Below are positions 1 to 64,000 of a stretch of 64,000 nucleotides of DNA, piece by piece (within the stretch, counting starts at the first letter, position 1; every line of letters starts with the position of its first letter). Position numbers and translations under genes: made by a program. Origin of the DNA: an uncultured delta proteobacterium. GTDB taxonomy: Bacteria > Desulfobacterota > Desulfuromonadia > Desulfuromonadales > BM103. Below the pieces are notes generated by a model. It ran no database searches. It was not told where the DNA came from and saw only the letters and a list, made by a program, of their open reading frames with translations. The stretch spans positions 96,001-160,000 of the forward strand of contig CAVQRZ010000009.1 in the NCBI GenBank assembly GCA_963715335.1, in the 5' to 3' direction.

Positions 1-220
1 GATCTTGATTAGAGTTTTAACATTAGAGATCATTCATGTCAAGCATAAAAGTTAAAAATATTTCATAATTATTTAATATTTACTAACTAACTGTTTTTAT
101 TGATGGATAAATCAGGTGAAGAGCCGCAAAAGCGGATTGTTTGGGCCCTATTCTTAAATTAATTTTGCGTTTTTTAGTAATAAAATAAGAAAAGCGGGAA
201 CGAAAAACCAAAAAAAATTC

Positions 221-330
221 AACGCAAAGGCGCAAAGCACGCAGAGAAAATCCGCTTCTATTGTTTATAAAACAAATCTTATAAGCTCTGCGTCTTCGCG
301 TCTTGAGTGAGCAAAGCGAACGGGCGTTAA
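221..330. repeat. AACGCAAAGGCGCAAAG-type intergenic inverted-repeat element
   Basis: Left arm AACGCAAAGGCGCAAAG; right arm CTTCGCGTCTTGAGTGAGCAAAGCGAACGGGCGTT. Near-identical ends at 3822-3930; related copies at 11418-11522, 15566-15645 and 30937-30963. Confidence 0.75.
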
Positions 331-495
331 GGGCGGAGGCTGGGGACTGGGAAGCTTGATCTGTGGCGAACAACCAGCAGCCAACCCCCAGCCCCGGCTT
401 TTAGCTCCCGCCTTATAGCCACTGATCAAATCGGTACCAGCGGATTAGACAATCTAAAGCATATTTACAGTTTTAGCTTTGTCGCGTTTCGCTGT

Positions 496-816
496 TTACT
501 GATGCACAGCACGCACCTCGAAGCGGATCTGTTCTTCCTGTTGGCAGGCATGCAGCAGTTCGATGAAATTATTCAGGGTGGGGTTGCCTTTCGGGCCAAG
601 CATGCGGCGCAGACTTTTGTCATCCTTCTGCAACGAGCGGGCAATTCGGGCGAAAGATTCCGTGGCATTCAGGTAATCCCGCAACAGGCTTTTGCCCATG
701 ACGACATCGCCATCGAGAAAAGCAACCGCCGCTTCGCTGATCAGTTCGGCACGGAATTCCGAATCGGTTTGCGCCCGGACCATAACAGTTTCGCGGAATG
801 ATCTTGACAACGGCAT
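496..816 (-). CDS. Putative antitoxin / HTH transcriptional regulator (addiction module antidote)
   Basis: MPLSRSFRETV...DDKSLRRMLGPKGNPTLNN, an HTH-like segment typical of antidote proteins. ATG at 816 lies immediately after the toxin stop. Confidence 0.75.
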   Translation of the reverse strand: MPLSRSFRETVMVRAQTDSEFRAELISEAAVAFLDGDVVMGKSLLRDYLNATESFARIARSLQKDDKSLRRMLGPKGNPTLNNFIELLHACQQEEQIRFEVRAVHQ

Positions 817-817
817 A

Positions 818-1147
818 TTATGACTCCCTCCCTGAGGCTTTGCGCTTCTTGTAATCTGTCCAGCACTGTTTGGCTGATATGATGTCTTTGCTCTGGGTTC
901 TCTTGGTGCCACCACCCAGCAACAGAATCAAGACATCTCCATCACGACCGAAATAGATTCGATAGCCTGGCCCGTAAACAAGTTTGTATTCAAAAATACC
1001 ACCCAGACCCTTGACGTTTGACAGGTTGCCCTGCTCCATACGGCTCAGAGCAATGGTAACCCGCACCGCCGCCCGGGCATCAAGCTTATTGAACCACTCG
1101 GCGAACGGACTGCGCCCATCCTCCGTCAAATACTCGCGTACCTCCAT
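818..1147 (-). CDS. Type II toxin, RelE/ParE/HigB family (addiction module killer protein)
   Basis: GRSPFAEWF...GNLSNVK...GPGYRIYFG...LLLGGGTKRTQSKDI signature; toxin-first order. Confidence 0.85.
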   Translation of the reverse strand: MEVREYLTEDGRSPFAEWFNKLDARAAVRVTIALSRMEQGNLSNVKGLGGIFEYKLVYGPGYRIYFGRDGDVLILLLGGGTKRTQSKDIISAKQCWTDYKKRKASGRES

Positions 1148-1421
1148 ACTCCCTCCAATGACATTCCATTACACACAATGATAGTAACATATACGTTACC
1201 AATTAAAACACAAATAATCTGCCACAGACCAACTCTATACAAGCGGGTTTGTGAGTTTCAAAAGAATATTTACAGGGATGAAGGGGACCAACGCCAACCC
1301 CCAATCGCCAGTCTCCAAACCCTGCCTCACAACCTTTATCCCTGTGAAGAATTGTTTTCAGGTTTCGGGTTTTAGGTTTTAGGTGTCCGCGTCCTTCGCA
1401 CCACGTCGCGCGTCCCGGCCC

Positions 1422-2936
1422 TTAGCAGAAGTTCCGCCACGAAGGATGCCCCTGGTCCGGATCGATCAGGCCGACCTGGTGGACGCAGGCGTAGCTGCCG
1501 AGCAGGCCGGTGATCTCCTGCTGCAGGGTGGCGAGGCTGGCGTCGATCAGCTGCAGATCGAAACCGCGCGCGCCGAGCTGGATGACCAGGTCCATGGCAA
1601 TGATCCGGCTGATCACCTGGCCGAGTTCGACCAGCTTGCGCTGCGCCATCGCGGCGTCGAGCTCGAATTGAAGCAGCGCCTTGAGCCGGCTGCTGGCGTG
1701 ACGGGTCAGCTCGAAGTCTTTGAGGAAGCCGTAGAGGTTATGCTGTTTGGCGACCTTCATCTGCTTGAGCAGCGATTCGCTGATCTGGGCGTAGAGGATA
1801 TCGTTGGAGCCTTCGAAGATCTGGAACGGCCGACTGTCGACCACGGCGCGGCCGGCGATGTGATCGAGCCGGTAGCCCATGGCGCCACAGAGCTGCAGCA
1901 GCGACTGGGCGGCATCCTGCATCAGGTCGGTGATGCAGGTCTTGACGGCGTTGGCCTCGAGGCCGTGCGGCGCCAGGTCTTTGGCGATGCCGGCGCGTTC
2001 GGTGGTGTTGACGCACATCGCCGAGCAGACCGTGAACGCCGACTGGATCCGCGCCAGGCGAGCCTGTACCTGGTCGTAGCCGAGCAGCGGTTTGCCGCCG
2101 ACCAGGCGGTCGCGGCAATGCACGGTGGCCTCGTCGAGCAGCCGGGTCAAAAATCCCATCGCCATCGAGGGGAACTGCATGCGGCTGCGGTGCAGCAGAT
2201 CAAGCATCATCTTGATGCCGGTGCTGTGCGGCACCAGGCGCTGACTGGGCGGGATCTTGACGTCGATGTGGTTGCGGCCGTAGGGGATCATGTACAGGCC
2301 GAGGTTATTGTAGCGCTCCTCGACCACCACCCGCTGGCCGGGGGCGTTGGCGTCGCAGACAAAAAAATCGATGTCGCGGGCCAGGCCGCGCGGGCCGCCG
2401 CTCTTGCGCGCCGTCAGCAGCCAGTAGTCGCCCCAGCCGGTCAGCCCGGCCCAGTGCTTGGTGCCGCGCAGGTGGCAGAGGCCGTCCTGCTCGCTCCAGG
2501 AGGTCTGCATGTGCAGGGCGTCGCTGCCGTAATCCGGCTCGGTGATCATCAGCCCGCCCATCTTGCGTTCGCGCAGGAAGCCGTTGAAGACCGGCTGCTT
2601 GGCCTCCTCCTGGCCGTACTTGGCGACCGGCTGCAGAAACAGCGCCCAGTTGATGCCGAAGATCAGCGCCAGGGCCAGCGACTCGTAGGACGCCGCCTCG
2701 ATCACCGCGATCCCTTCCTCGGGGTCGGCGCCGCGCCCGCCGTATGCGGCGGGGATGAAAACCGAGAGCGGATTGCACGCCATCACCTCGCGCAGCACGT
2801 AGGGCGGCAGGCCGCGCCCGGTGCTGAGCCGGTTCATCTCCTCGCGCTCGTGGAAGACGTTGTGCATGCGGGCTTTGAAATTATTCAGAAACTCGTTAAA
2901 GGGTATGGTCGCTGGTGGGATCTCTGCAGGGCTCAT
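1422..2936 (-). CDS. Acyl-CoA dehydrogenase family protein
   Basis: MITEPDYGSD, GTKHWAG, GAMGY and IFEGSNDI motifs. Confidence 0.9.
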   Translation of the reverse strand: MSPAEIPPATIPFNEFLNNFKARMHNVFHEREEMNRLSTGRGLPPYVLREVMACNPLSVFIPAAYGGRGADPEEGIAVIEAASYESLALALIFGINWALFLQPVAKYGQEEAKQPVFNGFLRERKMGGLMITEPDYGSDALHMQTSWSEQDGLCHLRGTKHWAGLTGWGDYWLLTARKSGGPRGLARDIDFFVCDANAPGQRVVVEERYNNLGLYMIPYGRNHIDVKIPPSQRLVPHSTGIKMMLDLLHRSRMQFPSMAMGFLTRLLDEATVHCRDRLVGGKPLLGYDQVQARLARIQSAFTVCSAMCVNTTERAGIAKDLAPHGLEANAVKTCITDLMQDAAQSLLQLCGAMGYRLDHIAGRAVVDSRPFQIFEGSNDILYAQISESLLKQMKVAKQHNLYGFLKDFELTRHASSRLKALLQFELDAAMAQRKLVELGQVISRIIAMDLVIQLGARGFDLQLIDASLATLQQEITGLLGSYACVHQVGLIDPDQGHPSWRNFC

Positions 2937-3195
2937 AAGGCCTCTCTCGGCTGGAATAATTATTTGCGCTCAATTGTATCGTTGTTCGCCGGAACTACAA
3001 CCCGAGAGGTGCGAGGCGAGAGGCGCGAACAAGCTAAAACTTTTTGGGCCACTGATCAAATCTGACAGGACGGATAGCTGTAGTCATAAAGCTCTAGAGC
3101 CTTACAGCCGTTATCCTGTTCACCCCCTTCATCCCTGTAAATAACGGATTTTCTTGTTTGTGTTTTTTCGCACCTCGCTCTTCGCCCTTCCGATT

Positions 3196-3726
3196 TCACG
3201 ACTCCTTGAACACCTTCGCGCCGCTGCAGATGTAATGGATGCAGGCAATCGTAGTCACCAGCGCGGTGACGGTGAACAGGAGGTTCAGCAGGGCAGGGGC
3301 AATAGCGGCTAAGGTGCTTAGCAGGACCAGGGCGACGGTGACGATCTGCAGCAGGGTGGCGAATTTTCCCCAGAAGCTCGGCAGGGCGACGCTCAGGTTG
3401 CCGGAGTAGTGCAGGATCCCGGCGCCGAGGGCGACGTAGACGTCCTTGGCGACGACGATCACCGCCAGCCAGGCCGGCAGCAGCCCCTGAACGCTCAGGG
3501 CGATGAAGGCGACGGTGCCGAGCAGCTTGTCGCCGAGGGGGTCGAGGAAGGTGCCGAGCACCGACTTCTGGTCGAGGCGGCGGGCCAGGTAGCCGTCGAG
3601 AAAATCGGTGAAACCGGCAAGCACGAAGATCACCAGCGCCAGGCCGTGGCGATCGTAGATCACCGCGATCAGAAAGGGTGCCACCATGAAGATGCGCAGC
3701 AGGCTGAGCAGGTTGGGCAGGTTCAT
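3196..3726 (-). CDS. CDP-alcohol phosphatidyltransferase (PgsA-like)
   Basis: NLPNLLS start and DFLDGYLAR...GTFLDPLGDK motif; hydrophobic. Confidence 0.9.
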   Translation of the reverse strand: MNLPNLLSLLRIFMVAPFLIAVIYDRHGLALVIFVLAGFTDFLDGYLARRLDQKSVLGTFLDPLGDKLLGTVAFIALSVQGLLPAWLAVIVVAKDVYVALGAGILHYSGNLSVALPSFWGKFATLLQIVTVALVLLSTLAAIAPALLNLLFTVTALVTTIACIHYICSGAKVFKES

Positions 3727-3821
3727 GCGATGCCTCGCTCTTAGAGTCCTACAAGTATGCCGTGTTCTTCGGGGTTTACAAACCCCGGTTCGCGAGACGG
3801 GACAAACCTAAAAACCTGTTT

Positions 3822-3930
3822 AACGCAAAGGCGCAAAGATCGCAGAGAGGACCTGTTGCTTTTGTTCGTACAACAAAGCTATTCCCTTTGCGTCCTTCGC
3901 GCCTTGAGCGAGCTAAGCGAACGGGCGTTA
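3822..3930. repeat. AACGCAAAGGCGCAAAG-type element, second copy
   Basis: Same ends as 221-330. Confidence 0.75.
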
Positions 3931-3960
3931 AACGAAAAGCTCAAAGGGCTTTTGCTTTTT

Positions 3961-4002
3961 CGCACCTCGCACCTCGCACCTCGCACCTCGCACCTCGCGC
4001 TT
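3961..4002 (+). repeat. Heptamer tandem repeat (CGCACCT)x5 plus a degenerate unit
   Basis: Directly visible; related arrays at ~3004-3027 (opposite orientation) and ~3167-3190. Confidence 0.9.
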
Positions 4003-4061
4003 CGAATAACTATTGTGCCTCCACAATTCAGCATGGTATGAAATTCAGCAGAGGGCGACAG

Positions 4062-4559
4062 ATGAACCAGGACGACGATACGACATTCATGCAGGCGGCG
4101 ATTGCCGAAGCGCAGCTGGCCAAAGCGCTGGGCGAAGTGCCGATCGGCGCGGTGATGGTCCATGACGGGCAGGTCATCGGCCGCGGCCACAACCTGCGCG
4201 AAACCAGCAACGACCCGACCAGCCACGCCGAGATGGTGGCGATCCGCCAGGCCGCAGCAGCGATCGGCCACTGGCGCCTGCTCGAGACCACCCTGTACGT
4301 GACGCTGGAGCCGTGCGTGATGTGTATGGGCGCGATCATCCTTGCCCGCGTCCCGCGCCTGGTCTACGCCTGCCGCGATCCGCGCGCCGGGGCGGCCGGT
4401 TCGATCTACGATTTTGCCCGCGACGAGCGCTTCAATCACCGGGTCGAAGTCAGCGAGGGGGTGCTCGGTGACGAATGCAGCACGATGCTGAGCAGCTTTT
4501 TTCAGGAATTAAGGGCAGGTAGGAAGGCGGCCAAGCCGCCTTCGGCAGCTGGAGGCTAG
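4062..4559 (+). CDS. tadA: tRNA adenosine(34) deaminase
   Basis: GEVPIGAV, HAE and TLEPCVMC motifs. ATG 4062 follows GAGGG; the longer ORF start runs through repeats. Confidence 0.92.
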   Translation: MNQDDDTTFMQAAIAEAQLAKALGEVPIGAVMVHDGQVIGRGHNLRETSNDPTSHAEMVAIRQAAAAIGHWRLLETTLYVTLEPCVMCMGAIILARVPRLVYACRDPRAGAAGSIYDFARDERFNHRVEVSEGVLGDECSTMLSSFFQELRAGRKAAKPPSAAGG

Positions 4560-4721
4560 GGGCTGGGGCCTGGGGGCCATGATCTGGACGCCATGTTTGC
4601 AATTGGCCATAATTTGGGCTGGAAAAAAATCCCGGAATTCTATATAACTGTGAATCCGCTGAAGAACGTGGGGTTTGAGCTTTTGCCAACCCCAAGACTC
4701 CAGCCCCCAGTAGCAGCCCCT

Positions 4722-4809
4722 GGAGGGGTGTCCGAGCGGCCGAAGGTGACAGACTCGAAATCTGTTGTGGCGCAAGCCACCGGGAGTTCGAATCTCCCCC
4801 CCTCCGCCA
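4722..4809 (+). tRNA. tRNA-Ser(CGA)
   Basis: GGAGGGG acceptor, anticodon stem ACAGA/TCTGT with loop CT-CGA-AA, long variable arm, GTTCGAAT, CCA end. Confidence 0.95.
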
Positions 4810-4811
4810 TA

Positions 4812-4855
4812 CAAAACAAGGGCTTAGCCAGAAATGGTTAAGCCCTTGTTGTTTT
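4812..4855. terminator. Hairpin downstream of tRNA-Ser(CGA), possibly a bidirectional terminator
   Basis: AACAAGGGCTTAGCC...GGTTAAGCCCTTGTT followed by GTTTT; lies between convergent tRNA and mlaD-like gene. Confidence 0.65.
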
Positions 4856-4866
4856 CCTCCTTGTCT

Positions 4867-5871
4867 TCACCGGTCACCGGCTTCCCTCGGCCCGGGCTTG
4901 CCCCACAAGATTGATTGCGGCTGCTGCTCAAGGGCTTCGACCAGCATTCTCGTCGCATGTGCCGCGCGGGAAACCTCCTGCAGCATCTCGTAAAAGCCCG
5001 CAGCCGTCGGCGAACCTTCGGAGCCGAGCCTTTCGACAGCCAGGGCCGCGCCGGAAAGATCTTCGCTGGCGCGGACCAGGTTCTGGAACAGCGGGGCTTG
5101 CGGGTCGGTGAGCGTTGTGACCTGGTCGGCGGCTTTTTTCAGCGAACCCAGCGCCTCGTTCAGGACCTTAAGGTCGGCCCGCAGCTCCTGCAGCATGGGC
5201 ATGCTTTCACGGTCCAGTTTTTTCATCAGGGATTCCAGGTGCTGCAAGGTCCGGTTGAGCCTTTGCGGCAACTCGGCGGTCTCGTCCGTAGCAAGCAGTT
5301 TATTCATCGAGGCGCTGATTGACGCGACATCCTCGAGAAACTTTCTCATGGGGAACTCCTCCAGCGTCAGGGAAAGCCTCTCGACGGTCGTCGGGATGGT
5401 CGGGATTTCACTCAATGCAGGGTTGTCCGAGACAAACCGCAGAGCTTGGTCCGGGTAGAAATTGAGCCCGATGTAGAGTTGCCCGGTGAGCAGGCTCTGC
5501 ATCCGCAGTTGGCCACGCAGCCCACGCTCGATCAGTTCGCGCAGGGTTTTGGGGTCGCCCAGGTCGACCTGCTCGCCATTGCTGGCCTGCACCACTGCCG
5601 GCTCTATTTCTATGGTGACCGGCACAACGAAGGTCTGCCCGTCCTGCAGCAGGCCAAGCTGGATCTGCTTGACGGTGCCGACCTTGACGCCGAGCAAAAC
5701 CACCGGAGCCCCGACCTGCAGCCCCTGGGCCGCGCCTTCAAAATAGAGGACATGCTGCCGACGATCCTGAAACCATTGCCCGCCCGAGAGCAACAACAGG
5801 GTGATCACGCCGAGGATAAAGGCGCCGAGGACGAAGACTCCGATCATGGCAGGATTGGCCTGTCTGCTCAT
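4867..5871 (-). CDS. MlaD/MCE family protein (PqiB-like)
   Basis: N-terminal TM; GLQVGAPV.LLGVKVGTV and QSLLTGQLYI motifs. Confidence 0.88.
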   Translation of the reverse strand: MSRQANPAMIGVFVLGAFILGVITLLLLSGGQWFQDRRQHVLYFEGAAQGLQVGAPVVLLGVKVGTVKQIQLGLLQDGQTFVVPVTIEIEPAVVQASNGEQVDLGDPKTLRELIERGLRGQLRMQSLLTGQLYIGLNFYPDQALRFVSDNPALSEIPTIPTTVERLSLTLEEFPMRKFLEDVASISASMNKLLATDETAELPQRLNRTLQHLESLMKKLDRESMPMLQELRADLKVLNEALGSLKKAADQVTTLTDPQAPLFQNLVRASEDLSGAALAVERLGSEGSPTAAGFYEMLQEVSRAAHATRMLVEALEQQPQSILWGKPGPREAGDR

Positions 5872-6617
5872 AATTCCCCCCTGCTCAGGAAATGCCGCAC
5901 TTTGGCATCTCCGGTTCGAGCGGCCTGTTGCGGGTTGCCCGTGGCGATCATGGTATGGGTTTCGGCGTCAAGATAGATCGAGTTGTTGCCGATCGACAGG
6001 ATGCTGGCCAGTTCGTGGGTTACGACAACGATCGTCGTGCCCAGGCTGTCGCGCAGTTCGAGGATCAGATCGTCGAGGTGACGGGCATTCAGCGGGTCAA
6101 GCCCGGACGACGGTTCGTCGATCACCAGGATCTCCGGGTCCAGGGCCATGGCCCGTGCCAACCCCGCTCTTTTGCGCATGCCGCCGCTCAACTCGGCGGG
6201 GTAAAAGTCCTCGAAGCCGGCAAGTCCCACCAGGGCCAGCTTGAAAGAGACGATCTCGTTGATCCGAGCTTGCGCAAGGGCCGTGTACTCACGCAGCGGC
6301 AGCGCCACGTTCTCCGCCAGGGAGAGCGAGCTCCACAGGGCGCCGCCCTGGAACATGACGCCGAAACGGCGCTTGAGCCGTTGCTGGTCATCCGCAGAGA
6401 CGTTCCAGAAATCCTCGCCGGCATAGTACACCGTGCCGACGGCAGGCTTCTGCAGCCCGACCAGGGCGCGCATCAGGGTCGTCTTGCCGCAGCCGTTGCC
6501 GCCCATGATAATGAAGATATCGCCCTTCTGCACCACGAAATTGAGGTCGTGCTGAACGACATAGTCGCCATAAGCCATGGTCAGGTCACGAACTTCGATG
6601 TGCGGTGTCCCCGGCAT
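5868..6617 (-). CDS. ABC transporter ATP-binding protein, MlaF-like
   Basis: GGNGCGKT, LSGGMRKRAGLARA, DEPSSGLDP. Confidence 0.9.
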   Translation of the reverse strand: MPGTPHIEVRDLTMAYGDYVVQHDLNFVVQKGDIFIIMGGNGCGKTTLMRALVGLQKPAVGTVYYAGEDFWNVSADDQQRLKRRFGVMFQGGALWSSLSLAENVALPLREYTALAQARINEIVSFKLALVGLAGFEDFYPAELSGGMRKRAGLARAMALDPEILVIDEPSSGLDPLNARHLDDLILELRDSLGTTIVVVTHELASILSIGNNSIYLDAETHTMIATGNPQQAARTGDAKVRHFLSRGEL

Positions 6618-6621
6618 TGCT

Positions 6622-7789
6622 TCATATCCCCAGTCGGTAAAAAAGAATGGTCATGAGAGAGGCCATGATGGTGATCAGCAGAATCCCGGTCACCACCGCC
6701 GAGGTTGCCGCCTCGCCGACCGCCTCGGCACTGCGCCCGCAGTGCATGCCTCGCAGGCAGCCGGCATAGGCAACCATGGCGCCATAGACGCTGCCCTTGG
6801 CAAGACCGACCATGAAATGCTTGATTTCCAGCGCCCGCAGCGTTTCCGTGTAATACTCGAAGAAGCCGATATCAAAGATAAAGTACGAGACCAGCAGCCC
6901 TGCCGACATGCCGACAAAAGAGGCGTAGAGGGTTAGCAGCGGCACCATCAGCATCAGCGCCAGGATCCGCGGCAGAACCAGAAAATCGATCGCCGAAACG
7001 CCGAGGGTCCGGAAGGCGTCGATTTCATCGTTGACCTGCATGGTCCCGAGCTGCGCGGCAAACGCCGCGCCGGTTCGACCGGCGATGATGATGCCGGTCA
7101 TCAAGGCCCCCACTTCCCGCACCATGCCGATTGCCACCAGGTCGGCGATGAAGATTTGCGCCCCGACCAGGCGCAACTGATCGGCGCCGAGATAGGCGAG
7201 GATCAAGCCGACCAGAAAACTGATCACGGTGACAATCACCAGGGCCCGCGGCCCGACCTCTTCCACTTCAAGCCAGAAATCGCTGCGCCGGAATTGTGCC
7301 CGGCCGGTCAGCAGCCGGCCTATGGACAAGGTGACCTCGCCCAGAAATTGCAGCATTTCCGGAAAGCCCCGATAAAAATCGATCGCCGCGGCCCCTAGCC
7401 GCGCAAGCATGCCGGTCTGGTTTTGCCGTCTCCCATCGATACTTTGTTCGGGCCCGGCAAAGGCCATCTTCAGCAGATGCTGAACACCGGCGGGCAGGCC
7501 GCTGCAATCGACTGTGATGTCATGCCCCGCAGAGAACTTCAGCACACCGGCGAGAAAGGCCAACAGGCCGGTATCCCAGGCAACCAGCTGGTCCGTCTGG
7601 AAGGAGAGTCGCCGCAGACCGTGCTTGCCCAGTTCAGGGCTCAGGACCTCCCAGGAAGGCAACGCCTGGTCCAGGCACCAGCGGCCGGCGAGGATGAATC
7701 TCCAGGCCCTGGTCGCCCTGGAGCTGCTGTTCCAGCTGCCAGCCTTGCAGACCGGGTTCACCTGCATCGGAGCTCTGTTTCCCCATCAT
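6622..7789 (-). CDS. MlaE family permease with N-terminal STAS-like domain (apparent +1 frameshift near 7692)
   Basis: REVGALMTGIIIAGRTGAAFAAQLGTM motif. An RBS-preceded MMGKQ...GLEI frame joins LAGRW if one base is removed. Confidence 0.8.
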
Positions 7790-8142
7790 TACCAGTTCCC
7801 TGTCCAGAGGGGCGCCAGCACACTGCGCACCACGAGGCCGTCGAGTCAATATAGTTAATATTATCATTGGTTTGCTTAAAGAGAAGACGGGCCGGCCAAA
7901 CCGGAGCACTTTTTGCGCAGGCAGCCGCTGGTGAGCAGCGGGCGCAGCAGGTTAATCGGTGCGCTTTATCGACGGCAAAGCCCTGGTTGTCAATGAGCAG
8001 GGCACCTCTTCAGCCGGTAAGGATTGAACAGGCCGGAACCAGACCACCACCACGGCCACGCTCTTTCCTTCCCCCAACAAAAAGGGTATATTGGCCTGTC
8101 GTTTATCTCTGAAAGTTATGGTGTTTCCCGAACGGCCGAAGC

Positions 8143-9360
8143 ATGACACAGTTTTTCGCTCAGCTCGATACCGGCATCATCTGGCTGCTCGTGCTCCTGA
8201 TGCTGCTCTTCATGGCCGATCTGCTTTTTGTGCTGGTCAAACGCCGCAAAACCGAAAACATCCTGACCGAAAGCAGCCTCAAGAGCAGACTGCTCCTGAA
8301 TTCGGCAGCGGAAGGAATCTACGGCCTCGATCTCGAAGGCAACTGCACTTTCTGCAATCCGGCCTGCCTGAAGTTGCTCGGCTACCAGAGTGAAAATGAA
8401 CTGCTGGGCAGAAACCTGCACGAACTCACCCACCACACCCGCGCCGACGGTTCCCCCTACCCGGCAGACGAATGCCAGATCTGCCACGCCTACCTGCACG
8501 ACAGCAAGATCCACCTTGAAGACGAGGTCCTCTGGCACAAGGACGGCACATCCTTTCCCGTCGAGTACTGGTCGTACCCTCTCTATCAGGGGAAAGAGAC
8601 CATCGGTGCGGTGGTTTCATTTCTCGATATCACCGAACGCAAGCTCGCCGAGCTGAAACTGAGGACCGCCAACGAAGAACTGGACGCCTTCGTCCACACG
8701 GTATCCCACGACCTGCGCACACCGATTTCGGCCGTGATCGGGTACTCTGACCTGCTCAAGGAACTGCACCGGGAAGAGCTCAGCGAGGCAGCCCTGGAGC
8801 TGGTGAATATCATCGAAGAGCAGGGTGAAAAGATGGCGATGATTGTCGAGGACCTGCTCGCCCTGGCGACGACCGGCAACATCGAACCGCCGAACCAGCC
8901 GATCAATACCGACGGAGTCCTGCGCTTCATCCTCACCGAGCTTGCCGGCGAGATCGCAAAAAGCAGGGTCGAGGTGCGAGTCGAACCGCTGCCGCCGGTC
9001 CAGGTCCCGGAGTCGCTGCTGATCCAGATCTTTGAAAATCTGCTCGGCAACGCCTTGCGCTATGCCGGCCCGAACGCCGGCCCGATCGAAGTCGGCGGCG
9101 AACGCCTCGGTCAGAAAGTCAGCTATTTCGTCCGCGATCACGGCAGGGGGATCCCCCTTGATGAACAGGCGAAAATATTCAATGCCTTCTACCGCGGCAC
9201 GGGCGGCAAACTGAAGCCAGGCAGCGGCATCGGCCTGACCACGGTACAGAAAATTTGTCACCTGTATGGCGGACAGGCCAGCGTTGAGGATACGCCCGGC
9301 GGCGGGGCCACTTTCCGGGTTGAGATTATGGATGCGGCGGCGCTCAATCCTGCCTGTTGA
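8143..9360 (+). CDS. PAS-domain sensor histidine kinase (orphan)
   Basis: One TM, PAS domain, SHDLRTP H-box, NALRY, DHGRGI, GSGIGL. Confidence 0.9.
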   Translation: MTQFFAQLDTGIIWLLVLLMLLFMADLLFVLVKRRKTENILTESSLKSRLLLNSAAEGIYGLDLEGNCTFCNPACLKLLGYQSENELLGRNLHELTHHTRADGSPYPADECQICHAYLHDSKIHLEDEVLWHKDGTSFPVEYWSYPLYQGKETIGAVVSFLDITERKLAELKLRTANEELDAFVHTVSHDLRTPISAVIGYSDLLKELHREELSEAALELVNIIEEQGEKMAMIVEDLLALATTGNIEPPNQPINTDGVLRFILTELAGEIAKSRVEVRVEPLPPVQVPESLLIQIFENLLGNALRYAGPNAGPIEVGGERLGQKVSYFVRDHGRGIPLDEQAKIFNAFYRGTGGKLKPGSGIGLTTVQKICHLYGGQASVEDTPGGGATFRVEIMDAAALNPAC

Positions 9361-9452
9361 CTGTTGCAGACACGACCCTCAAAGGCATCGATTATGGGGA
9401 CACAATACTTGATTGCATTGTGTCCCTTTTCGTTTTGACCGTTGAAAGCTTA

Positions 9453-9892
9453 AAGATCAAAACAGAACCGGCGGGTCGCGTCCCGCCAGACGCCATACTT
9501 TTGTCCGGCAACAAAAGTATGCAAAAACGCCTTCTCCTTGCGGAGGGCATCTCCTTTGCCGGATTTCTGTGACTTCAAGAACCTGCTGTAATGGGAATCC
9601 GGCCCTGTGTCAAAGGGCCTGACCTTTCTGTGTGATTTACCAGGGAAAAGCCAAAACAATTTCTACCGACGCAAGCCTCCACGAAAGGAGAGGCTCTCAA
9701 GAGCCTCGGCTCCTACGGGGGAAGCGTAAACATTTAGTCGGTTAATATAGCCTGAATTGAGGTTGCCGCCATGCCGAGCCAGACATGCCCAGCGCAGCGC
9801 AGGCCCTTTTCTGCTTACTCTTTTGGGCCAGCAAAAGAGTAAGGCGCAGTCGGGGGGCGCGACCCCCGGGTTCTGCTTTTGCTTTTGATCTT
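9453..9892 (+). mobile_element. ~430-bp non-coding structured repeat (MITE/REP-like), copy A
   Basis: Highly similar to 22052-22487 and 57074-57507 (reverse strand). Imperfect terminal inverted repeats AAGATCAAAA-CAGAACCGG / CCGGGTTCTG-CTTTTGCTTTTGATCTT; subterminal hairpins. Confidence 0.8.
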
Positions 9893-9909
9893 ATGAGCTT
9901 AATAGGATT

Positions 9910-10190
9910 AAAAGCAGAACCGGCGGGTCGCGTCCCGCCGGACGCCATACTTTTGTCCGGCAACAAAAGTATGCAAAAGCGCCTTTCTCCTTGCGGAGGG
10001 CATCTCCTCTGCCGGATTTCTGTGGCTTCAAGAACCTGCTGTAATGGGGATCCGGCCCTGTGTCAAAGGGCCTGACCTTGCCGAGTGATTGACAAAGGAA
10101 AAGCCTAAAATCATAACCTTTTGGGCCAGCAAAAGAGCAAGGCGCCGTCGGGGGTCGCGCCCCCCTGACGGCACCTTACTCTTTTGTTTG
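9910..10190 (+). mobile_element. Internally deleted tandem copy (B) of the 430-bp element
   Basis: First ~200 nt match copy A, then the sequence jumps to the right-end TTTTGGGCCAGCAAAAGAG motif. Confidence 0.78.
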
Positions 10191-10273
10191 ACAAGCCCCT
10201 TTGCGTACGGTAGAAGTGACGGAATTATACTGACCCACGCCACTCCCCACCCTGATATCGAAAGGACGCGAAG

Positions 10274-11341
<1,068 letters not shown>

Positions 11342-11362
11342 GCCCTTTGCATAGATTAACTA

Positions 11363-11398
11363 GGGCACGTACCTGAGTTTTGGTACGTGCTTTTTTTT
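11363..11398 (+). terminator. Intrinsic terminator/attenuator after the BMP gene
   Basis: GCACGTACC...GGTACGTGC followed by T8. Confidence 0.7.
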
Positions 11399-11533
11399 GC
11401 GCCATGAAAAACCTTGTCACGCAAAGACGCAAAGAGGTGACTCAAGACGCAAAGATAAAGTATCTTTGTTGGAAGCAGCTTCTTTAGCGCTTTTTTTCTT
11501 CGCGCCTTTGCGTCATCGCGTTAGCTTTTCAGC

Positions 11534-13051
11534 ATGGCTTCTATGACCGACCTGCTACAAATCCGGAATATCCGCAAGACCTTCCCCGGGGTTGTCGCCC
11601 TCGACGAGGTTTCCCTGTCGATCGCGCCGGGAGAGATCCACACCCTGCTTGGCGAGAACGGCGCCGGCAAGAGCACCCTGATGAACGTGCTCACCGGGCT
11701 TTATCGTCCGGAACGCGGCGAGATCTGCTTTGACGGCGAACCGGCGACCTTCAGCAGCCCCCGCGAGTCGCTTGCCATGGGCATCGGCATGGTCCATCAG
11801 CATTTCATGCTGGTGCCTGCCCACAGCGTGTTCGAAAACGTTCTGCTGGCCCTTGATGGCGTGCCCAACTTCTATGTCCGCCGCACCTACCGGCAGCAGG
11901 TCCAGCAAATCCTCGACAAGTTCAATCTCGATATCGACCTCGACACACCGGTCTGGAAACTGTCGATCGGCGCCCAGCAATGGATCGAGCTGATCAAACT
12001 GCTGCTGCGCGACTGCCGTCTGCTGATCCTCGACGAACCGACCGCGGTGTTGACCCCTCAGGAGAGCGCCCGCCTGTTCGCCGTGCTGACCCAATTGCGC
12101 GACCAGGGCAAGAGCATTCTCTTCATCTCGCACAAGATGCGCGAAGTGATGGAGATCTCCGACCGGGTCACCGTGTTGAAAAAAGGCCGCAGCCTGGTTA
12201 CCCTGGCGCGCGGCGAGTACGATGAAAACCGCCTCGCCTCGCTGATGATCGGCGAGGACCATATCCCCGGCTGGCAGAAGAGTTTCCGCACCAGCCCGGA
12301 GCTGGCCCTGGAGATCAAAAACCTCTCGGTGCGCAACGACCGCGGCCTGGCCGACCTCGACAATTTCACTATGAAGCTGCATCGCGGCCAGATCCTCGGT
12401 ATCGCCGGGGTTGCCGGCAACGGCCAGAAAGCGCTGGCCGAAGTGCTGACCGGGCTCAGGGAACCGACCGGGGGACGGATCCTGGCCGGCGACCGGGATA
12501 TCACCAACAGCTCGGCGCGCGGCTCCTACATTGCCGGCATCGCCCATATCCCGGAAGACCGCAAGACGATCGGCATCGCCCCGGACATGACGGTCGATGA
12601 CAACCTGATCATGAAGAATTTCAACTCGCGGGCTTTCCGCCGCTGGATCTTCCAGGATCGCGCCGCGATCCGCCGCAACGCGGCGGACAAGATCGAACAG
12701 TTCTCGATCAAGGCAGGCCCCGCCGGCAACCCGGTGCGCTACCTCTCCGGCGGCAATATCCAGAAGGTCATCATCGCCCGCGAACTTTCGGAGAATCCAG
12801 CGGTTCTGGTTGCCCTCTACCCGACCCGCGGCCTCGATATCGGCAGCGCCGAGTACGTCCACAAGGTGATCGTCGACGGCTCCGGCAACGGCATGAGCAC
12901 CATCCTGATCTCCGAAGATCTCGACGAGCTGCTCAAACTCTCCGACGAGATCGTGGTCATGTTCCGCGGTCGCCTGGCCGGCTCGGTCGACCCGCAGGCC
13001 ACCACCCGCGAGGAGATCGGCCTGCTAATGGGCGGCGAGGTGCAACGATGA
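11534..13051 (+). CDS. Nucleoside/sugar ABC ATP-binding protein (two ABC domains)
   Basis: GENGAGKST, DEPTAVL, LSGGNIQK, PTRGLDIG. Confidence 0.92.
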   Translation: MASMTDLLQIRNIRKTFPGVVALDEVSLSIAPGEIHTLLGENGAGKSTLMNVLTGLYRPERGEICFDGEPATFSSPRESLAMGIGMVHQHFMLVPAHSVFENVLLALDGVPNFYVRRTYRQQVQQILDKFNLDIDLDTPVWKLSIGAQQWIELIKLLLRDCRLLILDEPTAVLTPQESARLFAVLTQLRDQGKSILFISHKMREVMEISDRVTVLKKGRSLVTLARGEYDENRLASLMIGEDHIPGWQKSFRTSPELALEIKNLSVRNDRGLADLDNFTMKLHRGQILGIAGVAGNGQKALAEVLTGLREPTGGRILAGDRDITNSSARGSYIAGIAHIPEDRKTIGIAPDMTVDDNLIMKNFNSRAFRRWIFQDRAAIRRNAADKIEQFSIKAGPAGNPVRYLSGGNIQKVIIARELSENPAVLVALYPTRGLDIGSAEYVHKVIVDGSGNGMSTILISEDLDELLKLSDEIVVMFRGRLAGSVDPQATTREEIGLLMGGEVQR

Positions 13052-14118
13052 AGCTGGTCACGGAAAAACGCGAGCTCTCATCCAGGCTGTTTCGCTGCAG
13101 CGCGCCGCTCGTCTCGATCCTGGTGGCGCTGTTCGTCGCCGGGTTCCTGCTGTTGGCCGCCGGCGTCAATCCGCTGCAGGCCTATCTCGAAATCGTCCAG
13201 GAGGCGCTCGGCTCAGTCTACGGCATCTCGGAAACCTTGGTCAAAACCACGCCGCTGATCTTTGCCAGCCTCGGCGTCTCGCTCGCCTTCCGCATGCAGA
13301 TCTGGAATATCGGTGCCGAGGGGCAGATCTACCTGGGCGCCTGCGGTGCCACAGCCGTGGCGCTCTTCTCGGGGCTGGAGAATCCAGCCGTGATGATCAC
13401 GGCGATGTTCTGCGCCGCCTTCTTAAGCGGTGGGCTGTGGGCCGGCGTCGCCGGGCTGCTGCGGGCCCGCTGGCAGGTCAACGAGGTCATTGTCACCCTG
13501 CTGATGAACTACATCGCCATCCTCGGCGTCGACTATCTGATTTACGGGCCCTGGAAGGACCCCAAGGGTTTCAACTTCCCCCTGACCGCCCAGTTCAGCG
13601 ATGCGGCGCGGCTCACCGAGTATTTCGATACCCGCCTGCACAGCGGCTTCCTCCTCGCCCTGTTTTGCGCCCTGGTCCTTTACCTGTTCATGGAGCGTAC
13701 GATCTGGGGCTACGAGATCAAGGTGATCGGCAGCAACCCGAAGGCCGCCAAGTATGCCGGGATGAACACCGGGCTGGCGATCTTCTGCGTGCTCTTCTTA
13801 AGCGGCGCGATCGCCGGGATCGCCGGGTTCGGCGAGGTGGCCGGCCTGCAGCATCGCCTGCAGCACGGCATTTCCCCCGGCTACGGCTACACGGCGATCA
13901 TCATCGCCTGGCTGGCCAGGCGCAGCGCCCTGGGAGTGGTGATCGTCTCTTTCCTGATGGGCGTGCTGCTGGTCGGCGGCGACAGCCTGCAGCTGACCTG
14001 GCAGCTGCCGGTCGCGTTCGTATATGCCTTCCAGGGGCTGATCCTGTTCTTCCTGCTGGCCTCGGACTTCTTTATCCACAACCGACTGAAGCTGGTCCGG
14101 GGAGAGCGCCATGCTTGA
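13048..14118 (+). CDS. Nucleoside ABC permease
   Basis: WNIGAEGQ, NEVIVTLLMNY; multiple TMs. Confidence 0.9.
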   Translation: MKLVTEKRELSSRLFRCSAPLVSILVALFVAGFLLLAAGVNPLQAYLEIVQEALGSVYGISETLVKTTPLIFASLGVSLAFRMQIWNIGAEGQIYLGACGATAVALFSGLENPAVMITAMFCAAFLSGGLWAGVAGLLRARWQVNEVIVTLLMNYIAILGVDYLIYGPWKDPKGFNFPLTAQFSDAARLTEYFDTRLHSGFLLALFCALVLYLFMERTIWGYEIKVIGSNPKAAKYAGMNTGLAIFCVLFLSGAIAGIAGFGEVAGLQHRLQHGISPGYGYTAIIIAWLARRSALGVVIVSFLMGVLLVGGDSLQLTWQLPVAFVYAFQGLILFFLLASDFFIHNRLKLVRGERHA

Positions 14119-15031
14119 GATCCTGCTCGACGCAACGGTCCGCTCCGGCACGCCGATCCTGTTTGCCACCCTCGGTGCGATCATCAACGAGCGCGCCGGG
14201 ATCATCAACCTCGGCATCGAGGGGCTGATGCTGATCGGCGCCCTGGCCGGGTTTGCCGGCACCCAGGCGAGCGGTTCGCTGCTGGTCGGCGTGCTCGCCG
14301 CATTCGTCGCCGCGATGCTGGCAGGGAGCATACATGCCTTCATCACCGTGCCGTTGCGCGGCAACCAGATCGTCAGCGGCCTGGCCTTGACCATGTTCGG
14401 CGTCGGCATCACCGCCCTGTTCGGCCGCAGCATGGTCGGTCTGACCATCGCCGGCTTCGAACGGGTCGCGATACCCGGCTTGAGCCGGCTGCCGGTGATC
14501 GGCAAGCCGTTTTTCAACCAGGATATGCTGATCTATTTCAGCTTCCTGCTGGTGGTTGCGATCGCCTTCTTCTTTTACCGGACCCGCTGGGGGCTGGCCC
14601 TGCGCACGGTCGGCGAGAACCCGGCGGCAGCGGATACCTGCGGCGTACCGGTGCTGCTGACCCGCTTCCTGGCGGTGACGGTCGGCTCCGGGATTGTCGG
14701 CATCGGCGGGGCCTACCTGAGCCTGGCGACGACCCCGATGTGGATCGAAAACATGTCGGCCGGGCGCGGCTGGATCGCCGTGGCGCTGGTCATCTTCGCC
14801 TCCTGGTCGAGCTACCGGGCGCTGGCCGGCGCCTACCTGTTCGGCGGCATCACCGCCATGCAGCTGCGTTTCCAGGCGATGGGCACCACGGTCAGCGCCC
14901 ATATTCTGCAGATGCTCCCCTACTTTTTCACTATCCTGGTCCTGGTGATCTCGACCATCCGGCTGCAAAAAGGCGCGTCGCAGCAACCGGAGAACCTTGG
15001 CCAGCCCTATGATCGAGAGGATCGCAAATGA
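14111..15031 (+). CDS. Nucleoside ABC permease
   Basis: ERAGIINLGIEG, GRGWIAVALV. Confidence 0.9.
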   Translation: MLEILLDATVRSGTPILFATLGAIINERAGIINLGIEGLMLIGALAGFAGTQASGSLLVGVLAAFVAAMLAGSIHAFITVPLRGNQIVSGLALTMFGVGITALFGRSMVGLTIAGFERVAIPGLSRLPVIGKPFFNQDMLIYFSFLLVVAIAFFFYRTRWGLALRTVGENPAAADTCGVPVLLTRFLAVTVGSGIVGIGGAYLSLATTPMWIENMSAGRGWIAVALVIFASWSSYRALAGAYLFGGITAMQLRFQAMGTTVSAHILQMLPYFFTILVLVISTIRLQKGASQQPENLGQPYDREDRK

Positions 15032-15558
15032 ACCCGGTCGCCCAGGAGCTCTATCAACGCGTCAGGCGCGAGGGCGCAATCGACGGCCAGGTGATCAAGG
15101 TCGATCGTTTTCTCAATCACATGGTCGACCCGCTCCTGATGAATCGCCTCGGCGCCGAGCTCTACAGCCGGTTTGCCAAACGCAAAATCGACAAGGTCAT
15201 TACCGCAGAGAGCAGCGGCATCATGATCGCCCAGGCGATCGCCGGGCACTTCGGTGTGCCTTTCATCTATGCCAAGAAGAAGCGCCCCCTGACCATGCAG
15301 GAATTCTACGCCGCGGCGAGCTACTCCTTTACCAAGCAGGAATCGACGACCCTGTACGTTTCACGGGAGGTGCTCCAGCCGCGCGAGCGCCTGCTGTTTG
15401 CCGACGACTTCTTCGCCGCCGGCTCGACCTGCAAGGCGATCGAACAGATCATCGAGCAGGCTGGCGCGACTCTGGTCGGTACGGCGGTGATTATCAACAA
15501 GTCGGACCGTCGGGATATAGAGTCGATTTTAACTATGGCTGATTTTGCCAGCGGGTAA
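15028..15558 (+). CDS. xpt: Xanthine phosphoribosyltransferase
   Basis: IKVDRFLNH, ITAESSGI, YAKKK, SYSFTK and the PRPP motif FADDFFAAG; coupled to the purine transporter. Confidence 0.8.
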   Translation: MNPVAQELYQRVRREGAIDGQVIKVDRFLNHMVDPLLMNRLGAELYSRFAKRKIDKVITAESSGIMIAQAIAGHFGVPFIYAKKKRPLTMQEFYAAASYSFTKQESTTLYVSREVLQPRERLLFADDFFAAGSTCKAIEQIIEQAGATLVGTAVIINKSDRRDIESILTMADFASG

Positions 15559-15694
15559 ATTCTTCAACGCAAAAGCGCAAAGGAACACCCTCAAATATCC
15601 ATGCTTTCTTTGCGTCTTGATGCATCCCTTTGCGCCTTTGCGTTAAATATATTTCGTTTCACATTTAACCTTTCACCCCCGAACGGAACAGTCC

Positions 15695-16144
15695 ATGTCG
15701 ACCGCAACCCTGTTTATCCTGATGGCCCTGGTCGCCGGCATTTCGGTGCCGACCCAGGCAGGTATTAACGCCCAACTCGGGCTCTGGACCAAGTCACCGG
15801 TCCTGGCCGCGACCATCTCCTTTGCCGTCGGCACCCTGACCCTGGTCGCCTATACCCTGATCGCCCGCATCCCCCTGCCGGCGCTCGCCGGGATCGGCGG
15901 ACACCCCTGGTGGATCTGGATCGGCGGCGCGCTCGGCGCTTTTTTCGTCACCGCGACGATCATCCTGGTCCCCAAGCTCGGTGCGACGACCATGGTGACG
16001 ACGGTTTTGGCCGGACAGATGTTCGCCTCGCTGCTGCTCGACCACTTCGGGGCCCTCGGTTACCCGTTGCACCCGGTCAGCCTCGGTCGGGTTGCCGGCG
16101 TGCTGCTGGTGTGCGTCGGGGTCTGGTTGATCAAGGCCTTCTGA
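15695..16144 (+). CDS. DMT family transporter (YdcZ-like)
   Basis: QAGINAQL, PWWIWIGGALGA, GQMFASLLLDHFG. Confidence 0.85.
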   Translation: MSTATLFILMALVAGISVPTQAGINAQLGLWTKSPVLAATISFAVGTLTLVAYTLIARIPLPALAGIGGHPWWIWIGGALGAFFVTATIILVPKLGATTMVTTVLAGQMFASLLLDHFGALGYPLHPVSLGRVAGVLLVCVGVWLIKAF

Positions 16145-16223
16145 TAACGCCCCTTCTAAAAGGGGCCCCGTACCAATCGCTGGAATTTGCGTTATAGTTG
16201 TTCGACCAAGGCTTAAGGAGGTC

Positions 16224-16697
16224 ATGATGAAACGATTGATTCGGGCAGGGACTGTCGCCGCGGCAAGCCTGCTGGCAGCCAACGCGGCGGCGCTGGAAGT
16301 CGGCACCCCGGCTCCCGACTTTACCGCAACGTCCACGCAGGGCGAGATTGTCCTCAGCCAGAGGGTGCTCAAGGGCCCGGTCGTCCTGGCCTATTATCCC
16401 GCTGATTTCACCCCTGGCTGAACCAGTGAAATGAAGGCTTTTCAGAACGACATCGCCCGTTTTGAAAAGCTCAACGTCCAGGTCCTGGGCGTCAGCGGCG
16501 ATTCACTGGAAACCCATCAGGCGTTTGCCGAAGAACTTGGGCTGAGCTTTCCGCTGCTGGTCGACGACGGTAGCATCCGCAAGCACTATGGCAGCGGCCG
16601 GATCACCCACCTGATCGACCGGCACGGCATCGTTCGCTATGTCCACAAGGGGATGCCGGACAACGAAAAGCTGCTGCAGGAAATCGGCAACTTGTAA
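16224..16697 (+). CDS. Exported peroxiredoxin (BCP/PrxQ type), selenoprotein with UGA-Sec at 16419-16421
   Basis: Two in-frame ORFs joined by TGA at the peroxidatic position (YPADFTPG-U-TSE); signal peptide; downstream hairpin. Confidence 0.88.
16437..16470 (+). promoter_or_regulatory. Putative bacterial SECIS hairpin
   Basis: GCTTTTCAGAACG-ACATCGCC-CGTTTTGAAAAGC, a 13-bp stem with one G-U pair, starting 16 nt after the UGA. Confidence 0.7.
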
Positions 16698-16742
16698 ACC
16701 CGCTGGTTGAATCCGGCGACACAGGACGAATCGGTTGCCGAA

Positions 16743-17576
16743 TTATTTGTGCCGTGATTCGTAGCCGAGTATGGCCTTTTTACGCGCCGTGCCCCACCGG
16801 TAGCCACCAACGGCACCGTTTGACCTGAGCACCCTGTGACAGGGGATCAGGTAAGCGATCGGGTTGCGACCAACCGCGGTGCCGACCGCCCGGCCGGCGC
16901 CGGGGCGACCGACCGCTTCGGCAAGCGCCCCGTAGGAGACCGCAACGCCTTCCGGGATCTTCAATAGCGCCTCCCAGACCTTGACCTGGAAATTGGTCCC
17001 CTTGAGCAGGACCCTGATCGGCGGCTGGCCGGCGCAGGCGGCCGGCGAAAAGGCCTGCCTGATTGCCAGCCTGCCTGCCTCGCAATGTTCGGCGAGGGAG
17101 GCTTCAGGCCAGTTCCGCCGCAACTCCGCCAGGGCCTGGGTCCGGTTGGCCCCAGCGACAAAACCGAGATGACAGATGCCGCGGCGCGATTCTGCAACCA
17201 GGCAGGTGCCGAACGGTGTGTCATGAAAGGCGTAGCCGAGCTCGAGGTTGACGCCGGCGCTTTTGAATTCGCCCGGGGTGACGGCATCGACGCTGACAAA
17301 CAGATCGTGCAAGCGTCCCGGGCCGCTCAGACCGACCTCATACGAAGCGTCCAGGACCGAGGCCGAGTCCCGCAGCAGCTGCCTGGCGTGCTCGACGGTG
17401 AGGTATTGCAGAAAGCGTTTCGGGCTGACTCCGGCCCAGCGCTTGAACAGGCGCTGGAAGTGGCAAGGACTCAGGCCCACATAATCGGCCACAGCGTCGA
17501 GCGACGGCTGCTCAACCGCATGTTTTTCGAGAAAGCGGATCGCCTCTTCAATACGTTGATAGTCTGGGTGATTCAC
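16743..17576 (-). CDS. Ada-like AraC HTH / methylated-DNA-protein-cysteine methyltransferase
   Basis: HFQRLFKRWAGVSP, GTNFQVKVW and IPCHRV active site; GTG start after GGAG. Confidence 0.88.
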   Translation of the reverse strand: MNHPDYQRIEEAIRFLEKHAVEQPSLDAVADYVGLSPCHFQRLFKRWAGVSPKRFLQYLTVEHARQLLRDSASVLDASYEVGLSGPGRLHDLFVSVDAVTPGEFKSAGVNLELGYAFHDTPFGTCLVAESRRGICHLGFVAGANRTQALAELRRNWPEASLAEHCEAGRLAIRQAFSPAACAGQPPIRVLLKGTNFQVKVWEALLKIPEGVAVSYGALAEAVGRPGAGRAVGTAVGRNPIAYLIPCHRVLRSNGAVGGYRWGTARKKAILGYESRHK

Positions 17577-17904
17577 AACTGCGACTCCATCATCATCTGT
17601 CCTGCACACTGTTACGCCAAAAGATATCACCCCTCGAACTACGCGCCCACCCGTTTCTTGCGCCAGGAGCCTTGAACGCGTGGGCATTGTTGTGTCAGAA
17701 CAGCTGACAACAGCGTGTCTCGATAGCGCATAATCGGTTCGGCACGGCAGGACCGGCAAACCACCATCCCTTTTTAAAATGCATGATTTCAGACACTTAA
17801 CTTCGCATAGCGGGCGGCAAAGAGTTTCTGGTACGTACTTTGCGACAGATCTTCTTTGCCAGCTCGGGCTAGGCGTAAAATCATGGCTTAACGGTGAACC
17901 CATC

Positions 17905-18333
17905 ATGCATAACTATAAAATTGCAACAGACCACAAACTGGTCTTTGTGCAGATGAATGGCGAATTCTCGGTCCGGGATCTCGTCAATATCATGACCGAA
18001 GTGTCAAGGGACACGGATTATGATCCGTCTTTCCACTCGATTGTTGACCTACAGAATTCGGCAACCATCATCCCCGCGCTGGAATCCCAGCGCGTCATTG
18101 AAGCCGCGACGCTGATTATTGGCCAGGCCCCTGCCAAAAGTGCCGTCGTCACCAGCAGCATATTCCGGAAAAACATTGTCGACATGGCCGGTTGGTTGAG
18201 TAAAAGCAAGAATATCGAAATCAGGGGCTTTACGAACCTGACAGAGGCCTGCGCCTGGCTGCAGGTTGATGACAAAATACTGCCCTTCCCCTGCAAAGGA
18301 TTCCGCGTCGCAACGACAGGATGCGACGGCTGA
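17905..18333 (+). CDS. Hypothetical protein (SpoIIAA/STAS-like small alpha/beta domain)
   Basis: IVDL...AVV...F....EA..WL pattern. Confidence 0.55.
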   Translation: MHNYKIATDHKLVFVQMNGEFSVRDLVNIMTEVSRDTDYDPSFHSIVDLQNSATIIPALESQRVIEAATLIIGQAPAKSAVVTSSIFRKNIVDMAGWLSKSKNIEIRGFTNLTEACAWLQVDDKILPFPCKGFRVATTGCDG

Positions 18334-18454
18334 AAAGCCCTTGCCTGCCGGCAAAAGTGGCAGCAGAAGCCTTTTCCATGTAAACTGCTGGTATCTTGCC
18401 GCCATGGCCATGCGTTATGCTGGCGATCATATCAATGCTTGACAAAGGTTCCGC

Positions 18455-19162
18455 ATGCTCCCGCCCAAACCGATCAACCCGATCCTGATCGTCGAGGACG
18501 ATCGCAACACCGCGGCCCTGATTGCGACCTATCTCGAACGGGAGGGTTTCGCGACGCAGACTGTGCATGACGGCGCCGAAGCACTGGCCCTCGCCGGCAG
18601 GCAGGCGCCCGGGTTCGTGATCCTCGACATCATGCTGCCTGGCGTTGACGGCTGGGAGATCTGCCGCGAACTGCGCAAGCTCTCCGATGTGCCGATCCTT
18701 ATGCTGACTGCCCGCGAGGAGGAGATCGACCGGGTGCTGGGCCTCTCCCTCGGCGCCGACGATTACGTCGTCAAGCCCTTCAGCCCGCGTGAACTGGTGG
18801 AACGGGTCAAGGCGATCCTGCGGCGAACCTCGCGGCGCGCCGAACCGGTCTGTGAACTCAGGCACGCCGAGCTGGTCCTCGATATCGACAAACGCCGGGT
18901 GACCCTCGACGGACAACCGGTCGAGCTGACGGCGGTGGAGTACAAACTGCTGCAAGCGCTGATGAGCGCGCCGGGCAAGGCCCTGTCCCGTGATGACCTG
19001 CTCAACCACATTTACCAGCGCGGCGAGGCGGTTGTTGACCGGGTGGTTGACGTACACATCGGGCATTTGCGGCAGAAGCTTGCCGACGATGCCGCGGAGC
19101 CCCGCTTTATCGAAACCGTGCGCGGCTTCGGCTACCGCTTCGCCGATCGGCAACAGCCATGA
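18455..19162 (+). CDS. OmpR-family response regulator
   Basis: ILIVEDD, LDIMLP, GADDYVVKPF, ETVRGFGYRF. Confidence 0.93.
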   Translation: MLPPKPINPILIVEDDRNTAALIATYLEREGFATQTVHDGAEALALAGRQAPGFVILDIMLPGVDGWEICRELRKLSDVPILMLTAREEEIDRVLGLSLGADDYVVKPFSPRELVERVKAILRRTSRRAEPVCELRHAELVLDIDKRRVTLDGQPVELTAVEYKLLQALMSAPGKALSRDDLLNHIYQRGEAVVDRVVDVHIGHLRQKLADDAAEPRFIETVRGFGYRFADRQQP

Positions 19163-20226
19163 AGCTTCGCCTGCACTGGAAGCTGATGCTGGTGACCACG
19201 ATACCGGTGATTGCGGTGATCACCGGCATTATCTGGCTGGCCTTCGATCAGCTGGCCGCAGACTACTTCATGGTGCTGATGGACAAGTACATGGTCTCGC
19301 CCACTGACACGCACCGGGCCTTTTTGACCGCCGTCCACCGTTACCTGCTCTGGGCAAGCCTGGTCGCTCTCTGCCTGGCCTTCCTGCTCAGCTACCTGTT
19401 GACCCGACGCGTACTGCGCCCCCTGGTGCAGATCAGCGAAGCCAGTCGGCAGATTGCCGCCGGCAACTTCTCAAACCGTGTCGAAGCTGTCTCGGGCGAT
19501 GAGATCGGTGACCTCGGCCAGGCCTTCAACCGCATGAGCGACAGCCTGGAACGCCTTGAACAGCTGCGCAAATCGATGGTCTCCGACGTTGCCCACGAAT
19601 TGCGCACCCCGCTCACCAATTTGCGCGGCTACCTGGAAGGCTTGAGCGACGGCGTCATCCCGCCGGACAAGGCGACTTTCGAGATGCTGCAGCAGGAGAA
19701 CCTGCGTCTGGTCAACCTGGTCGAGGACCTTGGTCAGCTGGCGCGGGCCGATGCCGCCCGGGCCTTTCTTGATCGCCGGCCGGTCGATCTGAACGGCTGC
19801 ATCAGTGAAATGCTGAACCTCTACCGGATGAGCCTCGACGAGAAGCAGATCCGGCTCACGACCCGCTTCACCGGCGAGGTGTCCACCGTTCCTGCCGACC
19901 GCGACAAGCTTTTGCAGGCGGTGCGCAACCTGATTGACAATAGCCTGAAGTACACTCCGGCAGGCGGTACGGTGTCGATTACCAGCGCCCGCACCCCGGG
20001 CGGCATGCGCGTCGACTTTGTGAACGACGGTCCGGGCATCCCGGCCGCCGAACTCCCTTATGTTTTCGAAAGATTTTTCCGCGCCGAATACTCACGTTCG
20101 AGAGATGCCGGCGGCGCCGGGATCGGTCTGGCCATCGTCAAGCAGCTGATCGAAGCCCACGGCGGCCAGGTCGGCGCCGCAAGCGTTGCCGGCGAAACCC
20201 GCATCTGGTTCGAGCTCCCCGCCTGA
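19159..20226 (+). CDS. HAMP-domain sensor histidine kinase (BaeS-like)
   Basis: Two TMs, HAMP, AHELRTP, GAGIGLAI. Confidence 0.92.
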   Translation: MKLRLHWKLMLVTTIPVIAVITGIIWLAFDQLAADYFMVLMDKYMVSPTDTHRAFLTAVHRYLLWASLVALCLAFLLSYLLTRRVLRPLVQISEASRQIAAGNFSNRVEAVSGDEIGDLGQAFNRMSDSLERLEQLRKSMVSDVAHELRTPLTNLRGYLEGLSDGVIPPDKATFEMLQQENLRLVNLVEDLGQLARADAARAFLDRRPVDLNGCISEMLNLYRMSLDEKQIRLTTRFTGEVSTVPADRDKLLQAVRNLIDNSLKYTPAGGTVSITSARTPGGMRVDFVNDGPGIPAAELPYVFERFFRAEYSRSRDAGGAGIGLAIVKQLIEAHGGQVGAASVAGETRIWFELPA

Positions 20227-20271
20227 CCCCCCTTCCCCCTTTCCCTTCACCCCTTCCCTGGGGTTAAAAAA

Positions 20272-20291
20272 CTTTACCGAATCTTTACCGA
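20272..20291 (+). promoter_or_regulatory. Direct repeat CTTTACCGA x2 (11-bp period), candidate OmpR-family operator
   Basis: Located between the kinase gene and the msr operon. Confidence 0.55.
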
Positions 20292-20363
20292 CCCTTGCTC
20301 ATCTGTTTACAGCCGTTTGTTAGCCTCTGTCACAAGCAAGCCCCAAGTGAAAGGACCAAGGCC

Positions 20364-20690
20364 ATGCAAACCTCAATACTTGTTACAGCAACTCTTCTGA
20401 CCATTCTGCTGGTCGCATTCAGCGCTGCCGCAGAGCTCCCCCCGGGGATGGCGAAGGCCACCTTCGTCGTCCACTGTTATGACGTCGGCGCCCATGCCCT
20501 TGATGGCAAACCCGGGGTCATCTCTGTCGAGCGCGGCTGGAGCGGCTCGCGCGAAGTCGACCGGGTGGTATATAATCCTAAAGAAGTATCGATCGTACAA
20601 CTCGAAGACTGGCTCAGGGCTGCGGACACCTACGTCAGCACCCTGGAGCAGACGATGAGCACCGAATCCGCAAAGGAGATCTCACAATGA
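20364..20690 (+). CDS. Small exported single-Cys protein with MsrA/HMA-like fold
   Basis: Signal peptide; VHCYDVG...GVISVERGW...EVDRVVYNP resembles the MsrA core; stop overlaps the msrB start. Confidence 0.65.
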   Translation: MQTSILVTATLLTILLVAFSAAAELPPGMAKATFVVHCYDVGAHALDGKPGVISVERGWSGSREVDRVVYNPKEVSIVQLEDWLRAADTYVSTLEQTMSTESAKEISQ

Positions 20691-21256
20691 AAAGACGCGA
20701 TTTTCTGAAGAGCACGGCTGTTGTGGCCGCCGGCACCTCGGCCTCCCTGGCCACGCTCAACTTGATCGATGCCCGGCTGATGTCGTTTTTTTCCCCGAAC
20801 GCCGCCAACGCGGCAGAGCAGATCAAGGTCTATGCCGTCTCAGAGGGGCAATACATCATGACCGGGAAAGTTGCAAAGAGTGCCGCTGAATGGCGCACAC
20901 TGCTGACGCCGGAACAGTTCCATATCCTGCGAGAAAAAGGCACTGAGCCCGCGTTTACCGGCATCTACGATAAACATTACCAAGCGGGTGTTTACCAATG
21001 TGCCGGTTGCCGCCTCGACCTGTACGCCTCCAAGGACAAGTTCGATTCCAGGACCGGCTGGCCGAGCTTTACCGCCCCGGTCGCCGCAGAGAACATCGCC
21101 ACGGAAGACGACTTCAGCTTCTTCAGCCATCGCACCGAGCTGCTCTGTGCCCGTTGTGATGGACACCTTGGACACGTCTTTGACGATGGCCCTCAGCCTA
21201 CCGGTCTGCGGCACTGTATCAACTCGGCCTCGCTCAGCTTTGTTGCCAGCAAGTAA
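20687..21256 (+). CDS. msrB: Methionine-R-sulfoxide reductase with Tat signal
   Basis: KRRDFLK twin-arginine motif; GTEPAF, GWPSF, GHLGHVFDDGP, RHCINS; two CxxC. Confidence 0.93.
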   Translation: MKRRDFLKSTAVVAAGTSASLATLNLIDARLMSFFSPNAANAAEQIKVYAVSEGQYIMTGKVAKSAAEWRTLLTPEQFHILREKGTEPAFTGIYDKHYQAGVYQCAGCRLDLYASKDKFDSRTGWPSFTAPVAAENIATEDDFSFFSHRTELLCARCDGHLGHVFDDGPQPTGLRHCINSASLSFVASK

Positions 21257-21362
21257 GGCAGAGAGGTCTTGAAACCCTTGCCAAGCGTGACTTGTCTGCC
21301 TGGTCATAGTTGCCGGTTTCGCAGTTGCTGCTAAGCTGGACAGGAAGGGAGAGAGGAAAGCT

Positions 21363-21905
21363 ATGGAAGAACCCGTGACGGCCAAGGCCATTTTTGCCGG
21401 CGGCTGCTTCTGGTGCATGGAGCCGCCCTTTGAAAAACTTGACGGCGTACACGCCGTGGTCTCCGGCTACATCGCCGGCCACAAGGAGAATCCAACCTAC
21501 CAGGAAGTTTCGTCCGGGACGACCGGACATACCGAGGCCGTCGAAATCAGCTATGACCCGGCCAAAGTCAGCTTCGCAGAATTGCTCGACGTCTTCTGGA
21601 TGAACGTCGACCCGACCGACGCCGGCGGCCAGTTTGTCGACCGTGGCAGCCAGTACCGTACCGGCATCTACTATCTCGACGACGAGCAGAGGCAGCTGGC
21701 CGAAGCATCAAAGGACCGGCTTGACAAGTCAGGCCGCTTCGACCGGCCGGTGGTGACCGAGATCGTTGCCGCAACCAGATTCTACCCGGCCGAAGCTTAC
21801 CACCAGGATTACTACAAGGAGAGCCCGATCCGTTACAAGTCCTACCGTTACAATTCGGGCCGTGACCAGTTTATCGACCGGGTCTGGGGGAAGGACGAGA
21901 CATAA
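21363..21905 (+). CDS. msrA: Methionine-S-sulfoxide reductase (possible N-terminal signal from TTG 21269 broken by a 1-nt deletion)
   Basis: [30 protein letters not shown]. Confidence 0.93.
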
Positions 21906-22051
21906 ACGAACCTATTCCTCAAGGCAGCCAAACACGCTCCGGCACTTGAATATGCCGGGGCTCCAGGCTGCTGACAAAGTTCAGCCTGACTTCATTATAG
22001 AGAGGGCAACAGAGAGATAATCTGTTGCCCTTTTCCATTGGACTTTGGAAT

Positions 22052-22487
22052 TCAAAGACAAAAGCAAACCCCGGGGGTTGCGCCCCCCGACTGCGCCTTA
22101 CTCTTTTATTGGCCTAAAAGAGTAAGCAGAAAAGGGCCTGCGCTGCGCTGGGCATGTCTGGCGCGGCAGGGCGGCAACCTCAATCCGGATCGTTTTAAAC
22201 GATCAGGAGTCTACGCTTCCCCCGCAGGAATCGAGGCTCTTGAGAGCCTCTCCATTCGTGGAGAGTTGCATCGGTTGTGATGTTTTTACGCTTTTCCCTG
22301 GTAAATCACACGGCAAGGTCAGGCCCTTTGACACAGGGCCGGATTCCCATCACAGCAGGTTCTTGAAGTCACAGAAACCCGGCAGAGGAGATGCCCTCCG
22401 CAAGGAGCAGGCACTTTTGCATACTTTTGTTGCCGGACAAAAGTATGGCGTCCGGCGGGACGCGACCCGCCGGTTTTTGTCTTTCAA
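22052..22487 (-). mobile_element. 430-bp structured repeat, copy C
   Basis: Reverse complement of 9453-9892 with scattered substitutions. Confidence 0.8.
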
Positions 22488-22620
22488 GAAAAAGCACAAG
22501 GGATGCCCCGTTGCGGAAACCAAACATGCCCGCCTCACAGGTAAAACGGCATGACCGCAAGTCACAATATAGCCGCTTGCAGCGGGGCTGCCTACCTGGT
22601 GGCGAATTGGCCGGCTGTGA

Positions 22621-23022
22621 TTATGGCAGCGTCAGATCCGGAGTGCCGCTGCCAATCAGGTCAAGGGCCTGCTCTATTGCAAAGTAGACGAGAAATTTTG
22701 GCCCTTTTGAAGAGTCTTCTTCGGGCGTCAGGCAACGCCTGGTCAGCTGCTGAAGCAACGCGGCGTCCTGGTCCTCCCTGACTTTTTTCAGATGCAGCCG
22801 TATCCCCTTGTAGCCGCGCTCTGCGGCGATGAACAGGTAGCAGGCATAGGGATTCTTCTCCAGGTTTTTATGGGTAAGCCGGTCGCGCATGATAAAAGCA
22901 AGGGTCCCGTCAGCCATGACGTGCGGCCGGGCATAGATGGCGGCATTGACCTTGCCTTGACTGTCGGCACTTGAGAAAACCCCTGTGCCGCTCGCCTTTT
23001 CGAAATATTCTTTCAATTGCAT
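22621..23022 (-). CDS. Pyridoxamine 5'-phosphate oxidase-like FMN-binding protein
   Basis: GVFSSAD..G.VNAAIYARPH...RLTHKNL..NP pattern. Confidence 0.8.
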   Translation of the reverse strand: MQLKEYFEKASGTGVFSSADSQGKVNAAIYARPHVMADGTLAFIMRDRLTHKNLEKNPYACYLFIAAERGYKGIRLHLKKVREDQDAALLQQLTRRCLTPEEDSSKGPKFLVYFAIEQALDLIGSGTPDLTLP

Positions 23023-23366
23023 GATTATTCTCCTTGGCAGGTTTTGTCTGCTCCTCTAAGGGTACCCGAAAAAACCCCTGGCACAATTCGGAGCCTGACG
23101 ATTTCCGCGCCTGAGAGGCCACTGGCCCTCCTCCCGCCCCCTGACAGACCATCCGCTGCCAAAACACCCAGGATCCCGGCACCGCTAGGGGCTGTAGCCT
23201 TTGTTGATATGGCGCACCGCGGAAGATCCGGGCTCCCGGACCGCTGCCCTCCTGTCAGCGGTTTTGCCACGTCTCACCTGTAGCGGGGAGAGGTGACACT
23301 CTAGAGTGTCACCGTTTCAGAAAGAAAAAGGGAGCCAGACAAATTGTCTGGCTCCCTAATCTGAAA

Positions 23367-23411
23367 TGGCGCGCCACGAGAGATTCGAACTCCCGGCCTT
23401 CTGATCCGTAG
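23367..23411 (-). repeat. att site: 45-bp copy of the tRNA-Arg(ACG) 3' half
   Basis: Identical to 28179-28223 and 24118-24162. Confidence 0.92.
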
Positions 23412-23423
23412 AAAATGCGCAGG

Positions 23424-23927
23424 TTACCTCTTGAACGCTGAGAGCATCAATTCAAAGTCTTCTAAAAGGGCCTGCAGATCCTCTTCGTGTTCTACTTCTT
23501 GTTCGATAATCTGCAGAGCCATGTTGTAAGTTACCGGATCCTTATCCTTGGTCATGTCCATTAACCTCTTGTAGACACTGATGGCACACTGTTCACCAGC
23601 AATGTTCTGCTCCAGAAGTGTTTTCACAAAAGGGTCATCCGGCGGTTCGTACGCGCAGTTCGTCAGCTTGAACCAGTCGCGCGGATCGGTCACAGGATCA
23701 CCTCCCAACTGGATGATGCGGTTGGTCACCATCAGAGCATGATTAAGCTCCTCTGTTGCATGTAGTTCAAGTTCGGCAATAACCGCTTCCTTCATCGGCC
23801 CTTTAGCCACCTTTGCACCCGTCCAATACTGGTAGTATGCAAGCCATTCGTCGGCATAGGCCTTACGCAGCACTGAGATCAGTTCATCAACATCCAACCC
23901 GACTATTTCACGTCCCCTGCTTCCCAT
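23424..23927 (-). CDS. Ferritin-like protein (DpsL/bacterioferritin type)
   Basis: AYADEWLAYYQYW, EELNHA, GEQCAI, EVEHEEDL di-iron ligands. Confidence 0.85.
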   Translation of the reverse strand: MGSRGREIVGLDVDELISVLRKAYADEWLAYYQYWTGAKVAKGPMKEAVIAELELHATEELNHALMVTNRIIQLGGDPVTDPRDWFKLTNCAYEPPDDPFVKTLLEQNIAGEQCAISVYKRLMDMTKDKDPVTYNMALQIIEQEVEHEEDLQALLEDFELMLSAFKR

Positions 23928-24117
23928 AAATACCTCCTGATTTATTGATGATTGTCTACATCAGTCAGTAAACATACTACATTGTTTGTTTTGAGTTTCC
24001 AGTAACGTCAGGCATTTCGGATAAACCTTGTTGCCTAATAAACAGGTAGGTCGCAGTTCTGTAGAAAATTAAAACAAAGGCCTCAACACCGATGAAGTGT
24101 TGAGGCCTTTGTTTTTA

Positions 24118-24162
24118 TGGCGCGCCACGAGAGATTCGAACTCCCGGCCTTCTGATCCGTAG
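24118..24162 (-). repeat. att site: 45-bp copy of the tRNA-Arg(ACG) 3' half
   Basis: Identical to the tRNA 3' half, starting at the anticodon loop. Confidence 0.92.
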
Positions 24163-24462
24163 GCAGCTGGCTCTTTGGCGCAACGGGAGCCCTAACCTAA
24201 TGAAATACAGTGTTTTTTCTTTTGGTTTTGCTCAACATCCTTTTAGCTCAAAATCGAGCGTAAAATGGGCTAAAAGCCCATAAAACCTGAAGAGTACAGC
24301 GCAACACAGGTGAAACATTTACCACCATGGGACCACCCAAAACAATGGCTTTAACCAAGCGCGACAATCTTCATTGGCCGCTGCCAAGTTCAGCCTTCTC
24401 GCAAGAGACAGGATGTTTACACCATACTTTTAGTCCTTTTTCATATCTGATATATTGCGCCT

Positions 24463-26871
24463 ATGGAAGAGAATGACAAAGCTGCTATGGGGGAGACTCC
24501 CTCGCATGAGACCGCAGATCAATACCAAAAATTACAGGAAGAGAACTCCCGTCTTAAAGCATTGCTGAAACAGCATGGAATCTCGTGGGATGAAGAACAA
24601 ATTAATGCTTCCCGTGTGCCATTGACAAACGACCTGCCGGTATACCTTTCTACCGATCAAAAAGTTACACTTTTCCGACGTCTTTTTCGCGGGCGAGTGG
24701 ACATTTATCCAACACGCTGGAAATCAGCAAAAGGGAGGTCCGGTTACTCCCCTGCCTGTGGCAATGAATGGAAGACAGGTCTGTGTAATAAACCAAAAAT
24801 AAAATGTGCTGATTGCAACTATCGTCTCTTTCTTCCAGTCACAGATCAGGTTATTTACGACCATTTGTCAGGCAAGAATATCGTCGGAGTCTACCCGCTT
24901 CTTGAGGATGACACTTGCTATTTTCTTGCTGTTGATTTCGATAAATCCGAATGGAAAGAAGACTCCAAGTCTTTTATACAATCGTGCATTGAACTAGATA
25001 TCCCTGCAGCATTGGAGATCTCACGTTCTGGAAAAGGTGCTCATGTTTGGGTCTTCTTCTCCCATTCTGTGCCTGCCCGTGAGGCCAGGCAGTTGGGTGC
25101 TGCACTGATCAGCTATACCTGTGATAAAACCCGCCAACTTTCCCTTGCCAGCTACGACCGGTTCTTCCCGAATCAAGATATTATGCCCAAGGGTGGCTTC
25201 GGCAACTTGATTGCTCTGCCATTGCAGAAACAACCCCGTGAAAACGGCTGTAGCGTCTTTGTTGACCACGACCTAACCCCATACTCAGACCAATGGCAAT
25301 ACCTGTTGTCACTGAAGCCAATGGCCCCGTCTGAACTTGAGGGTGCGCTGCTCCGTGCATGTGATGGCAAGCATCCCCTTGATGTGGCTTTTCTGTCTGA
25401 AGAAAATGATTACAAGCCGTGGCAAAGGCCGTTAGCTGCTCAGAACCAAATTTCCGGGTCGCTCCCAGAGGAATTAAACCTGGTCGTAGCCAATCAGGTT
25501 TTCATTGCAAAAAATGATCTCCCCCAAACCTTGGCAAATCGACTGATTCGCATAGCGGCGTTTCAGAATCCTGAGTTCTACAAGGCTCAAGCAATGCGCT
25601 TGCCCGTTTGGGATAAGCCACGCATCATCGGATGCGCTGAAAACTTCCCACATCATATCGGTCTGCCAAGTGGTTGTCTGGAACCTGTGCTTGAATTGTT
25701 GGCGCAGAATAACGTCCGGGCGGTAATTCAGAATGAGCAAGTATCAGGCAAGAAGATTACAACCAAGTTTACCGGTCAGTTGCGTAACGACCAAAAGACT
25801 TCAGTCAGAAATATGATGAAGCACAACATGGGTGTGCTTTGCGCCCCAACAGCTTTTGGAAAGACTGTTACGGCTGCCGCGATGATTGCACGCCGTAAGG
25901 TGAGTACCTTGATTTTAGTTCATCGAACGGAACTTCTGACTCAATGGAAGGAAAGAATGGCGACATTCCTTGATCTTCCCAAGGGGCTACCTGGTGCCCT
26001 TGGAGGGGGCAAAAACAAACTCTCTGGGGAAATTGATATTGCCGTTATGCAGTCACTATCTAAGCGGGAAGATATACATGAGATTCTTGATTCTTATGGC
26101 CAAATCATTATCGATGAATGTCATCATATCTCAGCTTTTTCTTTTGAGACGATCCTTAAGCAGGCAAAAGCCAAATTTATTCTTGGCCTGACAGCAACAC
26201 CCGTAAGACGTGATGGTCATCATCCCATAATTTTCATGCAATGCGGTCCCATTAGGCACACTGCTGCCCAACCAAAGAACCTGCCAACGGAACTTAAGGT
26301 ATGGCCACAATATGTTCCTGCACCGAGTTGTCCACATGATGCAGAAATCCAGGAGGTCTTTAAAGCACTTGTCAACGATGTTAAGCGAACAGAGAAAATT
26401 GCCAGTGATATTGTCAATGCGTATCAAGAAGGAAGAAAAGTCTTGGTTCTGACCGAGCGAACTGAACATTTGAGCCTGCTGCAGACTTGTTTGGCTGAAG
26501 CTGTCCCAACCTGCTATGTTCTTCATGGTCGTCTGTCAAAAAAACAGCGGGCAGCAACATTCGACTCACTTAGCGAACTCGATGAAAAGGCCCCCAGAGT
26601 TCTTCTGGCAACAGGCCGTTTCATAGGTGAAGGCTTTGATCATCCACCTCTTGACACGTTGGTGCTCGCCATGCCCATTTCATGGAAAGGAACACTGCAG
26701 CAGTATGCTGGCCGGTTACACCGTGAGCATTCGGAGAAAAAGGACGTTCGAATCTATGACTACATTGAGCGCGACCAGCCAAAACTCGCTAGGATGTGGG
26801 ATAAACGTGAACGAGGTTATCGTGCAATGGGGTACAAGGTTTGCTCACAGCAAATTAAGTCTGACGGTTGA
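24463..26871 (+). CDS. Archaeo-eukaryotic primase-like domain fused to SF2 DEAD/DEAH helicase (TOTE-conflict-system type)
   Basis: AVDFD, SRSGKGAHVW and GNLIALP primase motifs; APTAFGKT, DECHH, TATP and QYAGRLHR helicase motifs. Confidence 0.8.
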   Translation: MEENDKAAMGETPSHETADQYQKLQEENSRLKALLKQHGISWDEEQINASRVPLTNDLPVYLSTDQKVTLFRRLFRGRVDIYPTRWKSAKGRSGYSPACGNEWKTGLCNKPKIKCADCNYRLFLPVTDQVIYDHLSGKNIVGVYPLLEDDTCYFLAVDFDKSEWKEDSKSFIQSCIELDIPAALEISRSGKGAHVWVFFSHSVPAREARQLGAALISYTCDKTRQLSLASYDRFFPNQDIMPKGGFGNLIALPLQKQPRENGCSVFVDHDLTPYSDQWQYLLSLKPMAPSELEGALLRACDGKHPLDVAFLSEENDYKPWQRPLAAQNQISGSLPEELNLVVANQVFIAKNDLPQTLANRLIRIAAFQNPEFYKAQAMRLPVWDKPRIIGCAENFPHHIGLPSGCLEPVLELLAQNNVRAVIQNEQVSGKKITTKFTGQLRNDQKTSVRNMMKHNMGVLCAPTAFGKTVTAAAMIARRKVSTLILVHRTELLTQWKERMATFLDLPKGLPGALGGGKNKLSGEIDIAVMQSLSKREDIHEILDSYGQIIIDECHHISAFSFETILKQAKAKFILGLTATPVRRDGHHPIIFMQCGPIRHTAAQPKNLPTELKVWPQYVPAPSCPHDAEIQEVFKALVNDVKRTEKIASDIVNAYQEGRKVLVLTERTEHLSLLQTCLAEAVPTCYVLHGRLSKKQRAATFDSLSELDEKAPRVLLATGRFIGEGFDHPPLDTLVLAMPISWKGTLQQYAGRLHREHSEKKDVRIYDYIERDQPKLARMWDKRERGYRAMGYKVCSQQIKSDG

Positions 26872-26994
26872 TTTTTGAGACAGGTCGAACTTTGACGTTT
26901 CAGGTCAATAAACGTATATTACCGAGTGTGACAGTTGCTTGGTCACGACACGCTGCTCGCAACTGACTATTTTGCAGATAAAAGAAAAGACCTA

Positions 26995-27969
26995 ATGAGT
27001 GATATTGTTATTTATCAGGCTGATGACGGACATCCGGGACTACAAGTCCAGTTGGACCAAGAAACGGTCTGGTTGACCCAGAAACAGATGGCTGAGCTGT
27101 TTGACAAAGACATTAGAACGGTCAATGAACATCTGAAAAATATTTTTAAAGAGGATGAGTTGGAGGAGGATTCAGTTGTCCGGAAATTCCGGATAACTGC
27201 CGCTGATGGGAAATCCTATAATGTGGGCCACTACAATCTCGATGTCATTATCTCCGTAGGGTATCGAGTAAAGTCTGTTCAGGGGACCCGTTTTCGTCAG
27301 TGGGCCACCCATACCCTCCGCAGTCACATTGTCGAAGGCTATACAGTCAACCAGCAACGCTTGGAAGAACAGGCTCAAAAATTTGTTGAGCTGCAAAAAG
27401 TGGTTGATCTCTTTTCCCGCACCCTGGATCAGCAGCAACTGATCAGCGATACTGGACGAGATGTGTTACAGGTCATCACCGACTACTCCTACGCCCTGGA
27501 CACTCTCGACCGTTTTGACCACGGAAGCTTGTCTGTAGAGGCAACCAGTGGTCCTGCAAGTTTCGTACTGCAATATAATGAGGCAATTTCAATCGTTCAG
27601 TCTATGAAAAAAGATTTCGATGGGCTCTTCGGTCAAGAAAAGGACCAAGGTTTCAAGAGCGCTCTCGGCGCCATCTCTCAGACCTTTGATGGCAAGGATG
27701 TCTATGTTAGCATTGAGGAGAAAGCCGCCCATCTACTTTACTTCATCGTCAAGAACCACGCTTTTACCGATGGAAACAAGCGCATTGCCGCTGCTGTTTT
27801 TATCTATTTTTTGGCGCGGAACGGAATCCTCTACCGTCCCGACGGAAGCAAGCGTCTGGCCGACAATGCCCTGGTGGCGCTCACATTACTGATTGCCGAA
27901 AGTCGACCGGAAGAGAAGGACACCATCATTAAGGTTATTGTTAATCTAATTAACCAAAGCAACGATTGA
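26995..27969 (+). CDS. RhuM-Fic/DOC fusion protein
   Basis: ETVWLTQKQMAELF and YNLDVIISVGYRV (RhuM); HAFTDGNKR (Fic/Doc). Confidence 0.88.
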   Translation: MSDIVIYQADDGHPGLQVQLDQETVWLTQKQMAELFDKDIRTVNEHLKNIFKEDELEEDSVVRKFRITAADGKSYNVGHYNLDVIISVGYRVKSVQGTRFRQWATHTLRSHIVEGYTVNQQRLEEQAQKFVELQKVVDLFSRTLDQQQLISDTGRDVLQVITDYSYALDTLDRFDHGSLSVEATSGPASFVLQYNEAISIVQSMKKDFDGLFGQEKDQGFKSALGAISQTFDGKDVYVSIEEKAAHLLYFIVKNHAFTDGNKRIAAAVFIYFLARNGILYRPDGSKRLADNALVALTLLIAESRPEEKDTIIKVIVNLINQSND

Positions 27970-28178
27970 CAAGAGTGAGTGCCAGTCGCACGGTCCTGAC
28001 AGATCTCTTTTCAAGTCAAGCCATCACATCACCATCCTGTTTCGCAAGTCTGCAAACTTCCTATAAACCTAGCCCCTACGACGAACCACTAAAATAGTCA
28101 CCGGAACCTCCACAGACCACACAGCACTAAAATTAAAAAATGACTTAGCCTTATAATGGGCTAAGTCATTGATTTAAT

Positions 28179-28255
<77 letters not shown>

Positions 28256-28321
28256 AAAGGAACGAGGTTTATCGCTTAATGGTAACCGAATGTCAAGCCT
28301 TTTCAAGCCGGACGGTTAAAC

Positions 28322-28459
28322 TGGCGGAGAGGGGGGGATTCGCCCACTCCCTCGCCAACTCGCGTTGGCTCCTGCGTAGGCTCCCCTACACTCACTGCCG
28401 CGAACCTCTCGGTTCGCTCTTCTGTCACTGGCAGCGTTCGCTCCGCTTCGAATCCCCGG
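28322..28459 (-). ncRNA. tRNA-Ser(GCT)-linked structured element with duplicated tRNA 3' end
   Basis: 28-bp direct repeat with the tRNA 3' end; core shared with 28637-28771; covarying hairpins. Confidence 0.7.
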
Positions 28460-28481
28460 AAGCGTTACAAGTAAGTTAAAC

Positions 28482-28571
<90 letters not shown>

Positions 28572-28636
28572 GCTAACCACAAGTTTCGCGGACGCACAGT
28601 GTAGTGCCGTCGTCCGCAATTTTCAATCCTTAAATT

Positions 28637-28771
28637 TGGCGGAGGAGGTAGGATTCGCCCACTACGTCACCAGCTTCGCTGGTTCCTGCGTCGGCTCCCC
28701 TACGCTCACTGCCGCGGACGTGCCGTCCGCTCTTCTGCCACTGGCAGCGTTCGCTCCGCTTCGAATCCTAC
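28637..28771 (-). ncRNA. tRNA-Ser(TGA)-linked structured element with duplicated tRNA 3' end
   Basis: 25-bp direct repeat with the tRNA 3' end; same core as 28322-28459. Confidence 0.7.
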
Positions 28772-28797
28772 AGAATCCTGCGAAGCAAACTTGAATT

Positions 28798-28883
28798 TGG
28801 CGGAGGAGGTAGGATTCGAACCCACGGAACTTTCGTTCAACGGTTTTCAAGACCGCCGCCTTAAGCCACTCGGCCACTCCTCC
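28798..28883 (-). tRNA. tRNA-Ser(TGA)
   Basis: GGAGGAG acceptor, loop CT-TGA-AA, variable arm, CCA. Confidence 0.95.
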
Positions 28884-28918
28884 GTGCTGATACCTTTTAT
28901 ACGAAGCGGCGCTCCGTA

Positions 28919-30187
28919 TCAACCGATTTTTTCCAAACCGCCCATATAGGGGCGCAAAACCGCCGGGACGACGACCGATCCGTCTTCCTGCTGGTAGTTT
29001 TCCAGAACCGCCACCAGGGTGCGACCGACAGCCAGCCCCGAACCGTTCAGGGTGTGCACGAACTCCGGTTTGCTGCCCGCCTCGCGGCGGAAGCGGATGC
29101 CGGCGCGGCGCGCCTGGAAGTCGCGGAAATTCGAGCAGGACGAAATCTCGCGGTAGGCCTGCTGGCCCGGCAGCCAGACTTCGATATCGAAAGTCCGGGC
29201 GGCGGAGAAGCCGATGTCGGCGGTACACAGATCGACCACCCGGTAGGGCAGCTCGAGCGCCTGCAGGATCCCTTCGGCATCGGCAAGCAGTCTGGCCAGT
29301 TCGGCGTCGGAGTCTTCCGGCCGGGTGAACTTGACCAGTTCAACCTTGTTGAACTGGTGCTGGCGGATCAGACCCCGCGTATCGCGGCCGTGCGCACCGG
29401 CCTCCTTGCGGAAGCAGGGTGTGTACGCTGCAAAACAGATCGGCAGCAGGGCGCCGTCAAGGATCTCTTCGCGAAAGACGTTGGTCACCGGCACTTCGGC
29501 GGTCGGAATCAGGAAGTAATCGGGGTCGTCAAGGTGGAAGAGATCTGACTCGAATTTCGGCAGCTGGCCGGTGCCGGTCATGGCATCGCGGTTAACCATG
29601 AAGGGCGGCAGCATCTCGGTATACCTGTCGCCAGCGGTATGGGTGTCGAGCATGAAATTGATCAGGGCGCGCTCGAGCCGGGCACCGGCGCCCTTGGAGA
29701 GGGCGAAGCGGGCACCGGTAATCTTGGTCGCACGTTCGAAATCGATAATGTCCAGATCCTCGCCGATATCCCAATGGGCCTTCGGTTCGAAACTGAACTC
29801 GCGTGGCGTCCCCCAGCGGCTGCGCTCCGGGTTGTCCTCTTCCGAAGCGCCGATCGGGCATTCCGGATCGGGCAGGTTCGGCAGGGTCAACAGCAGGCCG
29901 TTGAGGTTGTCTTCAACCTGGCGCAGCGCCTCGTCAAGCTCCTTGATCGCCGCCGAGACCTCCTTCATCCGGGCAATCTCGCCCTGGACCTGGCCCTTGT
30001 CTTTAGTCTTGCCGATCAGCGCAGAGACCTGGTTGCGTTCGGCCTTGAGGGTTTCCGCTTCGCCGAGCAATTCACGGCGGCGCCCGTCGAGTTGACGAAA
30101 GCTGCCGAGATCGACGACTCCACCACGGGTGGTCAGGCGATGTTCGATATCGTGCAGATTGTCGCGCAGAAATTTGAGATCGAGCAT
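28919..30187 (-). CDS. serS: Serine--tRNA ligase
   Basis: MLDLKFLR start, [34 protein letters not shown]. Confidence 0.97.
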
Positions 30188-30322
30188 TGGAATTGCTCCG
30201 CAATTCAGATAAGCGTTGAAGGTGAAAAGTAAAAGGGAACCGCTGTACAGCATTCCCGAGTCAAGAGAGGGAGTTCTAACACCTCTTGTTGGTCGCGTCA
30301 AGCCTCCGCCAGCCCCCAGCCC

Positions 30323-30895
30323 CTAGCCCCCGCCTTTAACCCACCAGTCGATATCGTCATCGAACCACCAGCGCGTCGAATCGGTTTCCCAGATCGTTTC
30401 TGCCAGGGTCCTCGCGTTCTCGGTCTGCAGCCGTTTAACGGTGGCCGGATACCATTCATCGGCGTAGCGATTGCCGAGGTCCTTATACTCCTTGAGCGCC
30501 AGGATCATCTCCAACTGGTCTGCGTCGTGGGCCAGGCACGCTTCACGGGTCAGGTTCGCCGCGAATTCTTCATGCAGGCTGCGGTAGTCGTCGCCGAAGG
30601 GCAGGGTGCGGGCCAGGTCCTCGACGGCCTTGCGTTCATCAACCTTGACGTACTTCTTGTTGACATAGTTGAGATCGCCGGTGCGCGCTTCGGGAATATC
30701 ATGGAACAGGCAGAGCAATACCACCCGGCCGGCATCGGCTTCGGCATCAAGCTGGGCCAAGGTGTAGCCGATCAGGCTGGTGCGAAAGATATGCTCGGCA
30801 ACCGATTCGGCACCGGAACCGAGGAACTGGAAACCGGTGCGTGGCGTACGCTTGAGCATGCCTGCTTCGAAGAGAAAGTTGGCGATGTTTTTCAT
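30323..30895 (-). CDS. HD domain phosphohydrolase (YfbR/HDDC2-like)
   Basis: LKRTPRTG, ESVAEH, LFHD, DADQLE. Confidence 0.85.
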   Translation of the reverse strand: MKNIANFLFEAGMLKRTPRTGFQFLGSGAESVAEHIFRTSLIGYTLAQLDAEADAGRVVLLCLFHDIPEARTGDLNYVNKKYVKVDERKAVEDLARTLPFGDDYRSLHEEFAANLTREACLAHDADQLEMILALKEYKDLGNRYADEWYPATVKRLQTENARTLAETIWETDSTRWWFDDDIDWWVKGGG

Positions 30896-31064
30896 AGCAT
30901 GTCCATGGTTCGGGAGGATGGGTACAGGTAAGTTTTAACGCAAAGGCGCAGAGGACGCAAAGAAATATCGGGACGAGCAAGGCTGGCGACAAACCAAAGC
31001 ATGTCAATCGACTTTTACTTTTGATTTTCCGCGTTCCTCGTACCGCGTACCGCGTCCCTGGCTT

Positions 31065-31934
31065 TTAACCAAGTCTTATCAGCGCCGCCCCGCAGACAAT
31101 CAGAACGGCTGCGGTGAAGCGAATCCGACCGGAGGTCTCGCCGAGGAACAGTACGCCGATCAGGACACCGATCAGCAGGCTGACCTGACGCACCGGCACC
31201 GCGTAGCTCATCGGCGCCAGCTGCAGACCGTAACGGAAACTGAGGAAAGACGCCATGATCACCGGCCCCGCAGCGAGCACCAGGAACCGGTGGCTGCGGT
31301 ACTCGGCCATGATCCGCCCGCGGTACTTGGGCCGCATGATATTTATGGTCATGAACTGCAGCATGAAAAAAATCAGCAGGAAGGTGAAATGGAAGGGCGG
31401 GTAGAGCATCACGCCGGTCTTGTCGATAACCGCGCCGATCGAGTAGATGAAGCCCGCAGCGAGGGCAGCCAGTACGGCCGGGTCACGCAAACTGCGAAAC
31501 GGCCGGACGACTTCGCTCCAGGCCAACGCCTTGAGCTGGATCGAGTAGGCGCCGAACAGGATCAAAAGAATCCCCGCGATGCCGAGCCCGGAAACCTTTT
31601 CGCCGAGCAACAGGATGCCCCAGATCGGCGCCCAGAACATCGCCGTCTGCGCCAGCGGATAAATGATCGAAAGGTCGCCGTCACGATAGGCGCGGCCGGA
31701 GAAGAGGTGATAGAGCATGAAGCAGAGCGCCCCGACCGCGGCGAGGCCGATGACGCGCCAGGAAAGGGCAGGGAACGGCCCGACCAGCGGTAGCGCCAGG
31801 GTCATCAGGCCGCATGAAGAGGCAAACATCCACCAGATGAAGACGGTCTTGTCCCCGCTGCGTTTGACCAGCAGATTCCAGATAGCGTGCATCAGCGCGG
31901 AAAACAGAATTAATGTGAAAGCGTATGACGACAT
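31065..31934 (-). CDS. EamA/DMT family transporter
   Basis: HAIWN, DLSIIYPL; about 10 TMs. Confidence 0.85.
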   Translation of the reverse strand: MSSYAFTLILFSALMHAIWNLLVKRSGDKTVFIWWMFASSCGLMTLALPLVGPFPALSWRVIGLAAVGALCFMLYHLFSGRAYRDGDLSIIYPLAQTAMFWAPIWGILLLGEKVSGLGIAGILLILFGAYSIQLKALAWSEVVRPFRSLRDPAVLAALAAGFIYSIGAVIDKTGVMLYPPFHFTFLLIFFMLQFMTINIMRPKYRGRIMAEYRSHRFLVLAAGPVIMASFLSFRYGLQLAPMSYAVPVRQVSLLIGVLIGVLFLGETSGRIRFTAAVLIVCGAALIRLG

Positions 31935-32134
31935 GAGGGAGCCATCATAGCGGAGACAAAACTTTAGCGAAACTAAAATTATTTCGAGAGCCTAAACATG
32001 CATCGGAAAGATTGACAGCGGTACTCCTGCTGATATGCTGAACTAAGAAAAACTGCTAATGATTTCAGGAAGATGTCAAAAGATAATGGCCTATAACACT
32101 TAACCGCCTCCGTAGCTGGGAAGGAGACTGATTT

Positions 32135-33542
32135 ATGTCCGCAACCCGTACCGAACAGGATTCCATGGGCGCCATGACCGTGCCTGCTGACGCTCTTTAC
32201 GGCGCCCAGACCGCCCGGGCCCGTGACAACTTCACGATTTCCGGAATCGGCTTTCCGCGCCCCTTCCTGCGTGCGCTCGGCATGGTCAAGGAGCATGCCG
32301 CCAGGGTCAATCGCGAGCTTGGCCTGCTCGACGAGCGCATCGCCCTGGCAGTCATGGATGCCGCCGATGAAGTGATTATTGGTGACCTTGACGACCATTT
32401 TCCCCTGGATATTTTCCAAACCGGTTCCGGCACCAGCACCAACATGAACGCCAACGAAGTGATTGCCAACCGGGCCTGCCAGCTGCTCGGCGAGAACCTC
32501 GGCAGTCGCACCGTGCACCCCAACGACCATGTCAATTACGGCCAGTCGAGCAACGACGTCATCCCCACGGTCATGCATCTTGCGGCAGCGGTGGAGATCC
32601 GGGAGAGCCTGCAGCCGGCACTCATCGATCTGGGCAAAACCCTGGGCGCCAAAGCCCTTGAGTTCGACGACATCGTCACCATTGCCAGGACCCACCTGCA
32701 GGACGCCACACCGATCCGCCTTGGTCAGATCTTCGGCGGCTACTTCCGTCAGGTGACCACGGTCACCGCCGAACTGGACCGGGCTCTGGACGGTCTCTGC
32801 GAATTACCGCTCGGCGGTACGGCGGTCGGGACCGGGCTCAACACCCACCCCGAATTCGCCCAGCGGGTGATTGCCGGGCTGGCCGAGGTGACCGGGTTGC
32901 CGCTGCGCGAGGCCAAGGACCACTTTGCGGCACAGGCCGGCAAGGAACAGGTGGTGGCTGCCAGCGGCGCCTCTAAAGACCACGGCTGTCGCACTCTTCA
33001 AGATCGCCAACGACATTCGTTTTCTGGCCAGCGGTCCGCGCTGCGGTCTCGGCGAGCTGCAGCTGCCGGCAGTGCAACCCGGCAGTTCAATCATGCCCGG
33101 CAAGGTCAACCCGGTCATGGCGGAGAGCCTCATGCAGGTCTGTGCCCAGGTGGTTGGCAACGATGCGGCCATCACCCTTGGCGGCTTGTCGGGGAATTTT
33201 GAGCTGAACGTGATGATGCCGATGATGGCGCACAACCTGCTGCAATCGATCGACCTGCTGACCAATGCGATCGACCAGTTTGACGAGCGCTGCCTGCAGG
33301 GACTGACCGCCAACCGGGAGCGTTGCGAAGGCTTGATTGAGGAGAGCCTGGCCATGTGTACGGCCCTGGCCCCGGTGATCGGCTACGACCGTGCCGCGGC
33401 AATTGCCAAGCAGGCCCACGCAACCGGCAAGACCGTGCGCGAGATCGCCCTGGCGGAGAAGGTGCTGCCAGATTACGAAGTGGAGCGCCTGCTCGACCCG
33501 CGGCCGATGACCGAAGCGGGGATTCCGGGGAAAACCAGATGA
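32135..33542 (+). CDS. fumC: Class II fumarate hydratase (apparent +1 frameshift near 32972)
   Basis: QTGSGTSTNMN, HPNDHVN, THLQDATP in one frame; GSSIMPGKVNP in the next; ASGA|LKTTAV junction. Confidence 0.88.
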
Positions 33543-33687
33543 ACGTGGCGCGTGGCGCGAAGAAGCTCTTAAAACCAGAACCTTGTCTCAGCAATTGGTT
33601 CTGCTTGACGAGAATATGTAGATCGTTGATTAACAAGAAGGTTGCTTTGTCGCGCTACTCGCCACGCGCTACGCACCACGTTTAACA

Positions 33688-34224
33688 ATGACTCGAAAAG
33701 AATCCTACCGGCAGTTGCTGCTACGATACAACAAGGAGCGCCAGCGCAACCTGCTGGCCAGGCCGGGAGCGCATGAGTTCGTGCTGGTGCTCGACCGGCT
33801 CAAGCCCGGCTTCAATGTCGGCAAGATCTTTCGCAGCGCCGAAGCCTTCGGCGCCAGCGCCGTACACCTGGTCAATATCGGACCCTTTGACCCGTCTCCC
33901 GCCAGGGGCTCGTTCCGCAAGGTCCCGGCACTTTTCCATGACTGCTTCGCAGATTGTCATGCCGACCTGGCCAAACAGGGCTACAGCTTCTTCTTGCTCG
34001 ACCCGGCGGGGGCGGTCTCACTTTGTGCGACAGAACTGCCGCTCAGGAGCGCTTTCGTGCTGGGCCATGAGGAGTTCGGCTGCAGTTTCGAGCCGCAGGA
34101 TTATCCGGAACTGCAGAAGTTGATCATTCCGCAGTTCGGCAGCGTGCAGAGCCTAAACGTCAGCATCGCCGCTTCGGTGGTTATGTATGAATACGTTCGG
34201 CAAAGGATCGTAGCAGGAGCATAA
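33688..34224 (+). CDS. SpoU/TrmH family RNA methyltransferase
   Basis: NVGKIFRSAEAFG, LGHEEFG, SLNVSIA. Confidence 0.88.
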   Translation: MTRKESYRQLLLRYNKERQRNLLARPGAHEFVLVLDRLKPGFNVGKIFRSAEAFGASAVHLVNIGPFDPSPARGSFRKVPALFHDCFADCHADLAKQGYSFFLLDPAGAVSLCATELPLRSAFVLGHEEFGCSFEPQDYPELQKLIIPQFGSVQSLNVSIAASVVMYEYVRQRIVAGA

Positions 34225-34342
34225 AGCATTGCTCTAATTCATCCCCTCCATCCCTGTTAATTCAGATCAAGTTTTAAATCAGATTCGATCAGATGTGATC
34301 AGTGGCCAACGGCTGTTCAGCTTTCTCGTCCCGTGTTCCGCG

Positions 34343-34660
34343 TCACACGTCCCGGGCTTTTCCACACTTCCAGCAGGAGCCGAACTGCCCTTCCAACTCC
34401 TCCCCGCATGACGGACAGGCCCATGGAGCAGAGGTGACATCTGTTTTCAGCCAGCTGTCGAGCAGTGATTTGGCCCGCGGCCAGACTTCATCGTCAACCA
34501 CCCAGAGTTCCGGGTAACATTCGAGAAAAGGGATTTCGCCGAGCGCGGCGAAGAGTTGTTCGTTGCGGATCAGGCAGTCGACACCCTCACGCTCCAGGAT
34601 TTCCTTGAGCAGGCCGGCTTCGGCACGATCAGCGAGGGAAAAGGTGTGCAGCCTCTTCAT
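34343..34660 (-). CDS. DUF2007-like protein with C-terminal zinc ribbon
   Basis: EAGLLKEILE..G..C.IRNE; WACPSCGE...CWKC. Confidence 0.78.
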   Translation of the reverse strand: MKRLHTFSLADRAEAGLLKEILEREGVDCLIRNEQLFAALGEIPFLECYPELWVVDDEVWPRAKSLLDSWLKTDVTSAPWACPSCGEELEGQFGSCWKCGKARDV

Positions 34661-35793
34661 CCTTGCAATCTTCCGCTCAGGGCGCCGAGCAGACCGTCGC
34701 CGAGCGCTGCCTTCTGCCACTGCTTCAAACCGACGATTTTATCCAGTTCGGCTGCCGACTGCGGATTCGCCTGGGCCAGTGCGTCGAGCGCAAAATTGTT
34801 GATCAGGACACCGGGATCCAGGGCATACTTTACCGCCTCTTTCTCGCGCCATTTCCGCAGCACTTTGAAGCGGTCCTCGCGGGCCGGGTCTCTCGGTTTG
34901 CGCGGAAGTCGCGGGAAGCTCGGCAGTTGTTCCTCCGGGATGTTCCTGCCTTTGGCAACGGCGGCCAGCAGCGCACTGCCAAGCCGCTCAATCAGCCGGG
35001 GGGGCAAGCCCTCAATGCCGCGCAGGCCACTTTTCTCCTGCGGCATGCGCTGAGCCAGTTCAAGCAGGGACTTGTTGCCGAGGACCTTGTAAACCGGCCT
35101 GTCCAGCCTTGCGCCTTCGCCCTCCCGCCATTGCAGGAGGCATTCGAGCACTCCGAGCTCGCGACGCGACAAGGTCCCGGCGCCCTTGGCCCGCACACAG
35201 AGCGGGCCGCTGTTGTCGGCAAACCGCACCTCTTCGAGCAGGGCGCATTCTTCGGCAACCCAGCTTGTCCGCCCAAGGGTCTCCAGGCGTTCAACGAAAA
35301 GGTCCATCAGTCGATGCAGGTAATTGGTGTCGGCGGCAGCGTAGCGAATCATCTCGGCTGGCAGGGGGCGCTGCGACCAGTCGGCTTTCTGGTATTTCTT
35401 GTCCAGCTCGACGCCGAAGTACCTGTTCAGCAGGTCCGCCAGCCCAACCCGCTCTTCACCGAGCAGCTGAGCGCTGATCATGGTGTCGAAGAGGCCGTGC
35501 ACGTTCAGGTCGAAATCGCGCTTCAGGCTGCGCAGGTCGTAATCGGCGGCGTGGAAGATCTTGCGAATCGCCGGATCGGCAAAGACCGGCCGCAACGGCC
35601 CGAGGTTGGTCGCCGCGAGAGGATCGATCAGCACGGTTCGCTGCGTGGTCGAAATCTGGATCAGGCAGATCTTTTCCTGGTAATTGTGCAGCGAATCCGC
35701 TTCCAGGTCGACGGCTATCGCCGTCTCCGCTGCGAGTTGCCCGGCCAGCTCGGCAACTTTGGCATCGGTAGTCAGTAATTCGATATGTTTCAT
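34657..35793 (-). CDS. rnd: Ribonuclease D
   Basis: AVDLEADS, KIFHAADYD, DWSQRPL, YAAAD; HRDC domains. Confidence 0.9.
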   Translation of the reverse strand: MKHIELLTTDAKVAELAGQLAAETAIAVDLEADSLHNYQEKICLIQISTTQRTVLIDPLAATNLGPLRPVFADPAIRKIFHAADYDLRSLKRDFDLNVHGLFDTMISAQLLGEERVGLADLLNRYFGVELDKKYQKADWSQRPLPAEMIRYAAADTNYLHRLMDLFVERLETLGRTSWVAEECALLEEVRFADNSGPLCVRAKGAGTLSRRELGVLECLLQWREGEGARLDRPVYKVLGNKSLLELAQRMPQEKSGLRGIEGLPPRLIERLGSALLAAVAKGRNIPEEQLPSFPRLPRKPRDPAREDRFKVLRKWREKEAVKYALDPGVLINNFALDALAQANPQSAAELDKIVGLKQWQKAALGDGLLGALSGRLQG

Positions 35794-35900
35794 TGCAACC
35801 CTTGTTCATTGGAAAAGGTAAAAAGTTAAACGTGACCCGTAATTAGAGGAAAGACCTTGTCGGTGGAGCTGAACCTTTTTACCTTTTACTTTTTACGTGT

Positions 35901-38282
35901 CTAGACCATCTCCTGCAAAAAATTGAATGTCGAGGTCTCGGGCAGGCTCACATCCCTCCTGAATGCCGACAACACCTGTCCGCATTCTGGCGTGGACGCT
36001 CCCAGGTGGGAGAGGTCGACGACAAAACGGCGGCAGCCCATCCGCTGCAGCTCAGCGAGATGACCAAGCAGAGAGAAGTCCTGTTCCGGACGCACGATCG
36101 TGAGGCCGGTTCGGTTGTCGACCCGGTATGCCTCACCGCGGTCGGAAACGACCGGCCGGTCGGCCTTGACGCCGGGCAGGGGAATCCGTGAAATCATCAT
36201 CGGCAGGTTGGCGTAAACCGTCACGGCCAGCGACAGGCCGGTCTGACGGTTGAGCACAGCAGCAAAGTTGTCGCGATCATCCTCGACGTAGAGCGTCGCC
36301 GCCGCAAGCCCCAGTTCACGCCATGCGCTGGCAGCCTGGCTGTTGGTAGTGAAGAGCCGGTAACCGCTCTCCAGAAGCAGGTCCTGCCGGTCTCCAAACA
36401 GCATGAACTGGCCGATATTCTGCAGGCGGAAACGCCGGAACCCCAGGTCGATCAGCTGTTCGACTTCAGTCTGGAACCCGGGCCAGTCAGCATCGAAGAT
36501 CGCCAGCGGCAGGTCCCAGACAACCCGTTCCGGATGCTTCAGGGCGGCACGGTTGCCGGACAAAAGCTTGCCGGAGACACCCGTCGACAGCGGCAGGATC
36601 AGTTCATCAACCTCGCCCTGCTTAAGCAGAGCAAGGTCCCGGATGTTGCTGATGGCAACGGCCAGACGAACGGCTTCATTGCAGCCAGTCCCGGCCGGGA
36701 CCAGGTCGGCCATCGCCTGGCGACGGTGGTCGGTGCGGGCCTGGTGCTGACGGTCCTGCAGCAGGCCGGACAGCTCCTGGTAGAATTCGCGACGGATGGC
36801 ATTGAGCCTGCTTAACGGCAGAACTACTGCGGGCAAGTCGCCGCAAACCAGCTGTCCCAGGGTCAGGGGGAGTTGCCCGGTCTTGCCGAACACCTTGGCC
36901 AGCACCTCTGCGGAGAGCGGCCGGTCCTTGGCCGGGAAGGCTTCGACCTCGTAGGCTCTGGCCAATGACAAGCCGTGACAGGTGGCGCCCAGTTCGATTC
37001 TCCCAGCGGTCGGCATGGCGATGGCGAGATCGACCACCGCTTCGCCGGGGGTGATACTTTCCAGCCGTTTGCGACAGGCGGATTGGCTTAAGGAGAAGGC
37101 CTGCCCGGAGGACACCTTGTAGACGAGGTCGCCGCTCTTAAAGTTTTTGTCCGGCGGCGAGCCGACCGAGAGCCGCTCGTTTCTGCCGACGCGATTGACC
37201 GGTTTGCCGGCCTGACGCAGGTCGCGGATCGTGAACGCCGAACCAGGCTTGTCGGATGCCGGCTGGATGCGCAGGCGGTCGCCGAGATGCAGCGGGTCGC
37301 GTGTCGAAAAGGTCAGCTGCCCTCCCTGGCAACGTTCGACATTGCCGATCAGGCGGCCGGTGGCGCCGTGCACCCCGGGATTGACCATGTCGGTCGGTGT
37401 GCTCCCCGGCAGGAAGCCGCGGGTCGGCTGACGGCCGAACGATTCCTTGAGCAACACCTTGGCTTCACCGATTGCCGCAGACCTGGTCCGCTCTGAGGCA
37501 TCGATGACCATGCGGTAGGCCTGTACGACATTGGCTACGTACTCGGCGCTCTTCATCCGGCCCTCGATCTTGAAGCTCATGATCCCGGCCTCGGCCAGCT
37601 CCGGCAGCAGGTCGATTGCGGAGAGGTCGTTGGGCGAGAAGTAGTAACCATCCTTGCCCTTGTGGTGGTAGCGGCGCCGGCAGGGCTGGGCACAGCGCCC
37701 GCGGTTGCCACTCATCCCGCCAAGCCAGGAGGAGAAGCTGCACTGGCCGGACAGAGAGAAACAGTGGGCACCGTGAATAAAGTGCTCGAGGTCGAGTGCC
37801 GTTTCACTCCTGATTGCGGTGATTTCATCGAGGCTCAGCTCACGGGCCAGGACAACGCGGGAGAACCCGAGCTGTTCGGCCATCTGCACCCCGGCGCTGT
37901 TGTGAATGGTCAGTTGCGTCGAGGAGTGCAGCTCCAGACCGGGAAAGTGCCGCCGCGCCAGGCGCCAGATCCCCAGGTCCTGAAGGATGATCGCATCGAT
38001 CCCGATCGCCTCGACGGCGGCCAGGACATCGATCAGGTGAGACAGCTCCTTCTCTTTGACCAGGGTGTTGAGGGTGAGAAAGACTTTCTTCTGGCGGCCA
38101 TGAGCATAGCCGACCATGCGCTCCAGCTCATCGCGGGTGACGTTCTTGGCCTTGGCCCGCGCGGAGAAATCCTTGAGCCCCACATACACGGCATCGGCGC
38201 CGAATTCCATGGCGGCAAAAAATGCCTCCAGGCTGCCGGCCGGAGCGAGCAGCTCCGGTTTATGTAACGGTTTTCTCGTCAT
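35901..38282 (-). CDS. Peptidase U32 family protein (RlhA/TrhP-like Fe-S RNA hydroxylase)
   Basis: PELLAPAG, HGAHC...GQC...NRGRCAQPCR, KIEGRMK; long C-terminal extension. Confidence 0.85.
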   Translation of the reverse strand: MTRKPLHKPELLAPAGSLEAFFAAMEFGADAVYVGLKDFSARAKAKNVTRDELERMVGYAHGRQKKVFLTLNTLVKEKELSHLIDVLAAVEAIGIDAIILQDLGIWRLARRHFPGLELHSSTQLTIHNSAGVQMAEQLGFSRVVLARELSLDEITAIRSETALDLEHFIHGAHCFSLSGQCSFSSWLGGMSGNRGRCAQPCRRRYHHKGKDGYYFSPNDLSAIDLLPELAEAGIMSFKIEGRMKSAEYVANVVQAYRMVIDASERTRSAAIGEAKVLLKESFGRQPTRGFLPGSTPTDMVNPGVHGATGRLIGNVERCQGGQLTFSTRDPLHLGDRLRIQPASDKPGSAFTIRDLRQAGKPVNRVGRNERLSVGSPPDKNFKSGDLVYKVSSGQAFSLSQSACRKRLESITPGEAVVDLAIAMPTAGRIELGATCHGLSLARAYEVEAFPAKDRPLSAEVLAKVFGKTGQLPLTLGQLVCGDLPAVVLPLSRLNAIRREFYQELSGLLQDRQHQARTDHRRQAMADLVPAGTGCNEAVRLAVAISNIRDLALLKQGEVDELILPLSTGVSGKLLSGNRAALKHPERVVWDLPLAIFDADWPGFQTEVEQLIDLGFRRFRLQNIGQFMLFGDRQDLLLESGYRLFTTNSQAASAWRELGLAAATLYVEDDRDNFAAVLNRQTGLSLAVTVYANLPMMISRIPLPGVKADRPVVSDRGEAYRVDNRTGLTIVRPEQDFSLLGHLAELQRMGCRRFVVDLSHLGASTPECGQVLSAFRRDVSLPETSTFNFLQEMV

Positions 38283-38536
38283 GTCGTCTCTACGTTAGAG
38301 AATAGCGTGTTTTCAGGGTTGCGCTGAAAGAAAAAGCCGGGAGGAACCCGGCCTGTCCGACGTCCGGGGACTCTATCATGCGAACATACGGGCTGGCAAG
38401 CGGCAGATGCGGGCGACGTCGCAGCCCTCTCTCTCTCGCTTCTTGCCTGTTTTTTTGAGAGAGGCTCTGAAGACGGTGATGTCCGCGATGCGCAGCGCGC
38501 ACCTTGGCCAATCCAGGAGGCAAAAGCAAAGACCCC

Positions 38537-38574
38537 TTCCTCAAAAGCGCAATCCGATTCCTCATATGAGGAAT
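38537..38574. promoter_or_regulatory. Candidate upstream activator sites (perfect palindrome ATTCCTCATATGAGGAAT plus a degenerate copy)
   Basis: 18-bp perfect palindrome at 38557-38574 and TTCCTCAAAAGCGCAAT at 38537; 50-90 bp upstream of the sigma54 motif. Confidence 0.6.
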
Positions 38575-38625
38575 ATTTTTTCTTTGGCACGGACAAAAAC
38601 CCTTAAAAATCAGCCGGTTAAGTTT

Positions 38626-38641
38626 TGGCTCGGACTTTGCT
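38626..38641 (+). promoter_or_regulatory. Sigma54 (-24/-12) promoter
   Basis: TGGCTCG-GACT-TTGCT versus consensus TGGCACG-N4-TTGCW; the operon ends in a sigma54 activator. Confidence 0.72.
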
Positions 38642-38704
38642 AAACAAATAGACAGCACCATGACGGTGCGCACAAACGCGTTTCCCCTCAAGGAGAAGAA
38701 GAAC

Positions 38705-39061
38705 ATGAAGAAGGCCATTAAATTGCTGTTGGTATCGCTCGCGGTAATGACCCTTTTAACTGCGTGCAAAAGTGAACCGCCAACCGCGCAAATGAGCGAG
38801 GCAAGGCAGTTAATCGATGCGGTGATCGCTGCTGGCGGACAAGAGTTTTCTCCGGACAAGATCGTATCGCTCAACAAACGCTACGAGGAGGCTTTGGCCG
38901 ATATCAAAGCCCAAGAGGATTACTTCTTCAAGAATTACTCGGTTGCGCAATTCACCCTGAACCGGGTCATGGACGACTGCGACGCTCTGAAAGTCTCGCT
39001 GGCAGCCAGTAAGGGTATCGTTGTCGCTGCCGCGCCCAAGCGTGTCAAGTACGCGGAATAA
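38705..39061 (+). CDS. Small helical lipoprotein (DUF4398-like)
   Basis: Lipobox LTAC; paralogous to the N-terminal half of 39265. Confidence 0.75.
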   Translation: MKKAIKLLLVSLAVMTLLTACKSEPPTAQMSEARQLIDAVIAAGGQEFSPDKIVSLNKRYEEALADIKAQEDYFFKNYSVAQFTLNRVMDDCDALKVSLAASKGIVVAAAPKRVKYAE

Positions 39062-39264
39062 TAAAGGCAAGGTCTGCTCCCGGAGGGTCTGAAACGTCCG
39101 CAGCGAGTGACAAAAATACCATCATAAGCAACAGGGACACTCGATGACTCGGGTGTCCCTGTCGTCCGACAGGTTCCCGATTGTGCGGACACAGGCAAAC
39201 ACTGATCACAACAGTCGCTACCATGGCGGTAGCCATAAACCATGCTTCATAAGGAGATTTCACA

Positions 39265-39867
39265 ATGCAAAGCAACTTCAAAAATTTAGTGGTATCCATG
39301 ATGGCCGTCGTGCTACTGACAGCATGTGCCGAAGCCCCGAACAATGAGCTGGCCTCGGCGCAGAGCTCAATTGACACAATTGTCAGCGAAGGAGCTGAGA
39401 TTTACACCCCCGAACAGCTGAAGTCGATCAACAACAAGCTCGAGGAGGCCAAAGCCGAACTCAAAGTCCAGGACGGCAACTTTTTCAAAAACTACGATTT
39501 AGCGAAACACACCCTTGCACAAGTCAAATCTGACGCCGACGCATTGAAAGGCCAGATCGCCCAGCGCAAGGAAGAGTTGAAAGTTGCTGCCACTACGGCC
39601 CTCTCAGAAGCTGTGGCCGCGCTTACCGAAGCCAAGGCGATGCTCGAAGTCGCACCGCAGGGCAAGGGCTCGCTGGCTGACCTCCAGGCAATGAAGAGCG
39701 ATGTCGTCGGTCTTGAAGCAGAACTGGAAGGGATCCAGCCGCAGATTGATTCCGGCGAATACATCGCTGCCGCCGAAAAGGCCAATGCCGTTGCCGCCCG
39801 GGCGATGACGATCAACAGCGATATCAGCCAGGCCCGTGAAAAAATAGCGGCGGCAAAGAAGAAGTAA
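39265..39867 (+). CDS. Ala/Glu/Lys-rich coiled-coil lipoprotein ending in KKK
   Basis: Strong RBS AAGGAG; lipobox LTAC; helical composition. Confidence 0.82.
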   Translation: MQSNFKNLVVSMMAVVLLTACAEAPNNELASAQSSIDTIVSEGAEIYTPEQLKSINNKLEEAKAELKVQDGNFFKNYDLAKHTLAQVKSDADALKGQIAQRKEELKVAATTALSEAVAALTEAKAMLEVAPQGKGSLADLQAMKSDVVGLEAELEGIQPQIDSGEYIAAAEKANAVAARAMTINSDISQAREKIAAAKKK

Positions 39868-39910
39868 ACTATTTCCTGCACAGCGCAGCAACGGGAGGTC
39901 CTGCCGGTCG

Positions 39911-41005
39911 ATGAGAATGTTTTTTGCCGCTTGGCTGGTTCTTCTGCTGTTCTTGCAGACAGGTTGCAGTGAACCGCCGGTCCCACCGGAGGTCCAACAG
40001 GCGATTGCCCTGGAACAGGACCTTTGGCGGGCCGGCGCGCCTGTTTATGCAGCGGACCTTTACGCCGATTTCAAAGTGGAGCTGCAGATCGGGCGTGATC
40101 GCCTCGCTGTGGAACAGTCCCGCTTCACCTGGCTCCGTGATTACGAAGGGGTGTCGAATATTTTTCGGGCGGTCCTGGCTCGCGGAGCGCAGGTCCATGC
40201 GGTCCTGATCGAGAATCGCAGAGAGCAAACCCGGGAGCTGGCCAGCCGCAGCTATCGGGTCACCGAGCAACTGTTGGCCCTGCGCGACCTCGCCGAGGCG
40301 ATCAAGGACAGTCGCCTCAATACCGGCAACTTGTCCCGTGTCGAGGTCCTCATGGACGAGGTAAAAAGATTTATTGCCACCGATCAGCCGGATCAGGCCT
40401 TTGCCCGATTGACCAAGGCCGAGGCCTTGCTCGACAAGACAATTACCCGGGTCCGGCCGATCCTGGCGCAGTTCGCCGACCGGGCCAATATCGTCCGCTG
40501 GCAATCGATGGTCGATGCTGCCATCCAGGAAAGCCGGCAAGGCCAAGGGCTTGCCCTGGTGATCAACAAATTGCGCCGCCAGCTTTTCGTCTATTCGCAT
40601 GGCAAGCTTAAAGCCAGCTATCCGGTTGGCCTCGGTTTCAACCCGATCGGCGACAAGCTGTATGCGGGCGACCGGGCAACCCCCGAAGGCCGCTACGAGG
40701 TGGTCCGCAAGGTGCCGAACAGCAAGTATTATAAGGCCCTCCTCCTCAACTATCCAAATGCCGAAGATCAGAAGCGGTTTGCAGAAGCCAAACGGCGCAA
40801 GCAGATTCCGGCCAATGCCAAGATCGGTGGCTTGATCGAAATTCACGGTGGCGGCAAAAACGCTGCGACACTCGGCTGCATTGGCCTGGACGATAACCAA
40901 ATGCTCGAATTATTCAAGCGCGTCGAGATCGGCACGCCGGTCGTAATCGTCGCGACAGTCAGCACAGAGAACCTGGTCAGCCTGGCCCTGGAACGGCTGC
41001 GATGA
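39911..41005 (+). CDS. L,D-transpeptidase (YkuD domain) lipoprotein
   Basis: Lipobox-like LQTGC; GDRATPEG, LNYPN, IEIHGG...TLGCIGL catalytic His/Cys. Confidence 0.88.
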   Translation: MRMFFAAWLVLLLFLQTGCSEPPVPPEVQQAIALEQDLWRAGAPVYAADLYADFKVELQIGRDRLAVEQSRFTWLRDYEGVSNIFRAVLARGAQVHAVLIENRREQTRELASRSYRVTEQLLALRDLAEAIKDSRLNTGNLSRVEVLMDEVKRFIATDQPDQAFARLTKAEALLDKTITRVRPILAQFADRANIVRWQSMVDAAIQESRQGQGLALVINKLRRQLFVYSHGKLKASYPVGLGFNPIGDKLYAGDRATPEGRYEVVRKVPNSKYYKALLLNYPNAEDQKRFAEAKRRKQIPANAKIGGLIEIHGGGKNAATLGCIGLDDNQMLELFKRVEIGTPVVIVATVSTENLVSLALERLR

Positions 41006-41703
41006 ACCCTTGGTGGAAATATTTCGCAAGCGCAGCAAGCTGGTTTAAAAAGATCAGCGGCGGTCGGCCTTGGCCTGCAAGGCGTACGCTGGTATGCAGC
41101 TTGATAACCGGCCTGGTACTGGTTGAACTTGCCGGTTTTTACCTGGCCTACCGGACCGTCAAGCCGACGGTCGTCGAAGCCGTGGCACGCGAGCCGAAAT
41201 CGGCAGAACAGTGGCGGATGGCCAATGACCGCCTGAGGCAAAAGATTGCCAGTCAACGGCCCAAAGCAGAATATCTGGTCATCGACACGGCCAGGAACCG
41301 GGTCACGTTGCGCAAAGGCGAGAGCGTTCTGCGCGACATGCTTGCCTCATGTGGCAGTGGCAGCGTGCTTGAGGACCCGGCCAGCAGCCGACGCTGGGTT
41401 TTCGACACCCCACGTGGACTGCATCGCGTTCAATCCAAGGTGAAAAATCCGCTCTGGATCAAACCGGACTGGGCCTTTCTCGAGGCCGGACTGCCGGTGC
41501 CGACGAATCCTTCCCAGCGTGCCGAGGCAGGCGTGATGGGCGACTATGCCCTCGGCCTCGGCAAAGGCTATTTCATTCATGGTACGCTCTACAAGCGCAT
41601 GCTCGGCCGCAATGTGTCGCATGGCTGTGTGCGCCTTGGCGACGAGGACCTTGCTTATCTCTATCGTTCGATCCCGCTCGGGACGAAGGTTATTGTGTTT
41701 TGA
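41002..41703 (+). CDS. L,D-transpeptidase (YkuD domain), membrane-anchored
   Basis: FDTPRG, YFIHGT...SHGCVRL. Confidence 0.9.
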   Translation: MNPWWKYFASAASWFKKISGGRPWPARRTLVCSLITGLVLVELAGFYLAYRTVKPTVVEAVAREPKSAEQWRMANDRLRQKIASQRPKAEYLVIDTARNRVTLRKGESVLRDMLASCGSGSVLEDPASSRRWVFDTPRGLHRVQSKVKNPLWIKPDWAFLEAGLPVPTNPSQRAEAGVMGDYALGLGKGYFIHGTLYKRMLGRNVSHGCVRLGDEDLAYLYRSIPLGTKVIVF

Positions 41704-42379
41704 TGCGCTCCCTGCTGCTGACTGCGCTCCTGCTGCTCTGCGTCGGTTCCCCGCTCTCTGCTGAAGACGGCCGCACACTCGCCGACCTGCGGCAGGCCCA
41801 TGCCCTGCTGCAGTCGGAATACACGCTGGTCAAAAGCGGCAACTCTTTTTGCTCTTCGATCTCCAGGAGCAGCAGGTCCAGTTAAGGGGCAGCGGCCTGG
41901 TCCTCGAGTCCTGGCCGATCGAAGGCTTTCGGACCTGGGGGGGAACCTTTCTCACCTCTGCTGTTTCCCTGTTGCGTAAAACCAGCTTTAACGACCCCGA
42001 ACGCGACGTGCAGGTGGCGGAGATCGCTACGCCCGCGGCCAGCATCAAACCGCCGAAAGCCCTGGAAATTGGTGATATGCCGACCCGTTATCGTCTGCAC
42101 CTGGAGAACGGCATCGTGATCAGCGTGCGCCCGACCGCGGCTGATTGGCTTGCCCGGGTGCGGAGCCTTGGGGCCGTACCGGCCTGGTACCTGAGCCGGC
42201 CATTGATTTCCAGCTGGAATTCAGTGCGTGGCTCGACCTATAATGAAGTGGCCCTGTCCATGACGGCACAGGATGCACGCATGCTGTACTGGGCCTTCCG
42301 CGAAAACACTCCTTGCCTGATTCGTTTTCCGGCGGAAGTGGCCGCCAAGGCCCCTCTCTCCGCCGGAGCGCAACGGTGA
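41703..42379 (+). CDS. Exported YkuD-like protein lacking catalytic His/Cys (apparent -1 frameshift near 41841)
   Basis: Signal peptide; the frames join as KSGK-LFLLFDL; the C-terminus mimics the YkuD end without HG/GC. Confidence 0.6.
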
Positions 42380-43839
42380 CAACCGCCCAAAACAGCCGCC
42401 GACCCAAAGATTGGGGACGTTTTTTCGGCTTACACAGCCTGTGGGTCCGCCTGGCGCTTCTGATGCTGCTGACCAGCCTAAGCCTGGTTATGATCCTGGT
42501 GATTTTTTACCACCAGACCGAAGCCCGCTTCTATAATGAATTCTCGCGTCAGACCACGGAGCTTTCCAAGGCCATGCAGATCGGCATGGAAGGATCGGCC
42601 GGCGGCAGCTCGGACGAGCCGATGAATCTTGATGGCTACCTGGCCGGTATTAACGCCAAAGGGGTCAAGGAAGTTTCAGTCATCGGCAGTTCCAACCGAA
42701 TCGTCGCCAGCACCAACCGGGAGAATGTCGGCAAGTGGATTACCCAGCAGCGCAAGGAGCTGATCTTCAAAGCCGACCTCGGTGAACCCGTCACCGGGGA
42801 AGGACAACTCTTCAACGTGATTGTGCCGCTCGTTGCGAGTGGCAAACCCGCCGGCTACATTCACCTGAAATTGAACACCGAGGACTTCTCGATCCTCCTG
42901 CGGCTCAGCGCCATCCGCCGGATTCTTGCCGCCCTGTGCGTGCTCAGCATTGGCACGGCGGTCGCTGTGGTGCTGGCCCGTTACTATACCCGGCCAATCG
43001 CAGCCATGGCTGCAGCCGCGGAACACGTTGCCGCCGGCAACCTGGATCAAACCCTGCCGACCCAGCGCCGTGATGAAATCGGCCAACTGGCACGCAGCTT
43101 CAACGCCTTGATTGTTCGTTTGCGAGAAGATCGCCAGTTACGCAAGCGGCTCCGCACAGCCGAACACCTGGCAAGCGCAGGGCAGTTTGCCCGCCACATC
43201 GCCCACGAAATCAAGAACCCGCTGAACTTCATCAGCCTGTCAATCGATCACATCGGCGACACCTATCGCCCACCCGATCACGAAACGGCCAGGCGCTTCG
43301 ACGCCCTTATGCTCAACCTCAAGGGAGAGATCGGGCGGATCGGCCGGTTTGCCGAAAGCTTTCTCGAATACGGTCGACCTTTCGAGCTGCAGATCGAAGA
43401 TTGCGATATTGAACAGGTCATCACCGAGGTCCTGGACCTGGTTTCGGCGCGGGCCAGGAGTGCCGGCATCAGCATTGTCCGTGAGACGGTGCCGTTGCCC
43501 CAGATAAAAGCAGACCACGCATTCCTGCGCACCTGCCTGCTCAATATTGTCAAGAATGCCTTCGAGGCGATGCCGGATGGCGGCACCTTCACGGTGAGCG
43601 GCACTCACAATGATAGCCAGCTGACCATGGTACTGCAGGACACCGGCATCGGGGTCGCTGCGGAAAATCTTGATAAACTGTTTACTCCGTTGTTTTCAAC
43701 CAAGCAGAACGGCTTGGGGCTCGGCCTTGCTCTGACCCGGCGAGTCATTGAAGAGCATGGCGGCAAAGTCCAGTTCGAGAGCGAGCCGGGGCGGGGGAGC
43801 AGCGTATCCTTCAGCCTGCCGCTGGACAAGGAGAAATGA
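42376..43839 (+). CDS. HAMP sensor histidine kinase (NtrB-like)
   Basis: Two TMs, HAMP, AHEIKNPL, GLGLGL. Confidence 0.9.
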   Translation: MTTAQNSRRPKDWGRFFGLHSLWVRLALLMLLTSLSLVMILVIFYHQTEARFYNEFSRQTTELSKAMQIGMEGSAGGSSDEPMNLDGYLAGINAKGVKEVSVIGSSNRIVASTNRENVGKWITQQRKELIFKADLGEPVTGEGQLFNVIVPLVASGKPAGYIHLKLNTEDFSILLRLSAIRRILAALCVLSIGTAVAVVLARYYTRPIAAMAAAAEHVAAGNLDQTLPTQRRDEIGQLARSFNALIVRLREDRQLRKRLRTAEHLASAGQFARHIAHEIKNPLNFISLSIDHIGDTYRPPDHETARRFDALMLNLKGEIGRIGRFAESFLEYGRPFELQIEDCDIEQVITEVLDLVSARARSAGISIVRETVPLPQIKADHAFLRTCLLNIVKNAFEAMPDGGTFTVSGTHNDSQLTMVLQDTGIGVAAENLDKLFTPLFSTKQNGLGLGLALTRRVIEEHGGKVQFESEPGRGSSVSFSLPLDKEK

Positions 43840-45218
43840 TGAAACCGGTTATCCTGGTGGTTGACGACGAGCCTCTGCAGCGCGATATCATGAGAACCAT
43901 TCTCGAAGGCGAGGGCTACCCTGTCGAGACGGCCGCGTCGGGGATCGAAGCGTTGACGATCATGAAAAAAACTCCGGCCGACCTGGTTTTAACCGACCTG
44001 AGGATGACCGGCATGGATGGCCTTGAACTGCTGGCGGCAATGCCGCGCGGCGCGGTGCCGCCGCCGGTGATCATCGTCACAGCGCACGGCACTATCGACT
44101 CGGCGGTGGAGGCGGTTCGCAAAGGCGCCTTTGACTACCTGACCAAGCCACTCGACAAAACCAGGCTTCTGCTGACGGTCAACAAGGCGAGCGAGCGCAT
44201 CGCAATTCTGAAAGAGAATACCCGTCTCAAGCAGGAGCTCTACGGCCGTTTTCGGCTCGACGGGATCATCGCTCATTCATCGGCCATGCACCGGGTCATC
44301 AATCTGCTGCAGAAAGTCGCTGAGTCTTCCAGCACTGTTTTGTTGCTCGGCGAAAGCGGCAGCGGCAAGGAGCTTGCGGCACGCGCCATTCACTACAACA
44401 GCCCAAGGCGCAGTCGTCCCTTTACAGCGCTCAACTGCGCGGCGATTCCGGACGCCTTGTTCGAGAACGAGCTGTTCGGTCACGAAGCTGGCGCCTACAC
44501 CGGTGCGCTCGGGCGGCGCCAGGGGCTCTTCGAGGTCAGCGATGGCGGCACCCTGTTCCTTGATGAGATCGGCGACCTGCCGATGTCGATGCAATCGAAA
44601 CTGCTGCGCGTCCTGCAGGATCGTGAAGTACGCAGGATCGGTGGTAAAGAACCGATCCTCATTGACGTCCGCATCATTGCGGCGACCAACAAGGACCTGG
44701 AAACCGCGGTGGAAAAAGGCACCTTCCGCGAGGATCTGTTCTACCGTCTCAACGTCGTCAGCATAGAACTGCCGCCACTTCGCGAACGCCGCGAGGATCT
44801 CGTCCCGCTGGTCGAGCATTACCTGCAAAAGTTCAGCACCGAGTTCGGTCGAGCGGTATGTGAAATCGCGCCAGACGCCATGCGTCTGCTGGTCGAGCAT
44901 CGCTGGCCGGGCAATGTGCGGCAACTCGCGGCAGTGATGGAGCGTGCCGTGCTGCTCAGCGACGGCCCGGTTCTGACCAGGGAGGACATCGCCAATCGCC
45001 TGCAGCCCCGCAAAACCGCCGACCCGAACCGACTTGAACTCCCCGAGGAAGGCCTCGACCTCGAAGCCTTCGAAAAGGAGATGATCCGCAAGGCCCTCGT
45101 GCGCACCGGCGGGATGGCGACGCGCGCGGCAAAACTGCTGAATATGAGCTACAAAACCTTTCTCTATCGCGTGGAGAAATACGGCATCACCAATGATCGC
45201 CAAGACGAGAGCCGGTAG
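43836..45218 (+). CDS. Sigma54-dependent response regulator (NtrC family)
   Basis: Receiver domain, GESGSGKE, ELFGHEAGAYTGA, WPGNVRQL, C-terminal HTH. Confidence 0.94.
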   Translation: MMKPVILVVDDEPLQRDIMRTILEGEGYPVETAASGIEALTIMKKTPADLVLTDLRMTGMDGLELLAAMPRGAVPPPVIIVTAHGTIDSAVEAVRKGAFDYLTKPLDKTRLLLTVNKASERIAILKENTRLKQELYGRFRLDGIIAHSSAMHRVINLLQKVAESSSTVLLLGESGSGKELAARAIHYNSPRRSRPFTALNCAAIPDALFENELFGHEAGAYTGALGRRQGLFEVSDGGTLFLDEIGDLPMSMQSKLLRVLQDREVRRIGGKEPILIDVRIIAATNKDLETAVEKGTFREDLFYRLNVVSIELPPLRERREDLVPLVEHYLQKFSTEFGRAVCEIAPDAMRLLVEHRWPGNVRQLAAVMERAVLLSDGPVLTREDIANRLQPRKTADPNRLELPEEGLDLEAFEKEMIRKALVRTGGMATRAAKLLNMSYKTFLYRVEKYGITNDRQDESR

Positions 45219-45350
45219 GAGTTTACCGCTCTATGCCGCCTGCGCCTTATCCTCCTCCTGAAACCGCCGTAAAAACCATGGTTGACTTGCGACGAATGAC
45301 CCCTCTATCATTGGAGGATAAGGAATGTTTTCACTCGTTAAGGATTGTTT

Positions 45351-45869
45351 ATGGCCTTACTCAAGATACGTCACTACCCGGACCCGGTCCTGAAAAAGGT
45401 GGCCACTCCGGTCACCGAGTTTGACGACTCACTGCGTCAGTTGGCCCACGACATGGCCGAGACGATGTACGCCGCCCCCGGTGTCGGCCTGGCCGCGCCG
45501 CAGGTCGGCATCAGCAAACGGTTGGCGGTGATCGACTGCTCGGCCCGCGATGAGGGCGCCCAGCTGCTGGTGCTGGTCAACCCGGAAATCATCGACCGGG
45601 AAGGCGACGCCTGTGAAGAAGAAGGCTGCCTGTCGGTCCCGGAGTACTATGCCAAGGTCAGCCGCAGCGCCAGAGTCAAGGTGCGGTTCCAGGACCTCGA
45701 CGAACGGCCCCACACCATTGAGGCGGCGGGGCTGACGGCGATCGCCTGCCAGCATGAGATCGACCACCTCGACGGCATCCTCTTCGTCGATCACCTCTCA
45801 CCGCTCAAGCGCAGCATTTTCCGTAAGAAGTGGCAAAAGATCCAGGACCACCTCGCGGAGCAGATGTGA
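45351..45869 (+). CDS. def: Peptide deformylase
   Basis: GVGLAAPQ, EGCLS, QHEIDHL. Confidence 0.97.
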   Translation: MALLKIRHYPDPVLKKVATPVTEFDDSLRQLAHDMAETMYAAPGVGLAAPQVGISKRLAVIDCSARDEGAQLLVLVNPEIIDREGDACEEEGCLSVPEYYAKVSRSARVKVRFQDLDERPHTIEAAGLTAIACQHEIDHLDGILFVDHLSPLKRSIFRKKWQKIQDHLAEQM

Positions 45870-46810
45870 TGCGACCGCAGGACTTACGGACCGTTTTCAT
45901 GGGAACCCCCGACTTCGCCCTGCAGACTCTGCAGGGCTTAATCGATGCGGGCTGCAACCTGGTCGGCGTCTACACCCAGCCGGACCGGCCCAAAGGTCGA
46001 GGCAAACAGCTGGCGGCGCCGCCGGTCAAGGCGCTTGCCCTGCAGCACAAAATCCCGGTCTTCCAGCCACAAAAACTGCGCCAGCCCGAGGTGGTCAGCG
46101 AACTCAGGGCACTGGCCCCCGACCTGATTGTGGTTGTGGCATATGGACAGATTCTGCCGAAGAGCGTGCTCGACATCCCGGCACACGGCTGCATCAACGT
46201 GCATGCCTCACTGCTGCCCAGATACCGCGGCGCGGCGCCGATCAACAAGGCGATCATTGACGGCGAGACGGCAACCGGCATCACCACCATGTTCATGGAC
46301 GTCGGCCTCGATACCGGCGACATGCTGGTGAAAAGGGCCTTGCCGATCGGCCCGGAAGAAACCGCCGGTGAACTGCACGACCGCCTGGCCGTGCTTGGTC
46401 GCGAAACGATGGAGGAAACCCTGCGGCAGCTCTGTGCCGGCACCCTGCGCAGAGAAGTCCAGGATGATGCTCAGAGCACCTATGCCCCGATGATGAAAAA
46501 GGAGGACGGCCGTATCGACTGGGGCCGCTCCGCGACCGAAGTGCACAATCAGGTGCGCGGGCTCGACCCCTGGCCCGGCGCTTACACCAGCCTGAACGGC
46601 GAGCTGCTGAAACTCGCCCGCACCCGCCCGGAGGCAGACGGTGACGCATCGCCCGGTACGGTCATCGCCGCCGACCGCGAGGGCGTGCGCATCGCCTGCG
46701 GCAATGGCTCGCTGCTGGTCAGGGAGCTTCAGCTGGCAGGCCGCAAACGCCTCGGGGCCGCCGATTTCCTGCGCGGCTGTGCGCTGGAGCCCGGGATGGT
46801 TCTTGAATAG
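45869..46810 (+). CDS. fmt: Methionyl-tRNA formyltransferase
   Basis: [28 protein letters not shown]. Confidence 0.97.
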
Positions 46811-46902
46811 ACTGCGCCATTGATTTTTCAAAAAGAGTGGTTACATTTTACGCCGCAGATTTTCGCAAACACCCTGATCAACAAAGAAGGCTTTGGCAGA
46901 TT

Positions 46903-47739
46903 ATGAATACCTTGCGCACTGTTGTCCTGCTGACCGTTTTAACCCTTGGCCTGGTTTTCATCGGCGGCCTGATTGGCGGCCAGCAGGGCGCGCTGATCGC
47001 CCTGATCCTGGCCGGCGCCATGAACATGGGCTCCTACTGGTTTTCCGACAAGATCGTCATCAAGATGTATCGCGGCAGCGAGGTAACCAGCGGCCAACTG
47101 TTCGACGTGGTCGCCGAAATCTGCCAGGCCAACCGGCTGCCGATGCCGAAGGTTTACACCCTGCCGCAATCGACCCCGAATGCCTTCGCGACCGGCCGCA
47201 ACCCTGACCATGCCGTGGTCGCCGCAACCGAGGGGATCACGCAGATTCTGACCCGCGACGAACTGAAAGGGGTCATGGCTCACGAAATGAGCCACGTCAT
47301 GCATCGTGACATCCTGATCGGCTCGATCGCCGCAACGATCGCCGGCGCCATCGCCTATCTGGCGCACATGGCCCAGTGGTCAGCGATGTTCGGTGGTTTC
47401 GGCCGCGACGACGAAGACAGCAACCCGCTCGCTTTGATCGCCCTGGCGATTATTGCGCCGCTGGCAGCGATGCTGATCCAAATGGCGATTTCCCGCTCCC
47501 GTGAATTCGAAGCGGACAAGGGTGGGGCGCAGCTGTGCGGCAACCCGCTTTCCCTGGCCAGCGCCTTGCGCAAGCTGGAAAACGCCAACCAGACCATGCC
47601 GATGCCCCGGGTCAACGAAGCCACCGCACACATGTTCATCGTCAATCCCCTGAGAGGGAGCGGGATCAAGGCCCTGTTTACCACTCATCCGCCGATGGCG
47701 GAACGCATCCGGCGGCTCGAGGAGATGGCCGGAAGATAA
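46903..47739 (+). CDS. htpX: Zinc metalloprotease HtpX
   Basis: [25 protein letters not shown]. Confidence 0.93.
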
Positions 47740-47755
47740 GTTGTGTACACTTTGC

Positions 47756-47790
47756 AAAAGGACGGCTCCATTCGGAAGCCGTCCTTTTTT
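47756..47790 (+). terminator. Intrinsic terminator after htpX
   Basis: GGACGGCT...AGCCGTCC followed by a T-run. Confidence 0.8.
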
Positions 47791-47850
47791 ATTAGTCTTA
47801 AAAGTTTCACTGCTTTTGGTGTTACTGCTTTGCTTTTTTACTGTGCCTTT

Positions 47851-48073
47851 CCCTCCCTTTGAGTGCCGCCGAACAGAATGAAATTAATCCGGATAACCGA
47901 AGAAAAACTGTCTGAGGCGTTAGCCGAGTTTTTTTCTTCGCCGGATTGATTTTATGGCGTGAGGGAACCTGCCATAGTGCAAAGCGCTATGGCGGGCAAA
48001 CGGAGGGCGGCCTTCTTTTGCCTACTTTTCTTGGCCGGCAAGAAAAGTAGGGCGCCTGCCGGGCGCAACCGGC
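47851..48073 (+). repeat. ~220-nt structured repeat/ncRNA-like element, copy 1
   Basis: Nested stems around CTGTCTGAGGCGTTAGCCGAGTT; ends in a TACTTTTCTT/AAGAAAAGTA hairpin. Confidence 0.6.
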
Positions 48074-48100
48074 AAACCATCAATCAATGCAAGTAGATAC

Positions 48101-48310
48101 AGGGGTTGCGGCCCCTGACGCCGCCTTACTTTCTTTGCTTGTGCAAAAGAAAGTAAGCAAAGAAACACACCCAATGCCTTGCCCGCTGCGCGGGTTCCCG
48201 GTGCCGAAAAGATGAACGTCGGCAGGGCGAAAACTCGGCTTGCGCCTCAAACAGTTCGCCCTGCTGATCGACGTTAATCCATTCGTCACCGGCTGCAGCA
48301 ACAGGGGAGG
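48101..48310 (-). repeat. ~210-nt structured repeat/ncRNA-like element, copy 2 (inverted)
   Basis: Minus strand has CTGTTTGAGGCGCAAGCCGAGTT and the same architecture with different stem sequences. Confidence 0.6.
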
Positions 48311-48395
48311 AGAAGCATAAACGGATACTGAAATTATGGTGACACAATGCTATTGTGTCACCATAATTGGATTATCACATAACGATCAGGTCCAG

Positions 48396-49782
48396 ATGCC
48401 CACTCAACAAACAGTTAAAGAAATCAACGCCCGCTCCGGCGCCTACGAAATCCTGCAGCGCGTCGAACAGGGCGGCTACGCCGATCGGTTGCTCGACAGC
48501 TACCTGCAGCGCCACCCGACGCTGGAGGCTCGCGAGAAAGGGTCTGCTGACTGAGCTGGTCTACGGCATCCTGCGCCTGCGCGGACGGCTCGACTTCGCC
48601 CTCGGTCTGTTTTCCCGCCAGCCGCTGCAGAAGCTGGAAACCGATGCCTTGCTGCTGTTGCGCCTCGGCGCCTACCAGCTCCTCCAGCTCGACCGGGTTC
48701 CGGCCCATGCCGCAGTGCATGCCACTGTCGAACTGGCCCACCAGGTCGGCATGGGGCGGGTGGCCGGCCTGGTCAACGGCACGCTGCGCACGCTGGAAAG
48801 ACAAAAGACGACGATCGCCTGGCCGACACCGGACAACCTGAGCGCTTACCTGCAGCACGTCTGCAGTCTGCCGAAATGGCTGGCGAAAGCCTTGCTGCAC
48901 CAGTTTCCCAACGCAGAATCCCGGGCGCTGGCTGAAGCCCTGGCCCTGGCGGCACCACAGGCCTTGCGGGTCAATACCCTGAAGACCGATCGGCAGAGCT
49001 ACCTTGCGGCACTGGCTGAGGCAGGTCATTCGGCCCGGCCATGCCATTATGCGCCGGAGGGAATCCTTCTCGAGCAGCGTGCCGCGCAGCCGTTGCCGGG
49101 CGACCACGAAGGCTGGTACCAGGTCCAGGACGAGGCGAGCATGCTGGTTTCCCATCTGCTCGAGGCAAAGCCCGGCGACCGGATCCTTGACGCCTGCGCG
49201 GCGCCGGGCGGCAAAACCACCCACCTGGCAGCCCTGACCGGCAACCAGGCCAAAATCATGGCCCTGGACAAATATCCACAGAGGGTCGAACTGATCGAGC
49301 AGGGCGCAAGCCGGCTTGGCTGCCGGGGGATCGAAACCCGGTGCTGGGATCTCACCGAAGCCCCTGCCAGCCTCGAACCGGAATCGTTTGACCGGATTCT
49401 CGTCGACGCACCCTGCAGCGGACTCGGGGTGTTGCGCCGCAACCCGGAAAGTCGCTGGAGACGGAAACCGGCGGACATGACCACGCTCTCTGCGCTGCAG
49501 TCGACGATCCTCAATCACGTCGCACCGTTGCTGCGTCCCGGCGGTCTTCTGCTCTATTCTGTCTGCACCTTCGGCGAAGCAGAGACCGATGCCGTGGTCA
49601 GGCAGTTTCTGGCGGCTCATCCCGATATGACCCTCGAGAACTTGCGCAGCGCCCTGCCCCCAGAATGGCTCGGGCTGACAACCGACACCGGCTGTCTGCG
49701 CACCCTGCCGCATCGTCACGACAGCATGGATGCCTTCTTCGCAGCAAGGTTTGTTAAAGGACAGGGAAAAGAAAAGAGGTAA
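48396..49782 (+). CDS. rsmB: 16S rRNA m5C967 methyltransferase (apparent +1 frameshift near 48540)
   Basis: NusB-like N-terminus, QDEAS, DACAAPGGKT, DAPCSG, YSVCT. Confidence 0.9.
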
Positions 49783-49913
49783 CAGGAAAGCGGGCCCCTC
49801 ACCTCCCTTTCAACTGGCCAAACCATTTTCATATAGGTTATAAAGAGCCAGTAACTTAATCTTTTGCATGGCCGGTGCACCATAACCGGCGGTTCATGCA
49901 GCGGAGATTCATC

Positions 49914-50579
49914 ATGATCAAAATTGCCCCATCAATCCTGTCCGCCGATTTTTCGCGTTTGGGGGAAGAGGTCCGGGCTATTGACCGGGCCGGTGCCGAC
50001 TACATCCATGTTGATGTCATGGACGGCCACTTCGTGCCGAACATCACGATCGGGCCGCTGGTGGTCGACGCCCTGCGCAAGGTCACCGCCAAACCGCTCG
50101 ACGTTCACCTGATGATCGAGAACCCGGACCGGTATATTGCCGACTTCGCCAGGGCCGGTGCTGATATTATCACCATCCACCAGGAGGCGGTTGCGCACCT
50201 GCACCGTAGCGTGCAACTGATCAAAAGCCTCGGCAAACAGGCCGGAGTTTCGCTTAACCCGGCGACCCCGGTGGAGACGCTCGATGTGATCCTCGATGAA
50301 CTCGACCTGGTGCTGGTCATGTCGGTCAACCCGGGCTTTGGCGGGCAGGCGTTCATTCCCTCGGCTCTCGACAAGATTCGTGCCCTGCGCCAGCGCATCA
50401 CGCAACGCGGCCTCGCCACGGAACTGCAGGTCGATGGCGGCATCAAGGTCGACAATATTCGTGCTGTGGTGGCCGCCGGGGCCGATGTCCTGGTGGCAGG
50501 CAGCGCTGTATTCTCTTCCGACGACTATGCCGCGACCATCACGGCCTTGCGGGAGAGTGCTCTCAGTACAGCCGTCTGA
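49914..50579 (+). CDS. rpe: Ribulose-phosphate 3-epimerase
   Basis: [36 protein letters not shown]. Confidence 0.97.
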
Positions 50580-51145
50580 TGCTCGATCGCAAACGCCTGG
50601 CCAGCCACTTTCAGGCTTTCCCGCGCCAGACCATCCCGGTCGGCTCCTTGCGTCCGGCCGCGGTCCTGGTCCCCCTCTTTAATCGCAACGGCGATGATCA
50701 CCTGCTCTTTACCGAGCGGACGGCCCACCTCGAACACCATGCCGGGGAAATTTCCTTTCCGGGCGGCGGCCACGATGCCAGGGACCAAGATCTGACGGTC
50801 ACGGCGCTGCGTGAAACCGAAGAGGAACTCGGCATCCCGAGGAGCCAGGTCGATGTCCTCGGTCGCCTGGATGATTTCTATTCGATCCACGGCTACCACG
50901 TGATCCCCTACGTTGGCGTGATTCCAAGTCCGGATAATCTGCAGCACGACCCCTTTGAAATTGCCGGCACCTTCGAAGCGCCGCTCGATTATTTCCGCAA
51001 TCCGGCAATCCATCGGATCGAAGACTGGCGGCACCGAGAGCGCACCCATCTGGTGGACTTCTACCAGTTCGGGGAGCATGTCATCTGGGGGCTGACCGCC
51101 GCGATCCTGCGCCAGTTTCTTGAAGAAACGGCAGGCCTGCGTTGA
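50579..51145 (+). CDS. CoA pyrophosphatase (Nudix, NudL-like)
   Basis: AAVLVPL, HAGEISFPGG, ALRETEEELG, IWGLTA. Confidence 0.9.
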   Translation: MLDRKRLASHFQAFPRQTIPVGSLRPAAVLVPLFNRNGDDHLLFTERTAHLEHHAGEISFPGGGHDARDQDLTVTALRETEEELGIPRSQVDVLGRLDDFYSIHGYHVIPYVGVIPSPDNLQHDPFEIAGTFEAPLDYFRNPAIHRIEDWRHRERTHLVDFYQFGEHVIWGLTAAILRQFLEETAGLR

Positions 51146-51192
51146 ACGGGAGACTCTGGGCAAGGGGCTCTCAGACGGGGTGAAACAGGTAA

Positions 51193-51483
51193 TCAAGCGG
51201 GTTGACAGGTCATGCCAGGAGGAAAGTCGAGACCGAGCATGCGGTCGAGAACGCCCCGTTCATCGAGGTCGAAAAGCTCTGGGCAGCCGCCGACCAGAGC
51301 GTCGTTGACGAAAATTTCCGGGACGCTCTGGCGTTGACTGCGTTGCTGCATTTCTGCTGCCTTGAGGAGGTCGTTGGTGATATCATGCTCAACAAAATCC
51401 ACCCCCTTGATGCGCAGGAGGTCCTTGGCACGTTGGCAGTAAGCGCAGTTGCGCTTGGTATAGATTTCTACACTGATTCCCAT
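51193..51483 (-). CDS. grxC: Glutaredoxin 3-like protein
   Basis: CAYC, SVPEIF, VGGC. Confidence 0.82.
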   Translation of the reverse strand: MGISVEIYTKRNCAYCQRAKDLLRIKGVDFVEHDITNDLLKAAEMQQRSQRQSVPEIFVNDALVGGCPELFDLDERGVLDRMLGLDFPPGMTCQPA

Positions 51484-51567
51484 TGCACCCTGTTCCGGGA
51501 TGGTTTTCCACTAAAGGATAAGATACCCCAGACCACCGAGGATGCAAGCAACGGAAAGGAAAATTCT

Positions 51568-51993
51568 GTGAAGATGACGGGCTGGAAATTTTTATGCGGA
51601 TTTTTCATGGTGCTGACCCTGGTTGGCTGCAACTATCATGACAAACAGGTCGCCGAGGTCGGTGACAATAGCCTGGAAGACTTCGTCTCTGCCATGCGCT
51701 GGAAGCAATACCAGGTCGCGGCCAGTCTCATGCAGCCGGAATTCCGCCAGGAATTCATCAAGACCTTCACCGCGTTCAAAGATGATCTGCATATCTCCGA
51801 TGTCAGGCAGGTGGATATGCAAATTTTCGAAGAGGGCCGACGCATAGAAACCGTTATTGAGATGGATTACACCCTGCTGCCTTCCATCACGCTCAAGACC
51901 TTTACCTTCGACCAGATCTGGATCTATACCGAGGAGAGCGATGCGGCGCAGGGGGGGTTTTTGATCGTCACCCCGTTTCCTGAATTCCCCTGA
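51568..51993 (+). CDS. Hypothetical lipoprotein
   Basis: AAGGA RBS, lipobox LVGC, open frame. Confidence 0.7.
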   Translation: MKMTGWKFLCGFFMVLTLVGCNYHDKQVAEVGDNSLEDFVSAMRWKQYQVAASLMQPEFRQEFIKTFTAFKDDLHISDVRQVDMQIFEEGRRIETVIEMDYTLLPSITLKTFTFDQIWIYTEESDAAQGGFLIVTPFPEFP

Positions 51994-52286
51994 GTTTGTG
52001 ATCACGCCCCGCAAACCACTAATTAAACAAAAACGTGGCAGGCCGCTGCGCCTGCCTGCGGCGTGGCGGGTCGTGTCCGTGGTGCTGAAAAGCCTTGACT
52101 GCGGCGTCCCACTACGCTCAATTTTCCCTTGATTTACCCGTTATCCCTGTGGTATTTAGCTGCATACTGTATACAATCATGAATAGAATGAAACATTCAG
52201 GCACATACCGCTACAAATAAGCGCTGAGGCGCTTTTTTTGCTGTGGTTCTGTGTGCTGAAAACCTGACCTGAATGGGAGGTTCAAC

Positions 52287-54236
52287 TTGGCTGAAGTCGT
52301 TTTTTCCAGCTGGGGCGGCAAGGTGATCGACAATCGGCAGGGCAAGGAACCGCAAGCTGCGGTTTTCAAGCTGCCGGAAAACTACCTTGATGAAGGCAAG
52401 ATAGCAGCCTTCATGGGCTGGGACGGCGTGATCGTCCTGGACAAGGAGGTCGATGTTGTGACCATGGCCGCCGAGTACATGCAGACTGTCCAGGAGAAGT
52501 ACTGTTGTGCCAAATGCACCCCCGGGAAGCGCGGCACACGAGTCATGATGGACACTCTGTCCCGCATCCTTGCCGGCCATGGTGATGAAGGCGACCTGGA
52601 CACCCTGTCCGGGCTGGCCGACCTGCTCGACAACTGCAAGTGCACACTCTGCATGACGGCCGCCAAACCGGTCCTCGATACCGTCATACATTTTCGTGAA
52701 GACTACCTGGCCTACCTGCGTGGCGAACGCAAGGCGAAAAAGGCCAAAGCCTATCACTCCAAGCTGACGGCACCCTGCATGGACCGTTGCCCGGCCCATA
52801 TTGACATCCCGACCTACGTCGAGGAGATCAAGGACTATCGCCACGATGAATCGCTGGCGACGATCCGCGATTACATGCCGATAGCAGCGGTCTGCGGCCG
52901 CGTCTGCCCGCACCCCTGCGAGTCAGCCTGCCGTCGTGCCCTGGTTGACGAACCGGTCAGTATCATGGTCCTCAAGCGCGTTGCCTCGGACCACGAGTGG
53001 CTGCACAATCACACCCCACCGATGCAGCCAAAGCCCTCGACCGGCAAAAAAGTCATGGTCGTCGGCGCCGGGCCTGCGGGCCTGACTACGGCCTACTACC
53101 TGGCCCTCGAAGGCCATCAGGTCAAGATCATCGACATGCTCAACGAACCGGGTGGTACGGTTGCTGTCGGGATTCCTGACTACCGCATGCCCCGCGACCT
53201 TCTGCAGCGTGAAGCCGACGTCATTGCCGCTCTCGGCGTCGAGATCGAATACGGCGTCAAGCTCGGTCGCGATCTCTCGTTGCGCGAGCTGAAAGAACAG
53301 TATGACGCGGTCTTTCTCGGCACCGGCGCATTCAAGTCAAAGCCTATGGGTGTTGAAGGCGAAGACCAGGGCTATGACGGCTTCTCCGAAGGCGGGATCC
53401 ATTACCTGCGCAAGGTGGCGCTCGGTGAGCCGATCGTGACACCGCCACGCGTGGTGGTGGTCGGCGGCGGCAACACCGCCATCGACTGCGTGCGGGTTGC
53501 GCTACGCGAAGGGGCAAAGGAATCGATCCTGCTCTACCGCCGAACCCGCAAGGAGATGCCGGCCGAACCCTACGAGGTCGATGATGCCGAAGAAGAAAAC
53601 GTCAAGTTCTTCTTTTTGGCGCTGCCGACCAAGCTGATCACCGTGGACAACAAGATCGTCGGCATTGAAGTGCAAAAGATGGAGCTGGGTGAGCCGGATG
53701 ATTCCGGGCGTCGCCGCCCGGTGCCGGTCCCCGGCAGCGAATATATCCTCGACTGCGACCTGGTTATTCCGGCGATCGGTCAGGACCCCGACCTCTCTTA
53801 TCTGGAGGATGGCGACTACGGCATCAAGCAGACCCGCTGGAACAGTATCGTCACCCACGGCGGCACCATGATGACGGACAACGAAGGGATCTTTGCCGGC
53901 GGCGACTGTGAATACGGCGCCATGACCGTCGTCCTGGCTGTCGGCCACGGCCGGCGCGCAGCCCGCGTCATGCACCGTTACCTGATGGAAGGCAAAGCGT
54001 ACCTTGACGAAGAGGATGCCATGGAGGATATCATCAACGGCCTCGGCACCTTCGACAAGGAAGAGAATGTCGGTATCTGCGGCGGTCTGCATCGCGAGCA
54101 CCAGCCGAAGGTGAGCGGTGCCGAACGGGCTCAGAATTACGAAGAAATCGAGCTCGCCATGCCGGAGAGCCAGGCGGTACGCGAGGCGGAACGCTGCCTG
54201 CGCTGTTATCGGGTCGGCATGCTGGCAGTTAACTGA
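52287..54236 (+). CDS. sfrB: NADPH oxidoreductase beta subunit (GltD-like FAD/Fe-S), SfrB type
   Basis: CAKCTP, CMDRCPAH, CGRVCPHPCE, GAGPAG, GGGNTAID, EAERCLRC. Confidence 0.8.
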   Translation: MAEVVFSSWGGKVIDNRQGKEPQAAVFKLPENYLDEGKIAAFMGWDGVIVLDKEVDVVTMAAEYMQTVQEKYCCAKCTPGKRGTRVMMDTLSRILAGHGDEGDLDTLSGLADLLDNCKCTLCMTAAKPVLDTVIHFREDYLAYLRGERKAKKAKAYHSKLTAPCMDRCPAHIDIPTYVEEIKDYRHDESLATIRDYMPIAAVCGRVCPHPCESACRRALVDEPVSIMVLKRVASDHEWLHNHTPPMQPKPSTGKKVMVVGAGPAGLTTAYYLALEGHQVKIIDMLNEPGGTVAVGIPDYRMPRDLLQREADVIAALGVEIEYGVKLGRDLSLRELKEQYDAVFLGTGAFKSKPMGVEGEDQGYDGFSEGGIHYLRKVALGEPIVTPPRVVVVGGGNTAIDCVRVALREGAKESILLYRRTRKEMPAEPYEVDDAEEENVKFFFLALPTKLITVDNKIVGIEVQKMELGEPDDSGRRRPVPVPGSEYILDCDLVIPAIGQDPDLSYLEDGDYGIKQTRWNSIVTHGGTMMTDNEGIFAGGDCEYGAMTVVLAVGHGRRAARVMHRYLMEGKAYLDEEDAMEDIINGLGTFDKEENVGICGGLHREHQPKVSGAERAQNYEEIELAMPESQAVREAERCLRCYRVGMLAVN

Positions 54237-54394
54237 GCTGTTTATGAAAAGACTTCAGAACCCGGGGGAAACCCTTGAGGCTTCTGAACGTCGGATACCT
54301 GATTTCTCGCGAAACCTGGTCTCGACCTTACGACAGCTGTCGTAAGGAAGGAACCGCAATACTTCACTAGATTAACCATAAAAGGGCAGATTCG

Positions 54395-56947
54395 ATGATC
54401 AACCTCAAGATCGACGGCAAGGATGTTCAGATTGCACCGGGAGCGACTATTCTCGATGCAGCGGAGCAGCTGGGCATCAAGATTCCGACCCTCTGTTACC
54501 TGAAAAAAGTGTCGCCAACCGGCGCCTGCCGCATCTGCGCGGTGGAAGTCGATGGCGCGGACAAGACCATGACCGCCTGCAACACCCGGGCGGTCAACGG
54601 CATGATCGTCACGACCCAGTCGGAACGCCTGAGCAGGATTCGACGCCAGATCGTCGAACTGCTGCTGGTCAATCACCCCCTTGATTGCCCGGTCTGCGAC
54701 GCCGGCGGCGAATGCGACCTGCAGGATGTCTGCTACTCGCAGGATGTCGTTCGTCAGCCTTTCGAAGCTGATGACGTCAACGCCGGAACGATCGACCATT
54801 GGCCATTGATTCAGCAGGTCCCGAACCGCTGCATCATGTGCGAGAAGTGCGTCAAGACCTGCCACGAAACGATCGGTTCGAGCGCCCTGTTCGTCAACGA
54901 AAAAGGCGACAAGGCGTTTATCGACAAGGATGTCGACAAGTGTGACTTTTGCGGCAACTGCATACAGGTCTGCCCGACCGGCACGATGATTTCCAAGCCG
55001 TTCAAATTCAAGGCCCGCCCCTGGGAGCTGCGCAAGACTGCTTCTGTCTGCACCCTCTGCTCGGCGCAGTGCCAGGTCGACATGCACAGCAAGCAGGGCA
55101 AGGTCTTGCGGGTCACTGCCGAGGACGGCGTCACCGTCAACGACGGCAACCTGTGCGTCGGCGGGTTCTTCGGCCACGACTACCTGGCCAGCGACCAGAG
55201 GCTGACGACCCCCATGATTGAGGGACAAGCGGCATCCTGGGAGGACGCTCTTGACAAGGTGAGCGCGGCATTCTCCGGCTTGCGTGATGAACAAGGTGGC
55301 CGGGTTCTGGCCGGACTGGCCTCGCCGCACCTGACCAACGAAGAGAACTATCTCTTTCAGAAACTTTTCCGCGTCGCCCTCGACAGCAACAACATCGACT
55401 CCGAGGCACGCTTCAGCAGTCTGCGAGCGGCCAAGATTCTCAATGCCCAGCTCGGGCTGAGCGGTGCAAGCAACCCCCTCAACCGGGTTGGCAAAGCCGA
55501 GGCCGTGCTGGTCTTCGGTGCCGACCTGCGCTCCGAATCGCCGGCTCTCAACTGGCAGGCACAGTTAGCTGCGCGCAAGAATGATGCAAAGCTGATCGTC
55601 GCCAACCCGCGCCGGGTCAAGCTGGTTCGCCAGGCCGAAAGCTTCCTGCAGTACCGGCCCGGCAGTGAAGCACATCTCGCCGGCGCACTGGCCAAGCTGC
55701 TGGTCGATAAAGGCCTCGCCGACAACGACTTCCTGAACCGTTGCGTCGGCAACCGCGATGAGCTCGACGCGTACCTGAGCAATTTCGACGTCGATGCTGC
55801 CTGCACGGCAACCGGCATCAGCCGCGAACGAATCGAAACCGCTGCCGACTATCTTGGTTCCGCTGCCTCTGTCGCCATCGTCTTCGGCCGCGACGTGATG
55901 GGCGCGGCCCAGGCCGAATCGGCGATTGCCGCGATTGCCAACCTGGCGCTGGTCACAGGTGCCTTGCACGGCGACCAGGGCGGTCTCTTTCCGGTGGCTC
56001 CCAAGGGCAACACCCAGGGCCTCATTGATGCCGGTGTGGCTCCTGAATTTCTCCCCGGACTGCAAGACTACACGGCTGGCCAGGAGACCTTCGCCAAGGC
56101 CTGGCACTGCACGCTGCCGGAAGCCGGTGCCGACGCCGTCGGTATCCTGGAAGGCATCGAGCAGGGCCAGATCAAAGCCCTCTATCTCGCCGGAGCCAAC
56201 CCCCTGGTTGCTTTTCCGGAAAATGCTCGCTGGCGCAAGGCCCTCGACAAGCTCGACATTCTGGTCGTCCAGGATATCCTGGCTAACGATCTGACCGCAC
56301 TGGCAACCGTGGTCCTGCCAGGCGCGGCCTCTTCAGAAAAGCGCGGCAGCGTGACAGCCATGGACCAGCGCGTCAGCAAACTGAGAATTGCCGTCGCAGC
56401 GCCGGGAGAAGCACGCCCCGATCTCGCCATATTGAGCGACCTGTTCGCCCGCCTGACCGGCAAACCGGAACCAAGCGAGAGCGCCCTCCGCCAGGAGATG
56501 ATGAAGCTCAGCGGCAGCTACACCGATGTCTGCCAGGCTCTCGAGCAGAGCAACTTCTGCTGGAAGCAGCCCTACTCTCCAAAAGACCGGGCTCTGCTCG
56601 CGGCAGCACCTGAACTGGTCGCTCCGGAAGCTGCCGACATGAAGCTTATGGTCAGTAAATGCCCCTTCCAGTTCGGCACCACAACGACTTACTCGGCAGC
56701 CAACAATGAACTGGCCCCGGAAGGGGTGATTATCGTCAACCCGGAAGACGCCGGCAAACTCGGCGTTACCGATGGCGGCAAGCTCAAGGTCACCGGCCCT
56801 GCGGGTTCCGCAAGCGGCAAGGTAATGATCCACGCAATGATGCCTGCCGGACTGCTCGCCGCATCGGACAACTTTGCCGGAATGAATATCCAGCAGATTA
56901 TGCCGAGTGGCAGTAATTGCGTTCCCGTCACTGCCGCCAAAGCATAA
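54395..56947 (+). CDS. sfrA: NADPH oxidoreductase alpha subunit (NuoG/molybdopterin fold, Fe-S), SfrA type
   Basis: IPTLC, GACRIC, HPLDCPVCD.GGECDLQ, CIMCEKC, CDFCGNC, CTLCSAQC. Confidence 0.8.
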   Translation: MINLKIDGKDVQIAPGATILDAAEQLGIKIPTLCYLKKVSPTGACRICAVEVDGADKTMTACNTRAVNGMIVTTQSERLSRIRRQIVELLLVNHPLDCPVCDAGGECDLQDVCYSQDVVRQPFEADDVNAGTIDHWPLIQQVPNRCIMCEKCVKTCHETIGSSALFVNEKGDKAFIDKDVDKCDFCGNCIQVCPTGTMISKPFKFKARPWELRKTASVCTLCSAQCQVDMHSKQGKVLRVTAEDGVTVNDGNLCVGGFFGHDYLASDQRLTTPMIEGQAASWEDALDKVSAAFSGLRDEQGGRVLAGLASPHLTNEENYLFQKLFRVALDSNNIDSEARFSSLRAAKILNAQLGLSGASNPLNRVGKAEAVLVFGADLRSESPALNWQAQLAARKNDAKLIVANPRRVKLVRQAESFLQYRPGSEAHLAGALAKLLVDKGLADNDFLNRCVGNRDELDAYLSNFDVDAACTATGISRERIETAADYLGSAASVAIVFGRDVMGAAQAESAIAAIANLALVTGALHGDQGGLFPVAPKGNTQGLIDAGVAPEFLPGLQDYTAGQETFAKAWHCTLPEAGADAVGILEGIEQGQIKALYLAGANPLVAFPENARWRKALDKLDILVVQDILANDLTALATVVLPGAASSEKRGSVTAMDQRVSKLRIAVAAPGEARPDLAILSDLFARLTGKPEPSESALRQEMMKLSGSYTDVCQALEQSNFCWKQPYSPKDRALLAAAPELVAPEAADMKLMVSKCPFQFGTTTTYSAANNELAPEGVIIVNPEDAGKLGVTDGGKLKVTGPAGSASGKVMIHAMMPAGLLAASDNFAGMNIQQIMPSGSNCVPVTAAKA

Positions 56948-57073
56948 GGCGGAACACAACGCCCCGCAACAACGGGGCATTGTTTCAGGCTGCTGGATAC
57001 GTTCAACCAGACTTCACGATAGAGAGGGCAACAGATTAAGCGTCTGTTGCCCTTTTCCATTGGACGTTGGAAA

Positions 57074-57507
57074 TCAAAGACAAAGGCAAAACCCGGGGGT
57101 CGCGCCCCCCGACTGCGCCTTACTCTTTTGTTGGCCCAAAAGAGTAAGCAGAAAAGGGCCTGCGCTGCGCTGGGCATGTCTGGTGCGTCAAGGCGGCAAC
57201 CTCAATTCAGGCCATATTAACCGACTAAATGTTTACGCTTCCCCCGCAGGAGCCGAGGCTCTTGAGAGCCTCTCCTGCTGTGGAGACTTGCGTCGGTAGA
57301 GGTTCTTTTGGCTTTCCCCTTTTAAATCACAGAGAAAGGTCAGGCCCTTTGACACAGGGCCGGATCCCCATCAGTAAAGGTTTTTGAAGTCACAGAAATC
57401 AGGCCTAGGGGATGCCCTCCGCAAGGAGAAGGCACTTTTGCATACTTTTGTTGCCGGGCAAAAGTATGGCGTCGGGCGGGACGCGACCCGCCGGTTTTGT
57501 CTTTCAA
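57074..57507 (-). mobile_element. 430-bp structured repeat, copy D
   Basis: Reverse complement of copy A; also shares ~90 nt of flank with copy C. Confidence 0.8.
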
Positions 57508-57606
57508 AAAATGCTCAAGACAACAACTCAACCTTTTGATGATAGCCCTTGCAAAAAACATGAGGTTTCTATATATTGAATATACAATCAATCTACGAGG
57601 GAACAA

Positions 57607-57759
57607 ATGAAATCTTTACTGGTTCTTTTGGCCGTCATTGCCGCCTGGTACATCCTCAACCGCTGGATTCTACCGCATTTTGGGGTTGAGACCTGACTCT
57701 CCGGAGCCTGTGAACTCCCCGTGCGGGAGGAAGACAAGGATGATGAAGGAAAAAGCTGA
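57607..57759 (+). CDS. Candidate 50-aa membrane micro-selenoprotein (UGA at 57694-57696)
   Basis: RBS GAGGGA; MKSLLVLLAVIAAWYILNRWILPHFGVET-U-LSGACELPVREEDKDDEGKS; hairpin after the UGA; terminator directly after the second stop. Confidence 0.62.
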
Positions 57760-57762
57760 CAT

Positions 57763-57800
57763 AAAAAAGCCCCGGCCGTAAAGGTCGGGGCTTTCTGTTT
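57763..57800. terminator. Bidirectional terminator
   Basis: AAAAAAGCCCCGGCC-GTAAA-GGTCGGGGCTTT between convergent genes. Confidence 0.8.
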
Positions 57801-57812
57801 CAATACCAGCCT

Positions 57813-58142
57813 CTAACGCAGGCTCGTGGCGCAGCGCGGGCAAGTGAACATGCTGGTGGACGGCACCTTGTGACCGCAGGTCGGACAGTTGAACCAGTAT
57901 CGGCAGTACTTGCATTGCGGGTCTGAAAGTCCCTGTTTTTTCTTGCACTTGGGGCATTGGCGGTACATCTTGCGATGGGTGATGTATTCTGCAAAGATCA
58001 GCCCGCACTTTGCGCAGACCTTGGCGTCCCGACGATGATTCGTGGCCTCGCAGCGCGGCGCCGGACAGACATAGACAGTATGACAGTTGTCACACCAGTT
58101 CTTGCCGCGCGTCATCTCTTTACATACCGAGCATTTTTCCAT
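57813..58142 (-). CDS. Cys-rich multi zinc-ribbon protein
   Basis: Eight Cys pairs (CSVC, CDNC, CPAPRC, CAKC, CPKC, CKYC, CPTC, CPRC); GAGG RBS. Confidence 0.75.
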   Translation of the reverse strand: MEKCSVCKEMTRGKNWCDNCHTVYVCPAPRCEATNHRRDAKVCAKCGLIFAEYITHRKMYRQCPKCKKKQGLSDPQCKYCRYWFNCPTCGHKVPSTSMFTCPRCATSLR

Positions 58143-58327
58143 CAGAACACCTCAAGCGCTTCTCGTCCGATATTAATTTCTGCCCCTACAACATAATCAA
58201 TTGACCAACAAATTGCCAGTATGTTATCGGCAAGTTACTGATAAAACAGGGAATCATAGACAGATAAAGCGCAAAATCAAAAAGCCGGACCGCTCGGCCC
58301 GGCTTTCAACTCCTGCGGGATGAAGAT

Positions 58328-58837
58328 CTAGTTGACCTTGAAAAACGCAACCGGGCCGGCCTGACAGATCGGGCAGGGGCCGTGCGGCTCTCCCTCCAGG
58401 GTGTTGCCACAGACCTTGCAGACATAGTAGTCAACATCCTGATTGTTGCCCAGATTGTCGAAAGCCTTCTGGTAAAGATCTGCATGGACCTTCTCAACCG
58501 CGTTGGCGAAGGTGAAGCTCCGCACCGCGGCATCGAACCCTGCGGCCTTGGCTGTTTTGATCATCTCCGGATACATGCTTGTAAATTCATGGGTTTCACC
58601 ATTGATCGCTTCCTTCAGGTTGGCCTTGGTACTGCTTATGCCGCCTGCCGTGCGCAAATGGGCGTGAGCATGGATCGTCTCGGCAGCAGCCGCGGCACGG
58701 AACAGCTTGGCGATCTGCTGGTGTCCTTCTGCGTCAGCCTTTTCTGCAAAAGCCAGGTATTTGCGGTTGGCCTGGGACTCTCCGGCAAAAGCCTCCATCA
58801 GATGATCCTCAGTTTTACTCCCCTTCAATTCAGCCAT
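58328..58837 (-). CDS. rbr: Rubrerythrin
   Basis: AFAGESQANRKY, ETIHA, EKVH, CKVC...CPIC. Confidence 0.93.
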   Translation of the reverse strand: MAELKGSKTEDHLMEAFAGESQANRKYLAFAEKADAEGHQQIAKLFRAAAAAETIHAHAHLRTAGGISSTKANLKEAINGETHEFTSMYPEMIKTAKAAGFDAAVRSFTFANAVEKVHADLYQKAFDNLGNNQDVDYYVCKVCGNTLEGEPHGPCPICQAGPVAFFKVN

Positions 58838-58955
58838 GATTCTCTCCTTTCAATGAAAATAATTTGACAAACATAAAAGCAGATCAATATTATCGATTTC
58901 GCTGGGCATGTCAACCACGTGTATTTTTTCTGTAATGACTATGGAGTAACGCCTA

Positions 58956-59414
58956 ATGTCAATCTACCGAGTAGAAAAAACCGAGCTCCCGGTCGTGGTT
59001 TTCCAGGCTGATGGCTCGGTCATGAAGGGCGTCGTGTTCCTGAGTGCTGCAACTTATCGCCCCGTGAGCAAACAGACTCTGCACGAACTGATGAAGGAGG
59101 CCGGCGACTTTTTCCCGTTCCGAAGCGATGCGGGGAAATTCTGCATCGCCAACAAGCAGACCATCACCCATATCCGCTATGAACCCCGGCAAAACAACCC
59201 GGAGCAGCACCCGCTGGGACACAGGGAAGATGTGGACGTCAAGTTTGTCGGCGGTGAACAGCTGACCGGTACCGTGACTATTGAAATGCCGGCAGGGAAA
59301 AGCCGCCTGTTTGATTTTATCAACGCGCTGGAGGGCTTTTTCATGCTGCAGAACCAGGAGGCGCATTACCTGGTCAACGTCCGGCAAATCCGCGATATCA
59401 ATCCAAGACCTTGA
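58956..59414 (+). CDS. Hypothetical protein with internally duplicated small beta-domain
   Basis: GGAG RBS; two similar halves (...FFPF...NK..I / ...FFML...VN..I). Confidence 0.7.
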   Translation: MSIYRVEKTELPVVVFQADGSVMKGVVFLSAATYRPVSKQTLHELMKEAGDFFPFRSDAGKFCIANKQTITHIRYEPRQNNPEQHPLGHREDVDVKFVGGEQLTGTVTIEMPAGKSRLFDFINALEGFFMLQNQEAHYLVNVRQIRDINPRP

Positions 59415-59480
59415 ACGGCCGGCCGGGATCCCCGTCGGCTTTTTTTGACCGCAAAGCTCTGCCGTCAAGCGATATCTGGT

Positions 59481-62294
59481 TTATAGCGACAGGTAGGAGC
59501 GCAGATAACGGCCGGTATAGGACCTGGCGCAACGGGCCACGTCTTCGGGGGTACCGCAGACAACGACCTCCCCGCCGCGACTGCCGCCCTCAGGACCGAG
59601 ATCGATGATATGGTCGGCGGTCTTGATGACGTCCAGGTTGTGCTCGATAATCACCACACTGTTCCCCGACTCGACCAGGCGTTGCAAGACGCTGAGCAGC
59701 CGGCTGATATCGTCAAAATGCAAGCCGGTGGTCGGCTCATCGAGGATATAGATGGTTCTGCCAGTTGAACGCTTGCTGAGTTCCTTGGCCAGCTTGACGC
59801 GCTGCGCTTCGCCCCCGGACAGGGTCGTGGCGCTCTGGCCAAGCTTGATATAACCGAGCCCGACCTCGCGCAAAGTCTCCAGCTTGCGCTTGATGCGCGG
59901 GATATTGGCAAGGAACTCCGTGGCCTGATTGGCGGTCATGTCGAGGACATCGGCGATCGTCTTGCCCTTGTATTTGACCTGCAGGGTTTCCCGGTTGTAA
60001 CGGGCCCCGTGGCAGGCCTCGCACTGGATATAGACATCGGGCAGAAAGTGCATTTCGATGCGCAGGATACCGTCCCCCTGGCAAGCCTCGCAGCGCCCCC
60101 CTTTGACGTTGAACGAAAACCGGCCAGGCTTGTAACCACGCATTTTGGCTTCCGGCAACCGGGCAAAGATGTCGCGAATATCGGTAAATAACCCGGAGTA
60201 GGTCGCCGGATTGGATCTAGGCGTGCGACCGATCGGTGACTGGTCTATATCGATGACCTTGTCGAGTTGCTCAAGGCCCTCGACGGCGCGCACCGGGCCG
60301 GATCGCTCGCGCGAGCGGTAAAGGCGTTGGGCCAGGGCCTTTTGCAGGGTGTCGAGAACCAGTGAAGATTTGCCGGAACCGGAGACTCCGGTAACACAGG
60401 TCATCACGCCAAGCGGGATGTCCACGTCGACGGAGTTGAGATTGTTGGCCGTAGCGCCCCTGATGCCCAGGGTCCCGGTGGCCTTGCGCCGCTTCTGCGG
60501 CACAGGGATCTCCAGACGTCCGGAGAGGTAGGCACCGGTCAATGACTCGGGATGATTGAGAACCTCCTGCGGGGTGCCCTGGGCCACCACCTGACCGCCA
60601 TGGCGGCCGGCCCGCGGCCCCATGTCAATCACATGATCCGCTTCGAGAATGGTCTCCTCGTCATGTTCCACCACCAGCACGGTGTTGCCGAGATCACGCA
60701 GGCGCTTCAGCGTTTCCAGCAGGCGGCGATTATCGCGCTGGTGCAGCCCGATCGACGGTTCATCAAGGATGTACAGGACACCGACCAGCGAGGACCCGAT
60801 CTGGGTTGCCAGGCGGATCCGCTGGCTCTCCCCACCCGAAAGCGTGCCGGACGTCCGGTCCAAAGCCAGGTAATCGAGACCGACATTGACCAGGAACGAC
60901 AGGCGTTCGCGAATTTCCTTGAGCACCCGCCGGGCAATCTCGGCTTCTTTGGCCGGCAGCACGAGATCGGCAAAAAAGGCCTCGGCATCGCTGACACTTA
61001 ACGAACAAACCTCCTGGATATTGCGCCCGGCAATCCTCACACAGAGGGTCTCCGGCTTCAGCCGCGCCCCCTGGCAGCTTGGGCAGGGCATGATGTTCAT
61101 GAACTCCTCGAGTTTTTCGCGCGTCGCGTCGGAATCGGTTTCGCGCAGACGCCGTTCGAGATTCGGGATCACGCCTTCAAAAGGTTTGTGATAAAAGTGC
61201 CGGTGGTTGGCCTGGTCATAGAAGAACTTGACCTGCTCCTTGCCGGAACCATACAGCAGGACCTGCTGGATACGCTCCGGAAGTTCGGCGAAAGGGGTGC
61301 GGATCTCAAACTCGTAAAAATCGGCCAGGGCTTCCAGGACCTGCAGGTAATAGTAGCCGGTCCGGGTCGACCAGGGTGCGATGGCGCCTTCGCGCAGGGA
61401 GAGCTGCCGGTTCGGCACAACCTGCTCCGGGTCAAAGTACATGCGCGTGCCGAGACCGGAACAGTCGGCGCAGGCACCATACGGATTGTTGAAAGAGAAC
61501 ATCCGCGGGGTCATTTCTGGAATCGAGATGCCGCATTCCGCGCAGGCGTGCCACTCCGAGAAGAGCTGGCTCGCGCCGCCGATCGTCTCGACTCTGACCA
61601 GACCTTCACCAAGCCGCAGCGAGGTCTCCAGGGAGTCGGCCAGCCGGCTGGCAATCCCCGGTTTGACCACGAGCCGGTCGACCACGACCTCGATGGTATG
61701 TTTTTTGTTCTTGTCGAGAACGATCTCCTCGCCCAGCTCAAACATCGCGCCGTCAATCCGTACCCGGACAAAGCCATCAGCCTGGAGCTGGCGCAACTCC
61801 TTGCGGTATTCGCCTTTGCGTCCGCGCACAACCGGAGCCAGCAGCAGGAGTTTGCTCTTCTCCGGCAGGGCCAGAACCTGTTCAACCATCTGTTCGACTG
61901 TCTGCGAGGCGATCTCCTTGTCGCACGAAGGACAGTGCACCCTGCCGATACGGGCGTAAAGCAAGCGCAGGTAATCGTAAATCTCTGTGACCGTGCCGAC
62001 CGTTGAACGCGGGTTTTTCGAGGAGGATTTCTGTTCGATGGAGATTGCCGGGCTCAGCCCCTCGATGCTCTCGACATCCGGCTTGTCCATTTGCTCAAGA
62101 AACTGCCGGGCATAGGTGGAAAGGCTTTCCACATAACGGCGCTGCCCCTCGGCGTAAATCGTGTCGAAAGCCAGGGTGCTTTTGCCGGAGCCGGAGACCC
62201 CGGTGATGACCACCAGCTGGTCACGCGGGATGTCGACGTCGATGCACTTCAGGTTGTGCTCGCAGGCACCTTTGATGATTATTTTATCTACCAT
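59481..62294 (-). CDS. uvrA: Excinuclease ABC subunit A
   Basis: Two GVSGSGKS Walker A motifs, zinc fingers, LSGGE motifs. Confidence 0.98.
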
Positions 62295-62417
62295 GGTTTT
62301 TGTCTATAGGATTGTGGGCGTTAATAAAGCGCAGCTTTTGCCGGTAATTTGAGGCGCGAGACGGGAAGCGCGAGAAACTCTACGCACTGCTTTGCTTTCT
62401 GGCCTTTCCCTTACCCC

Positions 62418-63440
62418 TCACCTCTTGTCCCGTTCCTGTTTGTCCGCCATTTCAGCGGCCATTTTAACGGCCGCGATCAGGCTGGCCGGACTGGCCTTGC
62501 CGGCCCCCGCCAGATCATAGGCGGTACCGTGGTCCACCGAGGTACGGACCACCGGCAGGCCGAGGGTGACGTTCACACCGTCGTCAAAATGCAGGAGCTT
62601 GAGAGGGATCAGTCCCTGGTCGTGATACATGCAGATTACCGCGTCGTAGTGCCCCTGAGCGGCAAACCAGAAGAGCGTGTCAGCGCTGTGCGGGCCACTT
62701 GCCTTGATCCCTTGCTTGCGGGCCGCCTCTATGGCCGGGACAATCGTTCGTTTCTCTTCATCGCCAAACAGGCCGCCCTCTCCCGCATGCGGGTTGAGGG
62801 CAAGGACGGCAAGGCGTGGCTGGAGAACACCGAACTGCTGCCGTAAACTCTCTGCAGCGATCCGGATCGTCGACAGGACACGCTCGACAGTCAACTTTTG
62901 CGGGACATCGCGCAGAGCGCAATGGGTTGTAACCAGGCAGACCTTGAGGCGCTCGCCGGCCAGCATCATAACCACTTCGTCAACTCCACAGCGCGACGCG
63001 AGGAGTTCCGTATGCCCGGGGAAGTTGGCGCCGGCCAGCTGCAGGGCCTGCTTGTTGATCGGCGCGGTCACCATGCCGGCCGCTTCGTCGGCAAGGCAGC
63101 GATCACAGGCCCAGGAAATATAGTCGGCCATGGCACGGCCGGAGCAGGCACTGGGTTGCCCATATTTCTGCTCTGCAGGATCGAGACGAGACCCTTCGCG
63201 AAGCGGCAAGCTCTGGCCGGAAACAACCAGTTCGCCCGAAGCCAGGGGGGTTCGCGAATCCGGCTGCCAGGCAAGCTCATAACCACAGACCTGCGCCGCG
63301 CGCTGCATGATCGCCAGATCACCGACAACCACAACCGGGCGCGACAGACCGGCAAAGGCTCCCCGGCCAGCCGCCTGGATAATAATTTCCGGACCGACCC
63401 CGGTCGGGTCACCCATGGTGAGGAGAAGTGGTTTTTCCAT
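62418..63440 (-). CDS. pdxA: 4-hydroxythreonine-4-phosphate dehydrogenase
   Basis: TMGDPTGVGPE, GHTE, LNPHAGE, MYHDQGL, RTSVDHGTA. Confidence 0.95.
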   Translation of the reverse strand: MEKPLLLTMGDPTGVGPEIIIQAAGRGAFAGLSRPVVVVGDLAIMQRAAQVCGYELAWQPDSRTPLASGELVVSGQSLPLREGSRLDPAEQKYGQPSACSGRAMADYISWACDRCLADEAAGMVTAPINKQALQLAGANFPGHTELLASRCGVDEVVMMLAGERLKVCLVTTHCALRDVPQKLTVERVLSTIRIAAESLRQQFGVLQPRLAVLALNPHAGEGGLFGDEEKRTIVPAIEAARKQGIKASGPHSADTLFWFAAQGHYDAVICMYHDQGLIPLKLLHFDDGVNVTLGLPVVRTSVDHGTAYDLAGAGKASPASLIAAVKMAAEMADKQERDKR

Positions 63441-63618
63441 AAATGCCCTTCGCTGGTTATGCGCCAAAGAAACAGTATAGCCCAGCCACGAAAGAGTCCT
63501 CAACCTGATTTGCAAATTACGTTTTCTGTTCCGGACAGGGAAAGCGGTTTTCAAACCTGACAGAAGCGGCTATACTCTGGATTATCTCAACGTGTCATGT
63601 GCAACTGGAGATTCCCGG

Positions 63619-63978
63619 ATGAGTGATGAACTGTTCGAACGTCGTAAAACAGAGCGTCGTTACGCCCTGAATTTTCTCGATTATGAAATCCTTGGTGACT
63701 CCGGTGAGGTGTCTGGCCGCGGCCTCGCCCGCACCCTCAACGTCAGCGAGGACGGCCTGCGTCTGGAAACCGGTTTATTCTTTGAACCAGGCCAGCAGCT
63801 GCGGATTACCTTGGGGCTTGACAACGACCTGGTTCAGGTCACGGGCCGGGTTGTTAACTCGCAACCTGAAAACGACGAGCTGTGCAGCAGCGGCATCCTG
63901 TTTGTCGAGCTTGCAGATCAGGATCGGCAAACCTACCAGAAGCATTTCGAGAATTTGAAAGCAGCGCTTGGCGAATAG
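63619..63978 (+). CDS. PilZ domain protein
   Basis: ERRKTER (RxxxR) and NVSEDG (D/NxSxxG) motifs. Confidence 0.82.
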   Translation: MSDELFERRKTERRYALNFLDYEILGDSGEVSGRGLARTLNVSEDGLRLETGLFFEPGQQLRITLGLDNDLVQVTGRVVNSQPENDELCSSGILFVELADQDRQTYQKHFENLKAALGE

Positions 63979-64000
63979 GGCCAGCCGGAGATAAACCCAA

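What the first reader, a model, noticed from the sequence alone, without database searches (positions are those of the whole stretch)
57597..57800. Unannotated 50-aa membrane micro-protein with probable selenocysteine (UxxxxC)
Seen: absent from the ORF track. It has an RBS (GAGGGA), ATG 57607, a hydrophobic helix, ILPHFGVET, then in-frame TGA (57694), then LSGAC and an acidic tail to TGA 57757, immediately followed by a terminator. A hairpin CTCCC-CGTGC-GGGAG starts 19 nt after the first UGA with GU in the loop and can be extended by CCTGT/ACAAGG. Established: bacterial SECIS elements lie directly 3' of the UGA, and Sec often pairs with a nearby Cys. The peroxiredoxin at 16224 suggests this genome uses Sec. 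Inference: a tiny membrane-anchored redox or metal-binding selenoprotein of no family I recognise, located among redox genes (sfrAB, zinc-ribbon protein, rubrerythrin).
Basis: partly seen in the sequence, partly recalled or inferred. Interest (0 to 1): 0.8.

Follow-up and report, generated by a model that had tools for sequence, protein, structure and literature searches.

The report
Forgotten thioredoxin-linked membrane micro-selenoprotein
This 50-codon gene very likely makes a tiny membrane peptide carrying selenocysteine; it belongs to a family that was predicted in 2008 and is missing from the recent catalogues read here, yet is widespread, and its thioredoxin fusions and sulfur-handling neighbours suggest it is likely a membrane redox or sulfur carrier.

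Summary
ORF 57607-57759 encodes 50 aa (U30, C35) with its own promoter, RBS and terminator, and the genome has selA, selB, selD and tRNA-Sec. Homologues occur in 56 of 61 relatives and 179 of 401 same-phylum genomes. Among 219 distinct homologues this codon is TGA (163) or Cys (56), never TAA/TAG. A SECIS-type hairpin follows 151 of 163 TGA forms but 9 of 56 Cys forms. Selenocysteine is very likely (~0.95; no experiment).

It is not a new family. [quoted passage not shown] It has no Pfam/NCBIfam match and is absent from the 2026 review's 119-family table. This scan probably found it before on other genomes.

New here: its breadth, abundant Cys homologues (2008 reported none), thioredoxin fusions (4 of 4 longer hits), and a recurring place beside rhodanese, MBL-rhodanese, YgaP-like and TauE genes, mostly for Cys forms. 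Best mechanism (0.45): a cytoplasm-facing U-x4-C membrane redox/persulfide carrier recycled by thioredoxin. The local 'redox gene' neighbours are not co-transcribed.

The parts
57549..57577 (+). sigma-70-type promoter (TTGCAA, 17 nt, TATATT)
   Evidence: a similar pattern in the upstream 80 nt of 47 of 90 Desulfuromonadales-type homologues against a shuffled mean of 2.8 (pattern modelled on this site)
57571..57592 (.). imperfect AT-rich palindrome over the -10 box and presumed start; possible repressor site (weak lead)
   Evidence: arm match 5.16 of 9 against 3.4 (max 3.91) with shuffled right arm, in 57 of 91 loci; left arm chosen by the anchor
57597..57602 (+). ribosome-binding site GAGGGA
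   Evidence: SD-like motif in 185 of 219 homologues (no control)
57607..57759 (+). 50-aa micro-selenoprotein ORF, MKSLLVLLAVIAAWYILNRWILPHFGVETULSGACELPVREEDKDDEGKS
57610..57681 (+). predicted single membrane helix (residues 2-25), predicted N-out / C-in
   Evidence: AlphaFold2 helix 2-25, pLDDT 94 and 89 over residues 1-20; more K/R after than before the helix in 156 of 215, fewer in 2
57694..57696 (+). in-frame TGA, predicted Sec30
   Evidence: 163 TGA, 48 TGC, 8 TGT, 0 TAA/TAG among 219 distinct homologues
57709..57711 (+). Cys35 codon (U-x4-C partner)
   Evidence: Cys at +5 in 152 of 163 TGA forms and 55 of 56 Cys forms
57715..57729 (+). SECIS-type hairpin, 5-bp stem, CGUGC loop
   Evidence: 95% of cells paired, 13 cells with a compensatory change, 0 of 500 shuffles; 151 of 163 TGA forms against 9 of 56 Cys forms; synonymous recoding gives a mean of 45.5, max 53, of 163
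57766..57794 (.). terminator-like hairpin between this gene and the convergent zinc-ribbon gene
   Evidence: -23.7 kcal/mol, z -5.6

Best explanation
The gene very likely encodes a 50-residue single-helix membrane selenoprotein whose U-x4-C pair is predicted to sit just under the cytoplasmic face of the inner membrane, where it likely acts as a thioredoxin-recycled redox or persulfide carrier. Shown by sequence comparison: a stand-alone transcription unit; a codon that alternates only between TGA and Cys; a covarying hairpin confined to TGA forms; sel machinery in the genome. Inferred: SelB reads the hairpin and inserts Sec (about 0.95). Inferred: N-out/C-in topology (positive-inside rule). 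Inferred and least certain: Sec30 attacks a sulfane-sulfur or disulfide substrate at the membrane, Cys35 resolves it to a selenenyl-sulfide, and thioredoxin reduces it. The variable charged tail looks like a spacer that carries the SECIS. The confidence given is for the whole mechanism.
For: Codon state and in-frame conservation: no stop within 10 codons in frame in 163 of 163 TGA forms, against 31 and 68 in the other two frames; the Ser at +2 switches between TCN and AGY codons; terminal stops are a mix of TGA 64, TAA 53, TAG 46. Hairpin: (55 of 58 TGA against 5 of 27 Cys forms after thinning to <70% identity). Machinery; selA in 25 of 26 TGA-form and 0 of 2 Cys-form genomes; selB in 8 of 8 tested TGA-form genomes lacking selA and 0 of 2 Cys-form genomes. 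Function: all 4 longer homologues found are fusions to a thioredoxin with an intact CxxC, plus 3 fused loci. In 128 loci outside Desulfuromonadales, recurring neighbours are a rhodanese/MBL-rhodanese/YgaP-like cluster (39), zf-HC2 anti-sigma (30), ArsR (23), thioredoxin (22, fusions included) and TauE (10). An MBL or rhodanese gene ends within 200 nt upstream in 15 loci, and a YgaP-like gene lies directly downstream in 16. Rhodaneses cluster with persulfide dioxygenases and can pass sulfane sulfur to thioredoxin (PMC9163753, passages).
Against: No experiment shows Sec insertion, topology or activity. The sulfur/thioredoxin context comes mostly from Cys forms and one metagenome scan: 42 of 56 Cys loci but only 15 of 72 Sec loci; 50 of the 57 positive loci are metagenomic; only 2 of 28 same-phylum loci, which had 1.5-kb flanks. 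No background rate was computed for these neighbours. In this genome the gene stands alone, the only YgaP-like match is on another contig, and no full-length MBL-rhodanese orthologue was found. The 7 fusions are 46-57% identical to the first and may be one event. selA is common in the background (28 of 40 family-negative genomes; 371 of 401). Some TGA-form genomes without a selA hit were not tested for selB (G104, G372, G417, G457). Of the 149 protein rows parsed, 6 show W, 2 R, 1 L and 1 E at the Sec position, unexplained (the W rows may be TGA read as Trp; not checked). 11 of 163 TGA forms lack Cys at exactly +5.
Confidence: 0.45

Rival explanations
1. A selenoprotein as above, but U-x4-C binds a soft metal or metalloid (Cu, Hg, As, Zn) at the membrane, as a chaperone or sink.
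For: ArsR/SmtB regulators lie near 23 of 128 loci (14 Sec forms), FmdB zinc-ribbon genes near 7 and methyltransferases near 7. Many Cys forms have extra CC or CxxC residues in the tail.
Against: No recurring metal transporter appeared among the neighbour clusters scanned. The only fusion partner found is thioredoxin. The two ArsR neighbours scanned score higher with BigR (61 and 67 bits, far below its cut-off of 155) than with the other named subfamilies.
Confidence: 0.2
2. A small accessory subunit or redox switch of a larger membrane protein (a YgaP-like protein or the cytochrome bd subunit I-like protein), rather than a free carrier.
For: A YgaP-like gene lies directly downstream in 16 loci and a cytochrome bd-I-like gene in 11. 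Invariant helix residues W14, W20, L22, P23, G26 suggest a packing face. There is a weak profile match to the YgaP-like C-terminal LGxxC segment (hhalign probability 57% and 41%, 16-17 columns).
Against: These partners are absent next to the Desulfuromonadales-type genes. The profile match is short and below a convincing level, and no Pfam PF11127 hit appears in 45 members.
Confidence: 0.2
3. A selenium-status device: read-through of the UGA is what matters (a sensor or a small selenium store), with little catalytic role.
For: Very small gene with its own conserved promoter and a possible operator; poorly conserved tail.
Against: Cys forms keep the same motif in genomes without selA or selB. 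No downstream co-oriented gene is there to be regulated in this genome.
Confidence: 0.1
4. The UGA is a true stop and the product is a 29-residue membrane peptide, as databases annotate.
For: All 12 hits of the single-sequence protein search are 29-aa fragments. The 67-nt region folds no better than shuffles. Some termination at Sec codons is normal (established knowledge).
Against: 0 of 219 homologues use TAA or TAG here, although 99 of 163 terminal stops do. Cys homologues continue in frame, and the hairpin covaries and tracks TGA.
Confidence: 0.04

Closest known systems
[quoted passage not shown]
   Same: Same short single-helix protein with the LPxxGxxTU motif followed by a Cys. One Data S1 entry is letter for letter the peptide of locus L040.
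   Different: Those sources give 15 reads with 0 Cys homologues (2008), 5 organisms (2016) and 6 entries (2025), with no motif, topology or function in the passages I saw. Here: 179 of 401 genomes in a phylum sample, 966 representatives at E<=0.001, abundant Cys forms, thioredoxin fusions and sulfur-handling neighbours.
Bacterial SECIS-dependent selenoprotein genes (bSECIS model as summarised in PMC13188914)
   Same: In-frame UGA, 5-bp stem, 5-nt loop with G at position 2, loop 23 nt from the UGA, sel genes present.
   Different: Product only 50 aa with no thioredoxin fold; U-x4-C spacing instead of UxxC; the core hairpin alone (-6.5 kcal/mol) is above the model's -7.5 limit.
YgaP-like transmembrane domain (Pfam PF11127, DUF2892)
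   Same: Small membrane module with a membrane-proximal Cys, a similar W-x-L-x-x-L-G-x-x-C end, and frequent co-location.
   Different: No Pfam match; one helix instead of two; the profile similarity is weak (41-57%).
Eukaryotic single-pass selenoproteins SELENOK and SELENOS (recalled, not from a call)
   Same: One membrane helix with a cytoplasmic Sec and a disordered tail.
   Different: Their Sec lies near the C-terminus, far from the helix; no sequence comparison was made.

Membership tests
Bacterial SECIS-dependent selenoprotein gene | In-frame UGA aligned with Cys in homologues, frame conserved beyond it | tested here: met
   163 TGA, 56 Cys, 0 TAA/TAG of 219; no stop within 10 codons in frame
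Bacterial SECIS-dependent selenoprotein gene | selA, selB, selC, selD in the genome | tested here: met
Bacterial SECIS-dependent selenoprotein gene | Hairpin with 3-9 nt loop, 4-16 bp stem, G in loop position 1-2, loop 16-37 nt from the UGA | tested here: met
   5 bp, 5-nt loop, G at position 2, 23 nt; covariation; model
Bacterial SECIS-dependent selenoprotein gene | SECIS free energy of -7.5 kcal/mol or lower | tested here: inconclusive
   core stem -6.5; 67-nt region -15.2 but z -0.17
Bacterial SECIS-dependent selenoprotein gene | Selenium actually incorporated | not testable with these tools
   needs 75Se labelling or mass spectrometry
'Unknown (Geobacter lovleyi)' predicted selenoprotein family | Sequence identity or clear homology with the published representatives | tested here: met
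   the L040 peptide (52% identical to the window protein) equals one Data S1 entry; the other entries share the motif by eye
YgaP-like TM domain (PF11127) | Pfam match above cut-off | tested here: not met
   0 of 45 members at E<=10
YgaP-like TM domain (PF11127) | Remote profile similarity | tested here: inconclusive
   hhalign probability 57% and 41% over 16-17 columns
Thioredoxin-fold selenoproteins (UxxC) | Trx fold and UxxC spacing | tested here: not met
   single helix in the model; U-x4-C spacing; no Pfam/NCBIfam hit
SELENOK / SELENOS | Sequence homology; Sec near the C-terminus (recalled) | not tested
   no direct comparison; Sec here lies 20 residues from the end and about 5 after the helix

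The most novel reading that the evidence does not exclude
One of the more widespread bacterial selenoproteins in anaerobic lineages (179 of 401 genomes in this phylum sample), largely invisible to annotation. It would be a minimal membrane-anchored selenol/thiol persulfide shuttle, possibly a free-standing half of a YgaP-like module, that links rhodanese and persulfide-dioxygenase chemistry to thioredoxin: a bacterial counterpart of the small single-pass eukaryotic selenoproteins.
Probability: 0.3. Interest if true: 0.75.

Novelty: new member of a known kind. Interest (0 to 1): 0.45.

Why it matters
Selenoproteome counts for Desulfobacterota and Planctomycetota likely miss this gene. Gene callers cut it at 29 residues, Pfam and NCBIfam gave no match, and it is not in the 119-family table of the 2026 review, although it was predicted in 2008. 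Its breadth, the natural Sec and Cys variants, and the thioredoxin and sulfur-gene links turn an orphan label into a testable hypothesis. A 50-residue peptide is easy to synthesise or express, and named cultured species carry members according to the 2016 and 2025 supplements.

Tried and rejected
Pfam, NCBIfam and PDB sequence searches: no meaningful match (the best recurring Pfam hit was Arabinose_trans in 14 of 45 members at E>=0.0024, treated as a hydrophobic-helix artefact). Rfam: 6 matches, all far below gathering score. ESM Atlas: one unnamed hypothetical cluster at 0.88, a lead only. Expression: 4 RNA runs laid. Contigs of relatives at about 90% identity span the gene in 2 runs of one study, but contigs cannot show transcription, so I use this as no evidence. 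Operator idea: a palindrome PWM scan of this genome gave 44 sites above threshold, with no sulfur-handling regulon among the top 40 printed. A likeness to the BigR operator is recalled only; a paper search did not confirm it. Lower-stem extension of the SECIS: not conserved. Local synteny with sfrAB, zinc-ribbon and rubrerythrin genes as a functional clue: rejected. Alignment A1 held one mis-oriented row and was not used. Haft & Tolstoy 2025 is not held, so I know it only through the 2026 review's table and NCBIfam.

Full report
Observation. The window holds GAGGGA (57597), ATG (57607), an in-frame TGA (57694) and a final TGA (57757). Read with TGA=U this gives a 50-residue peptide with U30 and C35. 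A sigma-70-like site lies at 57549-57577. A 12-bp hairpin at 57766-57794 folds far better than shuffles (z -5.6). The hairpin CTCCC-CGTGC-GGGAG spans 57715-57729, with its loop 23 nt from the UGA. On its own the 67-nt region after the UGA is not unusually stable (z -0.17). The genome has tRNA-Sec and selA, selB and selD above their cut-offs.

Conservation. The peptide matched 56 of 61 genomes (own plus 60 relatives); 58 of the 59 match rows contain one TGA. A 31-sequence profile matched 179 of 401 genomes drawn from the phylum, and all but one of the 150 listed rows include a TGA; that one has TGA just beyond its match (L191). Record titles place the closest loci in Desulfuromonadales, with others in Planctomycetota and Terriglobia. 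A wider profile matched 24 of 251 genomes of a planctomycete's phylum, 23 with TGA; at most 25 candidates per genome were scored. The protein library gave 966 representatives at E<=0.001. Of 149 rows parsed, 107 have Cys at the position, 25 end there, 10 have W, R, L or E, and 8 were not parsed (the counts include one earlier id). Cys forms are over-represented there because the Sec forms are cut at 29 aa.

Is the UGA Sec? Over 268 loci, reduced to 219 distinct coding sequences, the codon is TGA in 163, TGC in 48 and TGT in 8. The terminal stops of the TGA forms are mixed: TGA 64, TAA 53, TAG 46. No TGA form has an in-frame stop within 10 codons, against 31 and 68 in the other frames. Cys follows at +5 in 152 of 163. 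The metagenome scan was built to enrich Cys forms, so the Sec-to-Cys ratio is not a census. The core stem pairs in 95% of cells in 49 distinct sequences, with 13 cells showing a compensatory C-G to U-A change (all at one pair) and 0 of 500 shuffles as high; kin are not independent. A model-type hairpin occurs in 151 of 163 TGA forms and 9 of 56 Cys forms at equal GC, and in 55 of 58 against 5 of 27 after thinning to <70% identity. Random synonymous recoding lowers 151 to a mean of 45.5, max 53. The lower-stem extension is not conserved (43%). selA was found in 25 of 26 TGA-form genomes, 0 of 2 Cys-form genomes and 28 of 40 family-negative genomes. selB was found in all 8 tested TGA-form genomes that lacked a selA hit and in neither Cys-form genome. 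Four other such genomes were not tested, and 371 of 401 phylum genomes have selA anyway. Together this makes Sec very likely (about 0.95), without experiment.

Anatomy. AlphaFold2 gives one helix (residues 2-25) and a low-confidence tail. K/R residues are more numerous after the helix than before it in 156 of 215 homologues, equal in 57 and fewer in 2, which by the positive-inside rule predicts a cytoplasmic U-x4-C. The invariant residues are W14, W20, L22, P23, G26, T29, U/C30 and C35 in the order-level alignment, and P, G and U/C in the wide one. The tail is variable in length and charge. In Desulfuromonadales-type loci the gene keeps its own promoter pattern (47 of 90, shuffled 2.8) behind 29 different upstream ORF clusters in 88 loci, with a convergent zinc-ribbon gene downstream in 43 loci. 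An imperfect palindrome overlaps the -10 box in 57 of 91 loci; this is a weak lead.

Clues to function. All 4 longer homologues found among 8000 scored candidates are thioredoxin fusions, as are loci L236, L237 and L248. The seven aligned fusions are 46-57% identical to the first and may stem from one event. In 128 loci outside Desulfuromonadales, recurring neighbours are rhodanese, MBL-rhodanese and YgaP-like genes (39 loci), a zf-HC2 anti-sigma factor (30), ArsR (23), thioredoxin (22), a cytochrome bd-I-like gene (11) and TauE (10). One recurring layout is ArsR, rhodanese-YgaP, thioredoxin, MBL-rhodanese, this gene (L192), with TauE following in L203. This resembles persulfide-handling operons (background: PMC9163753, passages); calling the MBL-rhodanese a persulfide dioxygenase is my inference. 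The signal is uneven: 42 of 56 Cys loci against 15 of 72 Sec loci, 50 of 57 from the metagenome scan, with no background control. The window's own genome shows no such context. The end of the peptide resembles the C-terminal segment of YgaP-like domains only weakly. I therefore favour a thioredoxin-recycled membrane redox/persulfide carrier (0.45) over metal binding (0.2), an accessory subunit (0.2), a selenium sensor (0.1) or a true stop (0.04).

What is known. Pfam, NCBIfam (June 2026) and the PDB give no match. The family is not in Table S1 of deep-Sep (PMC12013277; all four parts read, long cells cut) or in Table 1 of the 2026 review (PMC13188914; parts 2-4 of 10 read). Six motif searches of the BSepDB supplement found nothing (PMC13326102; main text seen as passages). 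The word 'lovleyi' is absent from the main text of the 2022 and 2026 reviews. [quoted passage not shown] The 2016 survey's supplement has a row 'Unknown (Geobacter lovleyi)', 5 organisms (PMC5029168; row only, linked by name). The 2008 GOS paper lists an 'Unknown' family with 15 sequences and 0 Cys homologues and gives such sequences in Dataset S1 (PMC2398784; passages). My nine paper searches found no functional study; Haft & Tolstoy 2025 was not available. PMC1914089 (passages) does not cover it.

Earlier notes. Notes of this scan describe what is probably the same family on other genomes (their sequences are not shown, and the sequence look-up found none). Their statement that it is missing from catalogues holds for the review table but not for these supplements.

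Verdict. A real, very probably Sec-containing micro-protein; a new member of a predicted, uncharacterised and half-forgotten family. The additions here are its breadth, its Cys homologues, its predicted topology and its first functional leads. Interest 0.45.

Noticed in passing
window 57025-57510: A roughly 480-bp non-coding dispersed repeat (MITE-like; my label) sits between the upstream oxidoreductase gene and the promoter. blastn gave 123 HSPs in the genome, covering this stretch about 57-85 deep, the longest at 79-91% identity.
   Followed up: partly
   Followed up: partly
G000:C6:149754-151046 and G000:C40:6614-7981: Two selA matches; the C6 copy, next to selB and selD, has a TGA inside the match. 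It may be an assembly variant or contamination (6.87%). selD also has an in-frame TGA.
   Followed up: no
L245:801-2186 and L122:5931-7073: A cytochrome bd subunit I-like protein fused to a cytochrome c domain, followed by a 381-aa membrane protein with no Pfam or NCBIfam match, recurs downstream of the micro-gene and YgaP-like gene (11 and 7 loci).
   Followed up: partly
L037, L053, L095 and similar loci: Some lineages recode the SECIS stretch as LPRDGSK instead of LPVRE/K while keeping a stem with a CGUGA loop: the hairpin, not the peptide, is conserved there.
   Followed up: partly
G000:C31:64620: The second-best match to the promoter palindrome lies upstream of a 465-aa ORF that looks like a multiheme cytochrome (label by eye).
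   Followed up: no
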